50,182 bases of DNA. It comes from Elusimicrobiota bacterium (GTDB lineage: Bacteria; Elusimicrobiota; Elusimicrobia; F11). Under the pieces are notes generated by a model that was not told the DNA's origin, did not search any database, and saw nothing but the letters and a program-made list of their open reading frames with translations. This document shows positions 1 through 50,182 of this stretch, one piece after another. Where the stretch lies: assembly GCA_043732015.1 (NCBI GenBank), contig JAYTIE010000265.1:1-50182 (forward strand), read 5' to 3'. The position numbers and the translations under genes are program-made. Position 1 is the stretch's first letter; every line of letters begins with the position of its first letter.

Positions 1-2
1 AA

Positions 3-296
3 AAGATTCTGGAACGCGGGAACGTGCGCATTCTCGTCGACCAGATCATGGTGGAAGTTGACGGGGTCGCGAAGGGACGCCTGACCCGGAAGGAATTCGA
101 CCTGCTTTACGTGCTCATGAAAAAGAGCCCGCAGGTTCTCAGCCGAAGCTACTTGATTGAATCGGTCTGGGGAACGGACTATCCCGTTACGGATCGAACG
201 GTTGATGCGACCATCAAGCGTCTTCGCCAGAAGCTTGGTCCCGACGGCGCCAGGCACGTCGCGACGATCGAGGGGTTCGGCTACAAATTCGAGTGA
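3..296 (+). CDS. OmpR/PhoB-family response regulator, C-terminal winged-helix DNA-binding domain (5' partial)
   Basis: LTRKEFDLL...VLSRSYLIESVWG...RTVDATIKRLRQKL...TIEGFGYKF; frame is open to the window edge. Confidence 0.9.
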   Translation, partial: KILERGNVRILVDQIMVEVDGVAKGRLTRKEFDLLYVLMKKSPQVLSRSYLIESVWGTDYPVTDRTVDATIKRLRQKLGPDGARHVATIEGFGYKFE

Positions 297-997
297 CGCT
301 GGCGGTTTCGCCGGCGTTTCAGAAACCAGGTTGTCGCCACGACCGTCGTCACCGTGATTGAAACGGCGGTCAATGGCGCCCCCGCCTTCAACAAAGCCTT
401 CGCCAGTCCTTTCTGTCCCCCCACCAACACGGCCTGCCACAAAGACGTCGACAGATAGGTCACGAGCGTCATCCAGGGAAGAATGCCCGCGGCGGTTCCC
501 ATCAGAAAATCACGATTCCGCACCGCAGAAAGCCCCAGACCGAAATTGGCAATGGCGAACGGCGGAACGCCAATCAAACGCAGGATGCACACGGTCCTGA
601 CGCCCTTGCTCTCCGTCAACTGATCGATGACTTTCAGGTTACCCCGCATGAAGGGTTCAATGATCCGCCGGCCGACCGAACGGCCGGTCCGGAACGCCAG
701 CCACCCGCCCGCGGTCGCCGCAACCACATTCAGCGGCAATGCGATCCAAATAGGAAGAAGCACACCGCCAATGATCGGGAAAAGGGTAATAGGGAACACC
801 ATGACCCCGACGATGTAGACGGCGTAAAAGAAACCGACCATCCAGTGGTTCTGCTGAGCCGTGGAAACCCATTCAACGATCCGGCTCATCGAAAACAGAC
901 TGAGAAAAAGAGAAAAGCGAAAACCGGCGCTGAAAAACGCGATCACGATCGTGATAAGGAGGAGAGCAATCCAGCGCTTGCGAATGAAACTTCTCAT
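281..997 (-). CDS. TVP38/TMEM64 (DedA/VTT) family membrane protein
   Basis: Hydrophobic protein with LRLIGVPPFAIANFGLG and FLMGTAAGILPW motifs. Confidence 0.88.
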   Translation of the reverse strand: MRSFIRKRWIALLLITIVIAFFSAGFRFSLFLSLFSMSRIVEWVSTAQQNHWMVGFFYAVYIVGVMVFPITLFPIIGGVLLPIWIALPLNVVAATAGGWLAFRTGRSVGRRIIEPFMRGNLKVIDQLTESKGVRTVCILRLIGVPPFAIANFGLGLSAVRNRDFLMGTAAGILPWMTLVTYLSTSLWQAVLVGGQKGLAKALLKAGAPLTAVSITVTTVVATTWFLKRRRNRQRHSNL

Positions 998-1026
998 GCG
1001 AATGACCGGGGGTCGGTCATGCGAGG

Positions 1027-1512
1027 CTATTCCTTCGAGGATGAACCGCTCGCGAGCGTCTCAAGCGATTGCGAAACATGAGACTTGGGATTGAACTGGG
1101 AGTTGAAGATGAACTGAACCTTTCCGTCGGCATCGATCACGTAGGTCACGCGGCCGGGAATGAGGCCCAGGGTCGACGGAACGCCGAAAAGAAGACGGAC
1201 CTCGGCACCAATGTCGCTCAGCAGCCGGAACGGCAACTGATACTTGTCGGCAAAACGCGCGTGGGAGTCGGGAGAGTCGGAACTGATCCCCAGAACTTCA
1301 GCGTTCGCGGATTTGAATTCCGGATAGTGGTCCCGGAAATCGGAGGATTCCGCGATGCAACCGTACGTATCGTCCTTCGGATAGAAATACAGGACGACCG
1401 TCCGGCCGCGAAACTGGCTCAGCCGGACAATCTGACCTGCCTGATCCAGCAGCTCGAAGTCGGGAGCGATGTCGCCCACTTCAATGGGCTTTTTCTTGCA
1501 GAGATTGAACAT
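1027..1512 (-). CDS. bcp: Peroxiredoxin, Bcp/PrxQ family
   Basis: GDIAPDFEL, YFYPKDDTYGC (PxxxTxxC), GISSD, RVTYVID. ATG at 1512 chosen because the longer ORF overlaps the tmRNA. Confidence 0.9.
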   Translation of the reverse strand: MFNLCKKKPIEVGDIAPDFELLDQAGQIVRLSQFRGRTVVLYFYPKDDTYGCIAESSDFRDHYPEFKSANAEVLGISSDSPDSHARFADKYQLPFRLLSDIGAEVRLLFGVPSTLGLIPGRVTYVIDADGKVQFIFNSQFNPKSHVSQSLETLASGSSSKE

Positions 1513-1577
1513 TCGGTTTTTTGGGGTGACCTTCGTTTTCGGTGACTCGTTTCTCAAGGGCGTTCGCAGGAAATGGG

Positions 1578-1926
1578 TGGAGGTGGCGGGAATCGAACCC
1601 GCGTCCGGAGGTAAGATCATGTTGCCGCTACAGGTTTAGCCTAGTTTTCATCTCGCGACGTGGTTGTAACTAGACAGAACCTCCGCGTCACCAGCCTCGT
1701 GGTGTTTAAGACGTTGAAGACGAGACGCGCCTCAACATCCGATCCCGGTAATTACGATCCGACCCCGATACCGGACGTTTCGGGCGGATCGTCACAGCGT
1801 ATTAGGCTGCGAGAGCTAACTCAGAGTTAGCAGTTACTGTTTTGGCCGACTTGTTAACGGGGCCGTCGACCAACCCCGACCTGCTGCAATCACTCACTCG
1901 ACCACCGTCGAAACCAGATCACCCCC
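1578..1926 (-). ncRNA. ssrA: tmRNA; tag peptide (A)ANSELALAA* encoded at 1802-1831
   Basis: 5' GGGGGTGATCTGGTTTCGAC; 3' GACGCGGGTTCGATTCCCGCCACCTCCA; internal AGTAACT-GCT resume context with tag ending LAA-TAA. Confidence 0.96.
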
Positions 1927-1965
1927 GAAATGGGGCCGACCGGCGAGGTGCCTATGAGAACGATG

Positions 1966-2469
1966 TCAAAGACCTTTCTTGCGAAGCGCGCGGCGCTGCC
2001 TGAAAAACCGGGTCAATAGATCCGCGCATTCCTGACCCCGGATCATTCTAACAACATCCGGCCTGTGGTTCAGGTTCTTGTTTGGGACCACGGTCATGAC
2101 GGATCCGCAGGCGCCCGCTTTTGGGTCATTCGCTCCGAAAACAAGACGGGCGATGCGCGCGTGAACGATGGCCCCCGCGCACATCACGCAAGGTTCGAGC
2201 GTCGCGTACAACTCCGCTCCCGTCAGACGGTCGTTGCCCAGTTTTCGGGCGGCGGCGCGCAGGGCGACCACCTCGGCATGTGCCGTCGGGTCGCTCTTGG
2301 ACCGGTTCCGGTTATGTCCGCGACCGATGATTTTTCCGTCGAAAACGACCACCGCTCCCACCGGGACTTCGTCTCGGGCATGGGCCTTCAAAGCCTCTCG
2401 AATAGCGGCCCCCATGAATTTCTCATCGAGGCCGAATTCTGACTGAAGGAGGGTTTTCTTAATGCTCAT
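1966..2469 (-). CDS. tadA: tRNA adenosine(34) deaminase
   Basis: EVPVGAVVV, DPTAHAE, TLEPCVMC, DPKAGA, FFRQRR. Confidence 0.95.
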   Translation of the reverse strand: MSIKKTLLQSEFGLDEKFMGAAIREALKAHARDEVPVGAVVVFDGKIIGRGHNRNRSKSDPTAHAEVVALRAAARKLGNDRLTGAELYATLEPCVMCAGAIVHARIARLVFGANDPKAGACGSVMTVVPNKNLNHRPDVVRMIRGQECADLLTRFFRQRRALRKKGL

Positions 2470-2509
2470 AACGGGTGGAGGGAGGCGCCAGCGGCGCGGA
2501 GAAAAAATA

Positions 2510-2582
2510 TGTGGCCAGTAGGATTTGAACCTACGACCCCTTCGTTCGTAGCGAAGTGCTCTTCCAGCTGAGCTATGGCCAC
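2510..2582 (-). tRNA. tRNA-Arg(ACG), CCA not encoded
   Basis: GTGGCCA/TGGCCAC acceptor stem; anticodon arm CTTCG-CT ACG AA-CGAAG; GGTTCAAATCC T-arm. Confidence 0.96.
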
Positions 2583-2748
2583 TTTGGATTCGGCAGACCG
2601 AGGCGCTGATGGGCCTGCGAATGCGCTTATTGAATCAATTTGGGACGGAAATGGAAATGCCGCCCCGTGCTGTTTAAAAATCAATGTCGGGGCGGCACCG
2701 GCATCAATTCATGATCGAACGGTGACGGAGGAGATGACGGGGGGCGGT

Positions 2749-3447
2749 TTAGAAGTGATAGCCGAGGACGAAACGGCTGGCCAGTCCACAGACCACCGCC
2801 AGGGTGTTGCCCATGACCACGCTGGTCCAGCTGAAATCGACCCGGCGGGTCCAGACGTGGCGGCCGAATGAAACGAGCACGAACATCAGCACGAAAATCC
2901 ACCAGGGGTGAGGCAGGAAGAACGCCAGCCACACCACCAGGCGCTGAAGCATGGAAATGTACTTTTCCTCGGTCTCCGGGTATTCCCGGCCGTAAATGTC
3001 CTTTTCCACGAACCAGATGGTCACGGTGGCAAAGTGCGTCACGACCACGAAAAGCGCCCCCAGAATGGGCCAAGACGTCAGAAGTGGCTGGGTTCTCCAG
3101 GGGCAAAGAAAGAACAGGATGAAGATGTGAATCGCTTGATCCCAGAAATAAAACAGGGTGTTGTCCGTCCAGCCCGTGTTAATTCGCGTGACCCGGAACC
3201 AATCCTCTACATAGTGAAGAATCGCCGCGATCGCCACGCAAAACCATCCGTTCAGAGGCAATCCGAGGAGCGGGACCCAGACATCCGATAGAAAAGGCCA
3301 GGCGAGGACGATGTAGCAGAACGGGTGGATCGCGACGTGGGCGAGAAGGCCCATCCGGCTCTTCCGCTTCCACTCCGCAATGAAATTGGTCTGAAAGGTG
3401 AAATCGGCAAGAAGATGCCCGAAAAGGAGCCGACAGAAGATTTCCAT
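2749..3447 (-). CDS. DUF3307-family membrane protein
   Basis: GHLLADFTFQT, HVAIH, HYVED, WDQAIH motifs. Confidence 0.85.
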   Translation of the reverse strand: MEIFCRLLFGHLLADFTFQTNFIAEWKRKSRMGLLAHVAIHPFCYIVLAWPFLSDVWVPLLGLPLNGWFCVAIAAILHYVEDWFRVTRINTGWTDNTLFYFWDQAIHIFILFFLCPWRTQPLLTSWPILGALFVVVTHFATVTIWFVEKDIYGREYPETEEKYISMLQRLVVWLAFFLPHPWWIFVLMFVLVSFGRHVWTRRVDFSWTSVVMGNTLAVVCGLASRFVLGYHF

Positions 3448-3539
3448 GAGTGCTCGAAGGATACAAGAACACTTTCACGCAAAACAAGAGAATCAGCCTG
3501 TGACTTAGTTCACTTTCAGGCTGATTTCTCAGGGTTATC

Positions 3540-4511
3540 TCAGCATCCACACCTTTTAACCGGAAGGGGGACGGAAAGCCACCCGGCGCCATCGAGGGTG
3601 AAAATTGCTCTAAAAGGGCACTTCTGCCGGACCCCATCGACGATGATTTCCGGGTTTCCGTCGGAGTTGAAGTCGGAAACCCCCACCAGGCCGAAGCGCC
3701 CCGAGCCGTGCGACAGGTCGACGTTCTCCGTTAAAACCGTGGACAGGTGAACCCCGTCGAAAACGGCGAGCACCATGGCCGGAAGGCGGTCGTCTTCGGT
3801 GCTGGGCTGACGGCGCGTCGCCTGAACAACCGTTCCCGTCGAGGCTCCCGGCAGAACCCAGGACTCAATCCGGAAATCTTCCGTGTATTTCACCACCCGG
3901 GAGATGAGGTTGAGCGCATCCGGGGGCAACGGGGCAGGTTTCAGGTCCGCCGGAGCCGTGAACATCACATCGCCGACCACCAGCGCGGCGTCGAACGCAA
4001 AAAACAGCGGCGCGGAATCCAGCGGGTGATCCAGCAGGGCATAAAGGGCGAACGGGGCGGTGGAGGCGCAGCCGGACTTCTGTCTCCGGATGACAAATTT
4101 TCCCAGAGCGCGCTCCTCGTTGCGTCCCCGGCCAACCGCCACGACGCGGTCTCCGGGGCGAACGAGACACGAGTCGCCGAACATCTCCCGGACCCGCGGC
4201 AGGCCGAAATTGATCAAGGTTTCCTGGTCGGAGGGATTCCCCCCCGAAGCGACGATCAATTCCGCCACGTCCAGATCGTGGCACAACACGCCAGGCGCCG
4301 TTGGTTCAAACGACGGCGAATAGATTTCGACGGCTTCCCGGTCGCCGCCCGCGTAGGAAACAGGGGGATCGTCGCTGGCGGAGACCCATCGATCGTAGGC
4401 GGCGTTCTCGGTGTCGATGAGCGATCCGACCGGATCGGGTTCCGCGGAGAGAGGAATGACAGCGCCGAGGAGTAGCAGGAGGCCGGCAGCAAGACGGCGG
4501 GTTGAGCTCAG
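3540..4511 (-). CDS. Putative secreted protein with a C-terminal FG-GAP/VCBS-like Ca-binding motif; probable non-canonical CTG start
   Basis: Frame of ORF 3540-4289 stays open to 4580; the extension encodes signal-like LSSTRRLAAGLLLLLGAVIPLSA; SDFNSDGNPEIIV near the C-terminus. Confidence 0.6.
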   Translation of the reverse strand: MSSTRRLAAGLLLLLGAVIPLSAEPDPVGSLIDTENAAYDRWVSASDDPPVSYAGGDREAVEIYSPSFEPTAPGVLCHDLDVAELIVASGGNPSDQETLINFGLPRVREMFGDSCLVRPGDRVVAVGRGRNEERALGKFVIRRQKSGCASTAPFALYALLDHPLDSAPLFFAFDAALVVGDVMFTAPADLKPAPLPPDALNLISRVVKYTEDFRIESWVLPGASTGTVVQATRRQPSTEDDRLPAMVLAVFDGVHLSTVLTENVDLSHGSGRFGLVGVSDFNSDGNPEIIVDGVRQKCPFRAIFTLDGAGWLSVPLPVKRCGC

Positions 4512-4515
4512 GTGC

Positions 4516-5529
4516 TTACTGCCCTTCGGTGAGGTTGGGCGCGACGTGAACGTACTCCTCGCCCGAGCTGAGCGCGGCGATCAGAATTTCGCGGACACGC
4601 TCGAGGGTCTTGCTCTGCACGAGTTCTCCCCGCCACTTGGCGGCATTCGGCATACCGGCAATGTACCATGTGCCAATCCGGCGCATGTGGTAGACGGCTT
4701 TTACTGGCCCCGCATACAGTGCCTCGAGTTCCATGTGTTCAATGACGGTCGCAAGCCGCTCTTCCTGCGTGGGCGGCGCCACCTCGCGCCCCTCAAACAG
4801 CACGGAATGGATCTGTTGGAAAATCCAGGGATTGCCGAGGCCGCCGCGCCCAATCATGACGCCGTCGCAACCGCTGACCTCACGAAGGCGCCGCGCGTCC
4901 GCAGCGGAGGTCACATCTCCGTTGCCGATAACGGGAATCTTCACCGCGTGCTTCACCTTGCCAATGTTTTCCCAGTTCGCCTTGCCGGTGTAGCCCTGGG
5001 CGCGCGTGCGTCCATGAATCGTGACGGCGGAGATACCGGAGCCTTCGGCGATCTTCGCGATCTCCACGGCTTCACGGCCGGTCTCATCTTCCCAGCCGGT
5101 GCGCATCTTCACGGTGACGGGAATGTTCTTAACAGCGCCGACGACTTTCTTGAAAACGGCTTCGGTGTTCTTCGGATTGGTGAGCATCGCGGATCCCGAG
5201 CCCCCGGATGTCACCTTGCGGACCGGACATCCGAGGTTGAGATCCAGAAGGTCAAAACCCATCTCTTCAATCTTTGTCGCGGCGGAGGCCATGATATCGG
5301 CATCACAGCCCATGAGCTGGGCGCCGAGCGGGCTGTCTTCCTCTATCGTCTTCAGCAGTTCAAACGTCTTGCTGCTGGCGTGCACCAGTCCGTTCGCGGA
5401 GACCATCTCGATGAAGCAGAACTTCATGCCGCGCTTTCGGGCGACCATGCGGTAGGCCAGATCGGTGCAGCCCACCATGGGGGACTGTATGACCGGGGAC
5501 GGGATGTTGAGGGTTTTTAGTTGCAGCAT
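4516..5529 (-). CDS. dusB: tRNA-dihydrouridine synthase
   Basis: SPMVGCTD, EMVS, DLNLGCP, VKMRTGW, IHGRT, GNGDV, MIGRG. Confidence 0.93.
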   Translation of the reverse strand: MLQLKTLNIPSPVIQSPMVGCTDLAYRMVARKRGMKFCFIEMVSANGLVHASSKTFELLKTIEEDSPLGAQLMGCDADIMASAATKIEEMGFDLLDLNLGCPVRKVTSGGSGSAMLTNPKNTEAVFKKVVGAVKNIPVTVKMRTGWEDETGREAVEIAKIAEGSGISAVTIHGRTRAQGYTGKANWENIGKVKHAVKIPVIGNGDVTSAADARRLREVSGCDGVMIGRGGLGNPWIFQQIHSVLFEGREVAPPTQEERLATVIEHMELEALYAGPVKAVYHMRRIGTWYIAGMPNAAKWRGELVQSKTLERVREILIAALSSGEEYVHVAPNLTEGQ

Positions 5530-5556
5530 AGGAGCCGGACGGAAGATATAAAGGTA

Positions 5557-5659
5557 ATAGCGCGGGGCGTCCCAACCGAACGATGCTTTCGCATGGTTGG
5601 GACAGCCCCGACGTGGGACTGTCCCGGCATCTGTGAAAAACAAGTTATAGCGCGGGGCG
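5557..5659. repeat. 13-bp direct repeat of the tRNA-Met 3' end (5557-5569 / 5647-5659) flanking overlapping inverted repeats
   Basis: ATAGCGCGGGGCG occurs twice, 90 bp apart; hairpins at 5563-5610 and 5599-5625. Confidence 0.6.
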
Positions 5660-5720
5660 GGATCGAACCGCCGACCCTGGGCTTATGAGTCCCATGCTCT
5701 GCCAACTGAGCTACCGCGCC
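5648..5720 (-). tRNA. tRNA-Met(CAT), elongator type (Ile2 less likely), CCA not encoded
   Basis: GGCGCGG/CCGCGCT acceptor stem, GGGACT CAT AAGCCC anticodon arm, GGTTCGATCC; lacks the initiator C1:A72 mismatch. Confidence 0.92.
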
Positions 5721-5816
5721 AAAAAACGGGGTCGAAACAGGGTGGATGTTAGCTGATCGGGGCCACGTCGGCAAATGGGTGGCCAACAAGGACACACTTT
5801 ATACAATGGGGCGAAA

Positions 5817-6404
5817 ATGAACTCATTTCTATTGGCGTTTATTCCGCTCCTCGTCGCCATCGACCCCTTCGGGACGCTCCCGCTGTTCCTGGGATTGACC
5901 GAAGGATACACCCGGCAGGAGAAAAATCAGCTCGCCCTTCAGGCGGTGATCACCGCGTTCATCGTGGGCGTTGCGTTTGCCGCCGCGGGACACTACGTGT
6001 TCGCGCTGCTGGGAATCAACGGGTCTGATTTCCGGATCGCGGGCGGACTGCTGCTGCTGATTTTTTCGATCCGCGAGGTTTTCGGCCACACGGAGAAGAA
6101 TCCGCAGGGCACAACGCGTGACGCGTTCATGGGAATTGTCCCGCTCGGGATTCCCCTTATCGCCGGACCGGCCACCATCACGACGCTTCTGATCCTTCAC
6201 GATTCGCGGCCGTTTCCGATTATCGTTCTGGCCCTCGCCGCCAATCTCGCCATCTCGTACCTGATTTTTTTCTATTCAGACCAGATCCTGAAAACCGTTG
6301 GAGAAGCCACTTCTCGCGCGACGGCGAAGATCGTCGCCATCTTCCTCGCGGCCATCGGAATCATGATGATCCGAAAAGGCCTCGAGGCAATTCTCCACCG
6401 CTAG
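5817..6404 (+). CDS. marC: MarC family integral membrane protein
   Basis: IDPFGTLPLF, FRIAGGLLL, VPLGIPLIAGPATIT. Confidence 0.92.
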   Translation: MNSFLLAFIPLLVAIDPFGTLPLFLGLTEGYTRQEKNQLALQAVITAFIVGVAFAAAGHYVFALLGINGSDFRIAGGLLLLIFSIREVFGHTEKNPQGTTRDAFMGIVPLGIPLIAGPATITTLLILHDSRPFPIIVLALAANLAISYLIFFYSDQILKTVGEATSRATAKIVAIFLAAIGIMMIRKGLEAILHR

Positions 6405-9400
6405 ACCTGCCGCTGTAGATTCATCATCCCACGCTGGCCGCCATCCAGGAAGCGGAGTGGTCGCCCTCTCAAGGAACGGTTGGCGACCTCATGCACTGCC
6501 GTCCCGACGACCGCCACCGCAATTCCCAGCAAGGGGCTGATTGAAAAACCAATGGCAGGCGCTACGGCCACGACGAAACCCAAAAATAAAACTCGCCGTT
6601 TGGCGCCGCTGTCCAGCGATCCAAACGGTGTCTCGACGGCCGCCTCCTCTTCACTCACCAGGACCGTGCGATGTCCAATGAACCAGATGGCGAGGCCCAT
6701 GCCGGCCGCGACGATTCCTGGAACGACGACGCCACTGAAAATCCACGCCATCAGGGAAGCGTTCACCAGTCCAAGAACGGCAAACAGCGCGCCTTCCGTG
6801 TACGGAGCCAGACGGGCCAGGAATTCCCGCGAATAGCCTGTAAAGGCGGAGAGCCCGCGGACCATGGAAACCATCACCGCGAAGGAGGTGGCGCTGGTCT
6901 GCTCATTTCTTAGCAGTTCGAGCCGGGCCCGAACTTCGGGAACGATGGGCTGGCCAAACACTTCTTTCGGAGTGGATCGCTGGGCCGCACCCTTGAAGCT
7001 GAAAACCTTTGTTACCGGGAAGCGCGCTTCGACGTCGACCGATTCGCCGGTCGGGAGCGATGAAAGATATCTCTCGTACCAGACGATGGCGCCGGCGCGA
7101 CCCTTTTCCCGTCCGAATTCTTCCGTCAAGGCCTGCTCAACGCCTCGCAGCAGCGACGGGATGTCGTTCGCGAAAGGCTGCCACTCCCGTTCGGGAGACC
7201 CGGCTTTGAGCGACAGATGAAACAGCGAATCAAGAAGCGTGCTTGCCGACGCCATCTTCGTAGAACGAAGATAGGCCAGCGCGGCGCGGCCGTCCGTTGT
7301 GTCGTAAAGAATATCGGTGCGAAGATCGAGCGTGTCGACGATCTGGCCGCTCATGGGAACGGTTTCACTTCTGGCCAACCTTGGCAGTCCCGCCCTGAGG
7401 CGAATGAAAGTAACGGTCAGCATCGCCGCGACGGCTTTCGCAACGTCCTTCCGGCGCATCTCATCTGGAGGGCGTCCGGAAAGTTTTCCGGCCTCCCCTT
7501 CCCACAAAAGGGAAAACTTCATCCGGTCGTTCTGCCTATCAAGATCAGAGGGTGAGGCGTCGGGCCTGAAACGGGCGTACTCGGGAAGCCACTGACGGGC
7601 AAAAGTCTCAGACTTCAACGGCCCCACGAGCGGGAAGTAATCGATGTTTCGCAAACCGGCCATCGCCACTCTCGGGCTGATGTCTTCGGTTTCAGCCCCG
7701 ATCGGTTTGGCGGCGCGGCTCATCATCGCGTAGAGCTCCGTCGTTTCCGCTCTCATGCCCGGTTTTCCGACGACCATCGCGATCCGCGGATATTCCTGCT
7801 CGGACAGGCCCGGCAGAACAAACGTCACTTCGCAGACCAGCGCCTCCGCCAGTTCCTCGGAAACACGTATCTCGATGGCGGACGCCTCCGCCGGCTGAAA
7901 TTGCGGTGTCGCGATCCTGTGCGCGACCGTCGCCAGCGCGGCGCCGCCTTCGCGGTTAAGAAAATAGTCTTTGATCCGCGCCATCGCATGGGCTTTCAGC
8001 GGATGCGCTTTGTCTCCGACCCATTTCAGGGAATTCCCCAGCCTGTCAATCTGATCGCTGGCGACGGGCGGGGCGTCAATGGGAGTGATTTCTTCCAGGT
8101 GGCTGTCATAGTCCTTGAACTTCGAAAGCCGCGCCATCACCTTGTCGAATACTTCCCTCGACAGGCGCTTGTTCGCATACGCCTTTCTCAGGGCGCCAAC
8201 AACGCGCTCGTATCCGATTTCGAATTTGTAGCCGGTGAGACACATTCGCGTCAGCTCATTCACTTCCCGGTTGTCCCGGTGGCCCGAGCCAATGGAGAAT
8301 TCCCAATACTTCACGATCCCGTTCACCGTTTTGAAAAGCGGAACTTCGTCTCCGCGACCGTCCATGACCTTGTGCGCGGAGAGCGCTTTCGGCTCGAAAC
8401 TCCCATCCGTCCAGTGCTTCTTCTCCGACACCATCACCACGGACGCCTTGGGATCGTCGACGGCGCGATTCGGATTGGACGCCTGCCCCGGTTGATAGGC
8501 AACCGCCCCCTGGAAGAATTCTCCACGAAAGCTTTCGAACTCCCGTTCCGACAGCGTCGGAGCGCTTCCGAGCAACGCTCGGGACTCCCCCAGATCGGCT
8601 TCCTTGATAGTTGCCTCGAACTCCACGGGAAACTCCTGCAGCTGCTCACCGAAGTTCAGCGCAAAAATATAGTGGGAATCGATCTCATCCTCTTCAAGCG
8701 GCAGCCGAATGATCATCGTGTTGTCGTCTCGCTGAAAGACGACGGGCTCCTGAAGACGAATTCCCTGCGGTTTGGGCGACCAGTTTTCAAAAATTTTAAG
8801 GGCATCAATATATTGCCGGGCGGATCCATCCATCATCGGCAACTCCGGAGCGTCAACATAAATATCAGCGTCCCAGATATCCAGCGAGCGCATGGCGAAG
8901 AGCAGATGCTCCACCATGGAGATACTGACGTCCTTCTTCGCCGCACCCGTGTGACGCCGGCGCCCCCGCAATATGTTGCTGAGAACGATGGGGATCTCAC
9001 GGGACTCCCACGACCCGGAGATATCCGTTCGGTAAGCCCTGATCCCGCTCCCGGGAGGTTTGGGAACAATCCTGATCTGAACCGGTTTGCCCGTGTGAAG
9101 ACCGACGCCCATGATCGGTACTCCGAAGATCCGGTAGTAGGCCTGCTTCATGAATTTGACGAGCGCCCGCCACGACATGACGAAGGGCCGGGACATGGCG
9201 GAGAAGGCGAGCTGCTTGCCGGAAAATTCGACCGAGATCGTCTCGATTCGGTCCAGGAAGGAAATAGTGACCTCCACTGTTTTTCCCTTCGCCGTCGAAA
9301 CGACGCGCGTACCGGACAACGAAGCCTGGAAATATCCGAGCTGATCTCGTCCCCACTGGATGGTTCTCTTATCACGGTTAAGGGTTCCGCGGGCGATTGC

Positions 9401-11020
9401 GGCCGCCGCGATTCGCGCGTGATTGCCGTTCGACAGCGGGCGGGCGGTCAGCGTCTGTCCCCGCGCCTCCATCGCCGCGTCGAAAGGAGATAACGGGCGG
9501 GCGAGCTCCCGCAACGGCCCGGACGCATCCCAAGCGCGCGCATCTCCAACGAGCGGGGTGAAAGCGACGTAGCCGAATCCCAGGCGGCGCGCGGTCGTTG
9601 AAATGGACGACGAGTGAAAGCCCCCCGCGACGACCACGAGGCAGTGGGCCCCACCCGCGCTGGCAAGCGCCAGATTTTCGCCGAAACTCTCGTTGCGCTG
9701 AGACGCGCACCGATAGAAATCCTTGGCCGGGGACATGGCGCGCTCGAGCGCGGCGCATCGTCGCAGGGCCTGCCGCACGCCCGCGTCCGTCGACACCGGC
9801 GAGAGCGGCGCCGTGCAGAGCTCCGCCCACTCGGCGGATGACGCGGACAATGAGGCCAGCTTCGACAGCAGATAGACGCGGTGAGACAGGCGGGCGATGT
9901 CCTTCTCTTCGGGCGTGACCGCCAGCCGGAGCGGAAGGCCGTCCTGGATCTCCGACACTGCCGCGATTAATTTCTCCGGGTCAATGGATCTCGTTAAAAG
10001 CGTGCGCTCAAGATGCGTGGAGAGATTCGGAAAATCATTGATCGAAATTCCGTTACGACTGGTGACCGCCATGAGGGTGGAGACGAACTCCCCTGTTCCC
10101 ACCTGGCCTTTCTGGAAGCGAAAGGCCGCATCGAAGAGAACCGACGCGTCAGCGTCAGAGATGCGGCCGCGGAGGCGGCCGAGAAGAGTCTGAAGTTCCG
10201 ACCCTACCTCAGAAACCTGATACAGCGTTTCCAGAGAATTGGCCCGCAGGAGCGCGGACATCACATAGCTGAGCGCCTGCCCCCGGTGGCGAAGCAGGGC
10301 AAGAACGGAGGTGAGCGGGAGGTCGCCCGCCTGATAGCGCGCAATGGCGAGATCGACCACGTACATCTCGGCATTGTAGTGGCGCTTCTTCAGGTCTGTC
10401 ACGGAATCGCTCATCGACTCCACCACACGCTGGAAGGCGGGCTGGAGATTCAGCGCATTTCGTAGGGCCTCGACATTTCCGCGATAGACCGACTCATCTT
10501 CGAGCGGAAGAACCGACGGCACGATCGATGGGTGGGTAACGATGAAATGTGCGGCGCCGGAAATTTTCCCTTCCGAGAAAAGCTGGTCGGCGGCCATGTC
10601 CCGGATTTCAGCGTCCGGAGCGGAACCGAAAAGCTGCGGGTCAAGCGCGCGGGTCTGTCCTTCAAGAACCAGCGCATCGGCGCCATGCGACTCAAACATA
10701 AGCGCGAGCGCGGACTCCGCGCTTTTCTGCGCGGTCGGATTTCCGTGGACGTCCTGAATCTGGATGATCCACTTTTTTCCTTCCGCCGGCGGAACGAGAC
10801 CGCTGATCGTCCCGAACCGGGAGAGAAGCGGCGCAAGGTTGGCCGGATCAACCGCCGGAATATTTCTGGGAGCGAGCGTCCTGGCGGCGAAAGGAAGCGG
10901 CGAAACAGGGCGTGCGGGAGGAACCGCGAGGGCGTCTCCGACAACAGCCTCGGAGAGCACGGCAACGGTCACGAGAATGGCGATGAATTTCCGGACCCGG
11001 CAGACTTGCGCTAAGTTCAA
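6401..11020 (-). CDS. 1539-aa modular protein: signal peptide, ChaN/TIKI-like N-terminal domain, LpxC-like deacetylase domain (~8250-9120), unknown region, C-terminal TM helices
   Basis: IQDVHG, LVLEG, RNES, AGGFH; then GVGLHTG, VEHLL, ELPMMDGSA, HKVMD, GSGH; hydrophobic C-terminus; TTG start with AGGGG SD. Confidence 0.8.
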   Translation of the reverse strand: MNLAQVCRVRKFIAILVTVAVLSEAVVGDALAVPPARPVSPLPFAARTLAPRNIPAVDPANLAPLLSRFGTISGLVPPAEGKKWIIQIQDVHGNPTAQKSAESALALMFESHGADALVLEGQTRALDPQLFGSAPDAEIRDMAADQLFSEGKISGAAHFIVTHPSIVPSVLPLEDESVYRGNVEALRNALNLQPAFQRVVESMSDSVTDLKKRHYNAEMYVVDLAIARYQAGDLPLTSVLALLRHRGQALSYVMSALLRANSLETLYQVSEVGSELQTLLGRLRGRISDADASVLFDAAFRFQKGQVGTGEFVSTLMAVTSRNGISINDFPNLSTHLERTLLTRSIDPEKLIAAVSEIQDGLPLRLAVTPEEKDIARLSHRVYLLSKLASLSASSAEWAELCTAPLSPVSTDAGVRQALRRCAALERAMSPAKDFYRCASQRNESFGENLALASAGGAHCLVVVAGGFHSSSISTTARRLGFGYVAFTPLVGDARAWDASGPLRELARPLSPFDAAMEARGQTLTARPLSNGNHARIAAAAIARGTLNRDKRTIQWGRDQLGYFQASLSGTRVVSTAKGKTVEVTISFLDRIETISVEFSGKQLAFSAMSRPFVMSWRALVKFMKQAYYRIFGVPIMGVGLHTGKPVQIRIVPKPPGSGIRAYRTDISGSWESREIPIVLSNILRGRRRHTGAAKKDVSISMVEHLLFAMRSLDIWDADIYVDAPELPMMDGSARQYIDALKIFENWSPKPQGIRLQEPVVFQRDDNTMIIRLPLEEDEIDSHYIFALNFGEQLQEFPVEFEATIKEADLGESRALLGSAPTLSEREFESFRGEFFQGAVAYQPGQASNPNRAVDDPKASVVMVSEKKHWTDGSFEPKALSAHKVMDGRGDEVPLFKTVNGIVKYWEFSIGSGHRDNREVNELTRMCLTGYKFEIGYERVVGALRKAYANKRLSREVFDKVMARLSKFKDYDSHLEEITPIDAPPVASDQIDRLGNSLKWVGDKAHPLKAHAMARIKDYFLNREGGAALATVAHRIATPQFQPAEASAIEIRVSEELAEALVCEVTFVLPGLSEQEYPRIAMVVGKPGMRAETTELYAMMSRAAKPIGAETEDISPRVAMAGLRNIDYFPLVGPLKSETFARQWLPEYARFRPDASPSDLDRQNDRMKFSLLWEGEAGKLSGRPPDEMRRKDVAKAVAAMLTVTFIRLRAGLPRLARSETVPMSGQIVDTLDLRTDILYDTTDGRAALAYLRSTKMASASTLLDSLFHLSLKAGSPEREWQPFANDIPSLLRGVEQALTEEFGREKGRAGAIVWYERYLSSLPTGESVDVEARFPVTKVFSFKGAAQRSTPKEVFGQPIVPEVRARLELLRNEQTSATSFAVMVSMVRGLSAFTGYSREFLARLAPYTEGALFAVLGLVNASLMAWIFSGVVVPGIVAAGMGLAIWFIGHRTVLVSEEEAAVETPFGSLDSGAKRRVLFLGFVVAVAPAIGFSISPLLGIAVAVVGTAVHEVANRSLRGRPLRFLDGGQRGMMNLQRQV

Positions 11021-11080
11021 AATCGCCCCTGAAATGGACGAGATTTGGTGTCCCGGACGAGGTGATTCCGTCCAGGAGAA

Positions 11081-11113
11081 ATGATATCCCGGGATCGATT
11101 AAGGCGCCCTTAA
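11081..11113 (-). promoter_or_regulatory. TTAAGG-N5-TTAAT box plus -10 element TATCAT upstream of the LpxC-cargo gene
   Basis: Same spacing and same 78-nt distance to the start codon as the copy at 49895-49927. Confidence 0.7.
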
Positions 11114-11139
11114 TTAGGTGTAAATGAAAGGTGAAGAGT

Positions 11140-11172
11140 AAAAAAAGAAAACGCGCCGATTTGACGCGGCGT
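11140..11172 (-). terminator. Putative intrinsic terminator
   Basis: CGCCG-loop-CGGCG followed by CGTTTTCTTTTTTT right after the stop at 11174. Confidence 0.55.
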
Positions 11173-11173
11173 A

Positions 11174-13537
11174 TTACTCGGCTGGCAGGATGCGAATGAT
11201 ATCGCCCGATTCGGGCACGACATGGAAGCGAAGATGTTCAATCCGGACCTGATAATCGCCCGGGCGAACGGTCGACTCCGCGGAAATATCCGCGACGGCC
11301 TGGATGGGGCTGATGCGCTGGAATTTTCCGATCTTGAGACCCGGATCATCCACGTGAACCACCAGCGACTCGGCAAAATTTCCCTGCAACGCGCGGCCCT
11401 GCAGCACGAGCTGCGCCTTGCCGCCAGGCTTCAGGGGCGGCGTGGTACTGATGCTCCGGAACCAGTTCGTCGGCACGATCTTGAAGGCGGAAGCCGTCGT
11501 CAGAAGAACCTTCTGTTTGTTGCGGATGGTGAGACTGTAGATGCCGACCTTCGCCTTTGACGGAATCTGGACGTCGACGCTGAGGCGGCCCGCCGACAGA
11601 TAGGTGAATTTCGCGCTGGCGCCGGGCATGTCCGGCACTTCCGCCGTGAGGACATCGGCGTCGCTCCCCTGAAAACCGCTGCCCTGAACGACAAACCGCG
11701 CGACATCACCCGGGCGTTGGAATCCGTCTTCCGCCTGAACGCGAAGGACCAATCCCGTCTGCCCCACGTTCGGATTAACGATGCGGATGATGCCGTCACG
11801 GTTCCAGAGAACCTTGTTTGCCAGCATCACCCTGACACCGTAGACGCCGGTCACGGCCGGGCCAACCGAGATGGTGCCGTCGACGATGAAGGGAAGCCGC
11901 GCGCTTAGCCGTCCCAGAGAAATGGAAGGAACGCTCGGCTCAACGTGAAATTTCGCCAGCATCGCTTCGTCGAGATTCGTGAAGACGCGAAAACGGCCCG
12001 TTCGCCCGGACTCGCCCATCTCGGTGAAAACAAGATTGAGAACCTCGCCGGGCCGGATGACGGCATAGGGCGCGGCCGCCTGAAACACGACTTTCTCTCC
12101 GATGGACACGGTCGGAAACGCGAAGGCTGTCGCCGCCGACGGCGCTATGACGAGCCGTCCGTGAATCTGGTTCGGCGTCACCAGCGAAAAGTCCTTCACT
12201 TCCACATGCTCCATACCGGCCTGCACCGACAACCGCTTTTGGAACTCTTCGTTGAATCCGGAACCGTTGATGTCAAATTCGATCGTGTCGCCCGGAGCGG
12301 CGATCATCGTGGCGTAGTAGACCCGAACGATGTGAATGTCTTTTGGAATGAGCTCGGGATGAAGCGTGACTTGAGGGCGAACAGCACCGCTGGGCGCCTT
12401 CGTTTCGGCGGCGGCCGCCGCGGGAGATTCCACTGCAGGCTTATCCGGTTCAGCCACCGGCTTGGCAGCTTCAGCGGCGGCGCCCGGTGCACCGGCAACG
12501 GGAGGCGTAGTCTTCGCGATGCGCGGCGCCCGCCGGCGGCGCGCCGGTTTAACGATGGGCGCTTTCTGATCGAAGGCCGAGGACTGCGCGGCGGGATTGG
12601 GACTTGTCGCCGCCACCGGCACAGGTGCGGCGCCACCAGGAGTCGCGACCGACGGTGCGATACCGGCGGCAATCATCTGTACTGCTCGGGCAAAACGCCT
12701 GGCTGCGCTTCGGGCGGCCGGATATTTCTTGGACCTCACGCCGCGCGCGGTCTTGCCCAGCGCGTTTCGCGCGGAATACTTCGAGGTATCGGCGAGTGCC
12801 TTGGCGGCGGCCGCGGCGCCGGCGGTACCCTCGCCTGACTGGCGGAGCGCTTCCTCGAGCTCCTCCAAACGGCGTCCGGCCTCCGCGACGAGCGGCTTCA
12901 ATTCGCTCTGATCCGCGCCGCCCTTCGTGGCGGAGAGCGTCTGCCGGGACAGATCTGCGGCCACTTTCTGCAGGGCTTCGATTTTCGCCGCAATCTCCGC
13001 CGCGTTGTCCGGCGCAACGGCGGTTCTGGGAACGGCGACTTCACCGGAGATCGCGGCGGCCACGGCGTCGAGCGAACCAACGGCCTCCCCGCTGTTGCTC
13101 GCGGCCAACGCCGAGCGAATTTTCGGAATCTCGTTCCGGTTGACGGAGCGGAGGCTGAGCGCCATCTGCTTGATGTAGGCCGCTTCGGCCGGATCCACCG
13201 TCACGCCCGTTCCCAGACGCGACACGATTTCTCGCGCCTGCTGCTCGAGTCCGGCGGCGAGCTGGGCCGCGTTTTCAAATGCCGCCAGTTGCGTGGCGGG
13301 GCTTTCATGGTCCGTGTCGAGCCGGGAGCGAATGGCTTTTATCTGAACGAGAAGGTCCTCGGCGCGGCTTCGCAGACTGGCGAGGTCGGGCTCAGGAAAT
13401 GTTTCTTCTCCCGAAGCGGAGGAGACCGCGGTCCGGGGCACCGGCGCGTGAGGACGGGGATAGCAACCACGAGCGAGAAGCGAGCCAATCACCGAAGCGG
13501 TGAGAACCGCCGCGAGGACCGACAGGCGGCGCAGCAT
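11174..13537 (-). CDS. Membrane-anchored protein: N-terminal TM, helical/coiled-coil region, Pro/Ala-rich linker, tandem Ig-like (IPT/TIG-like) beta domains
   Basis: Start MLRRLSVLAAV overlaps the upstream stop (TGATG); repeated PGD/PGG...GSGF/GRAL beta-sandwich units. Confidence 0.65.
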   Translation of the reverse strand: MLRRLSVLAAVLTASVIGSLLARGCYPRPHAPVPRTAVSSASGEETFPEPDLASLRSRAEDLLVQIKAIRSRLDTDHESPATQLAAFENAAQLAAGLEQQAREIVSRLGTGVTVDPAEAAYIKQMALSLRSVNRNEIPKIRSALAASNSGEAVGSLDAVAAAISGEVAVPRTAVAPDNAAEIAAKIEALQKVAADLSRQTLSATKGGADQSELKPLVAEAGRRLEELEEALRQSGEGTAGAAAAAKALADTSKYSARNALGKTARGVRSKKYPAARSAARRFARAVQMIAAGIAPSVATPGGAAPVPVAATSPNPAAQSSAFDQKAPIVKPARRRRAPRIAKTTPPVAGAPGAAAEAAKPVAEPDKPAVESPAAAAAETKAPSGAVRPQVTLHPELIPKDIHIVRVYYATMIAAPGDTIEFDINGSGFNEEFQKRLSVQAGMEHVEVKDFSLVTPNQIHGRLVIAPSAATAFAFPTVSIGEKVVFQAAAPYAVIRPGEVLNLVFTEMGESGRTGRFRVFTNLDEAMLAKFHVEPSVPSISLGRLSARLPFIVDGTISVGPAVTGVYGVRVMLANKVLWNRDGIIRIVNPNVGQTGLVLRVQAEDGFQRPGDVARFVVQGSGFQGSDADVLTAEVPDMPGASAKFTYLSAGRLSVDVQIPSKAKVGIYSLTIRNKQKVLLTTASAFKIVPTNWFRSISTTPPLKPGGKAQLVLQGRALQGNFAESLVVHVDDPGLKIGKFQRISPIQAVADISAESTVRPGDYQVRIEHLRFHVVPESGDIIRILPAE

Positions 13538-14586
13538 CAAGCACCCTCGGGCGATTTGGCCGGGACGGCCTGAACGTGAACCTCGCCGGACTGAATGTTC
13601 GCGGTGAAATGTTCGCCGCTCAGCATGCCGCTCTCGGCCGATTTCAGATGGCCGGCCACTTCCTCGGCCAGCTTGGCCCGTTCGACGGTCAATTCCTGAA
13701 GACGCGAGTCGATCTTTCCGAACCGATCGACCAGCGCCGCCACGCCCTTGGCGGGCACGATCGCCGTGGCACGAATCTTCGAGAGCGCAGGACAGATCTG
13801 GGCGTAATCGCAATACTGGCAGACGCCGCGCTCATTGGGCGTGGCCTCGAATTTCTGGTCGCTGATGCCATGCGCGGCTTCAACGATACCGGCCTTCATC
13901 GACTCGAGCTGCCGGTCGGTGTGCGCCGGCACGGTGAGCGGCGTCAAGGAATTCAGGTGATAGAGGGTAACGGACTCCACGGGTTTTCCGAGGAGAGTCG
14001 AGCAGGCGAGCTGGTAAAGAGTCAGCTGCGGGTCGGTGCGAACGCGGGATTTATCGAAAGCCTTTCCCGTTTTGTAGTCGATGATGGCCAGCCCGCCGTT
14101 TTTCGTGTTGTCGATGCGGTCAATGAAGCCGGTGACTGGAACGCCTTCCACGCTGATCGTGAATTTCAGCTCCACCTGACGGACGGATGAAAAATCGGTC
14201 GAATGCTTCGCGTAGAAGCCGCGAAGGATGCGTTCGCCTTCCTGGAAAAACCATTTCTCCTGGGCCGGGCTCTCGTAACCTTCCCGAAGCCATCCTTCCC
14301 GGAAATGTGAAAGCAGTTCTTCCAGCGCCGGCCGCTGCGCGCGGGCCCGGTCATAGAGAAACTCGAGTCCCGCGTGCACACTCTTGCCGAAAGAAAAGAA
14401 AGAGCGCGGCTTGTCCGGGACCTTGTCCACGTAGCGAAACTTCCACTTCTGGGGACAGTCGCGGTACATCTTGACGGAGGAATGCGACAGAACGCGCCCC
14501 TTGTACCAGGGCGCCACTTCAACCGGAATGGGCTCCGGCTTCTCCGGCGGGGGCGGAGCGAATCCGTCGAAGGTCATCTGGCTCAC
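13537..14586 (-). CDS. RecB-like PD-(D/E)XK nuclease with Fe-S cysteines (Cas4/AddB-like)
   Basis: LSHSS..YRDCP, FGKSVH, GFIDRID, IIDYKTG, QLTLY, CQYCDYAQIC. Confidence 0.9.
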   Translation of the reverse strand: MSQMTFDGFAPPPPEKPEPIPVEVAPWYKGRVLSHSSVKMYRDCPQKWKFRYVDKVPDKPRSFFSFGKSVHAGLEFLYDRARAQRPALEELLSHFREGWLREGYESPAQEKWFFQEGERILRGFYAKHSTDFSSVRQVELKFTISVEGVPVTGFIDRIDNTKNGGLAIIDYKTGKAFDKSRVRTDPQLTLYQLACSTLLGKPVESVTLYHLNSLTPLTVPAHTDRQLESMKAGIVEAAHGISDQKFEATPNERGVCQYCDYAQICPALSKIRATAIVPAKGVAALVDRFGKIDSRLQELTVERAKLAEEVAGHLKSAESGMLSGEHFTANIQSGEVHVQAVPAKSPEGA

Positions 14587-15824
14587 TGGAACGCTTTCTC
14601 CCGGCTGCCGGGCTTATAGGACAGAAGCTCGACGTTTCGCCGCTCGCCTTCTTCGCCGACGAACGAACTGAGCACCCGTCCGACCGACGGAGCGAAATAT
14701 TCCTTCGCGGATCCCTGCACACCGCTCGCGTTGGAACGGACGACAAGGCAGCCTGCGAACGTGCCCGCCCGAACCGTGACGGTCTCGCTGGTGGACACGA
14801 CCTTGTAATGGAACTTCCGGCCCGCGAGCGCGGCGTCCCACTCGCCACCGACTTCAAAGGGTCCCTGAAGGACCAGCCGGGAGTCGCCGGCTTCCCCGTC
14901 TTCCCAGACGGTCGGTCCCGATTTGCGGTAGGACGTGCGCGTGGTCTTGAACTTGTTGTCACCGCCAAAATAGTCGCGAACAAGAACGCCCGCCGCGAAG
15001 GGAATGCCGGCCGTGTCGGTCGACGTTTCGCAAATGGTTTCGATGCGCGCGTTCTTTCCGCCCGACTCGGAGTCGCCCTCGACCGACGAACCGCCAGGAA
15101 CGAGGGGAAAATAGTCCGGACAGTTGTTGGCCTGGAACGCGGCCAATCGGCTCCACGGATCGCTGGCCGGGTAATCCTTCTGGACGCGGGAATAAAAAGT
15201 CTTCGCGGCGTCGCAATCGCCCAGCGTATTTTCCGCGAGCCAGCCTGAACGGAAAACGGCTTCGCCCGCTTTTGGGCTATCCGGATAGCGCGCGACGAAC
15301 TCCTGATACTTGAGCCACGCCTCATACGAACGCCCGGCGGCCTCGGCGCCGCGGGCGCGCTTGAACTGCGCGTCCGGGCCGCAACCGATGAAAGGAAGGA
15401 CGGCGCACAGCACCAGAAGGACACGCGCGCTGGCGACAACCCGTTCCGAGCGGGCCCGGAACCAGCGACGCACCACGAACAGCCCGATGCAGATCCCGAT
15501 CGTGTCAATCACCACATCATGGACGGACGGGCCACGACGCGGGACGAACATCTGGTGAACCTCGTCGGATATGGCGTAGAGAAGCGCGAAGAGGAACGAG
15601 AACACGGTCACGCCCGCGGGGGCCAGCGATTTCCACGTTCGGTGAATGGCGCGACACATCATGAGAGACAGAACTGCGTACTCGAACATGTGCGCGCACT
15701 TGCGAAGAATGAGATCCCAGATCCCCCACCCGCTGTTCAGGCCAGGGATCGAAGAGAGGTAAAAAATGAGGCTGCACCAGATCGCCGGAGGAAGCCAAAG
15801 AGAAAGGAAAGACATTGGTGTCAT
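14583..15824 (-). CDS. VanZ-family membrane domain fused to a TPR/BamD-like lipoprotein-type domain
   Basis: IFYLSS, RKCAHMFEY, YAISDEVHQMFVPRR, DVVID; then VLLVLCAVLPFIGC and YQEFVARYPDS TPR; start uncertain (15815/15824/15851). Confidence 0.8.
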   Translation of the reverse strand: MTPMSFLSLWLPPAIWCSLIFYLSSIPGLNSGWGIWDLILRKCAHMFEYAVLSLMMCRAIHRTWKSLAPAGVTVFSFLFALLYAISDEVHQMFVPRRGPSVHDVVIDTIGICIGLFVVRRWFRARSERVVASARVLLVLCAVLPFIGCGPDAQFKRARGAEAAGRSYEAWLKYQEFVARYPDSPKAGEAVFRSGWLAENTLGDCDAAKTFYSRVQKDYPASDPWSRLAAFQANNCPDYFPLVPGGSSVEGDSESGGKNARIETICETSTDTAGIPFAAGVLVRDYFGGDNKFKTTRTSYRKSGPTVWEDGEAGDSRLVLQGPFEVGGEWDAALAGRKFHYKVVSTSETVTVRAGTFAGCLVVRSNASGVQGSAKEYFAPSVGRVLSSFVGEEGERRNVELLSYKPGSREKAFQ

Positions 15825-15851
15825 ATTTCCATATCGACGGAAGAAATCCAA

Positions 15852-17486
15852 TCAGGCGCCATCGCCTTTCGTCTCCACCTCATAAACCCGGAACCGTTCC
15901 CAGGGCGCGTCCGAGAACGTGAAGGGAAGGGCGCCCCAGACCGACGCGTAGAAACCGGCGGAGCCTTTCATGTCCATCACCTTCAACGGGAAACGGGTAC
16001 CGAACTCAAACGTGCCGAGACGGCGAAGCGGAAGGTTCTTCCGGGCGAACCAGACCAGCGGCATGGTCACCTCCTTCGCCAGGACAATGTCTCCGGGACG
16101 CAGTTCCGTCTGCTCGAAGCAGGGCGTCCAGCCGTAATTCCTCAGGTAGCTCATCGTAAAGGAATCACCCAGGTAGAAATGCCGCTCTCCGCCCGGGAAT
16201 CCGTGCTCGGCCAGGATGGGCCCGATCTGGCGGCCGGGCTCGGCCTGCTGATAGTCGGCGTAGGCGAGCGACAGTCCGGTGACGAACATAACGCCCATCA
16301 GACCGTTGAAAAGCGCGCGTTCCCGGCCGGGCCAGCAAATCTCGATGAACCGGACCGCCACCATGGCCAGGGCTGGGACGACTACGTGGAAATAACGGAC
16401 GGCGACCCAGTCCATCACGAAAATCATCATGAGAAGAAAGCCGCCGCACCACACGAGAAGAAAGAGGTCCCGCGGAATGAGCCAGCTCTTGTGAAGGCGC
16501 GCGACCTGGCCCATGAACAGAGCGCTCGTCGAAACCCAAAGTCCGATGAGGGAGGCCTGAACGCCGGTGAATCCGCCCCAGGTGCTGGACAAAGCGCCGG
16601 CCACAATGGCGCCGACCGAGAAGCCGATGGCCCGCCCCACGTTTCCGGAAACAAGCCACGCGGTCAACGGGATCAGGGTCGAGCCGGAGAAGAAGACAGC
16701 GAGTGCGAGCGCTTTCGGCCAGCCGAACGATCCCACCATCCGGGCCGACGCGGCCATGATATGCGGGCGGCCGTAAAGCGACGCGGTCCAGCCGCTGTAA
16801 GCGCAGAGGAAACCGAGCGCGATCACCCAGGACAGGACCAGAATCCAGGGACGGCGGGCCTTCCGGTGATTGAGCGCCACCCAGGCCGCGGTCACCGGCA
16901 GCACAAGAACGGCCGGATACTTGCAAAGGATGGCGATTCCCATCAGCACGCCCGCCATCACCGCCCGGCGAAGGGAATCCGTCTCGGCCGCCCGGATGAA
17001 AAAGAAGAGGCCTGCGATGAAGAACGCCCCCATTGTGGAATCAATCAGCAAACTGTGCGCGGTCAGCCACCACGGAGGACTGAGCGCGGCCAGAACTGTG
17101 GCGGTGAACGGGTGAGCCGTGAACCGGCGGGCGAGTTCGAAAATGAACAGCGCGCTGAAAGATGTCAGGAGAACCGTTCCCAGGCGCAGAAACCAGATTC
17201 GTCCTTCGCCCATCTTGAGCAACACGGCGAGCAGGTAGTGGTGCCCCAGCGGATTCACCATCCGCACGAGGCCCCCGCGCTCCCAGCCCGGATTTCCGAG
17301 ACCGGCGTCGTCGGTGCGAAAATCATAGGGCGCGAGCGGATGAATCTTCAGCCAGCTCGCGATCTCGACGAAATAACTGTCATCGACGAAGAAGGCGCGG
17401 TTTAAGAACGGCGCGGACAGCGCGAGCGGAATCAGGAACGCCAGAAGGCGGGATCGCCAGAGGCGGGAGTTCTCCGCGCCGGTCAC
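15852..17486 (-). CDS. ArnT/PMT-like GT-C glycosyltransferase (family 39/83-like)
   Basis: Multi-TM protein; FVDDSYF, NPLG, GIAILCKY, VRYF motifs. Confidence 0.82.
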   Translation of the reverse strand: MTGAENSRLWRSRLLAFLIPLALSAPFLNRAFFVDDSYFVEIASWLKIHPLAPYDFRTDDAGLGNPGWERGGLVRMVNPLGHHYLLAVLLKMGEGRIWFLRLGTVLLTSFSALFIFELARRFTAHPFTATVLAALSPPWWLTAHSLLIDSTMGAFFIAGLFFFIRAAETDSLRRAVMAGVLMGIAILCKYPAVLVLPVTAAWVALNHRKARRPWILVLSWVIALGFLCAYSGWTASLYGRPHIMAASARMVGSFGWPKALALAVFFSGSTLIPLTAWLVSGNVGRAIGFSVGAIVAGALSSTWGGFTGVQASLIGLWVSTSALFMGQVARLHKSWLIPRDLFLLVWCGGFLLMMIFVMDWVAVRYFHVVVPALAMVAVRFIEICWPGRERALFNGLMGVMFVTGLSLAYADYQQAEPGRQIGPILAEHGFPGGERHFYLGDSFTMSYLRNYGWTPCFEQTELRPGDIVLAKEVTMPLVWFARKNLPLRRLGTFEFGTRFPLKVMDMKGSAGFYASVWGALPFTFSDAPWERFRVYEVETKGDGA

Positions 17487-18283
17487 GTCCGGAAATTCGC
17501 GATGACGGAATCACCGGCCTTGAGACCGGTCACCGCGGCGGCGCTGCCGTTGCGAACGGAAATTTCGATAAAGCCGCCGGACCCTTCCACCGCGAGCAGC
17601 TTGCCTTCGTCGACACTCGCGTAACTGGCCGACAGGCCGCGAACGGCGCCGGTGCGGCCGCCCAGATCGAACCAGACCTTGGAATGCGAAGCGAGCGGCG
17701 CGAGTTCTTCCGACTTCAGGTTCGTGATGAGATTTCCATACGTGTCGACGGCCAGCACTTCGCCGCGCCACAGCCCTGCGACCTTCTGAACGGCCGGGAC
17801 CGGAATGGTCTGCCAGGTGGAAACGGGCGTGCCGATGGCCGAGGGCGCTTCACCGTTCAACAGGCGACCCGCTGCGGGCGCCAGAATATCCCGTCCATGA
17901 AATGTCCGGCTGACCGCGGCGTCCCCGCGCGATTTCGAAACGTCCAGAACGAGCGTGGGCGGCGTCTCGGCGAACACCCACGAGAGAAGCCCGTTGTCGG
18001 GCGCCAGGAAGCGCCAGCTCCCCGCTTCCGCATAAATCAGTTTCCGTTCGGAACCGACGCCCGGATCGACGGTGCAGACGAAGAGGGTCCCGGCCGGGTG
18101 CACGCGGTAGCTGGCGCGCAATTGAAAAGCGGCGGTGCGGACATCCTGCGGCGGAATGTTGTGGGTGAGATCCAGGATGGAGGCGTCGGGCGCATGAGAA
18201 AGGATGACCGCTTTCATCGAGCCGACGTAATGGTCCGCCAGACCGAAATCCGTCAACAACGCGACGGGCGCCTTCGCGCTCAT
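17483..18283 (-). CDS. SAM hydroxide adenosyltransferase / SAM hydrolase (DUF62, chlorinase-fluorinase family)
   Basis: LLTDFG, VDPGVGSER, APDNGLL, TFHGRD, DTYGNLITN. Confidence 0.92.
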   Translation of the reverse strand: MSAKAPVALLTDFGLADHYVGSMKAVILSHAPDASILDLTHNIPPQDVRTAAFQLRASYRVHPAGTLFVCTVDPGVGSERKLIYAEAGSWRFLAPDNGLLSWVFAETPPTLVLDVSKSRGDAAVSRTFHGRDILAPAAGRLLNGEAPSAIGTPVSTWQTIPVPAVQKVAGLWRGEVLAVDTYGNLITNLKSEELAPLASHSKVWFDLGGRTGAVRGLSASYASVDEGKLLAVEGSGGFIEISVRNGSAAAVTGLKAGDSVIANFRT

Positions 18284-18972
18284 GGAACCTGCCAGAGCTT
18301 GTGCTGCTGCGGCATCACCAGCACGCGGGACAGGCGGCGACGGGCGCGCTCGAACGCGTCGGCAATCTGGTCCGGCGTCGGCGCTTCGGCGTGGCCCGGG
18401 ATCGGCGTGGCGGGTTGAATCACGAACAGGGGTGGCGAGTCCGACTCCGCCAGAAGCGCGACGGCCTGGTCAACTTCCGCCTGGGAAGAGCGCCGCTCGA
18501 GCACCATCTTCGCGTACGCTTTGTCGCCAGCGATGGCGAGAAACCGTTTGTGTTCCCGCCAGTGAGACTTGCCCGTCGCGCTGGGGAGCTTGATGTCCAT
18601 CGAAACGACGTCGCACCGGTCGATCAATTTGGCCAGCGCATCGGGAAGAACGCCGGCCGTCTCAAGATAAATACGAAAGCCCTTCTTCTTCAGGCGCGTC
18701 AGAAATCCGTCGAGAAAGCCGACCTGCGAGAGCGGCTCGCCACCCGTGACGCTGACGGTCCGGATGCGGTCTCCCGCCATTCGGATCACGCGGCGGAACG
18801 CTTCGTCTTCGGTGACCTTCTCATGTCCCTTCGCGACCAGGCTACCGGGCGTATCGCAGTAATTGCAGCGCAGAGGGCATCCGGCGAGACGGAAGAAAAT
18901 CTGCCGCTCTCCGGTGTAGGGGCCTTCGCCCTGAACGCTTTCAAATATTTCACTAACGTAGGCGTCGATCAT
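18280..18972 (-). CDS. queE: 7-carboxy-7-deazaguanine synthase (radical SAM)
   Basis: EIFESVQGEG, CPLRCNYCDT, TGGEP, PQQHK. Confidence 0.93.
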   Translation of the reverse strand: MIDAYVSEIFESVQGEGPYTGERQIFFRLAGCPLRCNYCDTPGSLVAKGHEKVTEDEAFRRVIRMAGDRIRTVSVTGGEPLSQVGFLDGFLTRLKKKGFRIYLETAGVLPDALAKLIDRCDVVSMDIKLPSATGKSHWREHKRFLAIAGDKAYAKMVLERRSSQAEVDQAVALLAESDSPPLFVIQPATPIPGHAEAPTPDQIADAFERARRRLSRVLVMPQQHKLWQVP

Positions 18973-19631
18973 CGCGCGTCTTCAAAGCCCTTGTCGCGCA
19001 GGACGCACGAATCGCACGCGCCGCACGGCTTCGCGCCGCCCCTGTAACAGGACCATGTTCGCTCGATCGGCGCGCCGAGCTTGCGGCCAAGACGGATGAT
19101 GCCCGCTTTCGTCAACGACAGAAGCGGCGCGACGATCGACAGACGTTTTCCTTCCGAACCGCGACGGCTTCCGAGACGGGAGGTCTTCTCGAAGGCGCGA
19201 AGGAACGGACCACGGCAGTCGGGGTACCCGGAATAATCTATCGCATTGGCGCCGATCACGATGCCCTCGGCGCCGATCTCGTCGGCCAGCGACAGACCGA
19301 AGCTGAGAAAAAGCGTGTTGCGCCCGGGAACATAGGTCGACGGAATTCCGGGGCCGATCTTCTCGGCGGCGCGGGTGGGAAGCCGAACCCGGGCGTTGGT
19401 GAGGGACGAGCCGCTCCAGGGCAGGCGGAACTTGACCGTGTTGAGCGGCACGCCCGCCCGTCGCGCCATTTCCCGGGCTGCGCGCAGTTCCCGGCGGTGA
19501 CGCTGGCCATAGTCGAAGCAGATCGCGTGGCACTCCCAGCCCTTCGACTGTGCCCACCACAGCGACACCGTTGAATCAAGGCCGCCGGACAGCAGCACGA
19601 CCGCTTTTCGATGGGAGGCGGATGGACTCAT
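18969..19631 (-). CDS. queC: 7-cyano-7-deazaguanine synthase
   Basis: SGGLDS, YGQRH, YVPGRN, YPDCR, SCY...CGACDSC. Confidence 0.96.
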   Translation of the reverse strand: MSPSASHRKAVVLLSGGLDSTVSLWWAQSKGWECHAICFDYGQRHRRELRAAREMARRAGVPLNTVKFRLPWSGSSLTNARVRLPTRAAEKIGPGIPSTYVPGRNTLFLSFGLSLADEIGAEGIVIGANAIDYSGYPDCRGPFLRAFEKTSRLGSRRGSEGKRLSIVAPLLSLTKAGIIRLGRKLGAPIERTWSCYRGGAKPCGACDSCVLRDKGFEDAR

Positions 19632-19643
19632 GCGGGTGTTTCC

Positions 19644-20456
19644 TTACAGATTGTCGAGAGACAGTCGGCGCGCGTTGGGAAGACCAACCCCGAGGAACTT
19701 CCCCCCAAGGCGAGAAAACGAGGCCGGGTTGTCCGTCACGAAATAGTCGGTTCGCCCCGGGCGGCCGCTGTCGTTCAGCTTTCCGGTCCGGCGGAGCAGG
19801 GTTTCCACCTCGCGGGCGGTTTCTTCGGCGGAGTCAATCAGCTTGACCCGCGGGCCGGCGACCGAGCCCAGCGCCTTCTTCAGCAGCGGATAGTGCGTAC
19901 ATCCCAGAACGAGCGTGTCAATTTTCCGGGTGAGCACCGGCGCGAGATATTCCCGCACCACCTGTTTTGTCACCGCGTGGTCCTGCCAGCCTTCCTCGAC
20001 GAGCGGGACGAACAGCGGGCACGCCGACTCCCAGACCTTGGCGTTGGGGGCGTAGGATTCAATTGCGCGGCGATAGGCGTGGCTGGCGACCGTGGCCGGG
20101 GTTCCAATCACTCCGATCCGGTTTGAGTCCGAGGCCATCACGGCCGCGCGGGCACCAGGATCGATCACGCCGATCACCGGAATGGGAAGGCTTCTCAGGG
20201 CGCGGAGCGCGACCGCAGATGCCGTGTTGCACGCCACCACAATCGCTTTGACGCGGCGCTGAAGAAGGAAGAACGAGATCTGAAGCGCGTACCGTCGGAT
20301 TGTCGCGGGCGATTTCGTTCCGTAGGGAACACGCGCCGTGTCCCCGACATAGACGATGCTTTCTTTTGGAAGGAGGCGCCGCATTTCCTTGACCACCGTC
20401 AGGCCGCCCAGGCCAGAGTCAAAAACGCCGATGGGAAGATTCTTGTCCGGGATCAT
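19644..20456 (-). CDS. murI: Glutamate racemase
   Basis: GVFDSGLGGLTV, PYGTK, ACNTAS, LGCTHYP. Confidence 0.97.
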   Translation of the reverse strand: MIPDKNLPIGVFDSGLGGLTVVKEMRRLLPKESIVYVGDTARVPYGTKSPATIRRYALQISFFLLQRRVKAIVVACNTASAVALRALRSLPIPVIGVIDPGARAAVMASDSNRIGVIGTPATVASHAYRRAIESYAPNAKVWESACPLFVPLVEEGWQDHAVTKQVVREYLAPVLTRKIDTLVLGCTHYPLLKKALGSVAGPRVKLIDSAEETAREVETLLRRTGKLNDSGRPGRTDYFVTDNPASFSRLGGKFLGVGLPNARRLSLDNL

Positions 20457-22198
20457 CGTGTGCGCGTCGCGTCGCGCTTCAGCTGCACGGCGGACGCTTC
20501 CCTTTCCTGACGGTAGTGGCGATCGTAGTTCATCACACCTTCAACGATACCCTTTACCAGCTGATTCTGAAATCGGGAGGAGCGGAGCTGCAACTCGGTC
20601 ACCGGATTGGACAGATACTCCAGCTCCAGGAGCACCGAGGGCATCTGCGCGCCGCGAAGAACGCTGAAGTTCGCTTCCTTCACTTCAGCCGATTCCACAT
20701 TCGACCGGGAACGGATGCTTTTGGACACGATCCCCGCGAATTTCGAGGATTCATTCAGGAAATTGTACACAGCCATCGACGCGAGCAGCTCGTTGAGTTT
20801 GTTCGAGTTCGAGCCCTTCTGCGCCTCGAGAGAAACCACCGAGTTTTCCACCCGGGCCACCGCCGCGGCCGCGCGGTCCGTGGCGTCCGGAGAAAGAAAG
20901 TACGCTTCGAATCCCCGTCCCTTCGACGACAGGGACGAGTTACAGTGAATTGAAACAAACAGATCCGCGTTGGCCGCATTGGCAATCACGGTACGCTGGG
21001 TGAGCGGAACGAAGACGTCCCGATCGCGGGTCATGATCACGCGAACGCCTTTCTGTTTCCGCAATTCCTTCGCGACGGCGCGGGCAACGGCGAGATTAAT
21101 GTCTTTCTCCATCGTTCCCCGAACGCCGATGGCGCCGCAGTCCATACCGCCGTGGCCGGCGTCGACAACAAAAATTCTCTCGTGGCTTGATCTCGATGGG
21201 GTGGCCCGAAGATGCGGCTCTCTCGTTCCAGGGGCTGCCGTGATGACCGGAATGACGGGCACGGGATGCGAGACCACGATGGGGAGCCGCTTTTCCGCCT
21301 TGCGCGGTAAAGCCGCCGCCTTGGTTGCCGGCACGGGTTTGACAGCGGGGGAGATGGGCGCCGAGGCCGGTTTCACCGCGGTCTGGGTGGGTGCCTTTGG
21401 CGCGGGCACGGCCGCCGTCGCTTCGGCGACAGCCTCCGGAACGTCGTGCAATGGCTGAACATCAATGACCAGTTTCCGGCGGCCATCATCGAAATAGACG
21501 TCACTCTCTCGGACGTTCTCGCCCAACTGTACGATGAAATCGGTGGCGTGATGTTTTTGCGTCACGCGAACCGCGCTGATCACCGTGTCGCCCTCGTACA
21601 CCTGAGACCCCTCCGTCACCGCCCGGGAGAAGCGCAGCCATATCTGCTTGTTGCTCTGCTCGATAAGCTGCGGCGGGGCCACGGGATTCACATCGAGGGA
21701 AATCCGGTAGAGCCCGTCGACCTTCTCTACCTGCGGCATCCGAAGATTCACCCGCGGGTCATCGACAAGGGAGGCCTTCTTCGGATTCCACGTGAGGTCG
21801 GCCGAAGCGAATACAGAAAAATCCTTGGACGAAACGAACGGCATGGGCACATACAGATGATCGTTCTCGAATCTCATCGGGACCGTTCCACGGAGACGAT
21901 GCCCGTCCCGTTCCGCGGACTTCTCCTCCCAATCGAGACAGAGATCGCCATTGGAATTCGACAGACACACCCGCTTAGCGGCCTGTTGCCAGCGAAGCTG
22001 CGCGTCCGAAAGCCGCGCCAGGTTCTCCACCGAAAGAAAGGTTTGCCCCTTTTGCTGGATGACGGGGAGCTGGATTTCTCGCCCTGCACGAACCCAGACA
22101 ATGGCGGATTCTACCGGGGAAACCGGCGCAGCGGCGACGAGTCGCGGGACGAGAAGAAGGAACGTGAGGAGGAAAGATCTTGCGGCGAGGCGGGGCAA
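20453..22198 (-). CDS. N-acetylmuramoyl-L-alanine amidase (Amidase_3, AmiC-like)
   Basis: VVDAGHGG, MEKDINL, SIHCN, LLELEY; signal peptide after TTG at 22198 (start inferred). Confidence 0.9.
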   Translation of the reverse strand: MPRLAARSFLLTFLLLVPRLVAAAPVSPVESAIVWVRAGREIQLPVIQQKGQTFLSVENLARLSDAQLRWQQAAKRVCLSNSNGDLCLDWEEKSAERDGHRLRGTVPMRFENDHLYVPMPFVSSKDFSVFASADLTWNPKKASLVDDPRVNLRMPQVEKVDGLYRISLDVNPVAPPQLIEQSNKQIWLRFSRAVTEGSQVYEGDTVISAVRVTQKHHATDFIVQLGENVRESDVYFDDGRRKLVIDVQPLHDVPEAVAEATAAVPAPKAPTQTAVKPASAPISPAVKPVPATKAAALPRKAEKRLPIVVSHPVPVIPVITAAPGTREPHLRATPSRSSHERIFVVDAGHGGMDCGAIGVRGTMEKDINLAVARAVAKELRKQKGVRVIMTRDRDVFVPLTQRTVIANAANADLFVSIHCNSSLSSKGRGFEAYFLSPDATDRAAAAVARVENSVVSLEAQKGSNSNKLNELLASMAVYNFLNESSKFAGIVSKSIRSRSNVESAEVKEANFSVLRGAQMPSVLLELEYLSNPVTELQLRSSRFQNQLVKGIVEGVMNYDRHYRQEREASAVQLKRDATRTR

Positions 22199-22211
22199 AA
22201 GCGAAACGCGG

Positions 22212-22811
22212 CTAGTGAGATTCGAGTTCGGAGTTCCAGTACACGCTGTCAACGAACCGTTGCCAGGATGCCTTGATCTTGAAACTAGGACGGAAAGCGA
22301 TCGAGGTCGCACCACTCCACTGCGGCTTGCTCGGACGAACAAGGAGATCCATGCCGGCTTCATGAGGAAGCCGGTTTCCTTTCTTCAGGTTGCATGGGAT
22401 GCAGGTCGTGATAACGTTTGACCAATCTGTCTTCCCTCCGCGGCTACGCGGAATGATGTGTTCCAGATTCAATTCGCTGCTGCCAAATTTGTGCCCGCAA
22501 TATCCGCAGCGGTAACTGTAATGTTCGTAAATATTTCGGCGGGTGAACTTAACTTCTGACTTGGGCAGGCCGTCGAAAAACCTGAGCGTGATCACTTCGG
22601 GGATGGCGATCTTGAAGGTGGGAGTTTTGACGAAGCCCAACGGATCCTTGGTCATCATCCCCGAGAGCTCACGCCAGTCGTCAAAGCTGTAAGTCCGGTA
22701 TTCATCGTCAACAACGCGCGCATGGTCCAGATAAAGCAGGCTTAGCGCACGCTGCCATCCAATGATCTGAACGGCAAAGAAACTTCGATTCAGGACGAGG
22801 ACGTCACTCAT
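22212..22811 (-). CDS. HNH endonuclease (McrA-like)
   Basis: VLVLN, TRRNI, CGYCG, EHIIPRSRGG, CIPCNLKKG. Confidence 0.92.
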   Translation of the reverse strand: MSDVLVLNRSFFAVQIIGWQRALSLLYLDHARVVDDEYRTYSFDDWRELSGMMTKDPLGFVKTPTFKIAIPEVITLRFFDGLPKSEVKFTRRNIYEHYSYRCGYCGHKFGSSELNLEHIIPRSRGGKTDWSNVITTCIPCNLKKGNRLPHEAGMDLLVRPSKPQWSGATSIAFRPSFKIKASWQRFVDSVYWNSELESH

Positions 22812-22859
22812 AAAATCGCTCTTTCTGCCGACCGTCCCATCGGCGAAGGCTCAAAAAAA

Positions 22860-23099
22860 TCAGCTTTCGATGGTATCGTGCGTAACAGGCGTAACCTGCA
22901 GTCCCTGCGACTTAAGCCAGTCCACCGACTTGCTCAAAGCGTTTTGATCGCCCTCCAGTTCCAGGACGATTTCCCCCACTTGCTCATTGATTTTCGCGCG
23001 ACGAAGGTTGAATACCACATCAAATTTCTTGGACATCTGGTAAATAACCGGCTCTTTGATGAGCTTGGTCGGGAATATCAGGCTGAGGGCTTCTTTCAT
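22860..23099 (-). CDS. NIL-domain protein
   Basis: FPTKLIKEPVIY...FNLRRAKI...GEIVLELEG. Confidence 0.85.
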   Translation of the reverse strand: MKEALSLIFPTKLIKEPVIYQMSKKFDVVFNLRRAKINEQVGEIVLELEGDQNALSKSVDWLKSQGLQVTPVTHDTIES

Positions 23100-23141
23100 A
23101 GATTAAGTTTGGCGATAAAACGAACTGAATTCAAGAGACGT

Positions 23142-23423
23142 TTAGAACGAGCCGCCAGCTATGGCTGGAATGATCGATACCTCCGCTCCGTCAGAAACCG
23201 GGGTCGCCGGGCCCTGCTTGAAGCGGATGTCTTCGCCGTTTACGAAGATGTTCACGAATCGGCGGATCTGACCTGAGTCGTCACAGATTCGCTCCTTGAG
23301 GCCGGGGTACTGCTTTTCGAGACCGGTGAGGAGCTCCTGGATGGTGCCCCCAGCAATCTCAACGACCGGCTGGTCGTTGGTTAGCTTTCGGAGCGGGGCG
23401 GGAATACGAATTTTCGCGGGCAT
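23142..23423 (-). CDS. MoaD/ThiS/CysO-type ubiquitin-like sulfur carrier ending GG-SF
   Basis: RIPAPLR, RRFVNIFVNGEDIR, IIPAIAGG; GGAGG SD before ATG 23423. Confidence 0.92.
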   Translation of the reverse strand: MPAKIRIPAPLRKLTNDQPVVEIAGGTIQELLTGLEKQYPGLKERICDDSGQIRRFVNIFVNGEDIRFKQGPATPVSDGAEVSIIPAIAGGSF

Positions 23424-23433
23424 GACTTCCTCC

Positions 23434-24696
23434 TTAGACAATCGCGGGCGCTGGGGTCTGATTCTGGAGCCGATCAAACAATGCCCGAAAATCTGCGAGC
23501 TTGGCGGGGATAACATGGGGGCGGCTGACCTTGCCCTGCACGGCATCCAGCGTCTTCAAGCCGTTTCCGGTGATATAAACCACCGTCACATCGTTCGGTG
23601 CGATGGTACCTTTTTGAACCAGCCGTTTCAAGGAAGCGACCGTGACACCACCGGCGGTTTCGGTAAAGATTCCCTCGGTGGAGGCCAAAAGCTTGATGCC
23701 ATCCACGATTTCCGGATCCGTGACCGCCACGCCCTGCCCGCCGGTCTTCATCACGAGCTGCGCCGCGTAGGGACCGTCAGCCGGATTGCCGATGGCGAGC
23801 GACTTCGCGATCGTCTTCGGGCGGACCGGGCGAATCATGTCCGTGTTCTCCTGAATTGCCGTTACGATCGGGCCGCAGCCTTCCGCTTGGGCGAGGTTCA
23901 GCTTGGTTACCTTCTTTTCGATGAGGCCGAGGTCCTGAAATTCCTTGAGACCCTTATGAATCTTGGTGAGCAACGAACCAGAGGCCGCCGGGACAACAAC
24001 CTGATCCGGAGCGCGCCAGCCCAGTTGCTCGGCGACTTCGAATCCAAGCGTCTTGGATCCTTCCGCGTAGTAGGGGCGAATGTTCACGTTCACAAAGGCC
24101 CATTTGAAGGCGTCTGCCACTTCGGCGCATAGACGGTTCACTTCGTCGTAGGTTCCTTCGATCGCGATGATGTGCGGGTTGTAAACGCCCGCGCCAATCA
24201 CTTTCCCTTCTTCGAGATCCGCAGGGATAAAAACGTAGCGGTTCAGGTTGGCGGCCGCGCCATAGGCGGAAACGGCTCCTGCGAGGTTGCCAGTCGAAGC
24301 GCAGGCTACCGTCGTGAAACCGAGCTCGCGGGCACGGGTGAGCGCCACGCTGACCACGCGGTCCTTGAACGACCATGTCGGATTCACGGAATCGTTCTTC
24401 ACATAAAGATTTTTGAGCCCCAGCGCATCGCCGAGATTCTTGGCGCGGATGAGAGGCGTGAAACCCTCGCGCAGGGTGATGACGTCGCGGGTTTCAACCG
24501 GGAGAAGGTCCCAGTATCGCCAAAGTGAGATGGGGCCGGCCTCAATGGATTTCCGGGACACGTTCGAACGGATGAGGTCGTAGTTGTAATCGACTTCGAG
24601 AGGACCGAAGCAGAACTCGCAGACGTGAAGTGCTTTGGCCTCGTAAAGCTGGCTGCACTCTTTGCACTTCAGTCCTTTAATTTTATTCGAAGACAT
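23434..24696 (-). CDS. thrC: Threonine synthase-like PLP enzyme (ThrC2 type)
   Basis: N-terminal CxxC...CxxC, NPTWSFKDR, CASTGNLA, EGSKT, ITGNGLK. Confidence 0.88.
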   Translation of the reverse strand: MSSNKIKGLKCKECSQLYEAKALHVCEFCFGPLEVDYNYDLIRSNVSRKSIEAGPISLWRYWDLLPVETRDVITLREGFTPLIRAKNLGDALGLKNLYVKNDSVNPTWSFKDRVVSVALTRARELGFTTVACASTGNLAGAVSAYGAAANLNRYVFIPADLEEGKVIGAGVYNPHIIAIEGTYDEVNRLCAEVADAFKWAFVNVNIRPYYAEGSKTLGFEVAEQLGWRAPDQVVVPAASGSLLTKIHKGLKEFQDLGLIEKKVTKLNLAQAEGCGPIVTAIQENTDMIRPVRPKTIAKSLAIGNPADGPYAAQLVMKTGGQGVAVTDPEIVDGIKLLASTEGIFTETAGGVTVASLKRLVQKGTIAPNDVTVVYITGNGLKTLDAVQGKVSRPHVIPAKLADFRALFDRLQNQTPAPAIV

Positions 24697-24714
24697 TAGA
24701 CGCTCCCGTTATAA

Positions 24715-24750
24715 ACAAAAAACCCCAGAGGACGTGGACGCCTGCTGGGG
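24715..24750 (-). terminator. Riboswitch-associated intrinsic terminator
   Basis: CCCCAG...CTGGGG stem followed by TTTTTTG just upstream of the thrC-like gene. Confidence 0.8.
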
Positions 24751-24761
24751 CCAACTATCCT

Positions 24762-24869
24762 CTTATCGGTTTCCGTCCTTGCGGACGGGTCAGGCTTTGG
24801 CACGCACTCGAGTTTTTCGAACCGTTGCCGTGGCTTCGCAGGGCCTGTCCCTCCGCCACTCTTGATAAG
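24762..24869 (-). promoter_or_regulatory. SAM-I (S-box) riboswitch
   Basis: CTTATCAAGAGTGGCGGAGGGACAGGCCC..GAAGCCACGGCAAC...GTGCCAA...GATAAG; P1 closes CTTATC/GATAAG. Confidence 0.93.
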
Positions 24870-24965
24870 GGTGAATCTCTAAGGGTGTATCTTAGCAAAA
24901 ATCAGCCGGGGGCCGGCCGGGAAAATCCGGCGCGGGTTATCGGCGTGAATCTAAATCTAAAGGAT

Positions 24966-26825
24966 CTACTCGACGGTGACGCTCTTGGCCAGATTGCGCG
25001 GCTGGTCGACGTCGCAGCCGAGAAGAACGGCAATCTGATACGAAAGGAGCTGAAGAGGAATGACATTGATGATCGGAGACAGATCTTCGGGCACATCAGG
25101 GACGTAAATGACCTCGGCTGCCTTCTCTTTGACCATCGTGTCGCCTTCGGTGGCAATGGCGATGACCTGCGCGCCGCGGCTGGCGGCTTCCTCAATGTTG
25201 GAAACCATTTTTTCGTAGATCGGCGACTTTGTCGCGATGGCGACCACCGGCATGTCCTCATCGATCAAAGCGATCGGGCCGTGCTTCATCTCACCTGCGG
25301 GATATCCTTCGGCGTGAATGTAGGAAATTTCCTTCAGCTTCAGGGCGCCTTCGAGCGCCACCGGATAGTTCAGATTCCGGCCAAGATAGAGGAAATCCTT
25401 CCGTCTAAAGAATCGCTTGGCGATTTCCATGACGGCAGGCTCCACAGCGAGAACCTTCGTGACCCACTGCGACAGGTGTGCCAGGTCCTGGCCTTTGGCG
25501 CGCAACTCGTCGGCCGTCAGCGTTTTTTTAGCGCGCGCTAGGTCCAGCGCCAGGAGGTGCATTGCCACAAGCTGCCCCGTGAATGCCTTTGTAGAAGCGA
25601 CCCCAATTTCCGGGCCGCAATGGGTAAGAAGCGATCCGTGGGCATCTCTCGTCAGGCTGGAACCCACGACGTTCGCGATGACCAGCGTGCGGGCGCCCTT
25701 CTTCTTCGCCAAACGAAGCGCGGCCAGCGTATCGGCGGTTTCGCCGGACTGGGAAACCGCTACCACCAGGGTGCCCGGTTCCACAACCGGATCACGGTAA
25801 CGGAACTCGGAAGCGATTTCTACCTGGCAGGGAATTCGCGTGTACTTCTCGACAAGATAGGCGCCAATCAACGACGCATGCCAAGACGTCCCACAGGCCA
25901 CGAACCGAATACGCGTCAAAGCCGCGGCGTCCTGTTCGGTGAGGCCCGACTGTTCGAGCATCACTTCGCCCGTCTGTGTGTTCAGGCGGCCGAGGAGCGA
26001 ATCCTCGACAATGCGCGGCTGCTCATGGATTTCTTTCAGCATGAAATGCTTGTAGCCGGCTTTTTCGGCCTGGATCGGGTCCCAAGCAACCCTGTGCGTC
26101 GGGCGGGAGACGATCGCGCCGTCGAAATCAATGATCTGGACTCCGGCAGGGCTGATCAACGCGATGTCGTTGTCATCGAGAAAAATTACTTCGCGCGTAT
26201 ACGCGAGAATGGCTGGAACATCCGACGCGAGGAAATTCTCCCCTTTACCGATTCCGACGATCAACGGGCAATCACGGCGGGCGCCGATGAGCAGATCCGG
26301 AAAATCCGCGCAGACAATGCCGAGTGCGAAAGTTCCGTGAACTTCCTTCAATGCCGACTGCACGGCCTTGATGAACGAATCGCGGTCCGTCTTCTTGCCG
26401 CCCGTCACCTTCGCAAGATGGTGCGCGATCAGGTGGCCGACAACTTCCGTGTCCGTCTGAGATTTGAATTTAACGCCAAGCCCCTGAAGGCGCTCTTTCA
26501 GCGTTCGGTAATTTTCGATGATGCCGTTGTGAACAACGACGATTCGCCCGGTTTCATCGCTGTGTGGATGGGCGTTGATTTCGGTCGGGGCGCCATGGGT
26601 CGCCCACCGGGTATGTCCCACGCCGATGTTGCCGGAAACAGGCTTGACCAGAAGATGAGCCTGAAGTTCAGAAAGCTTTCCAACCGCGCGCCTGATTTCG
26701 AAGCGGCCGTCCACCATGACGGCTACGCCGGCGGAATCGTATCCCCGGTATTCAAGCTTGCGAAGACCTTCGATCAGAACATTCGTGGCATTAAGAGGAC
26801 CGACGTAACCTAGGATTCCACACAT
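24966..26825 (-). CDS. glmS: Glutamine--fructose-6-phosphate aminotransferase
   Basis: MCGI, LEYRGYDSAG, GHTRWATHG, SQSGET, PRNLAKSVTVE. Confidence 0.98.
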   Translation of the reverse strand: MCGILGYVGPLNATNVLIEGLRKLEYRGYDSAGVAVMVDGRFEIRRAVGKLSELQAHLLVKPVSGNIGVGHTRWATHGAPTEINAHPHSDETGRIVVVHNGIIENYRTLKERLQGLGVKFKSQTDTEVVGHLIAHHLAKVTGGKKTDRDSFIKAVQSALKEVHGTFALGIVCADFPDLLIGARRDCPLIVGIGKGENFLASDVPAILAYTREVIFLDDNDIALISPAGVQIIDFDGAIVSRPTHRVAWDPIQAEKAGYKHFMLKEIHEQPRIVEDSLLGRLNTQTGEVMLEQSGLTEQDAAALTRIRFVACGTSWHASLIGAYLVEKYTRIPCQVEIASEFRYRDPVVEPGTLVVAVSQSGETADTLAALRLAKKKGARTLVIANVVGSSLTRDAHGSLLTHCGPEIGVASTKAFTGQLVAMHLLALDLARAKKTLTADELRAKGQDLAHLSQWVTKVLAVEPAVMEIAKRFFRRKDFLYLGRNLNYPVALEGALKLKEISYIHAEGYPAGEMKHGPIALIDEDMPVVAIATKSPIYEKMVSNIEEAASRGAQVIAIATEGDTMVKEKAAEVIYVPDVPEDLSPIINVIPLQLLSYQIAVLLGCDVDQPRNLAKSVTVE

Positions 26826-27538
26826 ACCGTTGCCATCTTCTCCTTCATTTCCCGAACCGCCTGACCGATGCCGACCATGAGGGCGCGTGAAACAATTGAA
26901 AAACCGATATTCAGCTCATGGAATGAAAACGCCTTCAGCAGCGTCCCGACGTTCTCGTAATCGATTCCATGCCCAGCATTCACAATCAAACCAATATTTC
27001 TGGCGCGTGTTGAAGCGCTCACAATCGCATTAAGTTGATACGCCGCTCCGGCCTTAAAGTTTTTCGCGTAGGCGCCGGTGTGGATCTCTACCGCATCCGC
27101 TTTCAGGTTCGCGCTCGCGTCCACGGCGGCGTCTGCGGCATCAATGAACAAGGATACTTTCGTCCCCACGCGGTGCAAACGGTCTACAACCGCCTTCAAC
27201 TGAGCCTGCTGCGCCACCACATCCAACCCACCCTCTGTCGTCAGCTCCTGGCGTTTCTCGGGGACCAGACAGACCCAGGCAGGCTTGACCTGCTCCGCTA
27301 GGGCAAGGATGCCTTCGCTGGCCGCCATTTCCATGTTTAAAGGAACAGAAATCTCTTTTTTGAGGCGCCGGATATCCTCGTCCTGGATGTGGCGTCGGTC
27401 CTCTCGCAGATGGGCCGTGATGCCCGTAGCCCCTGCTTCGATCGCCGAAAGGGCCGCCTGAACCGGATCCGGGAAAGTCTCCCGGCGCGCCTGACGCACC
27501 GTGGCGATGTGATCGATGTTGATGCCCAGCAAAGTCAT
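26810..27538 (-). CDS. pdxJ: Pyridoxine 5'-phosphate synthase
   Basis: LGINIDHIATVRQAR, HLREDRRHI, ELTTEGG, NAGHG. Confidence 0.97.
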   Translation of the reverse strand: MTLLGINIDHIATVRQARRETFPDPVQAALSAIEAGATGITAHLREDRRHIQDEDIRRLKKEISVPLNMEMAASEGILALAEQVKPAWVCLVPEKRQELTTEGGLDVVAQQAQLKAVVDRLHRVGTKVSLFIDAADAAVDASANLKADAVEIHTGAYAKNFKAGAAYQLNAIVSASTRARNIGLIVNAGHGIDYENVGTLLKAFSFHELNIGFSIVSRALMVGIGQAVREMKEKMATVCVES

Positions 27539-27551
27539 GAGACGGCTGCTT

Positions 27552-28898
27552 TCAGCGGGAAGCCTGGATCACGGTGTCAGAGATCTCGGAGGCAAAGGCT
27601 TCCAGCTCCTTTTTGTCGGGTCCTTCCAGCATGATCCTCAAAAGGGGCTCTGTCCCGGAATAGCGGACGAGCACGCGCCCATCGTCGCCGAGTGTTTTCT
27701 CTATCTTCCGGATCTTCGCCTCAACGCCAGGAAGATCACCGAGCGGCACCCGCTCCTTCACGGCCAGGTTCTTGAGGACCTGAGGATACTTGCGCATCCA
27801 TCCGATCAAAGCGGAAAACTTCTTCTTCTCGGAACGGAGAATCCTGAGGATCTGAAGCGCCGTCAGCAGGCCGTCGCCGGTCGGAAGGAATTCGCCCAGA
27901 ATAATATGGCCGGACTGCTCTCCGCCCAGAACTGCGCGGGATTCGCTCATGGCTTCAGACACGTACCGGTCTCCAACGGAAACCTCAATGGTCTTCACGC
28001 CAATTTTCTTCAGCGCTTTCTTGAGGCCCAGGTTCGCCATCACCGTGATGACGGCAATGCCGTTCTTCAGCCGGCGCTCTTTTTTCAGCACGCGGGACAG
28101 GAGCGCGATTATGTGATCTCCATCCGCCGGACGTCCCGTCTCATCCACGGTAATCACGCGGTCGCCGTCGCCATCGAATGCGATGCCGATGTGGCACTTC
28201 TTCGAACGAACGAGTTTTGAAAGTTTCTCCGTGTGCTGCGAACCACAACCCACATTGATATTGCGGCCATTGGGCTTATTCCCGATGACATGGACCTGGG
28301 CGCCGAGACGGCGGAAGATGTCGGGACCAAGCGTCGAATTGGCGCCATGGGAACAATCAAGCGCGATCCGGAGACCCGATAGATTGGCGGCGGTTCCCAA
28401 AGTACCGATCAGGAACTGCTCATAATCTTCCGCGAGGTTGTCGGCCGAGACCGAGGCGCCTGAAACCTTTTTCGGGGTGCCGCCTCGGTTTGCGAAGAAT
28501 TTTTTCTCAACCGCGCGTTCCCATTCGTCAGGCCACTTGCGGCCCTGGGCGTTGAAAAATTTGATGCCGTTAAACTGAGGCGGGTTGTGCGAAGCGGAAA
28601 TGACGACACCGGAATCAAAATGATGGGTCTGCACGAGGTAGGCAACCGACGGCGTGGCGAGAACACCCGCGTCGTAGACGGCGATTCCCTGTTCCCGAAG
28701 ACCGCGGCTCAACTGGGAGAGAAGGGCGGGTCCGCTCAGGCGCGTGTCCCGGACAGCCAGAATGCGGAGGGCTTTCTTCCCTGACATTTCCTTCAGCACC
28801 TGGCCCGCGCAGCGGCCCAGCGCAAGCACATCAGCGGGTTTCAGGGGCGACGCGCCCGCTACACCGCGAATTCCGTCCGTACCAAAAAGCTTACGCAT
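27552..28898 (-). CDS. glmM: Phosphoglucosamine mutase
   Basis: FGTDGIRG, ISASHNP, FDGDGDR, GGEQSGH, RYSGTEP. Confidence 0.97.
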   Translation of the reverse strand: MRKLFGTDGIRGVAGASPLKPADVLALGRCAGQVLKEMSGKKALRILAVRDTRLSGPALLSQLSRGLREQGIAVYDAGVLATPSVAYLVQTHHFDSGVVISASHNPPQFNGIKFFNAQGRKWPDEWERAVEKKFFANRGGTPKKVSGASVSADNLAEDYEQFLIGTLGTAANLSGLRIALDCSHGANSTLGPDIFRRLGAQVHVIGNKPNGRNINVGCGSQHTEKLSKLVRSKKCHIGIAFDGDGDRVITVDETGRPADGDHIIALLSRVLKKERRLKNGIAVITVMANLGLKKALKKIGVKTIEVSVGDRYVSEAMSESRAVLGGEQSGHIILGEFLPTGDGLLTALQILRILRSEKKKFSALIGWMRKYPQVLKNLAVKERVPLGDLPGVEAKIRKIEKTLGDDGRVLVRYSGTEPLLRIMLEGPDKKELEAFASEISDTVIQASR

Positions 28899-28902
28899 GT
28901 CT

Positions 28903-29028
28903 TTACCGTCCCATCCCTGGTGGAATGCTTCCCGAAGAATCGATGTAGTTCACATAGGCCCAAAGCAGCAGCGCCAGTCCAAAGGCGATGAGCTTAAGAC
29001 CGAAATTTTCGCTGAGGGCTTTCTTCAC
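28903..29028 (-). CDS. 41-aa CdaR-like peptide (TM anchor only), absent from the ORF track
   Basis: MKKALSENFGLKLIAFGLALLLWAYVNYIDSSGSIPPGMGR; GTG overlaps the cdaA TGA; occupies the cdaR position. Confidence 0.8.
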   Translation of the reverse strand: MKKALSENFGLKLIAFGLALLLWAYVNYIDSSGSIPPGMGR

Positions 29029-29807
29029 GCGTGCGTTTCCGCCGCCACGGGGTCCGGGCCCTTCGTCCTGAAAACGTTCAGCAGCTGCTGGCGGAGCTCG
29101 TCCGGGTCAATCAGCGTCAACCGGCCATCCCGCGCGAACGAAACGTTTCCGGTCTCTTCCGACACACACACCGCCCAGGAATCAGAAACCTCTGTAATCC
29201 CGACAGCCGCCCTGTGGCGGGTTCCGAGCAGCTTCGACAGGGACGCATCCTGGGAAATGGGAAGAATGGCTCCCGCGGCTGCAAGCCGGTTTCCCTGAAT
29301 CACCACGGCGCCGTCATGAAGAACGCCCGGCGGCTGAAAAATTGACAACAACAATTCACGCGTGACTTCCGCGTTTATCAAGGTGCCTGACTCGATATAT
29401 TCCCTCAGGCCCACTTCGCGCTCGATGGCCAGAAGCATTCCCATCTGCCGGCGAGACGCTTCCTTCACCGCCGCGACGATTTCGTTCACGATGTACATTT
29501 CCTGGTGAATACTGAAATGAGACGACGTCTGGCCGCCAAGCCGGGCTAGCGCCGAGCGAAGCTCCGGCTGAAAAACGACCGCGATGACAATGACGCCCGC
29601 AAACCAAAACTTTTGCAACAGCCAGCTGAGCGAAGGAAGACCGATGAACTGGGCGAGAGCCGTGATGGCAGCGATAACGCCGATTCCGACGGCAATCTGA
29701 ACCGCGCGCGTCCCCTGAATGAGAACAAGCACGTGATAGATGAGGAAGCTGACCAACAGAACGTCGGCCGCGTGAACCAGGTACCGACTCCAGACTTCTC
29801 CGATCAT
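29025..29807 (-). CDS. cdaA: Diadenylate cyclase (c-di-AMP synthase)
   Basis: Three N-terminal TMs, FQPELR, LHDGAV, GTRHRAA, SEETG. Confidence 0.96.
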   Translation of the reverse strand: MIGEVWSRYLVHAADVLLVSFLIYHVLVLIQGTRAVQIAVGIGVIAAITALAQFIGLPSLSWLLQKFWFAGVIVIAVVFQPELRSALARLGGQTSSHFSIHQEMYIVNEIVAAVKEASRRQMGMLLAIEREVGLREYIESGTLINAEVTRELLLSIFQPPGVLHDGAVVIQGNRLAAAGAILPISQDASLSKLLGTRHRAAVGITEVSDSWAVCVSEETGNVSFARDGRLTLIDPDELRQQLLNVFRTKGPDPVAAETHA

Positions 29808-29844
29808 CTCCCCTCACTCCGCCGCGGCCTAACCCGCGGGCGAC

Positions 29845-31643
<1,799 letters not shown>

Positions 31644-31647
<4 letters not shown>

Positions 31648-32729
31648 CCGTGAATTTTGATCCTTTTGATGAGTCTTTTTTTCGGGGACCGCGCCTCAGG
31701 CAACGGTCCATGGAACCAATAAAGAGAGGACGACGACGAGCCGCCCGATTTCGAGAGCCGTTCAACGACCCAGCCCTTCCTGAACTGCAAAATCCGTCCG
31801 TTCGATGGGGGTGATTGAATCCAGGCTCTAAGCCTTTCTACGCCGTCGAATGTTAGCAAATCATGTCCGGCCACCCGCCGGAGCAAACGCCGCTGGATGC
31901 CGACCGGCATCCGATCAAATTTCGTGCCATCCATGACCTGACCGCCTCGGTGAAAACGGACCGCTTTCTTGAGGGCTTCTCGCAGAAGGGATTCCCAAAC
32001 CGGCTGCTCATCCCGCGCCAATTCTGCCAACCGGACAAGCCGCTGCCGGAATCCGGGAATGCGGGGCTCCAGCTCCTTAAAGACTTTTAGCCTCACATAG
32101 TTCCTCAGATACTTCCTGTCTCGGTTCGAGGAGTCTTCCCGGTATGGCTCGTTGACGCGCGCCAAGAACGCCCGGAGCTGGTCCCGGGACACCGTCAACC
32201 ATGGCCTTCCAATCTCGACACCCGTGCCAACGTCTGTCCGGAAGGGCAGCATTCCAGAAAGCCCCTCCGGCCCACAACCCCGTAGCAAGTTCATAAAAAG
32301 AGTTTCCGCCTGATCATCCCGGGTATGACCGGTCACCACCAGGGCGCGGGTACGGCGTGCAAGGCCGAACAAAGCCTCATACCGGGCGTCGCGCGCCTTT
32401 TCCTCAAGGTTGCCCGAACCAGACAAAACCGGCCGGCGAAAGAGACGCAGCGGCAACCTGAGTCGGCGCGCAAGCGCCTGCACAAACATACGGTCGGCGT
32501 CGGATTCCGTTCTCCTCAGCTGGTGGTCGACATGGACCACGGTGAGGGAAAGCTTGAGATCCGGTTGGACCGCTTTCAGGGCTAGGACGAGGGAGACGGA
32601 GTCGGATCCGCCCGAACAGGCGACCACCACACGGCGGTTCTTTCGCTGGGACAGAAAATTCCGGAGGAGATCGAGAATTGGCCGAATCGTTGAGGTTTGA
32701 GAATCAACCATCACGCGTTTCAGCGGCAC
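31644..32729 (-). CDS. tilS: tRNA(Ile)-lysidine synthetase
   Basis: SGGSDS, HVDHQLR, ARDARY, GHTRDDQAET, EDSSN, RNYVR; start 32729 or 32711. Confidence 0.93.
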
Positions 32730-32749
32730 AGCGGGGGCCGGAGGAGAAG

Positions 32750-33520
32750 CTACTCGCCCGTGCCGGGGGCGCGGCCCATGCTTCGTTGCGCCAGGTGAGT
32801 GAAGAGAATCAGCGAGCGCGTGGCTTCGATGTCCTGGAACAACATCGAGCTCCCCACCCCTTTGGTCTGAGGAAGGGACGGGTCCGAGGACACCTCGGGC
32901 GCTTCAGGGAAAAGGAGGAACGGATCGTTGGAGTCCCCATGAGCCATGCTGAGGACGGTGATTTCTCGATCGCCTTTGTCCCGGATCATCCGCGCGACAT
33001 TTTCAAGAATGGGAAGAGATTCGTCCCGAAGCGTCTGGAGTCCAGGCAGAAAGAGCTGGTCGTGGAACAGCGTGATGGTCATTCCGCGCTTGCCGTCTTC
33101 GATCTTCACGATGTTGTCGGTGTTCATCGAGCGGTTGCGCATTTTCTCGACGAGCGAACGGCGTGCAGCGATGATGTCGTTCGCGTTATTGGCGAAATCA
33201 GTGGTTCCGCGGCGCTTCAAGAGCGAATCCCAGGTGGCGTCCTGAGAACGCGGGCGTTCTCCGCCCTGCGTTTCCCATTCGAGAATTCTCTGTTCACAGC
33301 TTTTGACGTATTCCTGCGCGGTCTTGTTCTCGGGCTCAATCCGCTGGACCTGCTTGAACAGATCGAGCGCGCGAACGTACTGACGTTCGCTGTAAAGATG
33401 CAGCGCCTCCTCGAGAAGGGGTTTCGAGCGGGGATCGCTGGCTTCCGCGGCCAGAAGAGCGGTCGCGAAGCACGACATCGAGAAAACGAGCGCGAATAGA
33501 AGAGCTGTTAATTTTCTCAT
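32750..33520 (-). CDS. Exported TPR protein with a degenerate MotB/OmpA-like C-terminal domain
   Basis: Signal peptide, one TPR, then RGMTITLFHDQLFLPG...LENVARMI; lacks the canonical peptidoglycan-binding motif. Confidence 0.6.
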   Translation of the reverse strand: MRKLTALLFALVFSMSCFATALLAAEASDPRSKPLLEEALHLYSERQYVRALDLFKQVQRIEPENKTAQEYVKSCEQRILEWETQGGERPRSQDATWDSLLKRRGTTDFANNANDIIAARRSLVEKMRNRSMNTDNIVKIEDGKRGMTITLFHDQLFLPGLQTLRDESLPILENVARMIRDKGDREITVLSMAHGDSNDPFLLFPEAPEVSSDPSLPQTKGVGSSMLFQDIEATRSLILFTHLAQRSMGRAPGTGE

Positions 33521-34425
33521 TTCGTGATCTCCAGACGGATCTGCGTGATGTCGCCACGTTCCGCCGGGAGCGCGACCTTCACATTGAAGCTCGCCTGCGG
33601 CCGGAGAAGATTGGATTCAAGCGCCTTGCGCCAAAGCTGGGCGCGGCGCTGGCCGAGCTCAAGATCCTTGTCAAAGACAGTGATCTCGAACGGCGTCCCC
33701 TCGTACTTCTTGAGCTCGTTCATGAGCTGATCGATGAGAACTTCCAGCGCGGGCGAGAACTCCGCCGCGTTTTCCTTGTAGACGCGCTTGTTCGAGTATT
33801 CAAAGACGATCGTGTTTTCCTTCGTGTAACGAAGGGCGGGCAACCAGATGGGATCGCCGACGATGGTGCGGGAGACCTCCCGCGATTCCTGGATGATCAG
33901 CAACGAGCTGTAAATTTCGTCCGTGCGGAGCATGAACTGGCCCTTGGTCATTCCGTCCCAGGAGATCGGTTCCGGCGGCACGGTGTTGCCTTCAATCTTC
34001 TTCAACAGTTCGTTGTTCTGATCCACGACGATGAAGGTCCAGGTCTCGTTCTCACCAGCCGGCGGCGGCGCGTTGGGGCTGCGGTCAATGATGACCGGCT
34101 GCGGCGGAGGTGGATAAGCCTGCACGAAAAACGGCGGCTTCGGGAATTCAATCATCGACGGGCGGAAGGTCTTCGGGCTGTGGACGTCCATCAGCGCGAC
34201 CTGCTTTTCTTCATCCAGATAACCGAGCTCTTCGCTCAGGATCCAGTCCGTCTGACCGAGGCGCGAGAAAGGAATCACGTCTTTCAGGGCGACGTCCGTC
34301 GCCGGGGCGACCCGTTCAATGGTCACCTTGTCCTGAGCCTGGCCCTTGATCGTGACATCCAGAGGCGCGGCCCACGCCGCTCCTGGAAGTCCCGCCACGA
34401 GAAGTAACCACAATTTTTTATTCAT
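33517..34425 (-). CDS. Exported protein with an FlgD-Ig-like segment and a degenerate OmpA-like C-terminus
   Basis: Signal peptide MNKKLWLLLVAGLPGAAWA; WTFIVVD...ISWDG; LGQRRAQ. Confidence 0.5.
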   Translation of the reverse strand: MNKKLWLLLVAGLPGAAWAAPLDVTIKGQAQDKVTIERVAPATDVALKDVIPFSRLGQTDWILSEELGYLDEEKQVALMDVHSPKTFRPSMIEFPKPPFFVQAYPPPPQPVIIDRSPNAPPPAGENETWTFIVVDQNNELLKKIEGNTVPPEPISWDGMTKGQFMLRTDEIYSSLLIIQESREVSRTIVGDPIWLPALRYTKENTIVFEYSNKRVYKENAAEFSPALEVLIDQLMNELKKYEGTPFEITVFDKDLELGQRRAQLWRKALESNLLRPQASFNVKVALPAERGDITQIRLEITK

Positions 34426-34441
34426 AAACGTCGTCCTCAAA

Positions 34442-35722
34442 TCAATGAAGCGAGAAGTTGAACGTGATCAGACCGACTTCATCGCGATTTACATCCGTCA
34501 ACGGAACAAACTTCCACCGACGAAGCGCCTGGATCGCGACATCGTCGAGCTTCTGGTATCCGGTCGTTCGCCGAACAATGATGGTCGGCTTCACGTCACC
34601 GGCGCTGTCCACGGTGAACTCAAGAACCACCGTCGATTCGATGCCCTGCTGCTGCGCCCACTCCGGATATTCCGGGGCCACCTGCGTGATGATCTTCCGG
34701 TCCGCGAGCGGGCCGGTGATCTGGAACATCTTCTTCTTTTCCTTCGGAAGCGCCTGCTGGATCGGTGCGGCGCTGATGGGCGCCACCGTCGGAACGTTAC
34801 CGATGGCGACCTTCGGATTCGAATTGTTCACGAGCGCCGGCGCCGCCGCCATCTGATAAGTGCCTGCGTCCCGCTTGGCGACCGGAATGTTCCCCGCTGT
34901 CGCGCTGGGGCCCGTGCCGCCAATCTGGGTCGGCGCGGCGTCCCGCGCGATGATGGAATCCCGAAACCCTAGTTTCTGCGACGCGATTTCCGGCACCGCG
35001 CCGATGCGCCCCTTGTCGGACTTCTGTGCGCCGGGGGCCGAAAATTTTTCCGTGCTGGCCTGAGCGCCGGTCCGGATGGCGAGCACCGGGGCCGCGCCCG
35101 CGAGAGACGGCCCCTTGCTGTCATCAATGCTTGAAAGCTTTTCGTTCTGGCTCACAAGAAACTTCCCGCGGTCCTGCTTGGCCGCGGCGCGGTCTTCAAT
35201 GGTGCCCAGCTTCTGGGCGGAAAGCGGGGCGATGCCGGCCGGCGCATTGTTCAACGCCAGCTGCTTTTCCTTCACGAGCTCCGGATCCACGGCCGTCTTG
35301 AAGCCGGCTTTGGAGTCAAGTTTCTGATCAATGGGCTTCGGAAGATCGAGTTTGGCCTCAAGCGCGATGGGCTTCGGCGCATCGACGGGCTTCGGCGGCT
35401 CGACCACCGGTTTCGGCGCCACCACCGGCGGCGGAGGCTCGCGCTTAACCAGCATCTTCAGCTTGTCCATCAAACTTTGTTCAGCGGGCGTGGGCGCCAC
35501 TTCGGCGGGCGCCTCGACGGGCTTTGCCATCTGCTCCAACAGGTCCACCGCAATCAGGCGTTCGGACGGGGTATCGATCGCCTTCTTGCTGGCATCGATC
35601 TTCATGAAATAAAGAGGGATGTGAATGCCGATGGCCAGCACCAGACAGACGACGTCGAGACGGATGGATGTCCCGTCATCGGACCAGCTGTGCGCGATGT
35701 CAGCAGCGTACGCGTTAACCAT
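34442..35722 (-). CDS. TonB-family energy transducer
   Basis: N-terminal TM with His (LAIGIH), Pro-rich linker, PEYPEWAQQQGIES...LDDVAIQALRRWKFVP. Confidence 0.9.
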   Translation of the reverse strand: MVNAYAADIAHSWSDDGTSIRLDVVCLVLAIGIHIPLYFMKIDASKKAIDTPSERLIAVDLLEQMAKPVEAPAEVAPTPAEQSLMDKLKMLVKREPPPPVVAPKPVVEPPKPVDAPKPIALEAKLDLPKPIDQKLDSKAGFKTAVDPELVKEKQLALNNAPAGIAPLSAQKLGTIEDRAAAKQDRGKFLVSQNEKLSSIDDSKGPSLAGAAPVLAIRTGAQASTEKFSAPGAQKSDKGRIGAVPEIASQKLGFRDSIIARDAAPTQIGGTGPSATAGNIPVAKRDAGTYQMAAAPALVNNSNPKVAIGNVPTVAPISAAPIQQALPKEKKKMFQITGPLADRKIITQVAPEYPEWAQQQGIESTVVLEFTVDSAGDVKPTIIVRRTTGYQKLDDVAIQALRRWKFVPLTDVNRDEVGLITFNFSLH

Positions 35723-36131
35723 TGACCTTTTTCTGCTCCGTCCCGATTGAAATGCTGGTCGCGCCCGCGTGCTTGCACTCGGCGATGAGGTCCGTCAGCT
35801 TGCTGTACGGAACCGTCTTGTCGATGCGCAGAATGACCATGATATCGGGAGACTTCTTGAGCAGTGCCTGCAGCTTTGAGACCAGTTCTTCCGCCGGAAT
35901 GATCTCGGTGTTGAGCGCGATCTTTCCATCCGGCGAATAGGTCACGGAAATGTTCCGCTCCTTGCTTTCAATTGTGGACGCCTGCGGAAGGGCGACCTTG
36001 AGATCGGCCGTGTCGAGAAGCGGAGACGTCACCATCAGAACGATGAGAAGAACGAGGCAAAGGTCGATGACTGGCACAATGTTGACGCCGGAAATCGTGG
36101 GTTCTTCAACGAGAAGCGACGACATCTTCAT
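35715..36131 (-). CDS. exbD: ExbD/TolR family protein
   Basis: VNIVPVIDLCLVLLIVLMV, LRIDKTVPY. Confidence 0.9.
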   Translation of the reverse strand: MKMSSLLVEEPTISGVNIVPVIDLCLVLLIVLMVTSPLLDTADLKVALPQASTIESKERNISVTYSPDGKIALNTEIIPAEELVSKLQALLKKSPDIMVILRIDKTVPYSKLTDLIAECKHAGATSISIGTEQKKVNG

Positions 36132-36559
36132 GACTCTGGTGGCCCTCCCTTCAGGAGAGAGACCTTCTGGGCTCCGCTTTGCTTGGCGAGGTCGAGATAT
36201 TTAACGACTTCGCCGACCTGGATATTTTCCTCGGCGGTGACGATGACCGGACGGTCGGCGTCATCGGCAATCTTGATCGCGATCTGCTCGGCCAGAAACT
36301 GGTCTGACTCGACCGGATTGTTGTTCAGGAGAACGCCGGCCGCTGTGACCTTGATCATGAGCGGATCCGGAGTCTTGTCGTTGTTCTTCTGCGCCTGAAC
36401 TTTCTGAAGCTTGGGCGTCTGGACACGGATCATGGAAGCCATGACCATGGGTGACAGGACCATCAAAACGATGAGAAGAACGAGCGAGAGGTCTGCCAGC
36501 GGGACGACATTGATCTTGTCTGTCTCGCTCTCACCGTCTTCCGACATCATCTCCGACAT
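36128..36559 (-). CDS. exbD: ExbD/TolR family protein
   Basis: INVVPLADLSLVLLIVLMV, AKQSGA. Confidence 0.9.
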   Translation of the reverse strand: MSEMMSEDGESETDKINVVPLADLSLVLLIVLMVLSPMVMASMIRVQTPKLQKVQAQKNNDKTPDPLMIKVTAAGVLLNNNPVESDQFLAEQIAIKIADDADRPVIVTAEENIQVGEVVKYLDLAKQSGAQKVSLLKGGPPES

Positions 36560-36587
36560 TTTGTTCCCCTGACTCTCTTCTGATCTC

Positions 36588-37199
36588 TTATTTGCTGGTA
36601 AGGAAAATCATTTCCTGGCCGAAGATGTCGTTGCTCGACAACGTCCCCTTCATCCAGATGTTGAACCAGTTGTAAATGATGGCCGCCGTGATGGCGACGG
36701 CGATACCGCCTGCGGTCGCGACAAGCGCTTCGGAGATACCCGCGGCAACGATGGTCGGTCCGCCGGAACCTGACAGCGCGAGGTCGCGGAAGGACCGCAT
36801 GACGCCGAGCACGGTTCCCAGAAGACCCACGAGCGGGCAGATGAAGCTGAGCGTTCCGAAGATCCAGAGGCGCTGCTGAAGCAGGGACTGCAGCCGCTGG
36901 TGATAATAAAGGACCAGGCTTTCGCGCTCCGAACGGGCGAGATGCGCGGCATCGAGCTGCGCCACAATTGACTGGCTCACGAGGCTGTTGCCCTTGAGGG
37001 CTTCTTTTTTCGCCTCGGGGAGGTTTCCGGCTTTGACCTGCGCGCGAACGCGGTCAAGAAGTCTGCCGTTGATGCGGCCATAACGGAAAAAGTAGATCCA
37101 TCGTTCAATCGCGACGGCGATGCAGATGATCGAGAAAACCAGCAGCACCGGCATAACGAAGCTTTGGTTCATCAGTTCTTTAAAGGTAAGCGCTTCCAT
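36588..37199 (-). CDS. exbB: MotA/TolQ/ExbB proton channel protein
   Basis: PLVGLLGTVLG, GISEALVATAGG. Confidence 0.92.
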   Translation of the reverse strand: MEALTFKELMNQSFVMPVLLVFSIICIAVAIERWIYFFRYGRINGRLLDRVRAQVKAGNLPEAKKEALKGNSLVSQSIVAQLDAAHLARSERESLVLYYHQRLQSLLQQRLWIFGTLSFICPLVGLLGTVLGVMRSFRDLALSGSGGPTIVAAGISEALVATAGGIAVAITAAIIYNWFNIWMKGTLSSNDIFGQEMIFLTSK

Positions 37200-37210
37200 T
37201 TACTTCCTCC

Positions 37211-40200
37211 TTACTTGCTGTCCAAAACTTTTTGCAGCTCTTCAATACGGGATTTCGCGTTCGCCAGCGCCGTTTGGTCCTTGGCGTTCGCGGCCACATC
37301 CGTGTAAAGGGTCATGGCCTTCTGGGCGTTGCCAGCGGCGATGTAAAGTTCGGCGAGGCGGCTGAGCGCCGCGATGCGGTAGCTGTTGTCCTTGGGGTTG
37401 AAGCCCACGAGACGCTCGTACGACTTCGTTTCCTGATCGGTCTGTCCGGCGCGGGAATAAACCTGGCCGAGCGAATACATCGCTTCTCCGAATTCTTCCT
37501 GACCGGCGTCCACCCGGTTGTAATAAGAAATGGCGGCGGCGCCGTCGCCGGCGCGCTCCTTCATCTGCGCCAGCTGAAGGTTCAGGCCGGCCTTCTTCTT
37601 CGGGTCGGAAGTTTTGGTTAAAAGCTGTTCGTACGCCTTCTCGGAATCCGCGGACTTGCCGATCTTCGCGTAAGCCAGCGGGATATTCTCCGCGGCATTC
37701 GATGCCAGCGGATCGTTCGGATACTTTTTCATCAGCTGTTCCCAAGTGACGGCGGCTTCGTCGAACCGGTTCATGTTGAACAGGCTGACGCCGAGGCGGA
37801 ACATGGAAGTCGGCGCCTGATCGTCGTTCGGGAATTGCGACAGGAAATTGCGGTACGCCGCGGCCGCTTCAGGATATTTCTCCTGAAGGTAGAACGACTC
37901 TCCGCGATAGAACGAGGCCTGCGACGCCAGCGGAGACGCCGGGAAATCGATGAGAATCTTTTCGAAGTAGCCGAGAGCCGCGGGGTAGTCCTTGTCGTTG
38001 TACGCCTTGGCCCCTTTCTGCCAGTAGAGATCCGCCAGCACGCCGGACTTCGCCTGCCCCTGGGTCAGCTGCTCGATCTCGGCGTCAGACTTGCCGACCT
38101 GGACGTAGGACATCTGAAGGAAATTCTGAACGCTTGGGACTTCTTCGGCGGTCGGGTACAGCGCCAGGAACTCCTGATAATGAGGGATGGCGTTCCTGTA
38201 ATCGCCGGCGTTGTAATAGGCGTGAGCGAGCTGGAGCCGGGCCTGCTTGACCTGCGCGCTGTTCGGATGCTTTGAGATGAACGACTGGAACGCCTTCACC
38301 GAAGCGGTGGTCTCTCCGAGATCGAAAAGGGTTTTGGCGGCCTGGAATTGAGCGCGCTCGGCGTAGGCCGATTCAGGATGGGTATCGGCCAGCTTGGTCC
38401 AGGTGTCCACGGCGTCACGGTAGTACTCGAGCCGGTAGAGCGACTGGCCTTCCTGGAACATGGCCTGGGAAACGCGCGGATCTTTCGGGTAGTCCTTCTG
38501 GAACTGCCGGTAGTAGGCGACCGCCTGATCGTAACGCTTCTGGTTCGTGTAGATGTTTCCGGACTGCATGCTGGCCAGCGCCAGCCAGTCCGCGCGGTTC
38601 TTTTGTTTGGCGATGGCCGCGAACTGCTGCAACGTCTGGAAACCAAGCTCGAGCTTGTTGTTCTGGGCCTGGGCCACGGCGAGCCCGAGGTAGGCATAGG
38701 GCGTGAGCGGCGAATCCGGAGCGGCCTCGAGGTACTGCGCGTATCGCTTTTCAGCAAGATCGTAATTTCCGAGCGCGAGCTGGCCTTCCGTGATCCAGAA
38801 TTCGACTTCGGGATATTTCTGGCGAACTTCCGGCGGCAGGTTCGCCCAGTAGTGGTAGACGTGCGTCACCAGTTCCTGCCAGCGCTGGGCTTTCACATAG
38901 GAAAGCGCCATGAGATGAAGCGCGCGGGCGAGGTATTCGGATTTCGGGAAACGGTCCACAACCGTCTGGTACGCAGCGAGCGCCTCGGCGGAACGTCCGA
39001 TCTTTTCGTAGCAGAAACCCTGCACAAGAAGGATCTTGGGAGTCAGTTCTGCGTCATAGAAATTGCCAAGGCCTTCTTCGGAGAGCGCGAGCGCCTCTTC
39101 ATACTTGCCCAGCGCGGCGAGCGCCCACATGAGCTGGTAGTTTTCGTCCGGCGTCCGGTCGCGGGCGCGCCCCTTCTTCTTGATCATGTTCACGAGCTCG
39201 GGGATCTTGTCCATCTGAACCCAGGACTCGATGACCAGGTGGCGAACCCGGTCCTGCATCGCCGGGCGAAGGTCCAGCTTCATCAAGGGCTCAAGGCGCT
39301 GAACAACGGCCGCGTACTGTTCACGGCGCATGTCGGAGCAGGCCATCCGAAACTCCGACTCCACCTGGAGGGTGCCGTTCGGGTATTCGTTCAGCCAGCG
39401 CTGGAAGCTTTGGAACGCGAGCGGATAGTCCTGCTGCTGATAATAGGTTTCGGCCACTTCGAAAGACCCGCGCTGGGCCCAGACCGTGCCCGGGAATTTC
39501 TGGGTCAGCTGCTGGAAATAGGAAAGCGCCTTGGACAGGTTGCCCGTGCGGCGAAGGGAGATGCCGGCGAAATAAAGGTTCTTCGGGTCATCGGTGTTTT
39601 TCTCAAAGAAGCCGAGCGCGCGCTCATACTGCTCGTTCTGGAAGAGCATGATGCCCGACGGGTAAAGCGCGCGGGCGTACGACTTGTAGTAATCGTTTTC
39701 GAGCAGGAGGATGTCCAGGTGCGCCTGCGCGCTGGACCGGTTTCCCTGCGCCAGGGCCGCCATGGCCATTCCGAGCGTGGCTTCGGCCTGGAGCGCCTTG
39801 TGGCCTTCCTGCCGAACTCGGGAGAACTGGTCGTAGGCCTCGCCGTACAGGCCCATGTAGAAGTAGCACTCGGCCAGGCGGTACTGGAAGCTGGACAGCT
39901 TGAACTGGTCGGCCAGGGGCGCCTCGGTGAGCTGGAGATAAATCTGGGCGGCTTCGCGGTAATTCTCGGTTTCGAACAGAAGCTCCGCCATCGAGGCGCG
40001 GGCGTTGATGGTCGAAACCTGGTCCGGAGACTGCTTCTCAAGAAGGAATGAAAGGGACTTATAAAAGGTCTTCGGATCCTGAGACCGGAAAGTGACCTCG
40101 TGCTTCTCGGATTTACGGACAGGACGGTATCGTCCCGCTGAAACGGGCATGGCGATACCGACGACGAGCAGCAGAGCGGCAATGATTCCGGCCTGACGAG

Positions 40201-40270
40201 TGACGCGGTTTGAGGGGCCGGCGGCCGAGACGGTACGAGGCCGCCGATGGTGGTTGTGTTGATCTGTCAT
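37211..40270 (-). CDS. Large exported tetratricopeptide-repeat protein (1019 aa)
   Basis: Signal-like N-terminus followed by many 'Y..F...YP.S..A..A.F..G' TPR units. Confidence 0.88.
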   Translation of the reverse strand: MTDQHNHHRRPRTVSAAGPSNRVTRQAGIIAALLLVVGIAMPVSAGRYRPVRKSEKHEVTFRSQDPKTFYKSLSFLLEKQSPDQVSTINARASMAELLFETENYREAAQIYLQLTEAPLADQFKLSSFQYRLAECYFYMGLYGEAYDQFSRVRQEGHKALQAEATLGMAMAALAQGNRSSAQAHLDILLLENDYYKSYARALYPSGIMLFQNEQYERALGFFEKNTDDPKNLYFAGISLRRTGNLSKALSYFQQLTQKFPGTVWAQRGSFEVAETYYQQQDYPLAFQSFQRWLNEYPNGTLQVESEFRMACSDMRREQYAAVVQRLEPLMKLDLRPAMQDRVRHLVIESWVQMDKIPELVNMIKKKGRARDRTPDENYQLMWALAALGKYEEALALSEEGLGNFYDAELTPKILLVQGFCYEKIGRSAEALAAYQTVVDRFPKSEYLARALHLMALSYVKAQRWQELVTHVYHYWANLPPEVRQKYPEVEFWITEGQLALGNYDLAEKRYAQYLEAAPDSPLTPYAYLGLAVAQAQNNKLELGFQTLQQFAAIAKQKNRADWLALASMQSGNIYTNQKRYDQAVAYYRQFQKDYPKDPRVSQAMFQEGQSLYRLEYYRDAVDTWTKLADTHPESAYAERAQFQAAKTLFDLGETTASVKAFQSFISKHPNSAQVKQARLQLAHAYYNAGDYRNAIPHYQEFLALYPTAEEVPSVQNFLQMSYVQVGKSDAEIEQLTQGQAKSGVLADLYWQKGAKAYNDKDYPAALGYFEKILIDFPASPLASQASFYRGESFYLQEKYPEAAAAYRNFLSQFPNDDQAPTSMFRLGVSLFNMNRFDEAAVTWEQLMKKYPNDPLASNAAENIPLAYAKIGKSADSEKAYEQLLTKTSDPKKKAGLNLQLAQMKERAGDGAAAISYYNRVDAGQEEFGEAMYSLGQVYSRAGQTDQETKSYERLVGFNPKDNSYRIAALSRLAELYIAAGNAQKAMTLYTDVAANAKDQTALANAKSRIEELQKVLDSK

Positions 40271-40435
40271 GTTACGGAGATTTTTCCGACGAGCACGAGT
40301 ATACAGAACCGCATCGAAAATTTCTATTGCTCAAATTTGGCGTAAGGAGGGGGGCCGCGGCAAGGCCTGAGATGAGAAAGATGCCGCAATATGATAAAGA
40401 AGGACGGATTTCATTCTTCCTTCAGGAAAAACTCC

Positions 40436-41389
40436 ATGTCCATTCTCGTTGTCGGCTCAGTCGCACTCGATTCCATCAACACGCCCTTCGGAAAAGCCGA
40501 AGAAGTCCTTGGCGGATCGGCCACCTATTTCTCCTATGCGGCCAGCTTTTTTGCCCCCATTCACATGGTGGCCGCTGTGGGCGCCGACTTTCCGGCCCGC
40601 CACACCGATCTGCTGGTCAAACGGGGCATCTCCCTCGACGGATTGCAGCGCGCCGATGGCAAGACCTTCCGCTGGACCGGCGCGTACGAAAACGACATGA
40701 ATTCAGCAAAAACGATTGCTACTGAGCTAAATGTCCTTGGGACCTTCCGCGCCGAAATCCCCAAGGCCCTGACCACCATCCCCCACGTTTTCCTCGCCAA
40801 CATTGGCCCGGACACCCAGCTGGAGCTTCTTGACCAGATGGTGGCCCCCAAACTGGTGGGTTGTGACACCATGAACCTGTGGATCTCGACGAAGCCCGAC
40901 GTTCTGGCCCGGCTGCTGAAGCGCGTGGATATTTTCCTTCTGAACGAAGGGGAAGCCCGCCAGCTGACGGGGATCACCAACCTCGTCAAAGCCGCCTATG
41001 ACCTTCTGAAGCGAGGCCCCAAGGTCGTTGTCATCAAAAAGGGCGAACATGGTGCGATCCTGGCGTCGAAAGATTATTTCTTCGTCGCCCCCGCCTATCC
41101 CGTGGAAGATGTTTTCGACCCAACGGGAGCCGGAGACTGCTTTGCTGGGGGCTTTTTCGGATCTCTCGTCACCAATGGCAAGTTCTTCGACGAAACCTCC
41201 CTCCGGCGCTCGGTCATCTACGGGACCATCATGGCCTCGTTCAATGTGGAGTCGTTCAGCCTTGATCGGCTGACGAAGCTGAACACGGCCGACATCATGG
41301 ACCGGTACGAGAAATTCAAGGAATTCACGCATTTTGAACCCGCCGACCGCACAAGCACCTTTAAACCCGCCACCCTCAGCAATCATTAA
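40436..41389 (+). CDS. PfkB-family carbohydrate/nucleoside kinase
   Basis: [33 protein letters not shown]. Confidence 0.93.
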
Positions 41390-41412
41390 CTGAACGAAAG
41401 GAGAATCACGTC

Positions 41413-42012
41413 ATGGCCAAGCTGGTCCTGGTCCGTCATGGGCTGTCGCAATGGAATCTCGAGAACCGCTTCACCGGATGGGTGGACGTGGATCTTACCC
41501 CGCAGGGTGAGCAGGAAGCCGCCGCCGCCGGGAAGAAGCTGACAGGCATCACATTCGACAAGGCCTATACCTCGGCCCTGAAACGCGCCCAGCGCACGCT
41601 TGAAATCATTCTCAAGGAAATCGGCCAGTCCGACATTCCGATCGAGAAGGACCAGGCCTTAAACGAGCGCCATTATGGTGATCTGCAGGGCCTCAACAAG
41701 GCAGAGACCGCGAAGAAGTTCGGCGACGAGCAGGTCCATATCTGGCGCCGCAGCTACGACATCGCTCCGCCGAACGGGGAGAGCCTGAAAGACACGGCGG
41801 CGCGCACCCTTCCCTACTTCAACTCGAAAATCATTCCCGACATCAAATCGGGCAAGAACATCATCATTGCCGCGCACGGGAACAGCCTTCGCTCCATCGT
41901 CATGGACATTGAGAAGCTCTCGCGTGAACAGGTGCTCGAGCTGAATCTGGCCACAGGGGTACCGTTGATCTATGAAACGGACGCGGCGGGGAATCTTATC
42001 CGGAAGAGCTGA
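41413..42012 (+). CDS. gpmA: 2,3-bisphosphoglycerate-dependent phosphoglycerate mutase
   Basis: [34 protein letters not shown]. Confidence 0.97.
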
Positions 42013-42585
42013 TTACTGGGCGGGGGAGACGCTGATAACGTCCCGCAGGGGATAGCTCATCGCCCCCAGTCCGGGAAGTTCAATCTTGTAGAGGCTGGCC
42101 GTCTGCTCGACCAGAGCGCCTTTCACTTCACGCCCATTGGCTAGCTTGAGGGTCACGTAAGTGCCGAGAAGATTGCTGGCCCCGGCTGACGGTTTGGAAG
42201 CGCTGACCGCCGGGCTTGCTGCTTTGGCGCGGCGTCGGCGAACAGGCTTAACAGCCGGCGCGGGTGCCTCGGGCTCCACAGCCTTCGGAGCGACAGTGGC
42301 CGGAGGGACCGGCAGCGGGCGTCCCGCGTCGGACGCCTTCACGTCCTTCGGTTCCGCCTCTCCGGCGGGAAGATGTTCTTCAAAGGGAAGCGCCGGCTTG
42401 TTGTCAGCGGCGGGCGTGGCCGGCAGATCCTTTGCCGGCGACTCCGGAGCGGCAGCCAGCGTTTCCTTCTCAGGAACCGCGACGCCCCGCATCTTGTCGA
42501 TGCGGTTAAAACCACCCAGAGGGCCGAGAACCAGAAAGGTCCCCACCCCAGCGGCAATAACGAGATGTCCAACGGTTATCTTCAT
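42013..42585 (-). CDS. Hypothetical membrane-anchored protein with a Pro/Ala-rich linker and a small C-terminal beta (Sm/SH3-like) domain
   Basis: N-terminal hydrophobic segment; VTLKLANGREVKGALV. Confidence 0.6.
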   Translation of the reverse strand: MKITVGHLVIAAGVGTFLVLGPLGGFNRIDKMRGVAVPEKETLAAAPESPAKDLPATPAADNKPALPFEEHLPAGEAEPKDVKASDAGRPLPVPPATVAPKAVEPEAPAPAVKPVRRRRAKAASPAVSASKPSAGASNLLGTYVTLKLANGREVKGALVEQTASLYKIELPGLGAMSYPLRDVISVSPAQ

Positions 42586-42641
42586 GCTGGTGACCTAAGG
42601 ATGGACAGACCCCGCATGAGATTCAAGCGGATTTTAAAACG

Positions 42642-44324
42642 CTATTCGAGTTCCGGGGCCGGAGCGCCCCAAACACCGGACACCGGGCCAGGCACCTGAA
42701 ACGGGACAGGGCTCCCCATCGCCAGCTCTTCCGCCGCCGCGCGCACGTGCGCGTCTTCCAGCTGGCGAAGAACCGTCCGGGTCGCAAGCGGCAGGTTTTC
42801 TTTCTTCTTCATGTCGTGAATCAGGAGCTCTTTCCCGCCGGGACCGGCGAACTGGAACATCCGTGAACGGTAGTTGCCGGACAAGAGGGACAGGTCGCCC
42901 ATCGGCATGTCGGCGCCCAGATAGGAGATCTCCTGTCCGCCCACCACTTTCTGCCTGGGAACAAAAACGATTCGCGCCCCGTAGTCGCGGAGAGCGCTCC
43001 GCGTGGGGAGCAGGGCGGCCCACTGGCGCATCGCGTTGTAAGGCGGGTGATGCCCGCCACTGCCCGCCAGGTACGCCGCACGCGCCGTCTCGAAGGCGCG
43101 CGACAGCGACGGGAAGGAGTTCTCATGGGTTTCGGTCAGCACATGCGTTTCAGGATCACCGAACGTGGTGCCGGTTCCCCCCTTCTGGCCTTCGGTGTTC
43201 GCGACGGACTCGATCGCATTCACGAATCCCCGCGCAAAAATCTCCAGGGCGTAGGTGAGGGCGCGCGCGTTCACAATCTCGGTCGAATGCCGGTCCATGT
43301 CATTGATCCGGATGATGCTGAGAATTTTCCCGCCGCGGCCGGACAGATACGAAAGCGCGTCCACTTCCGGATGCTGGGGGCGGCCCGATTCGCTGTAGGT
43401 AGTGAAATCGCCGTCGCGCGCGGCCTGGATGAGCGCGTACAGGTGACCGGCTGCATCTGCGGCCGACGCGTCGTCCAGGAGCGAGATCTGACCCGATTCA
43501 TCCGCGACCACGCCCCGTACGAGCTCCTGCTCAATGGTCACGAGATTGCGCGGATCGAATCCATAAAACTTGAATTTCGTCCGAAGCGCCTCGTCGTGCA
43601 TCTCGCTGACGCCGCCTCGGCGGCTCACGAAGAAGAGGATCTTCTGGGCGGAAAGCGCGCTTGCATAGACGGCGGAAGCCGTGGACGCGGTGAGACGGCC
43701 GGCGGCGATCTCATCTTGAATCACGCGACGGATGGCAGCGCGAATCATCAGCGGCTGCTTTGGTCCCAGCGTGTTATCGGTGATCAATGCCGCCGCGGCC
43801 GGGGAGAGATCTGATTTCGCCCGTTCAATCTTCTCGAGATCTGAACTCACGAGCGCCCGGGCCGCGTCGATGCCTTCTTCCTGAATGCGGCCCTCCGCCA
43901 AATCCCGCGCCACGCGGAGCGGGTTCAGCGCGAACAGAGGACCCGCCTGGAAACGGCTCGCTTCTCCGGCCTGGAAAAGAATGTGGACCACGTCGCCGTT
44001 CAGGATGGCTTCGTTCGCTTCCCGCGAGGCAGGCTTTTCGAGCGAGACGACATCTGCCCGCGGAATGCCCACGACGACGTCCAAATCCTTGAGGGGATCG
44101 AAAATGGGATTGGGTCCGTGCGTCTTGATGAAGAGTTCGATTTCGGACTTCTTGTTGCGATGGAAAAGACGCCCGAGCGTTTCGGCGTCATGGTTGGACA
44201 ACGCGTATTGAAGCTCACTCACCTGCGCGCGTTCAAAGTTGGCGCTGGACTTGAAAGCATCGGTGCCGCGGTGTTCCCGGCGAACACCGGTCCAGCGAAT
44301 TTCCGGAATGGGCGAATTCCACAT
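42642..44324 (-). CDS. Divergent UDPGP-family nucleotide-sugar pyrophosphorylase-like protein
   Basis: FQAGEASRF (cf. AGG.GTR), IEQ, AAGH, INDMD, GQKGG; start inferred at ATG 44324. Confidence 0.6.
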   Translation of the reverse strand: MWNSPIPEIRWTGVRREHRGTDAFKSSANFERAQVSELQYALSNHDAETLGRLFHRNKKSEIELFIKTHGPNPIFDPLKDLDVVVGIPRADVVSLEKPASREANEAILNGDVVHILFQAGEASRFQAGPLFALNPLRVARDLAEGRIQEEGIDAARALVSSDLEKIERAKSDLSPAAAALITDNTLGPKQPLMIRAAIRRVIQDEIAAGRLTASTASAVYASALSAQKILFFVSRRGGVSEMHDEALRTKFKFYGFDPRNLVTIEQELVRGVVADESGQISLLDDASAADAAGHLYALIQAARDGDFTTYSESGRPQHPEVDALSYLSGRGGKILSIIRINDMDRHSTEIVNARALTYALEIFARGFVNAIESVANTEGQKGGTGTTFGDPETHVLTETHENSFPSLSRAFETARAAYLAGSGGHHPPYNAMRQWAALLPTRSALRDYGARIVFVPRQKVVGGQEISYLGADMPMGDLSLLSGNYRSRMFQFAGPGGKELLIHDMKKKENLPLATRTVLRQLEDAHVRAAAEELAMGSPVPFQVPGPVSGVWGAPAPELE

Positions 44325-44385
44325 GAGGCGGGCTGTCTCCTTGGGCGCACTGTCTATACGGCGGGAGTTCCGAAAAAGTTTTACC

Positions 44386-44429
44386 AAAAGAAAACCCCCG
44401 CCCGGGCCCTCTCTCTCCCGGACGGGGGT
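44386..44429 (-). terminator. Intrinsic terminator after the USP-cargo gene
   Basis: ACCCCCGTCCGGG/CCCGGGCGGGGGT stem followed by TTTCTTTT. Confidence 0.85.
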
Positions 44430-44455
44430 CTACAATCTTTGCGCTGCGGTTTTTC

Positions 44456-47400
44456 TTAGGCCTGAAGCGCCGCCAGCAGCTGGGTCGCGATGTCGTTGGT
44501 CAACGTTTTCGCATTGATGATTTCGGGCATGAACTTGTTCAGGAGGTTGTAGATCTCGCCGTAAGCACCCTTACCGTTCGAGTAGCTCGCGTAGGCGAAG
44601 GTCGCCACGGCCAGCTGCGCCGGGCCGGTGACGGATTCGAAAGGAAGATTGCCGGTCACGGTGGCCTTGGCGTCAAGTCCACCCATGATGACGGTGTTGC
44701 CCGGGTTAACCTCACGGCCCGCGGAGAAGGCGGCGGTCACGTCGATCGCGGCGTCTCCGGTCTGAAGGAGGTTGAACTTCAGGTTGCGGCCGGCCACACG
44801 GGCGCGGTCGTTGGCCTGGTTGATGATGCTGGTGAGCGTGGCGATGTAGGTCGCGTTCTGGCTTTTCGTTTCCAGAACAACCTCGCCGCTCAGCGCGCCG
44901 AGTTCGGTGCCGGGGAGATGGAATTTGAACAAGAGGTCGACAAACGCCTTCTCGTCGATGGCGCCGGCGGACTTATCGTCGAAGCCTTCGATCGAGTCAA
45001 CCTTCCAGAGAATGTTGATCGGCGTCACGGCCGGCCGGAGTTTGGCCTTCAGTCTCTCGCCGACCGCCTTGGCCGCGTCGAAAAACGCGCTCACTTTCGC
45101 GCCCATCGCCGCGCCGAGAACGTCCATCCCCTTGCCGGCGAAGGTGTTCTGATCACCGGAACCGGAGTATTGGAACACGAACCCGGAGATAAACCGGTAG
45201 GCCAGGTCAAAAGGCAGGAGCATCGATCCCAGGATCCAGGCAATCGCTTCGTTGGCGATAAACGCGAGACCATGGGACCGGGTCGGGATCTGAAGAGGAG
45301 TGAAGTGGATCCGCGCATGGGTGAGCACGGCGCGAAGCAGCAACGCGCGGCCGATGGCCTCGAGACCAGAGGAGGCTTCAAGAAGTCCCACGCCGATGTA
45401 AAGGATTCCCTTTTCCTTATTGACACTCTCCAGCTTGCCGGGCGTCAGAACCACTTTGATCTCGCGCGTCGGGCTGCTCAGCCCCGCTTTGAAATCAAGA
45501 ACGGCGTTAATCGCGGACTTGCTGAATTTATCGTCAGAAAGAAGTCCCTGGAGATCGGTATTGTCTTCGATCGTGGTCGAGGTGTTCGCCACTATCTTGC
45601 CCAGATGGGCAAGATAAACGAACAGCGCACCGAGGATCGCGACGAATCCGAAGTAAGCGTTGTAGTAGTACCCGCCCAAAGCGCCGACGACGATGATTCC
45701 GAGACCGACCGCGAGAGAGGCGCCCCAATGGAAAGGTTGAGCAACCTCAACGTCGCCGACGCGGTGCAGACCGGTCTGGTCGATAACATACTTGCCGGGC
45801 TCGGTGATGTTGAAAGACGCCGTTTCCGTTTTTTCGAGGCGGTAGCCGCGGATCCGGAGGTATTCGGGAACATTCTGGTCGTTGATTTCGGCGGCGGTTA
45901 ATTCGACAAATTTCCAGCCCGCGTTGGTGACGTCTAGATTTTCGATTGTGACTTCGACACCGTGAGCAGCACTCACTTCAAGCGCGCCATCAAGTTTAAG
46001 GCCATTAATTTTAATCCCCGCACCCTGAAGGGTTAATGCGGACCGGTCAGAGATCGTTATCTGTCCCGTCACTTTCTTGGCAAGTTCGTCAATTGAAGGT
46101 GCAAAGGCGGCATCGAACGAGACGATCGCGCCCACCGGAATGCTCACACCCCGAAACGCGACAAGCTGCCCAGCAACGTTGATCGTCACTCCCTTGATGG
46201 CGCTGAGCATCAAACGGATCGCTTTGTAATACAGGGCCTCGGAGGTTTGCATCCCTTCCGCGGGCGTCCCATTGGCCGCAAGTTTGGCGGCCGCTTCAGG
46301 GGCATTTTTGGCCGGCGCGAAAACAAATTCACGGGGCTCAACCAGGGTGGTGCCGACGTCGCTCGGCGCAAAAATCAGCGCAATGTCCTGGCTGTTGTAT
46401 TCCAGCCGACCGTTTTCGCCCTTTTGAAGCTTGGACAAGGCGAGAATTTCCGGTGACTCCCCCGTATGGCTGAGAGCGGCGCGGTACTGCGGAAGCTTCA
46501 CAATGTACTGGTTGAGATTGCCGTCGAAAGGCGAGTGACCCGTTGCCGGATCAGCCACATCGCCACCGGGGAGAATGTCCTTGGCGTTCGTGTACTCGAC
46601 GTTCCGTCTGCGGATCGGGGTGCCGTCCTGTTCCTGAACTTCGACGATCAGGCCGTAGTTTTCTCCAGCCTCTCGAACGAACGTCATGAAGTTAAGGCCA
46701 ATATTTTTTTCGACTGATGCGCCGAGGCCCGCCATCACAGTCTGGCGCATGACGGAATTCGTGTCCTGTATGAAGACGACGTGTTGCCGCCCTTCGCGTT
46801 CCCACTGTTCATCGAGGTTGGAGAGCTTGATCAGGGTATGGACGTCACCGTGACCGTGCGGCGACGATGCAATCGCATAGGGGTTCGTGGCATCCAGGAC
46901 GAAATCGCCCTGGAGATTGTTGGAAGCAGGCACCTTTCCCTGCGAAAGGATATAGATGGTTCCTTTCCCATTTCCCGGAACAAGCGTGGTCGAGACATCG
47001 TAATGGTCTCCGGTTTTCTCCACGATTTCATAGCCCTGGCTCACCTTTGAATCAGAAAGAAGGTCAACCATGAGATCCCGATTGTCCGGGGAAGCCATGA
47101 TCATAACGGCCGCGGGGATGTTTTCTCCGTTGAGTTCGTTCGACTTCCGCTGAAAGGCGTCAATTGAACCGAGGAACTCGGTCATGTAGGGCCGCATCGT
47201 CGCTAGATCCATCGGCACCGCCGGCTTGATACCGTTCACCAAACCCAGACGCTCGCCCTTTCCGCCGAAAGGCATGGCGTAGACAGTTCGGTTGGCGGCC
47301 TTAAGTCCCGTGTTTTCCAGTCTCTGAAACGTGGGATCAGCAGGGCCCTTGAGTTCGACCGCGGGAACGCGCTTCAGAATCTTTCCTGCGATCGGGTTGA

Positions 47401-50182: not shown

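Follow-up and report, generated by a model that had tools for sequence, protein, structure and literature searches.

We have studied a gene lying within a DNA stretch of 50,182 nucleotides (the window) from an Elusimicrobiota bacterium, in which a domain related to LpxC is built into a protein of 1539 amino acids, here called P0001. LpxC carries out the step that commits a cell to lipid A synthesis, and it is a validated antibiotic target. The fusion of the LpxC-like domain into the larger protein is real, and modeling and profile comparison confirm that nucleotides 8225-9133 encode a complete two-domain LpxC fold. Judged from the sequences, we consider it somewhat probable that this domain is an active zinc amidase of the LpxC fold, acting on a non-nucleotide substrate outside the cytoplasm as part of a Sec-exported, membrane-anchored modular protein. 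The features on which this reading draws are collected in Table 1.

Table 1. Features of the LpxC-like gene and its product, with positions in the window
Feature	Position	Strand	Basis
Whole gene, 1539-aa ORF, TTG start	6401..11020	-	Translation; Logan contigs with 0 differences
Putative signal peptide, residues 1-32: R8/R10/K11, core FIAILVTVAVL, A-L-A before V33	10925..11020	-	Hydropathy and inspection by eye
Family-wide N-module, residues ~63-529, alpha/beta core with QDVH, LEG, RN/RD, GGFH	9434..10834	-	470-bit profile match; alignment invariants; AF2 pLDDT 79
Linker, residues 530-629, ending in a predicted amphipathic helix before the LpxC-like domain	9134..9433	-	Translation; AF2 helix at model residues 3-18
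LpxC-like two-domain Zn-hydrolase fold, residues ~630-932	8225..9133	-	Pfam, AF2 model, fold search, profile match
E704-H705, equivalent to E. coli E78 (general base) and H79 (Zn ligand)	8906..8911	-	Invariant in 7/7 family members, 18 canonical comparators and E. coli
T822, equivalent to T191; followed by family-specific E825 at the F194/M195 position	8555..8557	-	Alignment
H883-K884-x-x-D887-x-x-G890-D891, equivalent to H238, K239, D242, D246	8348..8374	-	Invariant
G911-S-G-H914-R915-D916; H914 equivalent to H265, G911 replacing K262	8273..8290	-	Alignment
C-domain, residues 933-1400	6821..8224	-	Conserved in 4 homologues (P0005, P0006, P0008, P0009), e.g., EWQPFA, R1278
C-terminal hydrophobic cluster, residues ~1410-1512, 3-4 predicted helices and Arg-rich tail	6485..6791	-	Hydropathy
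Terminator-like hairpin and T-run, close behind the upstream gene of 879 aa	11152..11168	-	Consensus scan only; 16 found, 10.5 expected

Translation gives one open frame that crosses 6401-11020 without stops, and an AGGGG element resembling a Shine-Dalgarno sequence lies at 11026-11030, 5 nt upstream of the TTG start. The gene was compared with contigs from the Logan assemblies. Those of runs X1 and X2, which are possible source runs, span 6300-10095, and those of run X3 span 8570-11200 and 7990-8591, in each case with 0 differences; together these contigs bridge both domain junctions. In all, four runs yielded contigs over the gene, none of them with a difference, and in run X4 3 of 30 bins were uncovered. 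The same architecture is found in five metagenomic proteins (P0005, P0006, P0007, P0008 and P0009) and in two related genomes. Because independent contigs cross both junctions and the architecture is repeated in the five metagenomic proteins, the fusion is not an artefact of assembly. An lpxC fragment mis-joined to an unrelated ORF, or a broken gene, might be feared in a fragmented MAG of 291 contigs and about 7x depth, yet the single frame, the bridging contigs and the recurrence of the architecture leave such an explanation a negligible chance. Thus the initial annotation was right to place the LpxC-like domain inside a 1539-aa product, and the stop, frameshift or assembly chimera that it had named as the outcome that would overturn it is contradicted. 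Inspection of the neighboring genes also bears out its statement that lpxA and fabZ are missing there; no lipid A gene of any kind is found among the neighbors, and neither secretion-system nor pilus genes turned up beside the gene. The terminator-like hairpin behind the upstream 879-aa gene suggests that the LpxC-like gene may have a promoter of its own.

The relationship to LpxC is evident by several approaches. P0001 matches the Pfam family PF03331 with 95.2 bits against a gathering cut-off of 27 (E = 6.1e-27), the alignment covering only profile positions 10-181 of 268, and the family is matched by all seven members of the group to which P0001 belongs (best E = 6.2e-38). A profile built from the seven members was aligned with the solved LpxC structure 1xxe over both domains (profile 610-887 against chain 9-262, E = 3.4e-28). 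The AF2 model of the LpxC-like domain has a pLDDT of 94.1 and a pTM of 0.93, and it finds its targets by Foldseek with E = 5.7e-19 and a TM score of 0.72-0.83 on the target. Superposition of model residues 16-318 on chain 7-282 of a solved LpxC gave Z = 30.4 and an rmsd of 2.6 Å over 269 residues, whereas the next unrelated fold reached only Z = 4.3; since the input alignment included 34 canonical LpxCs, the model may lean toward the canonical fold. The initial annotation had proposed the HMM search and had staked its reading on the prediction of an LpxC fold, and both support it. Its six motifs (GVGLHTGK at 638-645, RTDI, VEHLL at 703-707, ELPMMDGSA at 726-734, HKVMD at 883-887 and GSGH at 911-914) occur in the order expected for LpxC, far beyond chance, and its span of 8250-9120 agrees closely with residues 634-925, i.e., nucleotides 8246-9121. 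The divergence that it noted in the middle subdomain is equally clear, both from the point at which the Pfam alignment stops and from an insert of roughly 17 residues that is common only to P0001 and its closest homologue.

This is a distant relationship. The score of P0001 against the LpxC equivalog TIGR00325 is 74.9 bits, below the cut-off of 187.25, and neither NF009667 (75.6 bits against 465) nor NF009666 (46.5 against 423) reaches its cut-off. Overall identity among the seven family members is just 23-37%.

The catalytic apparatus is nevertheless intact across this range of identity. Nine residues were checked, corresponding to H19, E78, H79, T191, H238, K239, D242, D246 and H265 of the E. 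coli enzyme, and all are kept in each of the seven members. The zinc ligands H79, H238 and D242 appear as H705, H883 and D887, and the catalytic residues E78, H265, T191, D246 and K239 as E704, H914, T822, D891 and K884, every one of them invariant; the retention of the Glu and His of VEH, of HKxxD and of a downstream His, as first proposed for P0001, thus extends to the whole family. The GxGLHxG and ExPxxDGS motifs are also retained. Immediately behind the catalytic histidine the family has acquired invariants of its own, R915 and D916. That nine residues stay invariant at so low an identity is what one would expect if selection has acted on catalysis, or on metal binding at the least.

The residues that contact the substrate have fared differently. 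According to the review PMC10254716, K143, D160 and K262 of canonical LpxC are residues of the UDP/phosphate pocket, K239 and H265 make further contacts with the UDP phosphates, and F194, M195, I198, F212 and V217 form the hydrophobic acyl tunnel and the hexose pocket. The UDP-phosphate contacts K239 and H265 are retained in the family. At K143, D160 and K262 P0001 has T768, N789 and G911, and at the five tunnel positions S824, E825, F828, A841 and M863, so that neither canonical set is matched. The position of K262 is Gly in six family members and Ala in the seventh, against Lys or Arg in 14 of 18 canonical sequences. Phe at the F194 position is found in none of the seven (13/18 canonical), Glu occupies the M195 position in six (2/18 canonical), Val is lost from the V217 position in all (14/18 canonical), and the D160 position carries Asn, Thr or His where Asp or Glu is found in 13 of the 18. 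The change of K143 to Thr says little, as only 5 of the 18 canonical LpxCs have Lys or Arg there, and the nearby insert makes the alignment less secure at F212 and V217.

Is the fused gene the lpxC of its genome? Pieces of a canonical lpxC, the separate gene that the initial annotation advised looking for, are present elsewhere in the genome at two contig ends, one of them adjoining lpxA, and lpxB is found on contig C108. A canonical LpxC of about 290 aa occurs in all 12 genomes of the order, with the fused form present additionally in three. The fused gene is an accessory alongside an ordinary lipid A lpxC. In an unrooted tree calculated by a quick method, the seven family sequences fall on one side of a branch with SH-aLRT support of 100, opposite 25 canonical LpxCs that include six from the same class; judged from this tree, the family is a very small group of LpxC relatives, set deeply apart. 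We considered whether it arose by recent duplication of the bacterium's own lpxC and rejected this, since the same unrooted, quick-method tree does not place the fused sequences with the six of the same class. The fused homologues are all singleton clusters, and a word-index search returned just P0001 and one relative of its N-module. We also searched with the pattern [RA]HK[VI][MGL]Dx[IMR]GD, derived from an alignment of five sequences; the fused form was not found among the 80 loci carrying it, where no match lay beyond about residue 326 of 786, as in ordinary LpxC.

The protein surrounding the domain has the features of an exported one, the putative signal peptide and transmembrane helices having been called from hydropathy and by inspection. 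At its N terminus P0001 shares with five full-length homologues a basic n-region together with a short hydrophobic core and a site resembling AxA. By hydropathy no hydrophobic segment occurs between residue 32 and about residue 1405, except for a buried strand at 450-468, in keeping with the original observation that the N-domain and the LpxC-like domain are separated by an amphipathic stretch and by no transmembrane segment. The C-domain (933-1400) has no match in Pfam, in the PDB sequence profiles or in the Atlas. A C-terminal hydrophobic cluster similar to that of P0001 is found in P0005 and P0006, and one cluster in P0008, with none at the threshold used in P0007 and P0009. For the Arg-rich C-terminal tail to end in the cytoplasm, the cluster would need an odd number of helices.

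The N-module ties P0001 to a much larger family. A helical insert of about 280 aa divides the core of the module. There is no Pfam match at E<=1 and no Foldseek match at E<=0.001, and the best fold matches that span the module are modest, being ChaN (2g5g) and EreC (6xcq), each with Z = 8.7; further matches are 2qgm (Z = 8.0), 2rad (Z = 7.9) and 5t09 (Z = 7.3), with 165-185 residues aligned overall. Matches of the helical insert to PDB profiles of centrin and calmodulin were weak (E about 0.01) and were treated as not significant. P0001 is one of 35 paralogs that together make up 9.1% of a small genome. These have in common a signal-peptide-like N terminus, with a hydrophobic core in 28 of the 31 whose N terminus is present, and the N-module, tentatively ChaN/erythromycin-esterase-like, to which varied enzyme-like domains are joined: starch-synthase-like GT5 (PF08323), GT1, the C-domain of GAPDH, HATPase_c_3, AAA_5, ABC1 kinase, M48 and cNMP-binding. 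The longest paralog, at a contig end, has 9013 aa. Of these, GT5, the C-domain of GAPDH, HATPase, AAA_5, ABC1 kinase and cNMP-binding need cytoplasmic nucleotides, which counts against an extracytoplasmic location for proteins with this N terminus. Either many of these domains have no catalytic role outside the cell, or the topology differs from that suggested by the signal peptides. Among the nearest Atlas clusters of the N-module the commonest taxon is Candidatus Omnitrophota, which we take as a lead only.

Concerning catalysis, substrate class and topology, we infer the following. The protein would be arranged as signal peptide, ChaN/erythromycin-esterase-like N-module, linker, LpxC-like domain, C-domain and three or four transmembrane helices, such that an LpxC-fold domain is built into a Sec-exported protein and anchored by the C-terminal membrane segment. 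The clade has kept the whole catalytic apparatus and has changed positions at which canonical LpxC grips the 3-O-acyl chain, the sugar and the phosphates of UDP. The reaction would most likely follow the LpxC mechanism and hydrolyze an amide, the N-acetyl group, with zinc-bound water activated by Glu704 and His914 and the oxyanion stabilized by Thr822. The substrate is probably not a nucleotide, the most plausible candidate being an amino sugar that carries an N-acetyl group, in a glycan or glycolipid of the envelope. The site of action would be the extracytoplasmic face of the inner membrane. The earlier, hedged idea of an altered substrate, or of a place outside the cytoplasm, is in line with the altered residues of the UDP and acyl pockets and with the signal-peptide-like N termini.

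Those pocket residues also bear on the possibility that the domain is a second genuine UDP-3-O-acyl-GlcNAc deacetylase, i.e., a membrane-tethered LpxC isozyme that faces the cytoplasm and feeds or regulates lipid A synthesis. In favor of such an isozyme are the full LpxC fold and the retention of all the catalytic residues and of K239; the nucleotide-dependent domains in many paralogs further hint that the main part of these proteins could lie in a cytoplasm. Against it stand Gly or Ala at K262, the loss of F194 and V217, the conserved Glu at the mouth of the acyl tunnel, a score far under the equivalog cut-off and the long separate branch. Given also that a canonical lpxC occurs throughout the order (12 genomes), that just three of these carry the fused form, and that the N termini resemble signal peptides, an isozyme seems distinctly improbable. 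The paralog domains can be turned to a different argument: many could not work outside the cell without ATP or NAD, so that pseudo-enzyme cargo may be common, and the LpxC fold here might be a non-catalytic module for ligand binding or scaffolding, the function of the host protein residing in its other domains. We regard this as unlikely in view of the nine catalytic and metal residues that have remained strictly invariant in seven sequences of such low identity.

A further possibility concerns not the chemistry but the target. The protein might be an effector, displayed or delivered by an episymbiont or predator, that deacetylates envelope components of a host or prey cell. The prevalence of Candidatus Omnitrophota among the N-module clusters (again as a lead only), the discussion of Omnitrophota long proteins in terms of attachment and surface-polymer processing in parts of two preprints (10.1101/2023.11.21.568195; 10.64898/2026.06.07.730766), the share of the genome given over to the paralogs and the patchy occurrence of the fused gene within the order would all suit such a role. 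The gene has no secretion-system or pilus genes adjoining it, however, and the C-terminal transmembrane cluster suggests retention in the inner membrane of the producer, leaving an effector only a small probability in our estimation.

LpxC is, to our knowledge, a family with one function, and among the nine papers listed by a phrase search none has a title describing an LpxC-like protein of this kind. Were the chemistry retained in a clade whose pocket and location have changed, the LpxC fold would prove open to re-use, and enzymologists would be handed a natural specificity variant. In its fullest form the proposal is a tentative one: an LpxC-fold zinc deacetylase may have been recruited extracytoplasmically to a new N-acetylated envelope glycan or glycolipid, of producer, host or prey, and be displayed by an episymbiotic bacterium on one of its hugely expanded set of exported modular proteins. 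P0001 would in that case be the first of the LpxC family to act elsewhere than in lipid A synthesis. P0001 would also be a small and tractable case, with 1.5 kaa and no predicted internal transmembrane helices, of a puzzle posed by Omnitrophota-like long proteins, namely why copies of cytoplasmic enzymes occur in proteins with signal peptides and transmembrane segments; a single such domain here allows a direct test.

Of the known systems, LpxC itself (PF03331; 3nzk, 5vwm, 1xxe) is the closest. The predicted two-domain fold is the same (Z = 28.9-30.4), and zinc ligands, catalytic residues and the two glycine-containing sequence motifs are held in common. Canonical LpxC is a stand-alone cytoplasmic enzyme of about 300 aa, whereas the domain studied here sits in a much longer protein with a putative signal peptide and a transmembrane cluster. 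It differs further in the Gly or Ala at K262, the conserved Glu at F194/M195, the loss of V217 and the new R915 and D916, as well as in its sub-equivalog score, its lack of lipid A gene neighbors and its separate clade. The bifunctional LpxC/FabZ (NF009667) is a known fused LpxC and gives the best NCBIfam match. It is a fusion likewise, but P0001 has no FabZ domain, other fusion partners and a putative export signal.

The N-module finds its best whole-module fold matches in the ChaN/erythromycin esterase/Tiki superfamily (2g5g, 6xcq, 2qgm, 2rad, 5t09; Z = 7.3-8.7), values that may reflect merely a common arrangement. It has conserved His, Glu, Arg and GGxH at both ends of its core, motifs that we take to be typical of that superfamily, from which the ~280-aa helical insert sets it apart.

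For the protein as a whole, the nearest comparison is with the long proteins of Omnitrophota. As described in parts of the two preprints cited above, these are mostly proteins with signal peptides and/or transmembrane segments, for which roles in attachment and in the processing of cell-surface polymers are discussed. The catalogues start at 10,000 aa; one of them comprises 916 proteins with 552 Pfam families, which may include PF03331. The term LpxC is absent from the main text of both preprints, and their passages on the long proteins do not describe the shared N-module. P0001 is far shorter, with 1539 aa against at least 10,000 aa in the catalogued proteins, although its paralogs approach that size. 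The PF08323, GT1 and HATPase-type domains of the paralogs are among the common families of the catalogue, as far as its published passages go. Those passages describe an architecture of a signal peptide and transmembrane helices combined with divergent domains of housekeeping enzymes. P0001 and its paralogs likewise have divergent housekeeping-enzyme domains embedded in them, along with putative signal peptides and transmembrane helices as judged by hydropathy and by eye.

P0001 is a 1539-aa protein in which an LpxC-like domain (residues about 630-932) lies between an N-terminal module (N-module; residues about 63-529) and a C-domain (residues 933-1400). All six motifs that the initial annotation had picked out in LpxC order are present in the translation, and the interval it assigned to them, 8250-9120, agrees with residues 634-925 (nt 8246-9121). 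The HMM comparison that it proposed supports the assignment, the Pfam LpxC family (PF03331) matching residues 636-814 at 95.2 bits (cut-off 27; E = 6.1e-27). The match stops at profile position 181, covering positions 10-181 of 268 only; thus the second half of the domain is genuinely divergent, as had been claimed of the middle subdomain.

Positions of features in the window and in P0001 (motifs from the translation)
Feature	P0001 residues	Window position	Strand	Remarks
P0001 ORF		6401-11020	-	1539 aa, stop-free translation
GVGLHTGK	638-645			
RTDI				between GVGLHTGK and VEHLL
VEHLL	703-707			
ELPMMDGSA	726-734			
HKVMD	883-887			
GSGH	911-914			
C-terminal membrane cluster with His motifs	about 1410-1512	6485-6791	-	SH(R/T)xVLV after second helix, H(E/F)xxN after last helix; common to P0001, P0005, P0006
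N-module helical insert		about 9900-10400	-	weak centrin/calmodulin matches
Terminator-like hairpin		11152-11168	-	after 879-aa ORF
879-aa secreted-looking ORF		11174-13813	-	upstream of P0001 gene; no Pfam family
1818-aa ORF		44456-49912	-	weaker N-module member, 214 bits; no Pfam family

A profile of the seven-member family (P0001, the fused metagenomic proteins P0005-P0009, and P0010) matched 1xxe in the PDB (E = 3.4e-28), with profile positions 610-887 aligned to chain residues 9-262 through both domains. Residues 615-960 were modelled by AF2 with a mean pLDDT of 94.1 and pTM of 0.93, from an alignment of the seven family members and 34 canonical LpxCs, so that the model may be drawn towards the canonical sequences. 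The best Foldseek matches are the LpxCs of P. aeruginosa, A. aeolicus, E. coli and Y. enterocolitica (E down to 5.7e-19, target TM 0.72-0.83). A search independent of Foldseek gave LpxC structures at Z = 30.4, 29.9 and 28.9 (rmsd 2.6 Å over 260-269 residues), the next match falling to Z = 4.3. An LpxC fold is thus predicted by the model and by both fold searches, in agreement with the family profile and motifs. Sequence, modelled fold and catalytic residues place the domain in the LpxC superfamily. As an equivalog of the LpxC enzyme it fails on cut-off, pocket residues, context and architecture alike; the NCBIfam LpxC equivalog models are missed by far (74.9 bits against 187.25).

Is the fusion genuine? 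Logan contigs from four sequencing runs of one study show zero differences from the window across the gene. A 4665-base contig found in both X1 and X2, the runs that are possible sources of the assembly, covers 6300-10095, and contigs of a further run, X3, cover 8570-11200 and 7990-8591. Such contigs bridge each of the two domain junctions, at about 9180 and about 8140. An exhaustive HMMER search with residues 341-1539 against 1.84 billion representatives found the order N-module, LpxC-like domain, C-domain in five other proteins, P0005-P0009 (1575, 1613, 1244, 1394 and 1483 aa respectively), and the LpxC-like part alone in P0010; the other matches among the best 150 aligned to the first LpxC subdomain or the N-module tail only. 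The chimera or broken gene considered in the initial annotation is contradicted by the open frame, the bridging contigs and the five proteins of the same architecture. The bridged junctions and shared domain order rule out a chimera for practical purposes, and we regard the chance of an artefactual fusion as negligible.

The genome (G000; 2.70 Mb, 291 contigs, 94.6% complete) does contain a separate canonical lpxC, away from the P0001 gene. It is broken over two contig ends, C257:2-328 (LpxC profile 1-106) and C214:6-449 (profile 120-267), with lpxA about 1 kb downstream of the piece on C214 and lpxB on C108. In the order, represented by 12 genomes of one family, every genome has one canonical LpxC (286-296 aa, 315-331 bits), and three (G000, G001 and G007) have the fused form in addition (76-104 bits). 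When 393 genomes of the class were searched with residues 615-1400 (E ≤ 1e-15), nine matched, three with the fused form and six with normal LpxC frames some 300 aa long. In a quick unrooted IQ-TREE tree (32 rows, 296 columns: seven family members, E. coli, 18 of roughly 140 canonical HMMER matches and six canonical class LpxCs) a branch with SH-aLRT 100 separates the seven family members from the other rows, the canonical LpxCs of their own class included. Each fused homologue is a singleton cluster at 90% identity, and the fused family is rare. The metagenomic proteins P0010 and P0154 (392 and 414 aa), of the same clade and labelled LpxC by their source, comprise the LpxC-like part without N-module or C-domain; their contigs are of about 2 kb, and they may therefore be a stand-alone form or fragments.

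An alignment was made of the domain, E. coli K-12 LpxC (NC_000913.3), six relatives and 18 canonical LpxCs, with residue roles following passages of a review (PMC10254716). The Glu/His pair, HKxxD and downstream His that had been described as retained belong to a larger set kept in all seven family members, namely the equivalents of H19, E78 and H79 (P0001 E704 and H705), T191 (T822), H238, K239 and D242 (H883, K884 and D887), D246 (D891) and H265 (H914). Elsewhere E. coli K262 is replaced by G in six members and A in one (canonical K/R in 14/18), F194 and V217 are found in none (canonical 13/18 and 14/18), M195 is E in six of the seven (canonical 2/18), and D160 is N, T or H (canonical D/E in 13/18). 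K143 is T throughout the family, which is weak evidence because K/R occurs in only 5/18 canonical sequences. R915 and D916, immediately after the catalytic His, are invariant and specific to the family. The Phe162 of those review passages aligns as Asn at K-12 residue 162, and was therefore left out of the comparison. A retained catalytic core with swapped substrate-holding residues is the pattern to be expected of a substrate-changed enzyme; as read from the alignment, it would be unlike that of a dead domain or a second LpxC.

The signal-peptide-like N-terminus of P0001 has R8, R10 and K11, a hydrophobic core of 11 residues and then A-L-A ahead of V33, a design repeated in the full-length homologues P0005-P0009. 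The hydropathy scan bears out the claim that there is no clear transmembrane segment between N-domain and LpxC-like domain; barring a buried strand containing GGFH, the next hydrophobic segment is at about residue 1405. There a cluster of 3-4 helices precedes an Arg-rich tail. This cluster is also present in P0005 and P0006, with one in P0008 and none at the threshold used in P0007 and P0009. The cluster carries conserved His motifs in three members, and may do more than anchor the protein passively.

With a profile made from 21 copies, the N-module (about 450 aa) was located in 35 ORFs of G000, always near the N-terminus. They reach 9013 aa and occupy 245.6 kb (9.1% of the assembly); 21 touch a contig end, and two lie in tandem (C261:3-27041 and C261:27045-50309; 9013 and 7755 aa). 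Each of the 11 remaining genomes of the family, and likewise genomes of two further families of the class, gave at least 13 matches, 13 being the number of candidates scored per genome. In the AF2 model of the module (pLDDT 79.4) a helical insert of about 280 aa interrupts an alpha/beta core. Matches spanning the model are ChaN (Z = 8.7), EreC (8.7), esterase-like NESG proteins (8.0 and 7.9) and HopBA1 (7.3), and Foldseek gave nothing at E ≤ 0.001; the ChaN/erythromycin-esterase fold is a lead only. The centrin/calmodulin matches of the insert (E about 0.008-0.08, profile 157-259) may indicate helix-loop-helix repeats or mere compositional similarity.

A hydrophobic core is present in 28 of the 31 paralog copies possessing an N-terminus, by eye mostly preceded by basic residues and ending AxA. 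Directly past AxA many have roughly (A/S)-E-(A/S/T)-N-L-W, a possible signal for sorting or processing; in P0001 VPPARP stands in its place. Pfam domains were found in seven of the ten complete paralogs scanned (L122, L123, L125, L126, L127, L129 and L130) and none in the other three. One paralog each carries starch-synthase GT5 + GT1, a cNMP-binding domain, a GAPDH C-domain, DUF218, HATPase_c_3, AAA_5 + LRR, and ABC1 kinase + peptidase M48. Most of this cargo would need cytoplasmic cofactors.

The neighbours of the P0001 gene include, as had been noted for lpxA and fabZ, no lipid A gene. Those close by encode a PD-(D/E)XK nuclease, a VanZ-TPR protein and a PMT_2 glycosyltransferase. On the downstream side come MarC, which is convergent, and Dus, and further along housekeeping FtsH, TilS-like, GlmS, GlmM and amidase genes. 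Read from an internal Met (MLRRLSVLAAVLTAS...ARGC), the 879-aa ORF resembles a lipoprotein or signal sequence, followed by an Ala/Pro-rich low-complexity stretch and a long beta-rich C-terminal part.

On balance we think it probable, if only slightly, that the domain is catalytically active as a Zn amidase and works by the LpxC mechanism on a substrate without UDP and 3-O-acyl handles, while held outside the cytoplasm. It would be placed there between a putative signal peptide and a putative C-terminal membrane anchor, and we infer that the most plausible substrate is an N-acetylated amino sugar from a polymer or glycolipid of the envelope, belonging either to the producer or to a partner cell. 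An effector acting on another cell would overlap with this reading, and is unlikely as a separate explanation.

The main counter-argument to an extracytoplasmic active enzyme comes from the paralogs, which carry ATP- or NAD-dependent cargo behind N-termini of a similar signal-peptide-like kind. Either many cargo domains are non-catalytic, or the topology is other than it appears. The former would suit a non-catalytic binding module, to which we give a small chance, set against catalytic residues kept throughout the family; the latter would suit a further genuine LpxC on the cytoplasmic side, which the fold would allow and which we consider distinctly improbable given the altered pocket and the canonical gene elsewhere.

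To our knowledge the LpxC fold has a single function, and is an antibiotic target. The re-use of this single-function fold in a predicted exported protein would be a rare and cleanly bounded case, testable as one soluble domain. In LpxC/FabZ, the sole known LpxC fusion compared, the partners are unrelated to those in P0001. Among the Atlas clusters closest to the N-module, Candidatus Omnitrophota is the commonest taxon, a lead only. Two preprints on the long proteins of Omnitrophota (10.1101/2023.11.21.568195; 10.64898/2026.06.07.730766) describe them as mostly having signal peptides and/or transmembrane segments and as rich in divergent metabolic-enzyme domains, with PF08323, GT1 and HATPase among the commonest families; the authors do not settle where such domains are located. 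LpxC is absent from both main texts. P0001 conforms to the pattern of these multi-enzyme proteins, at a tenth of the catalogued length.
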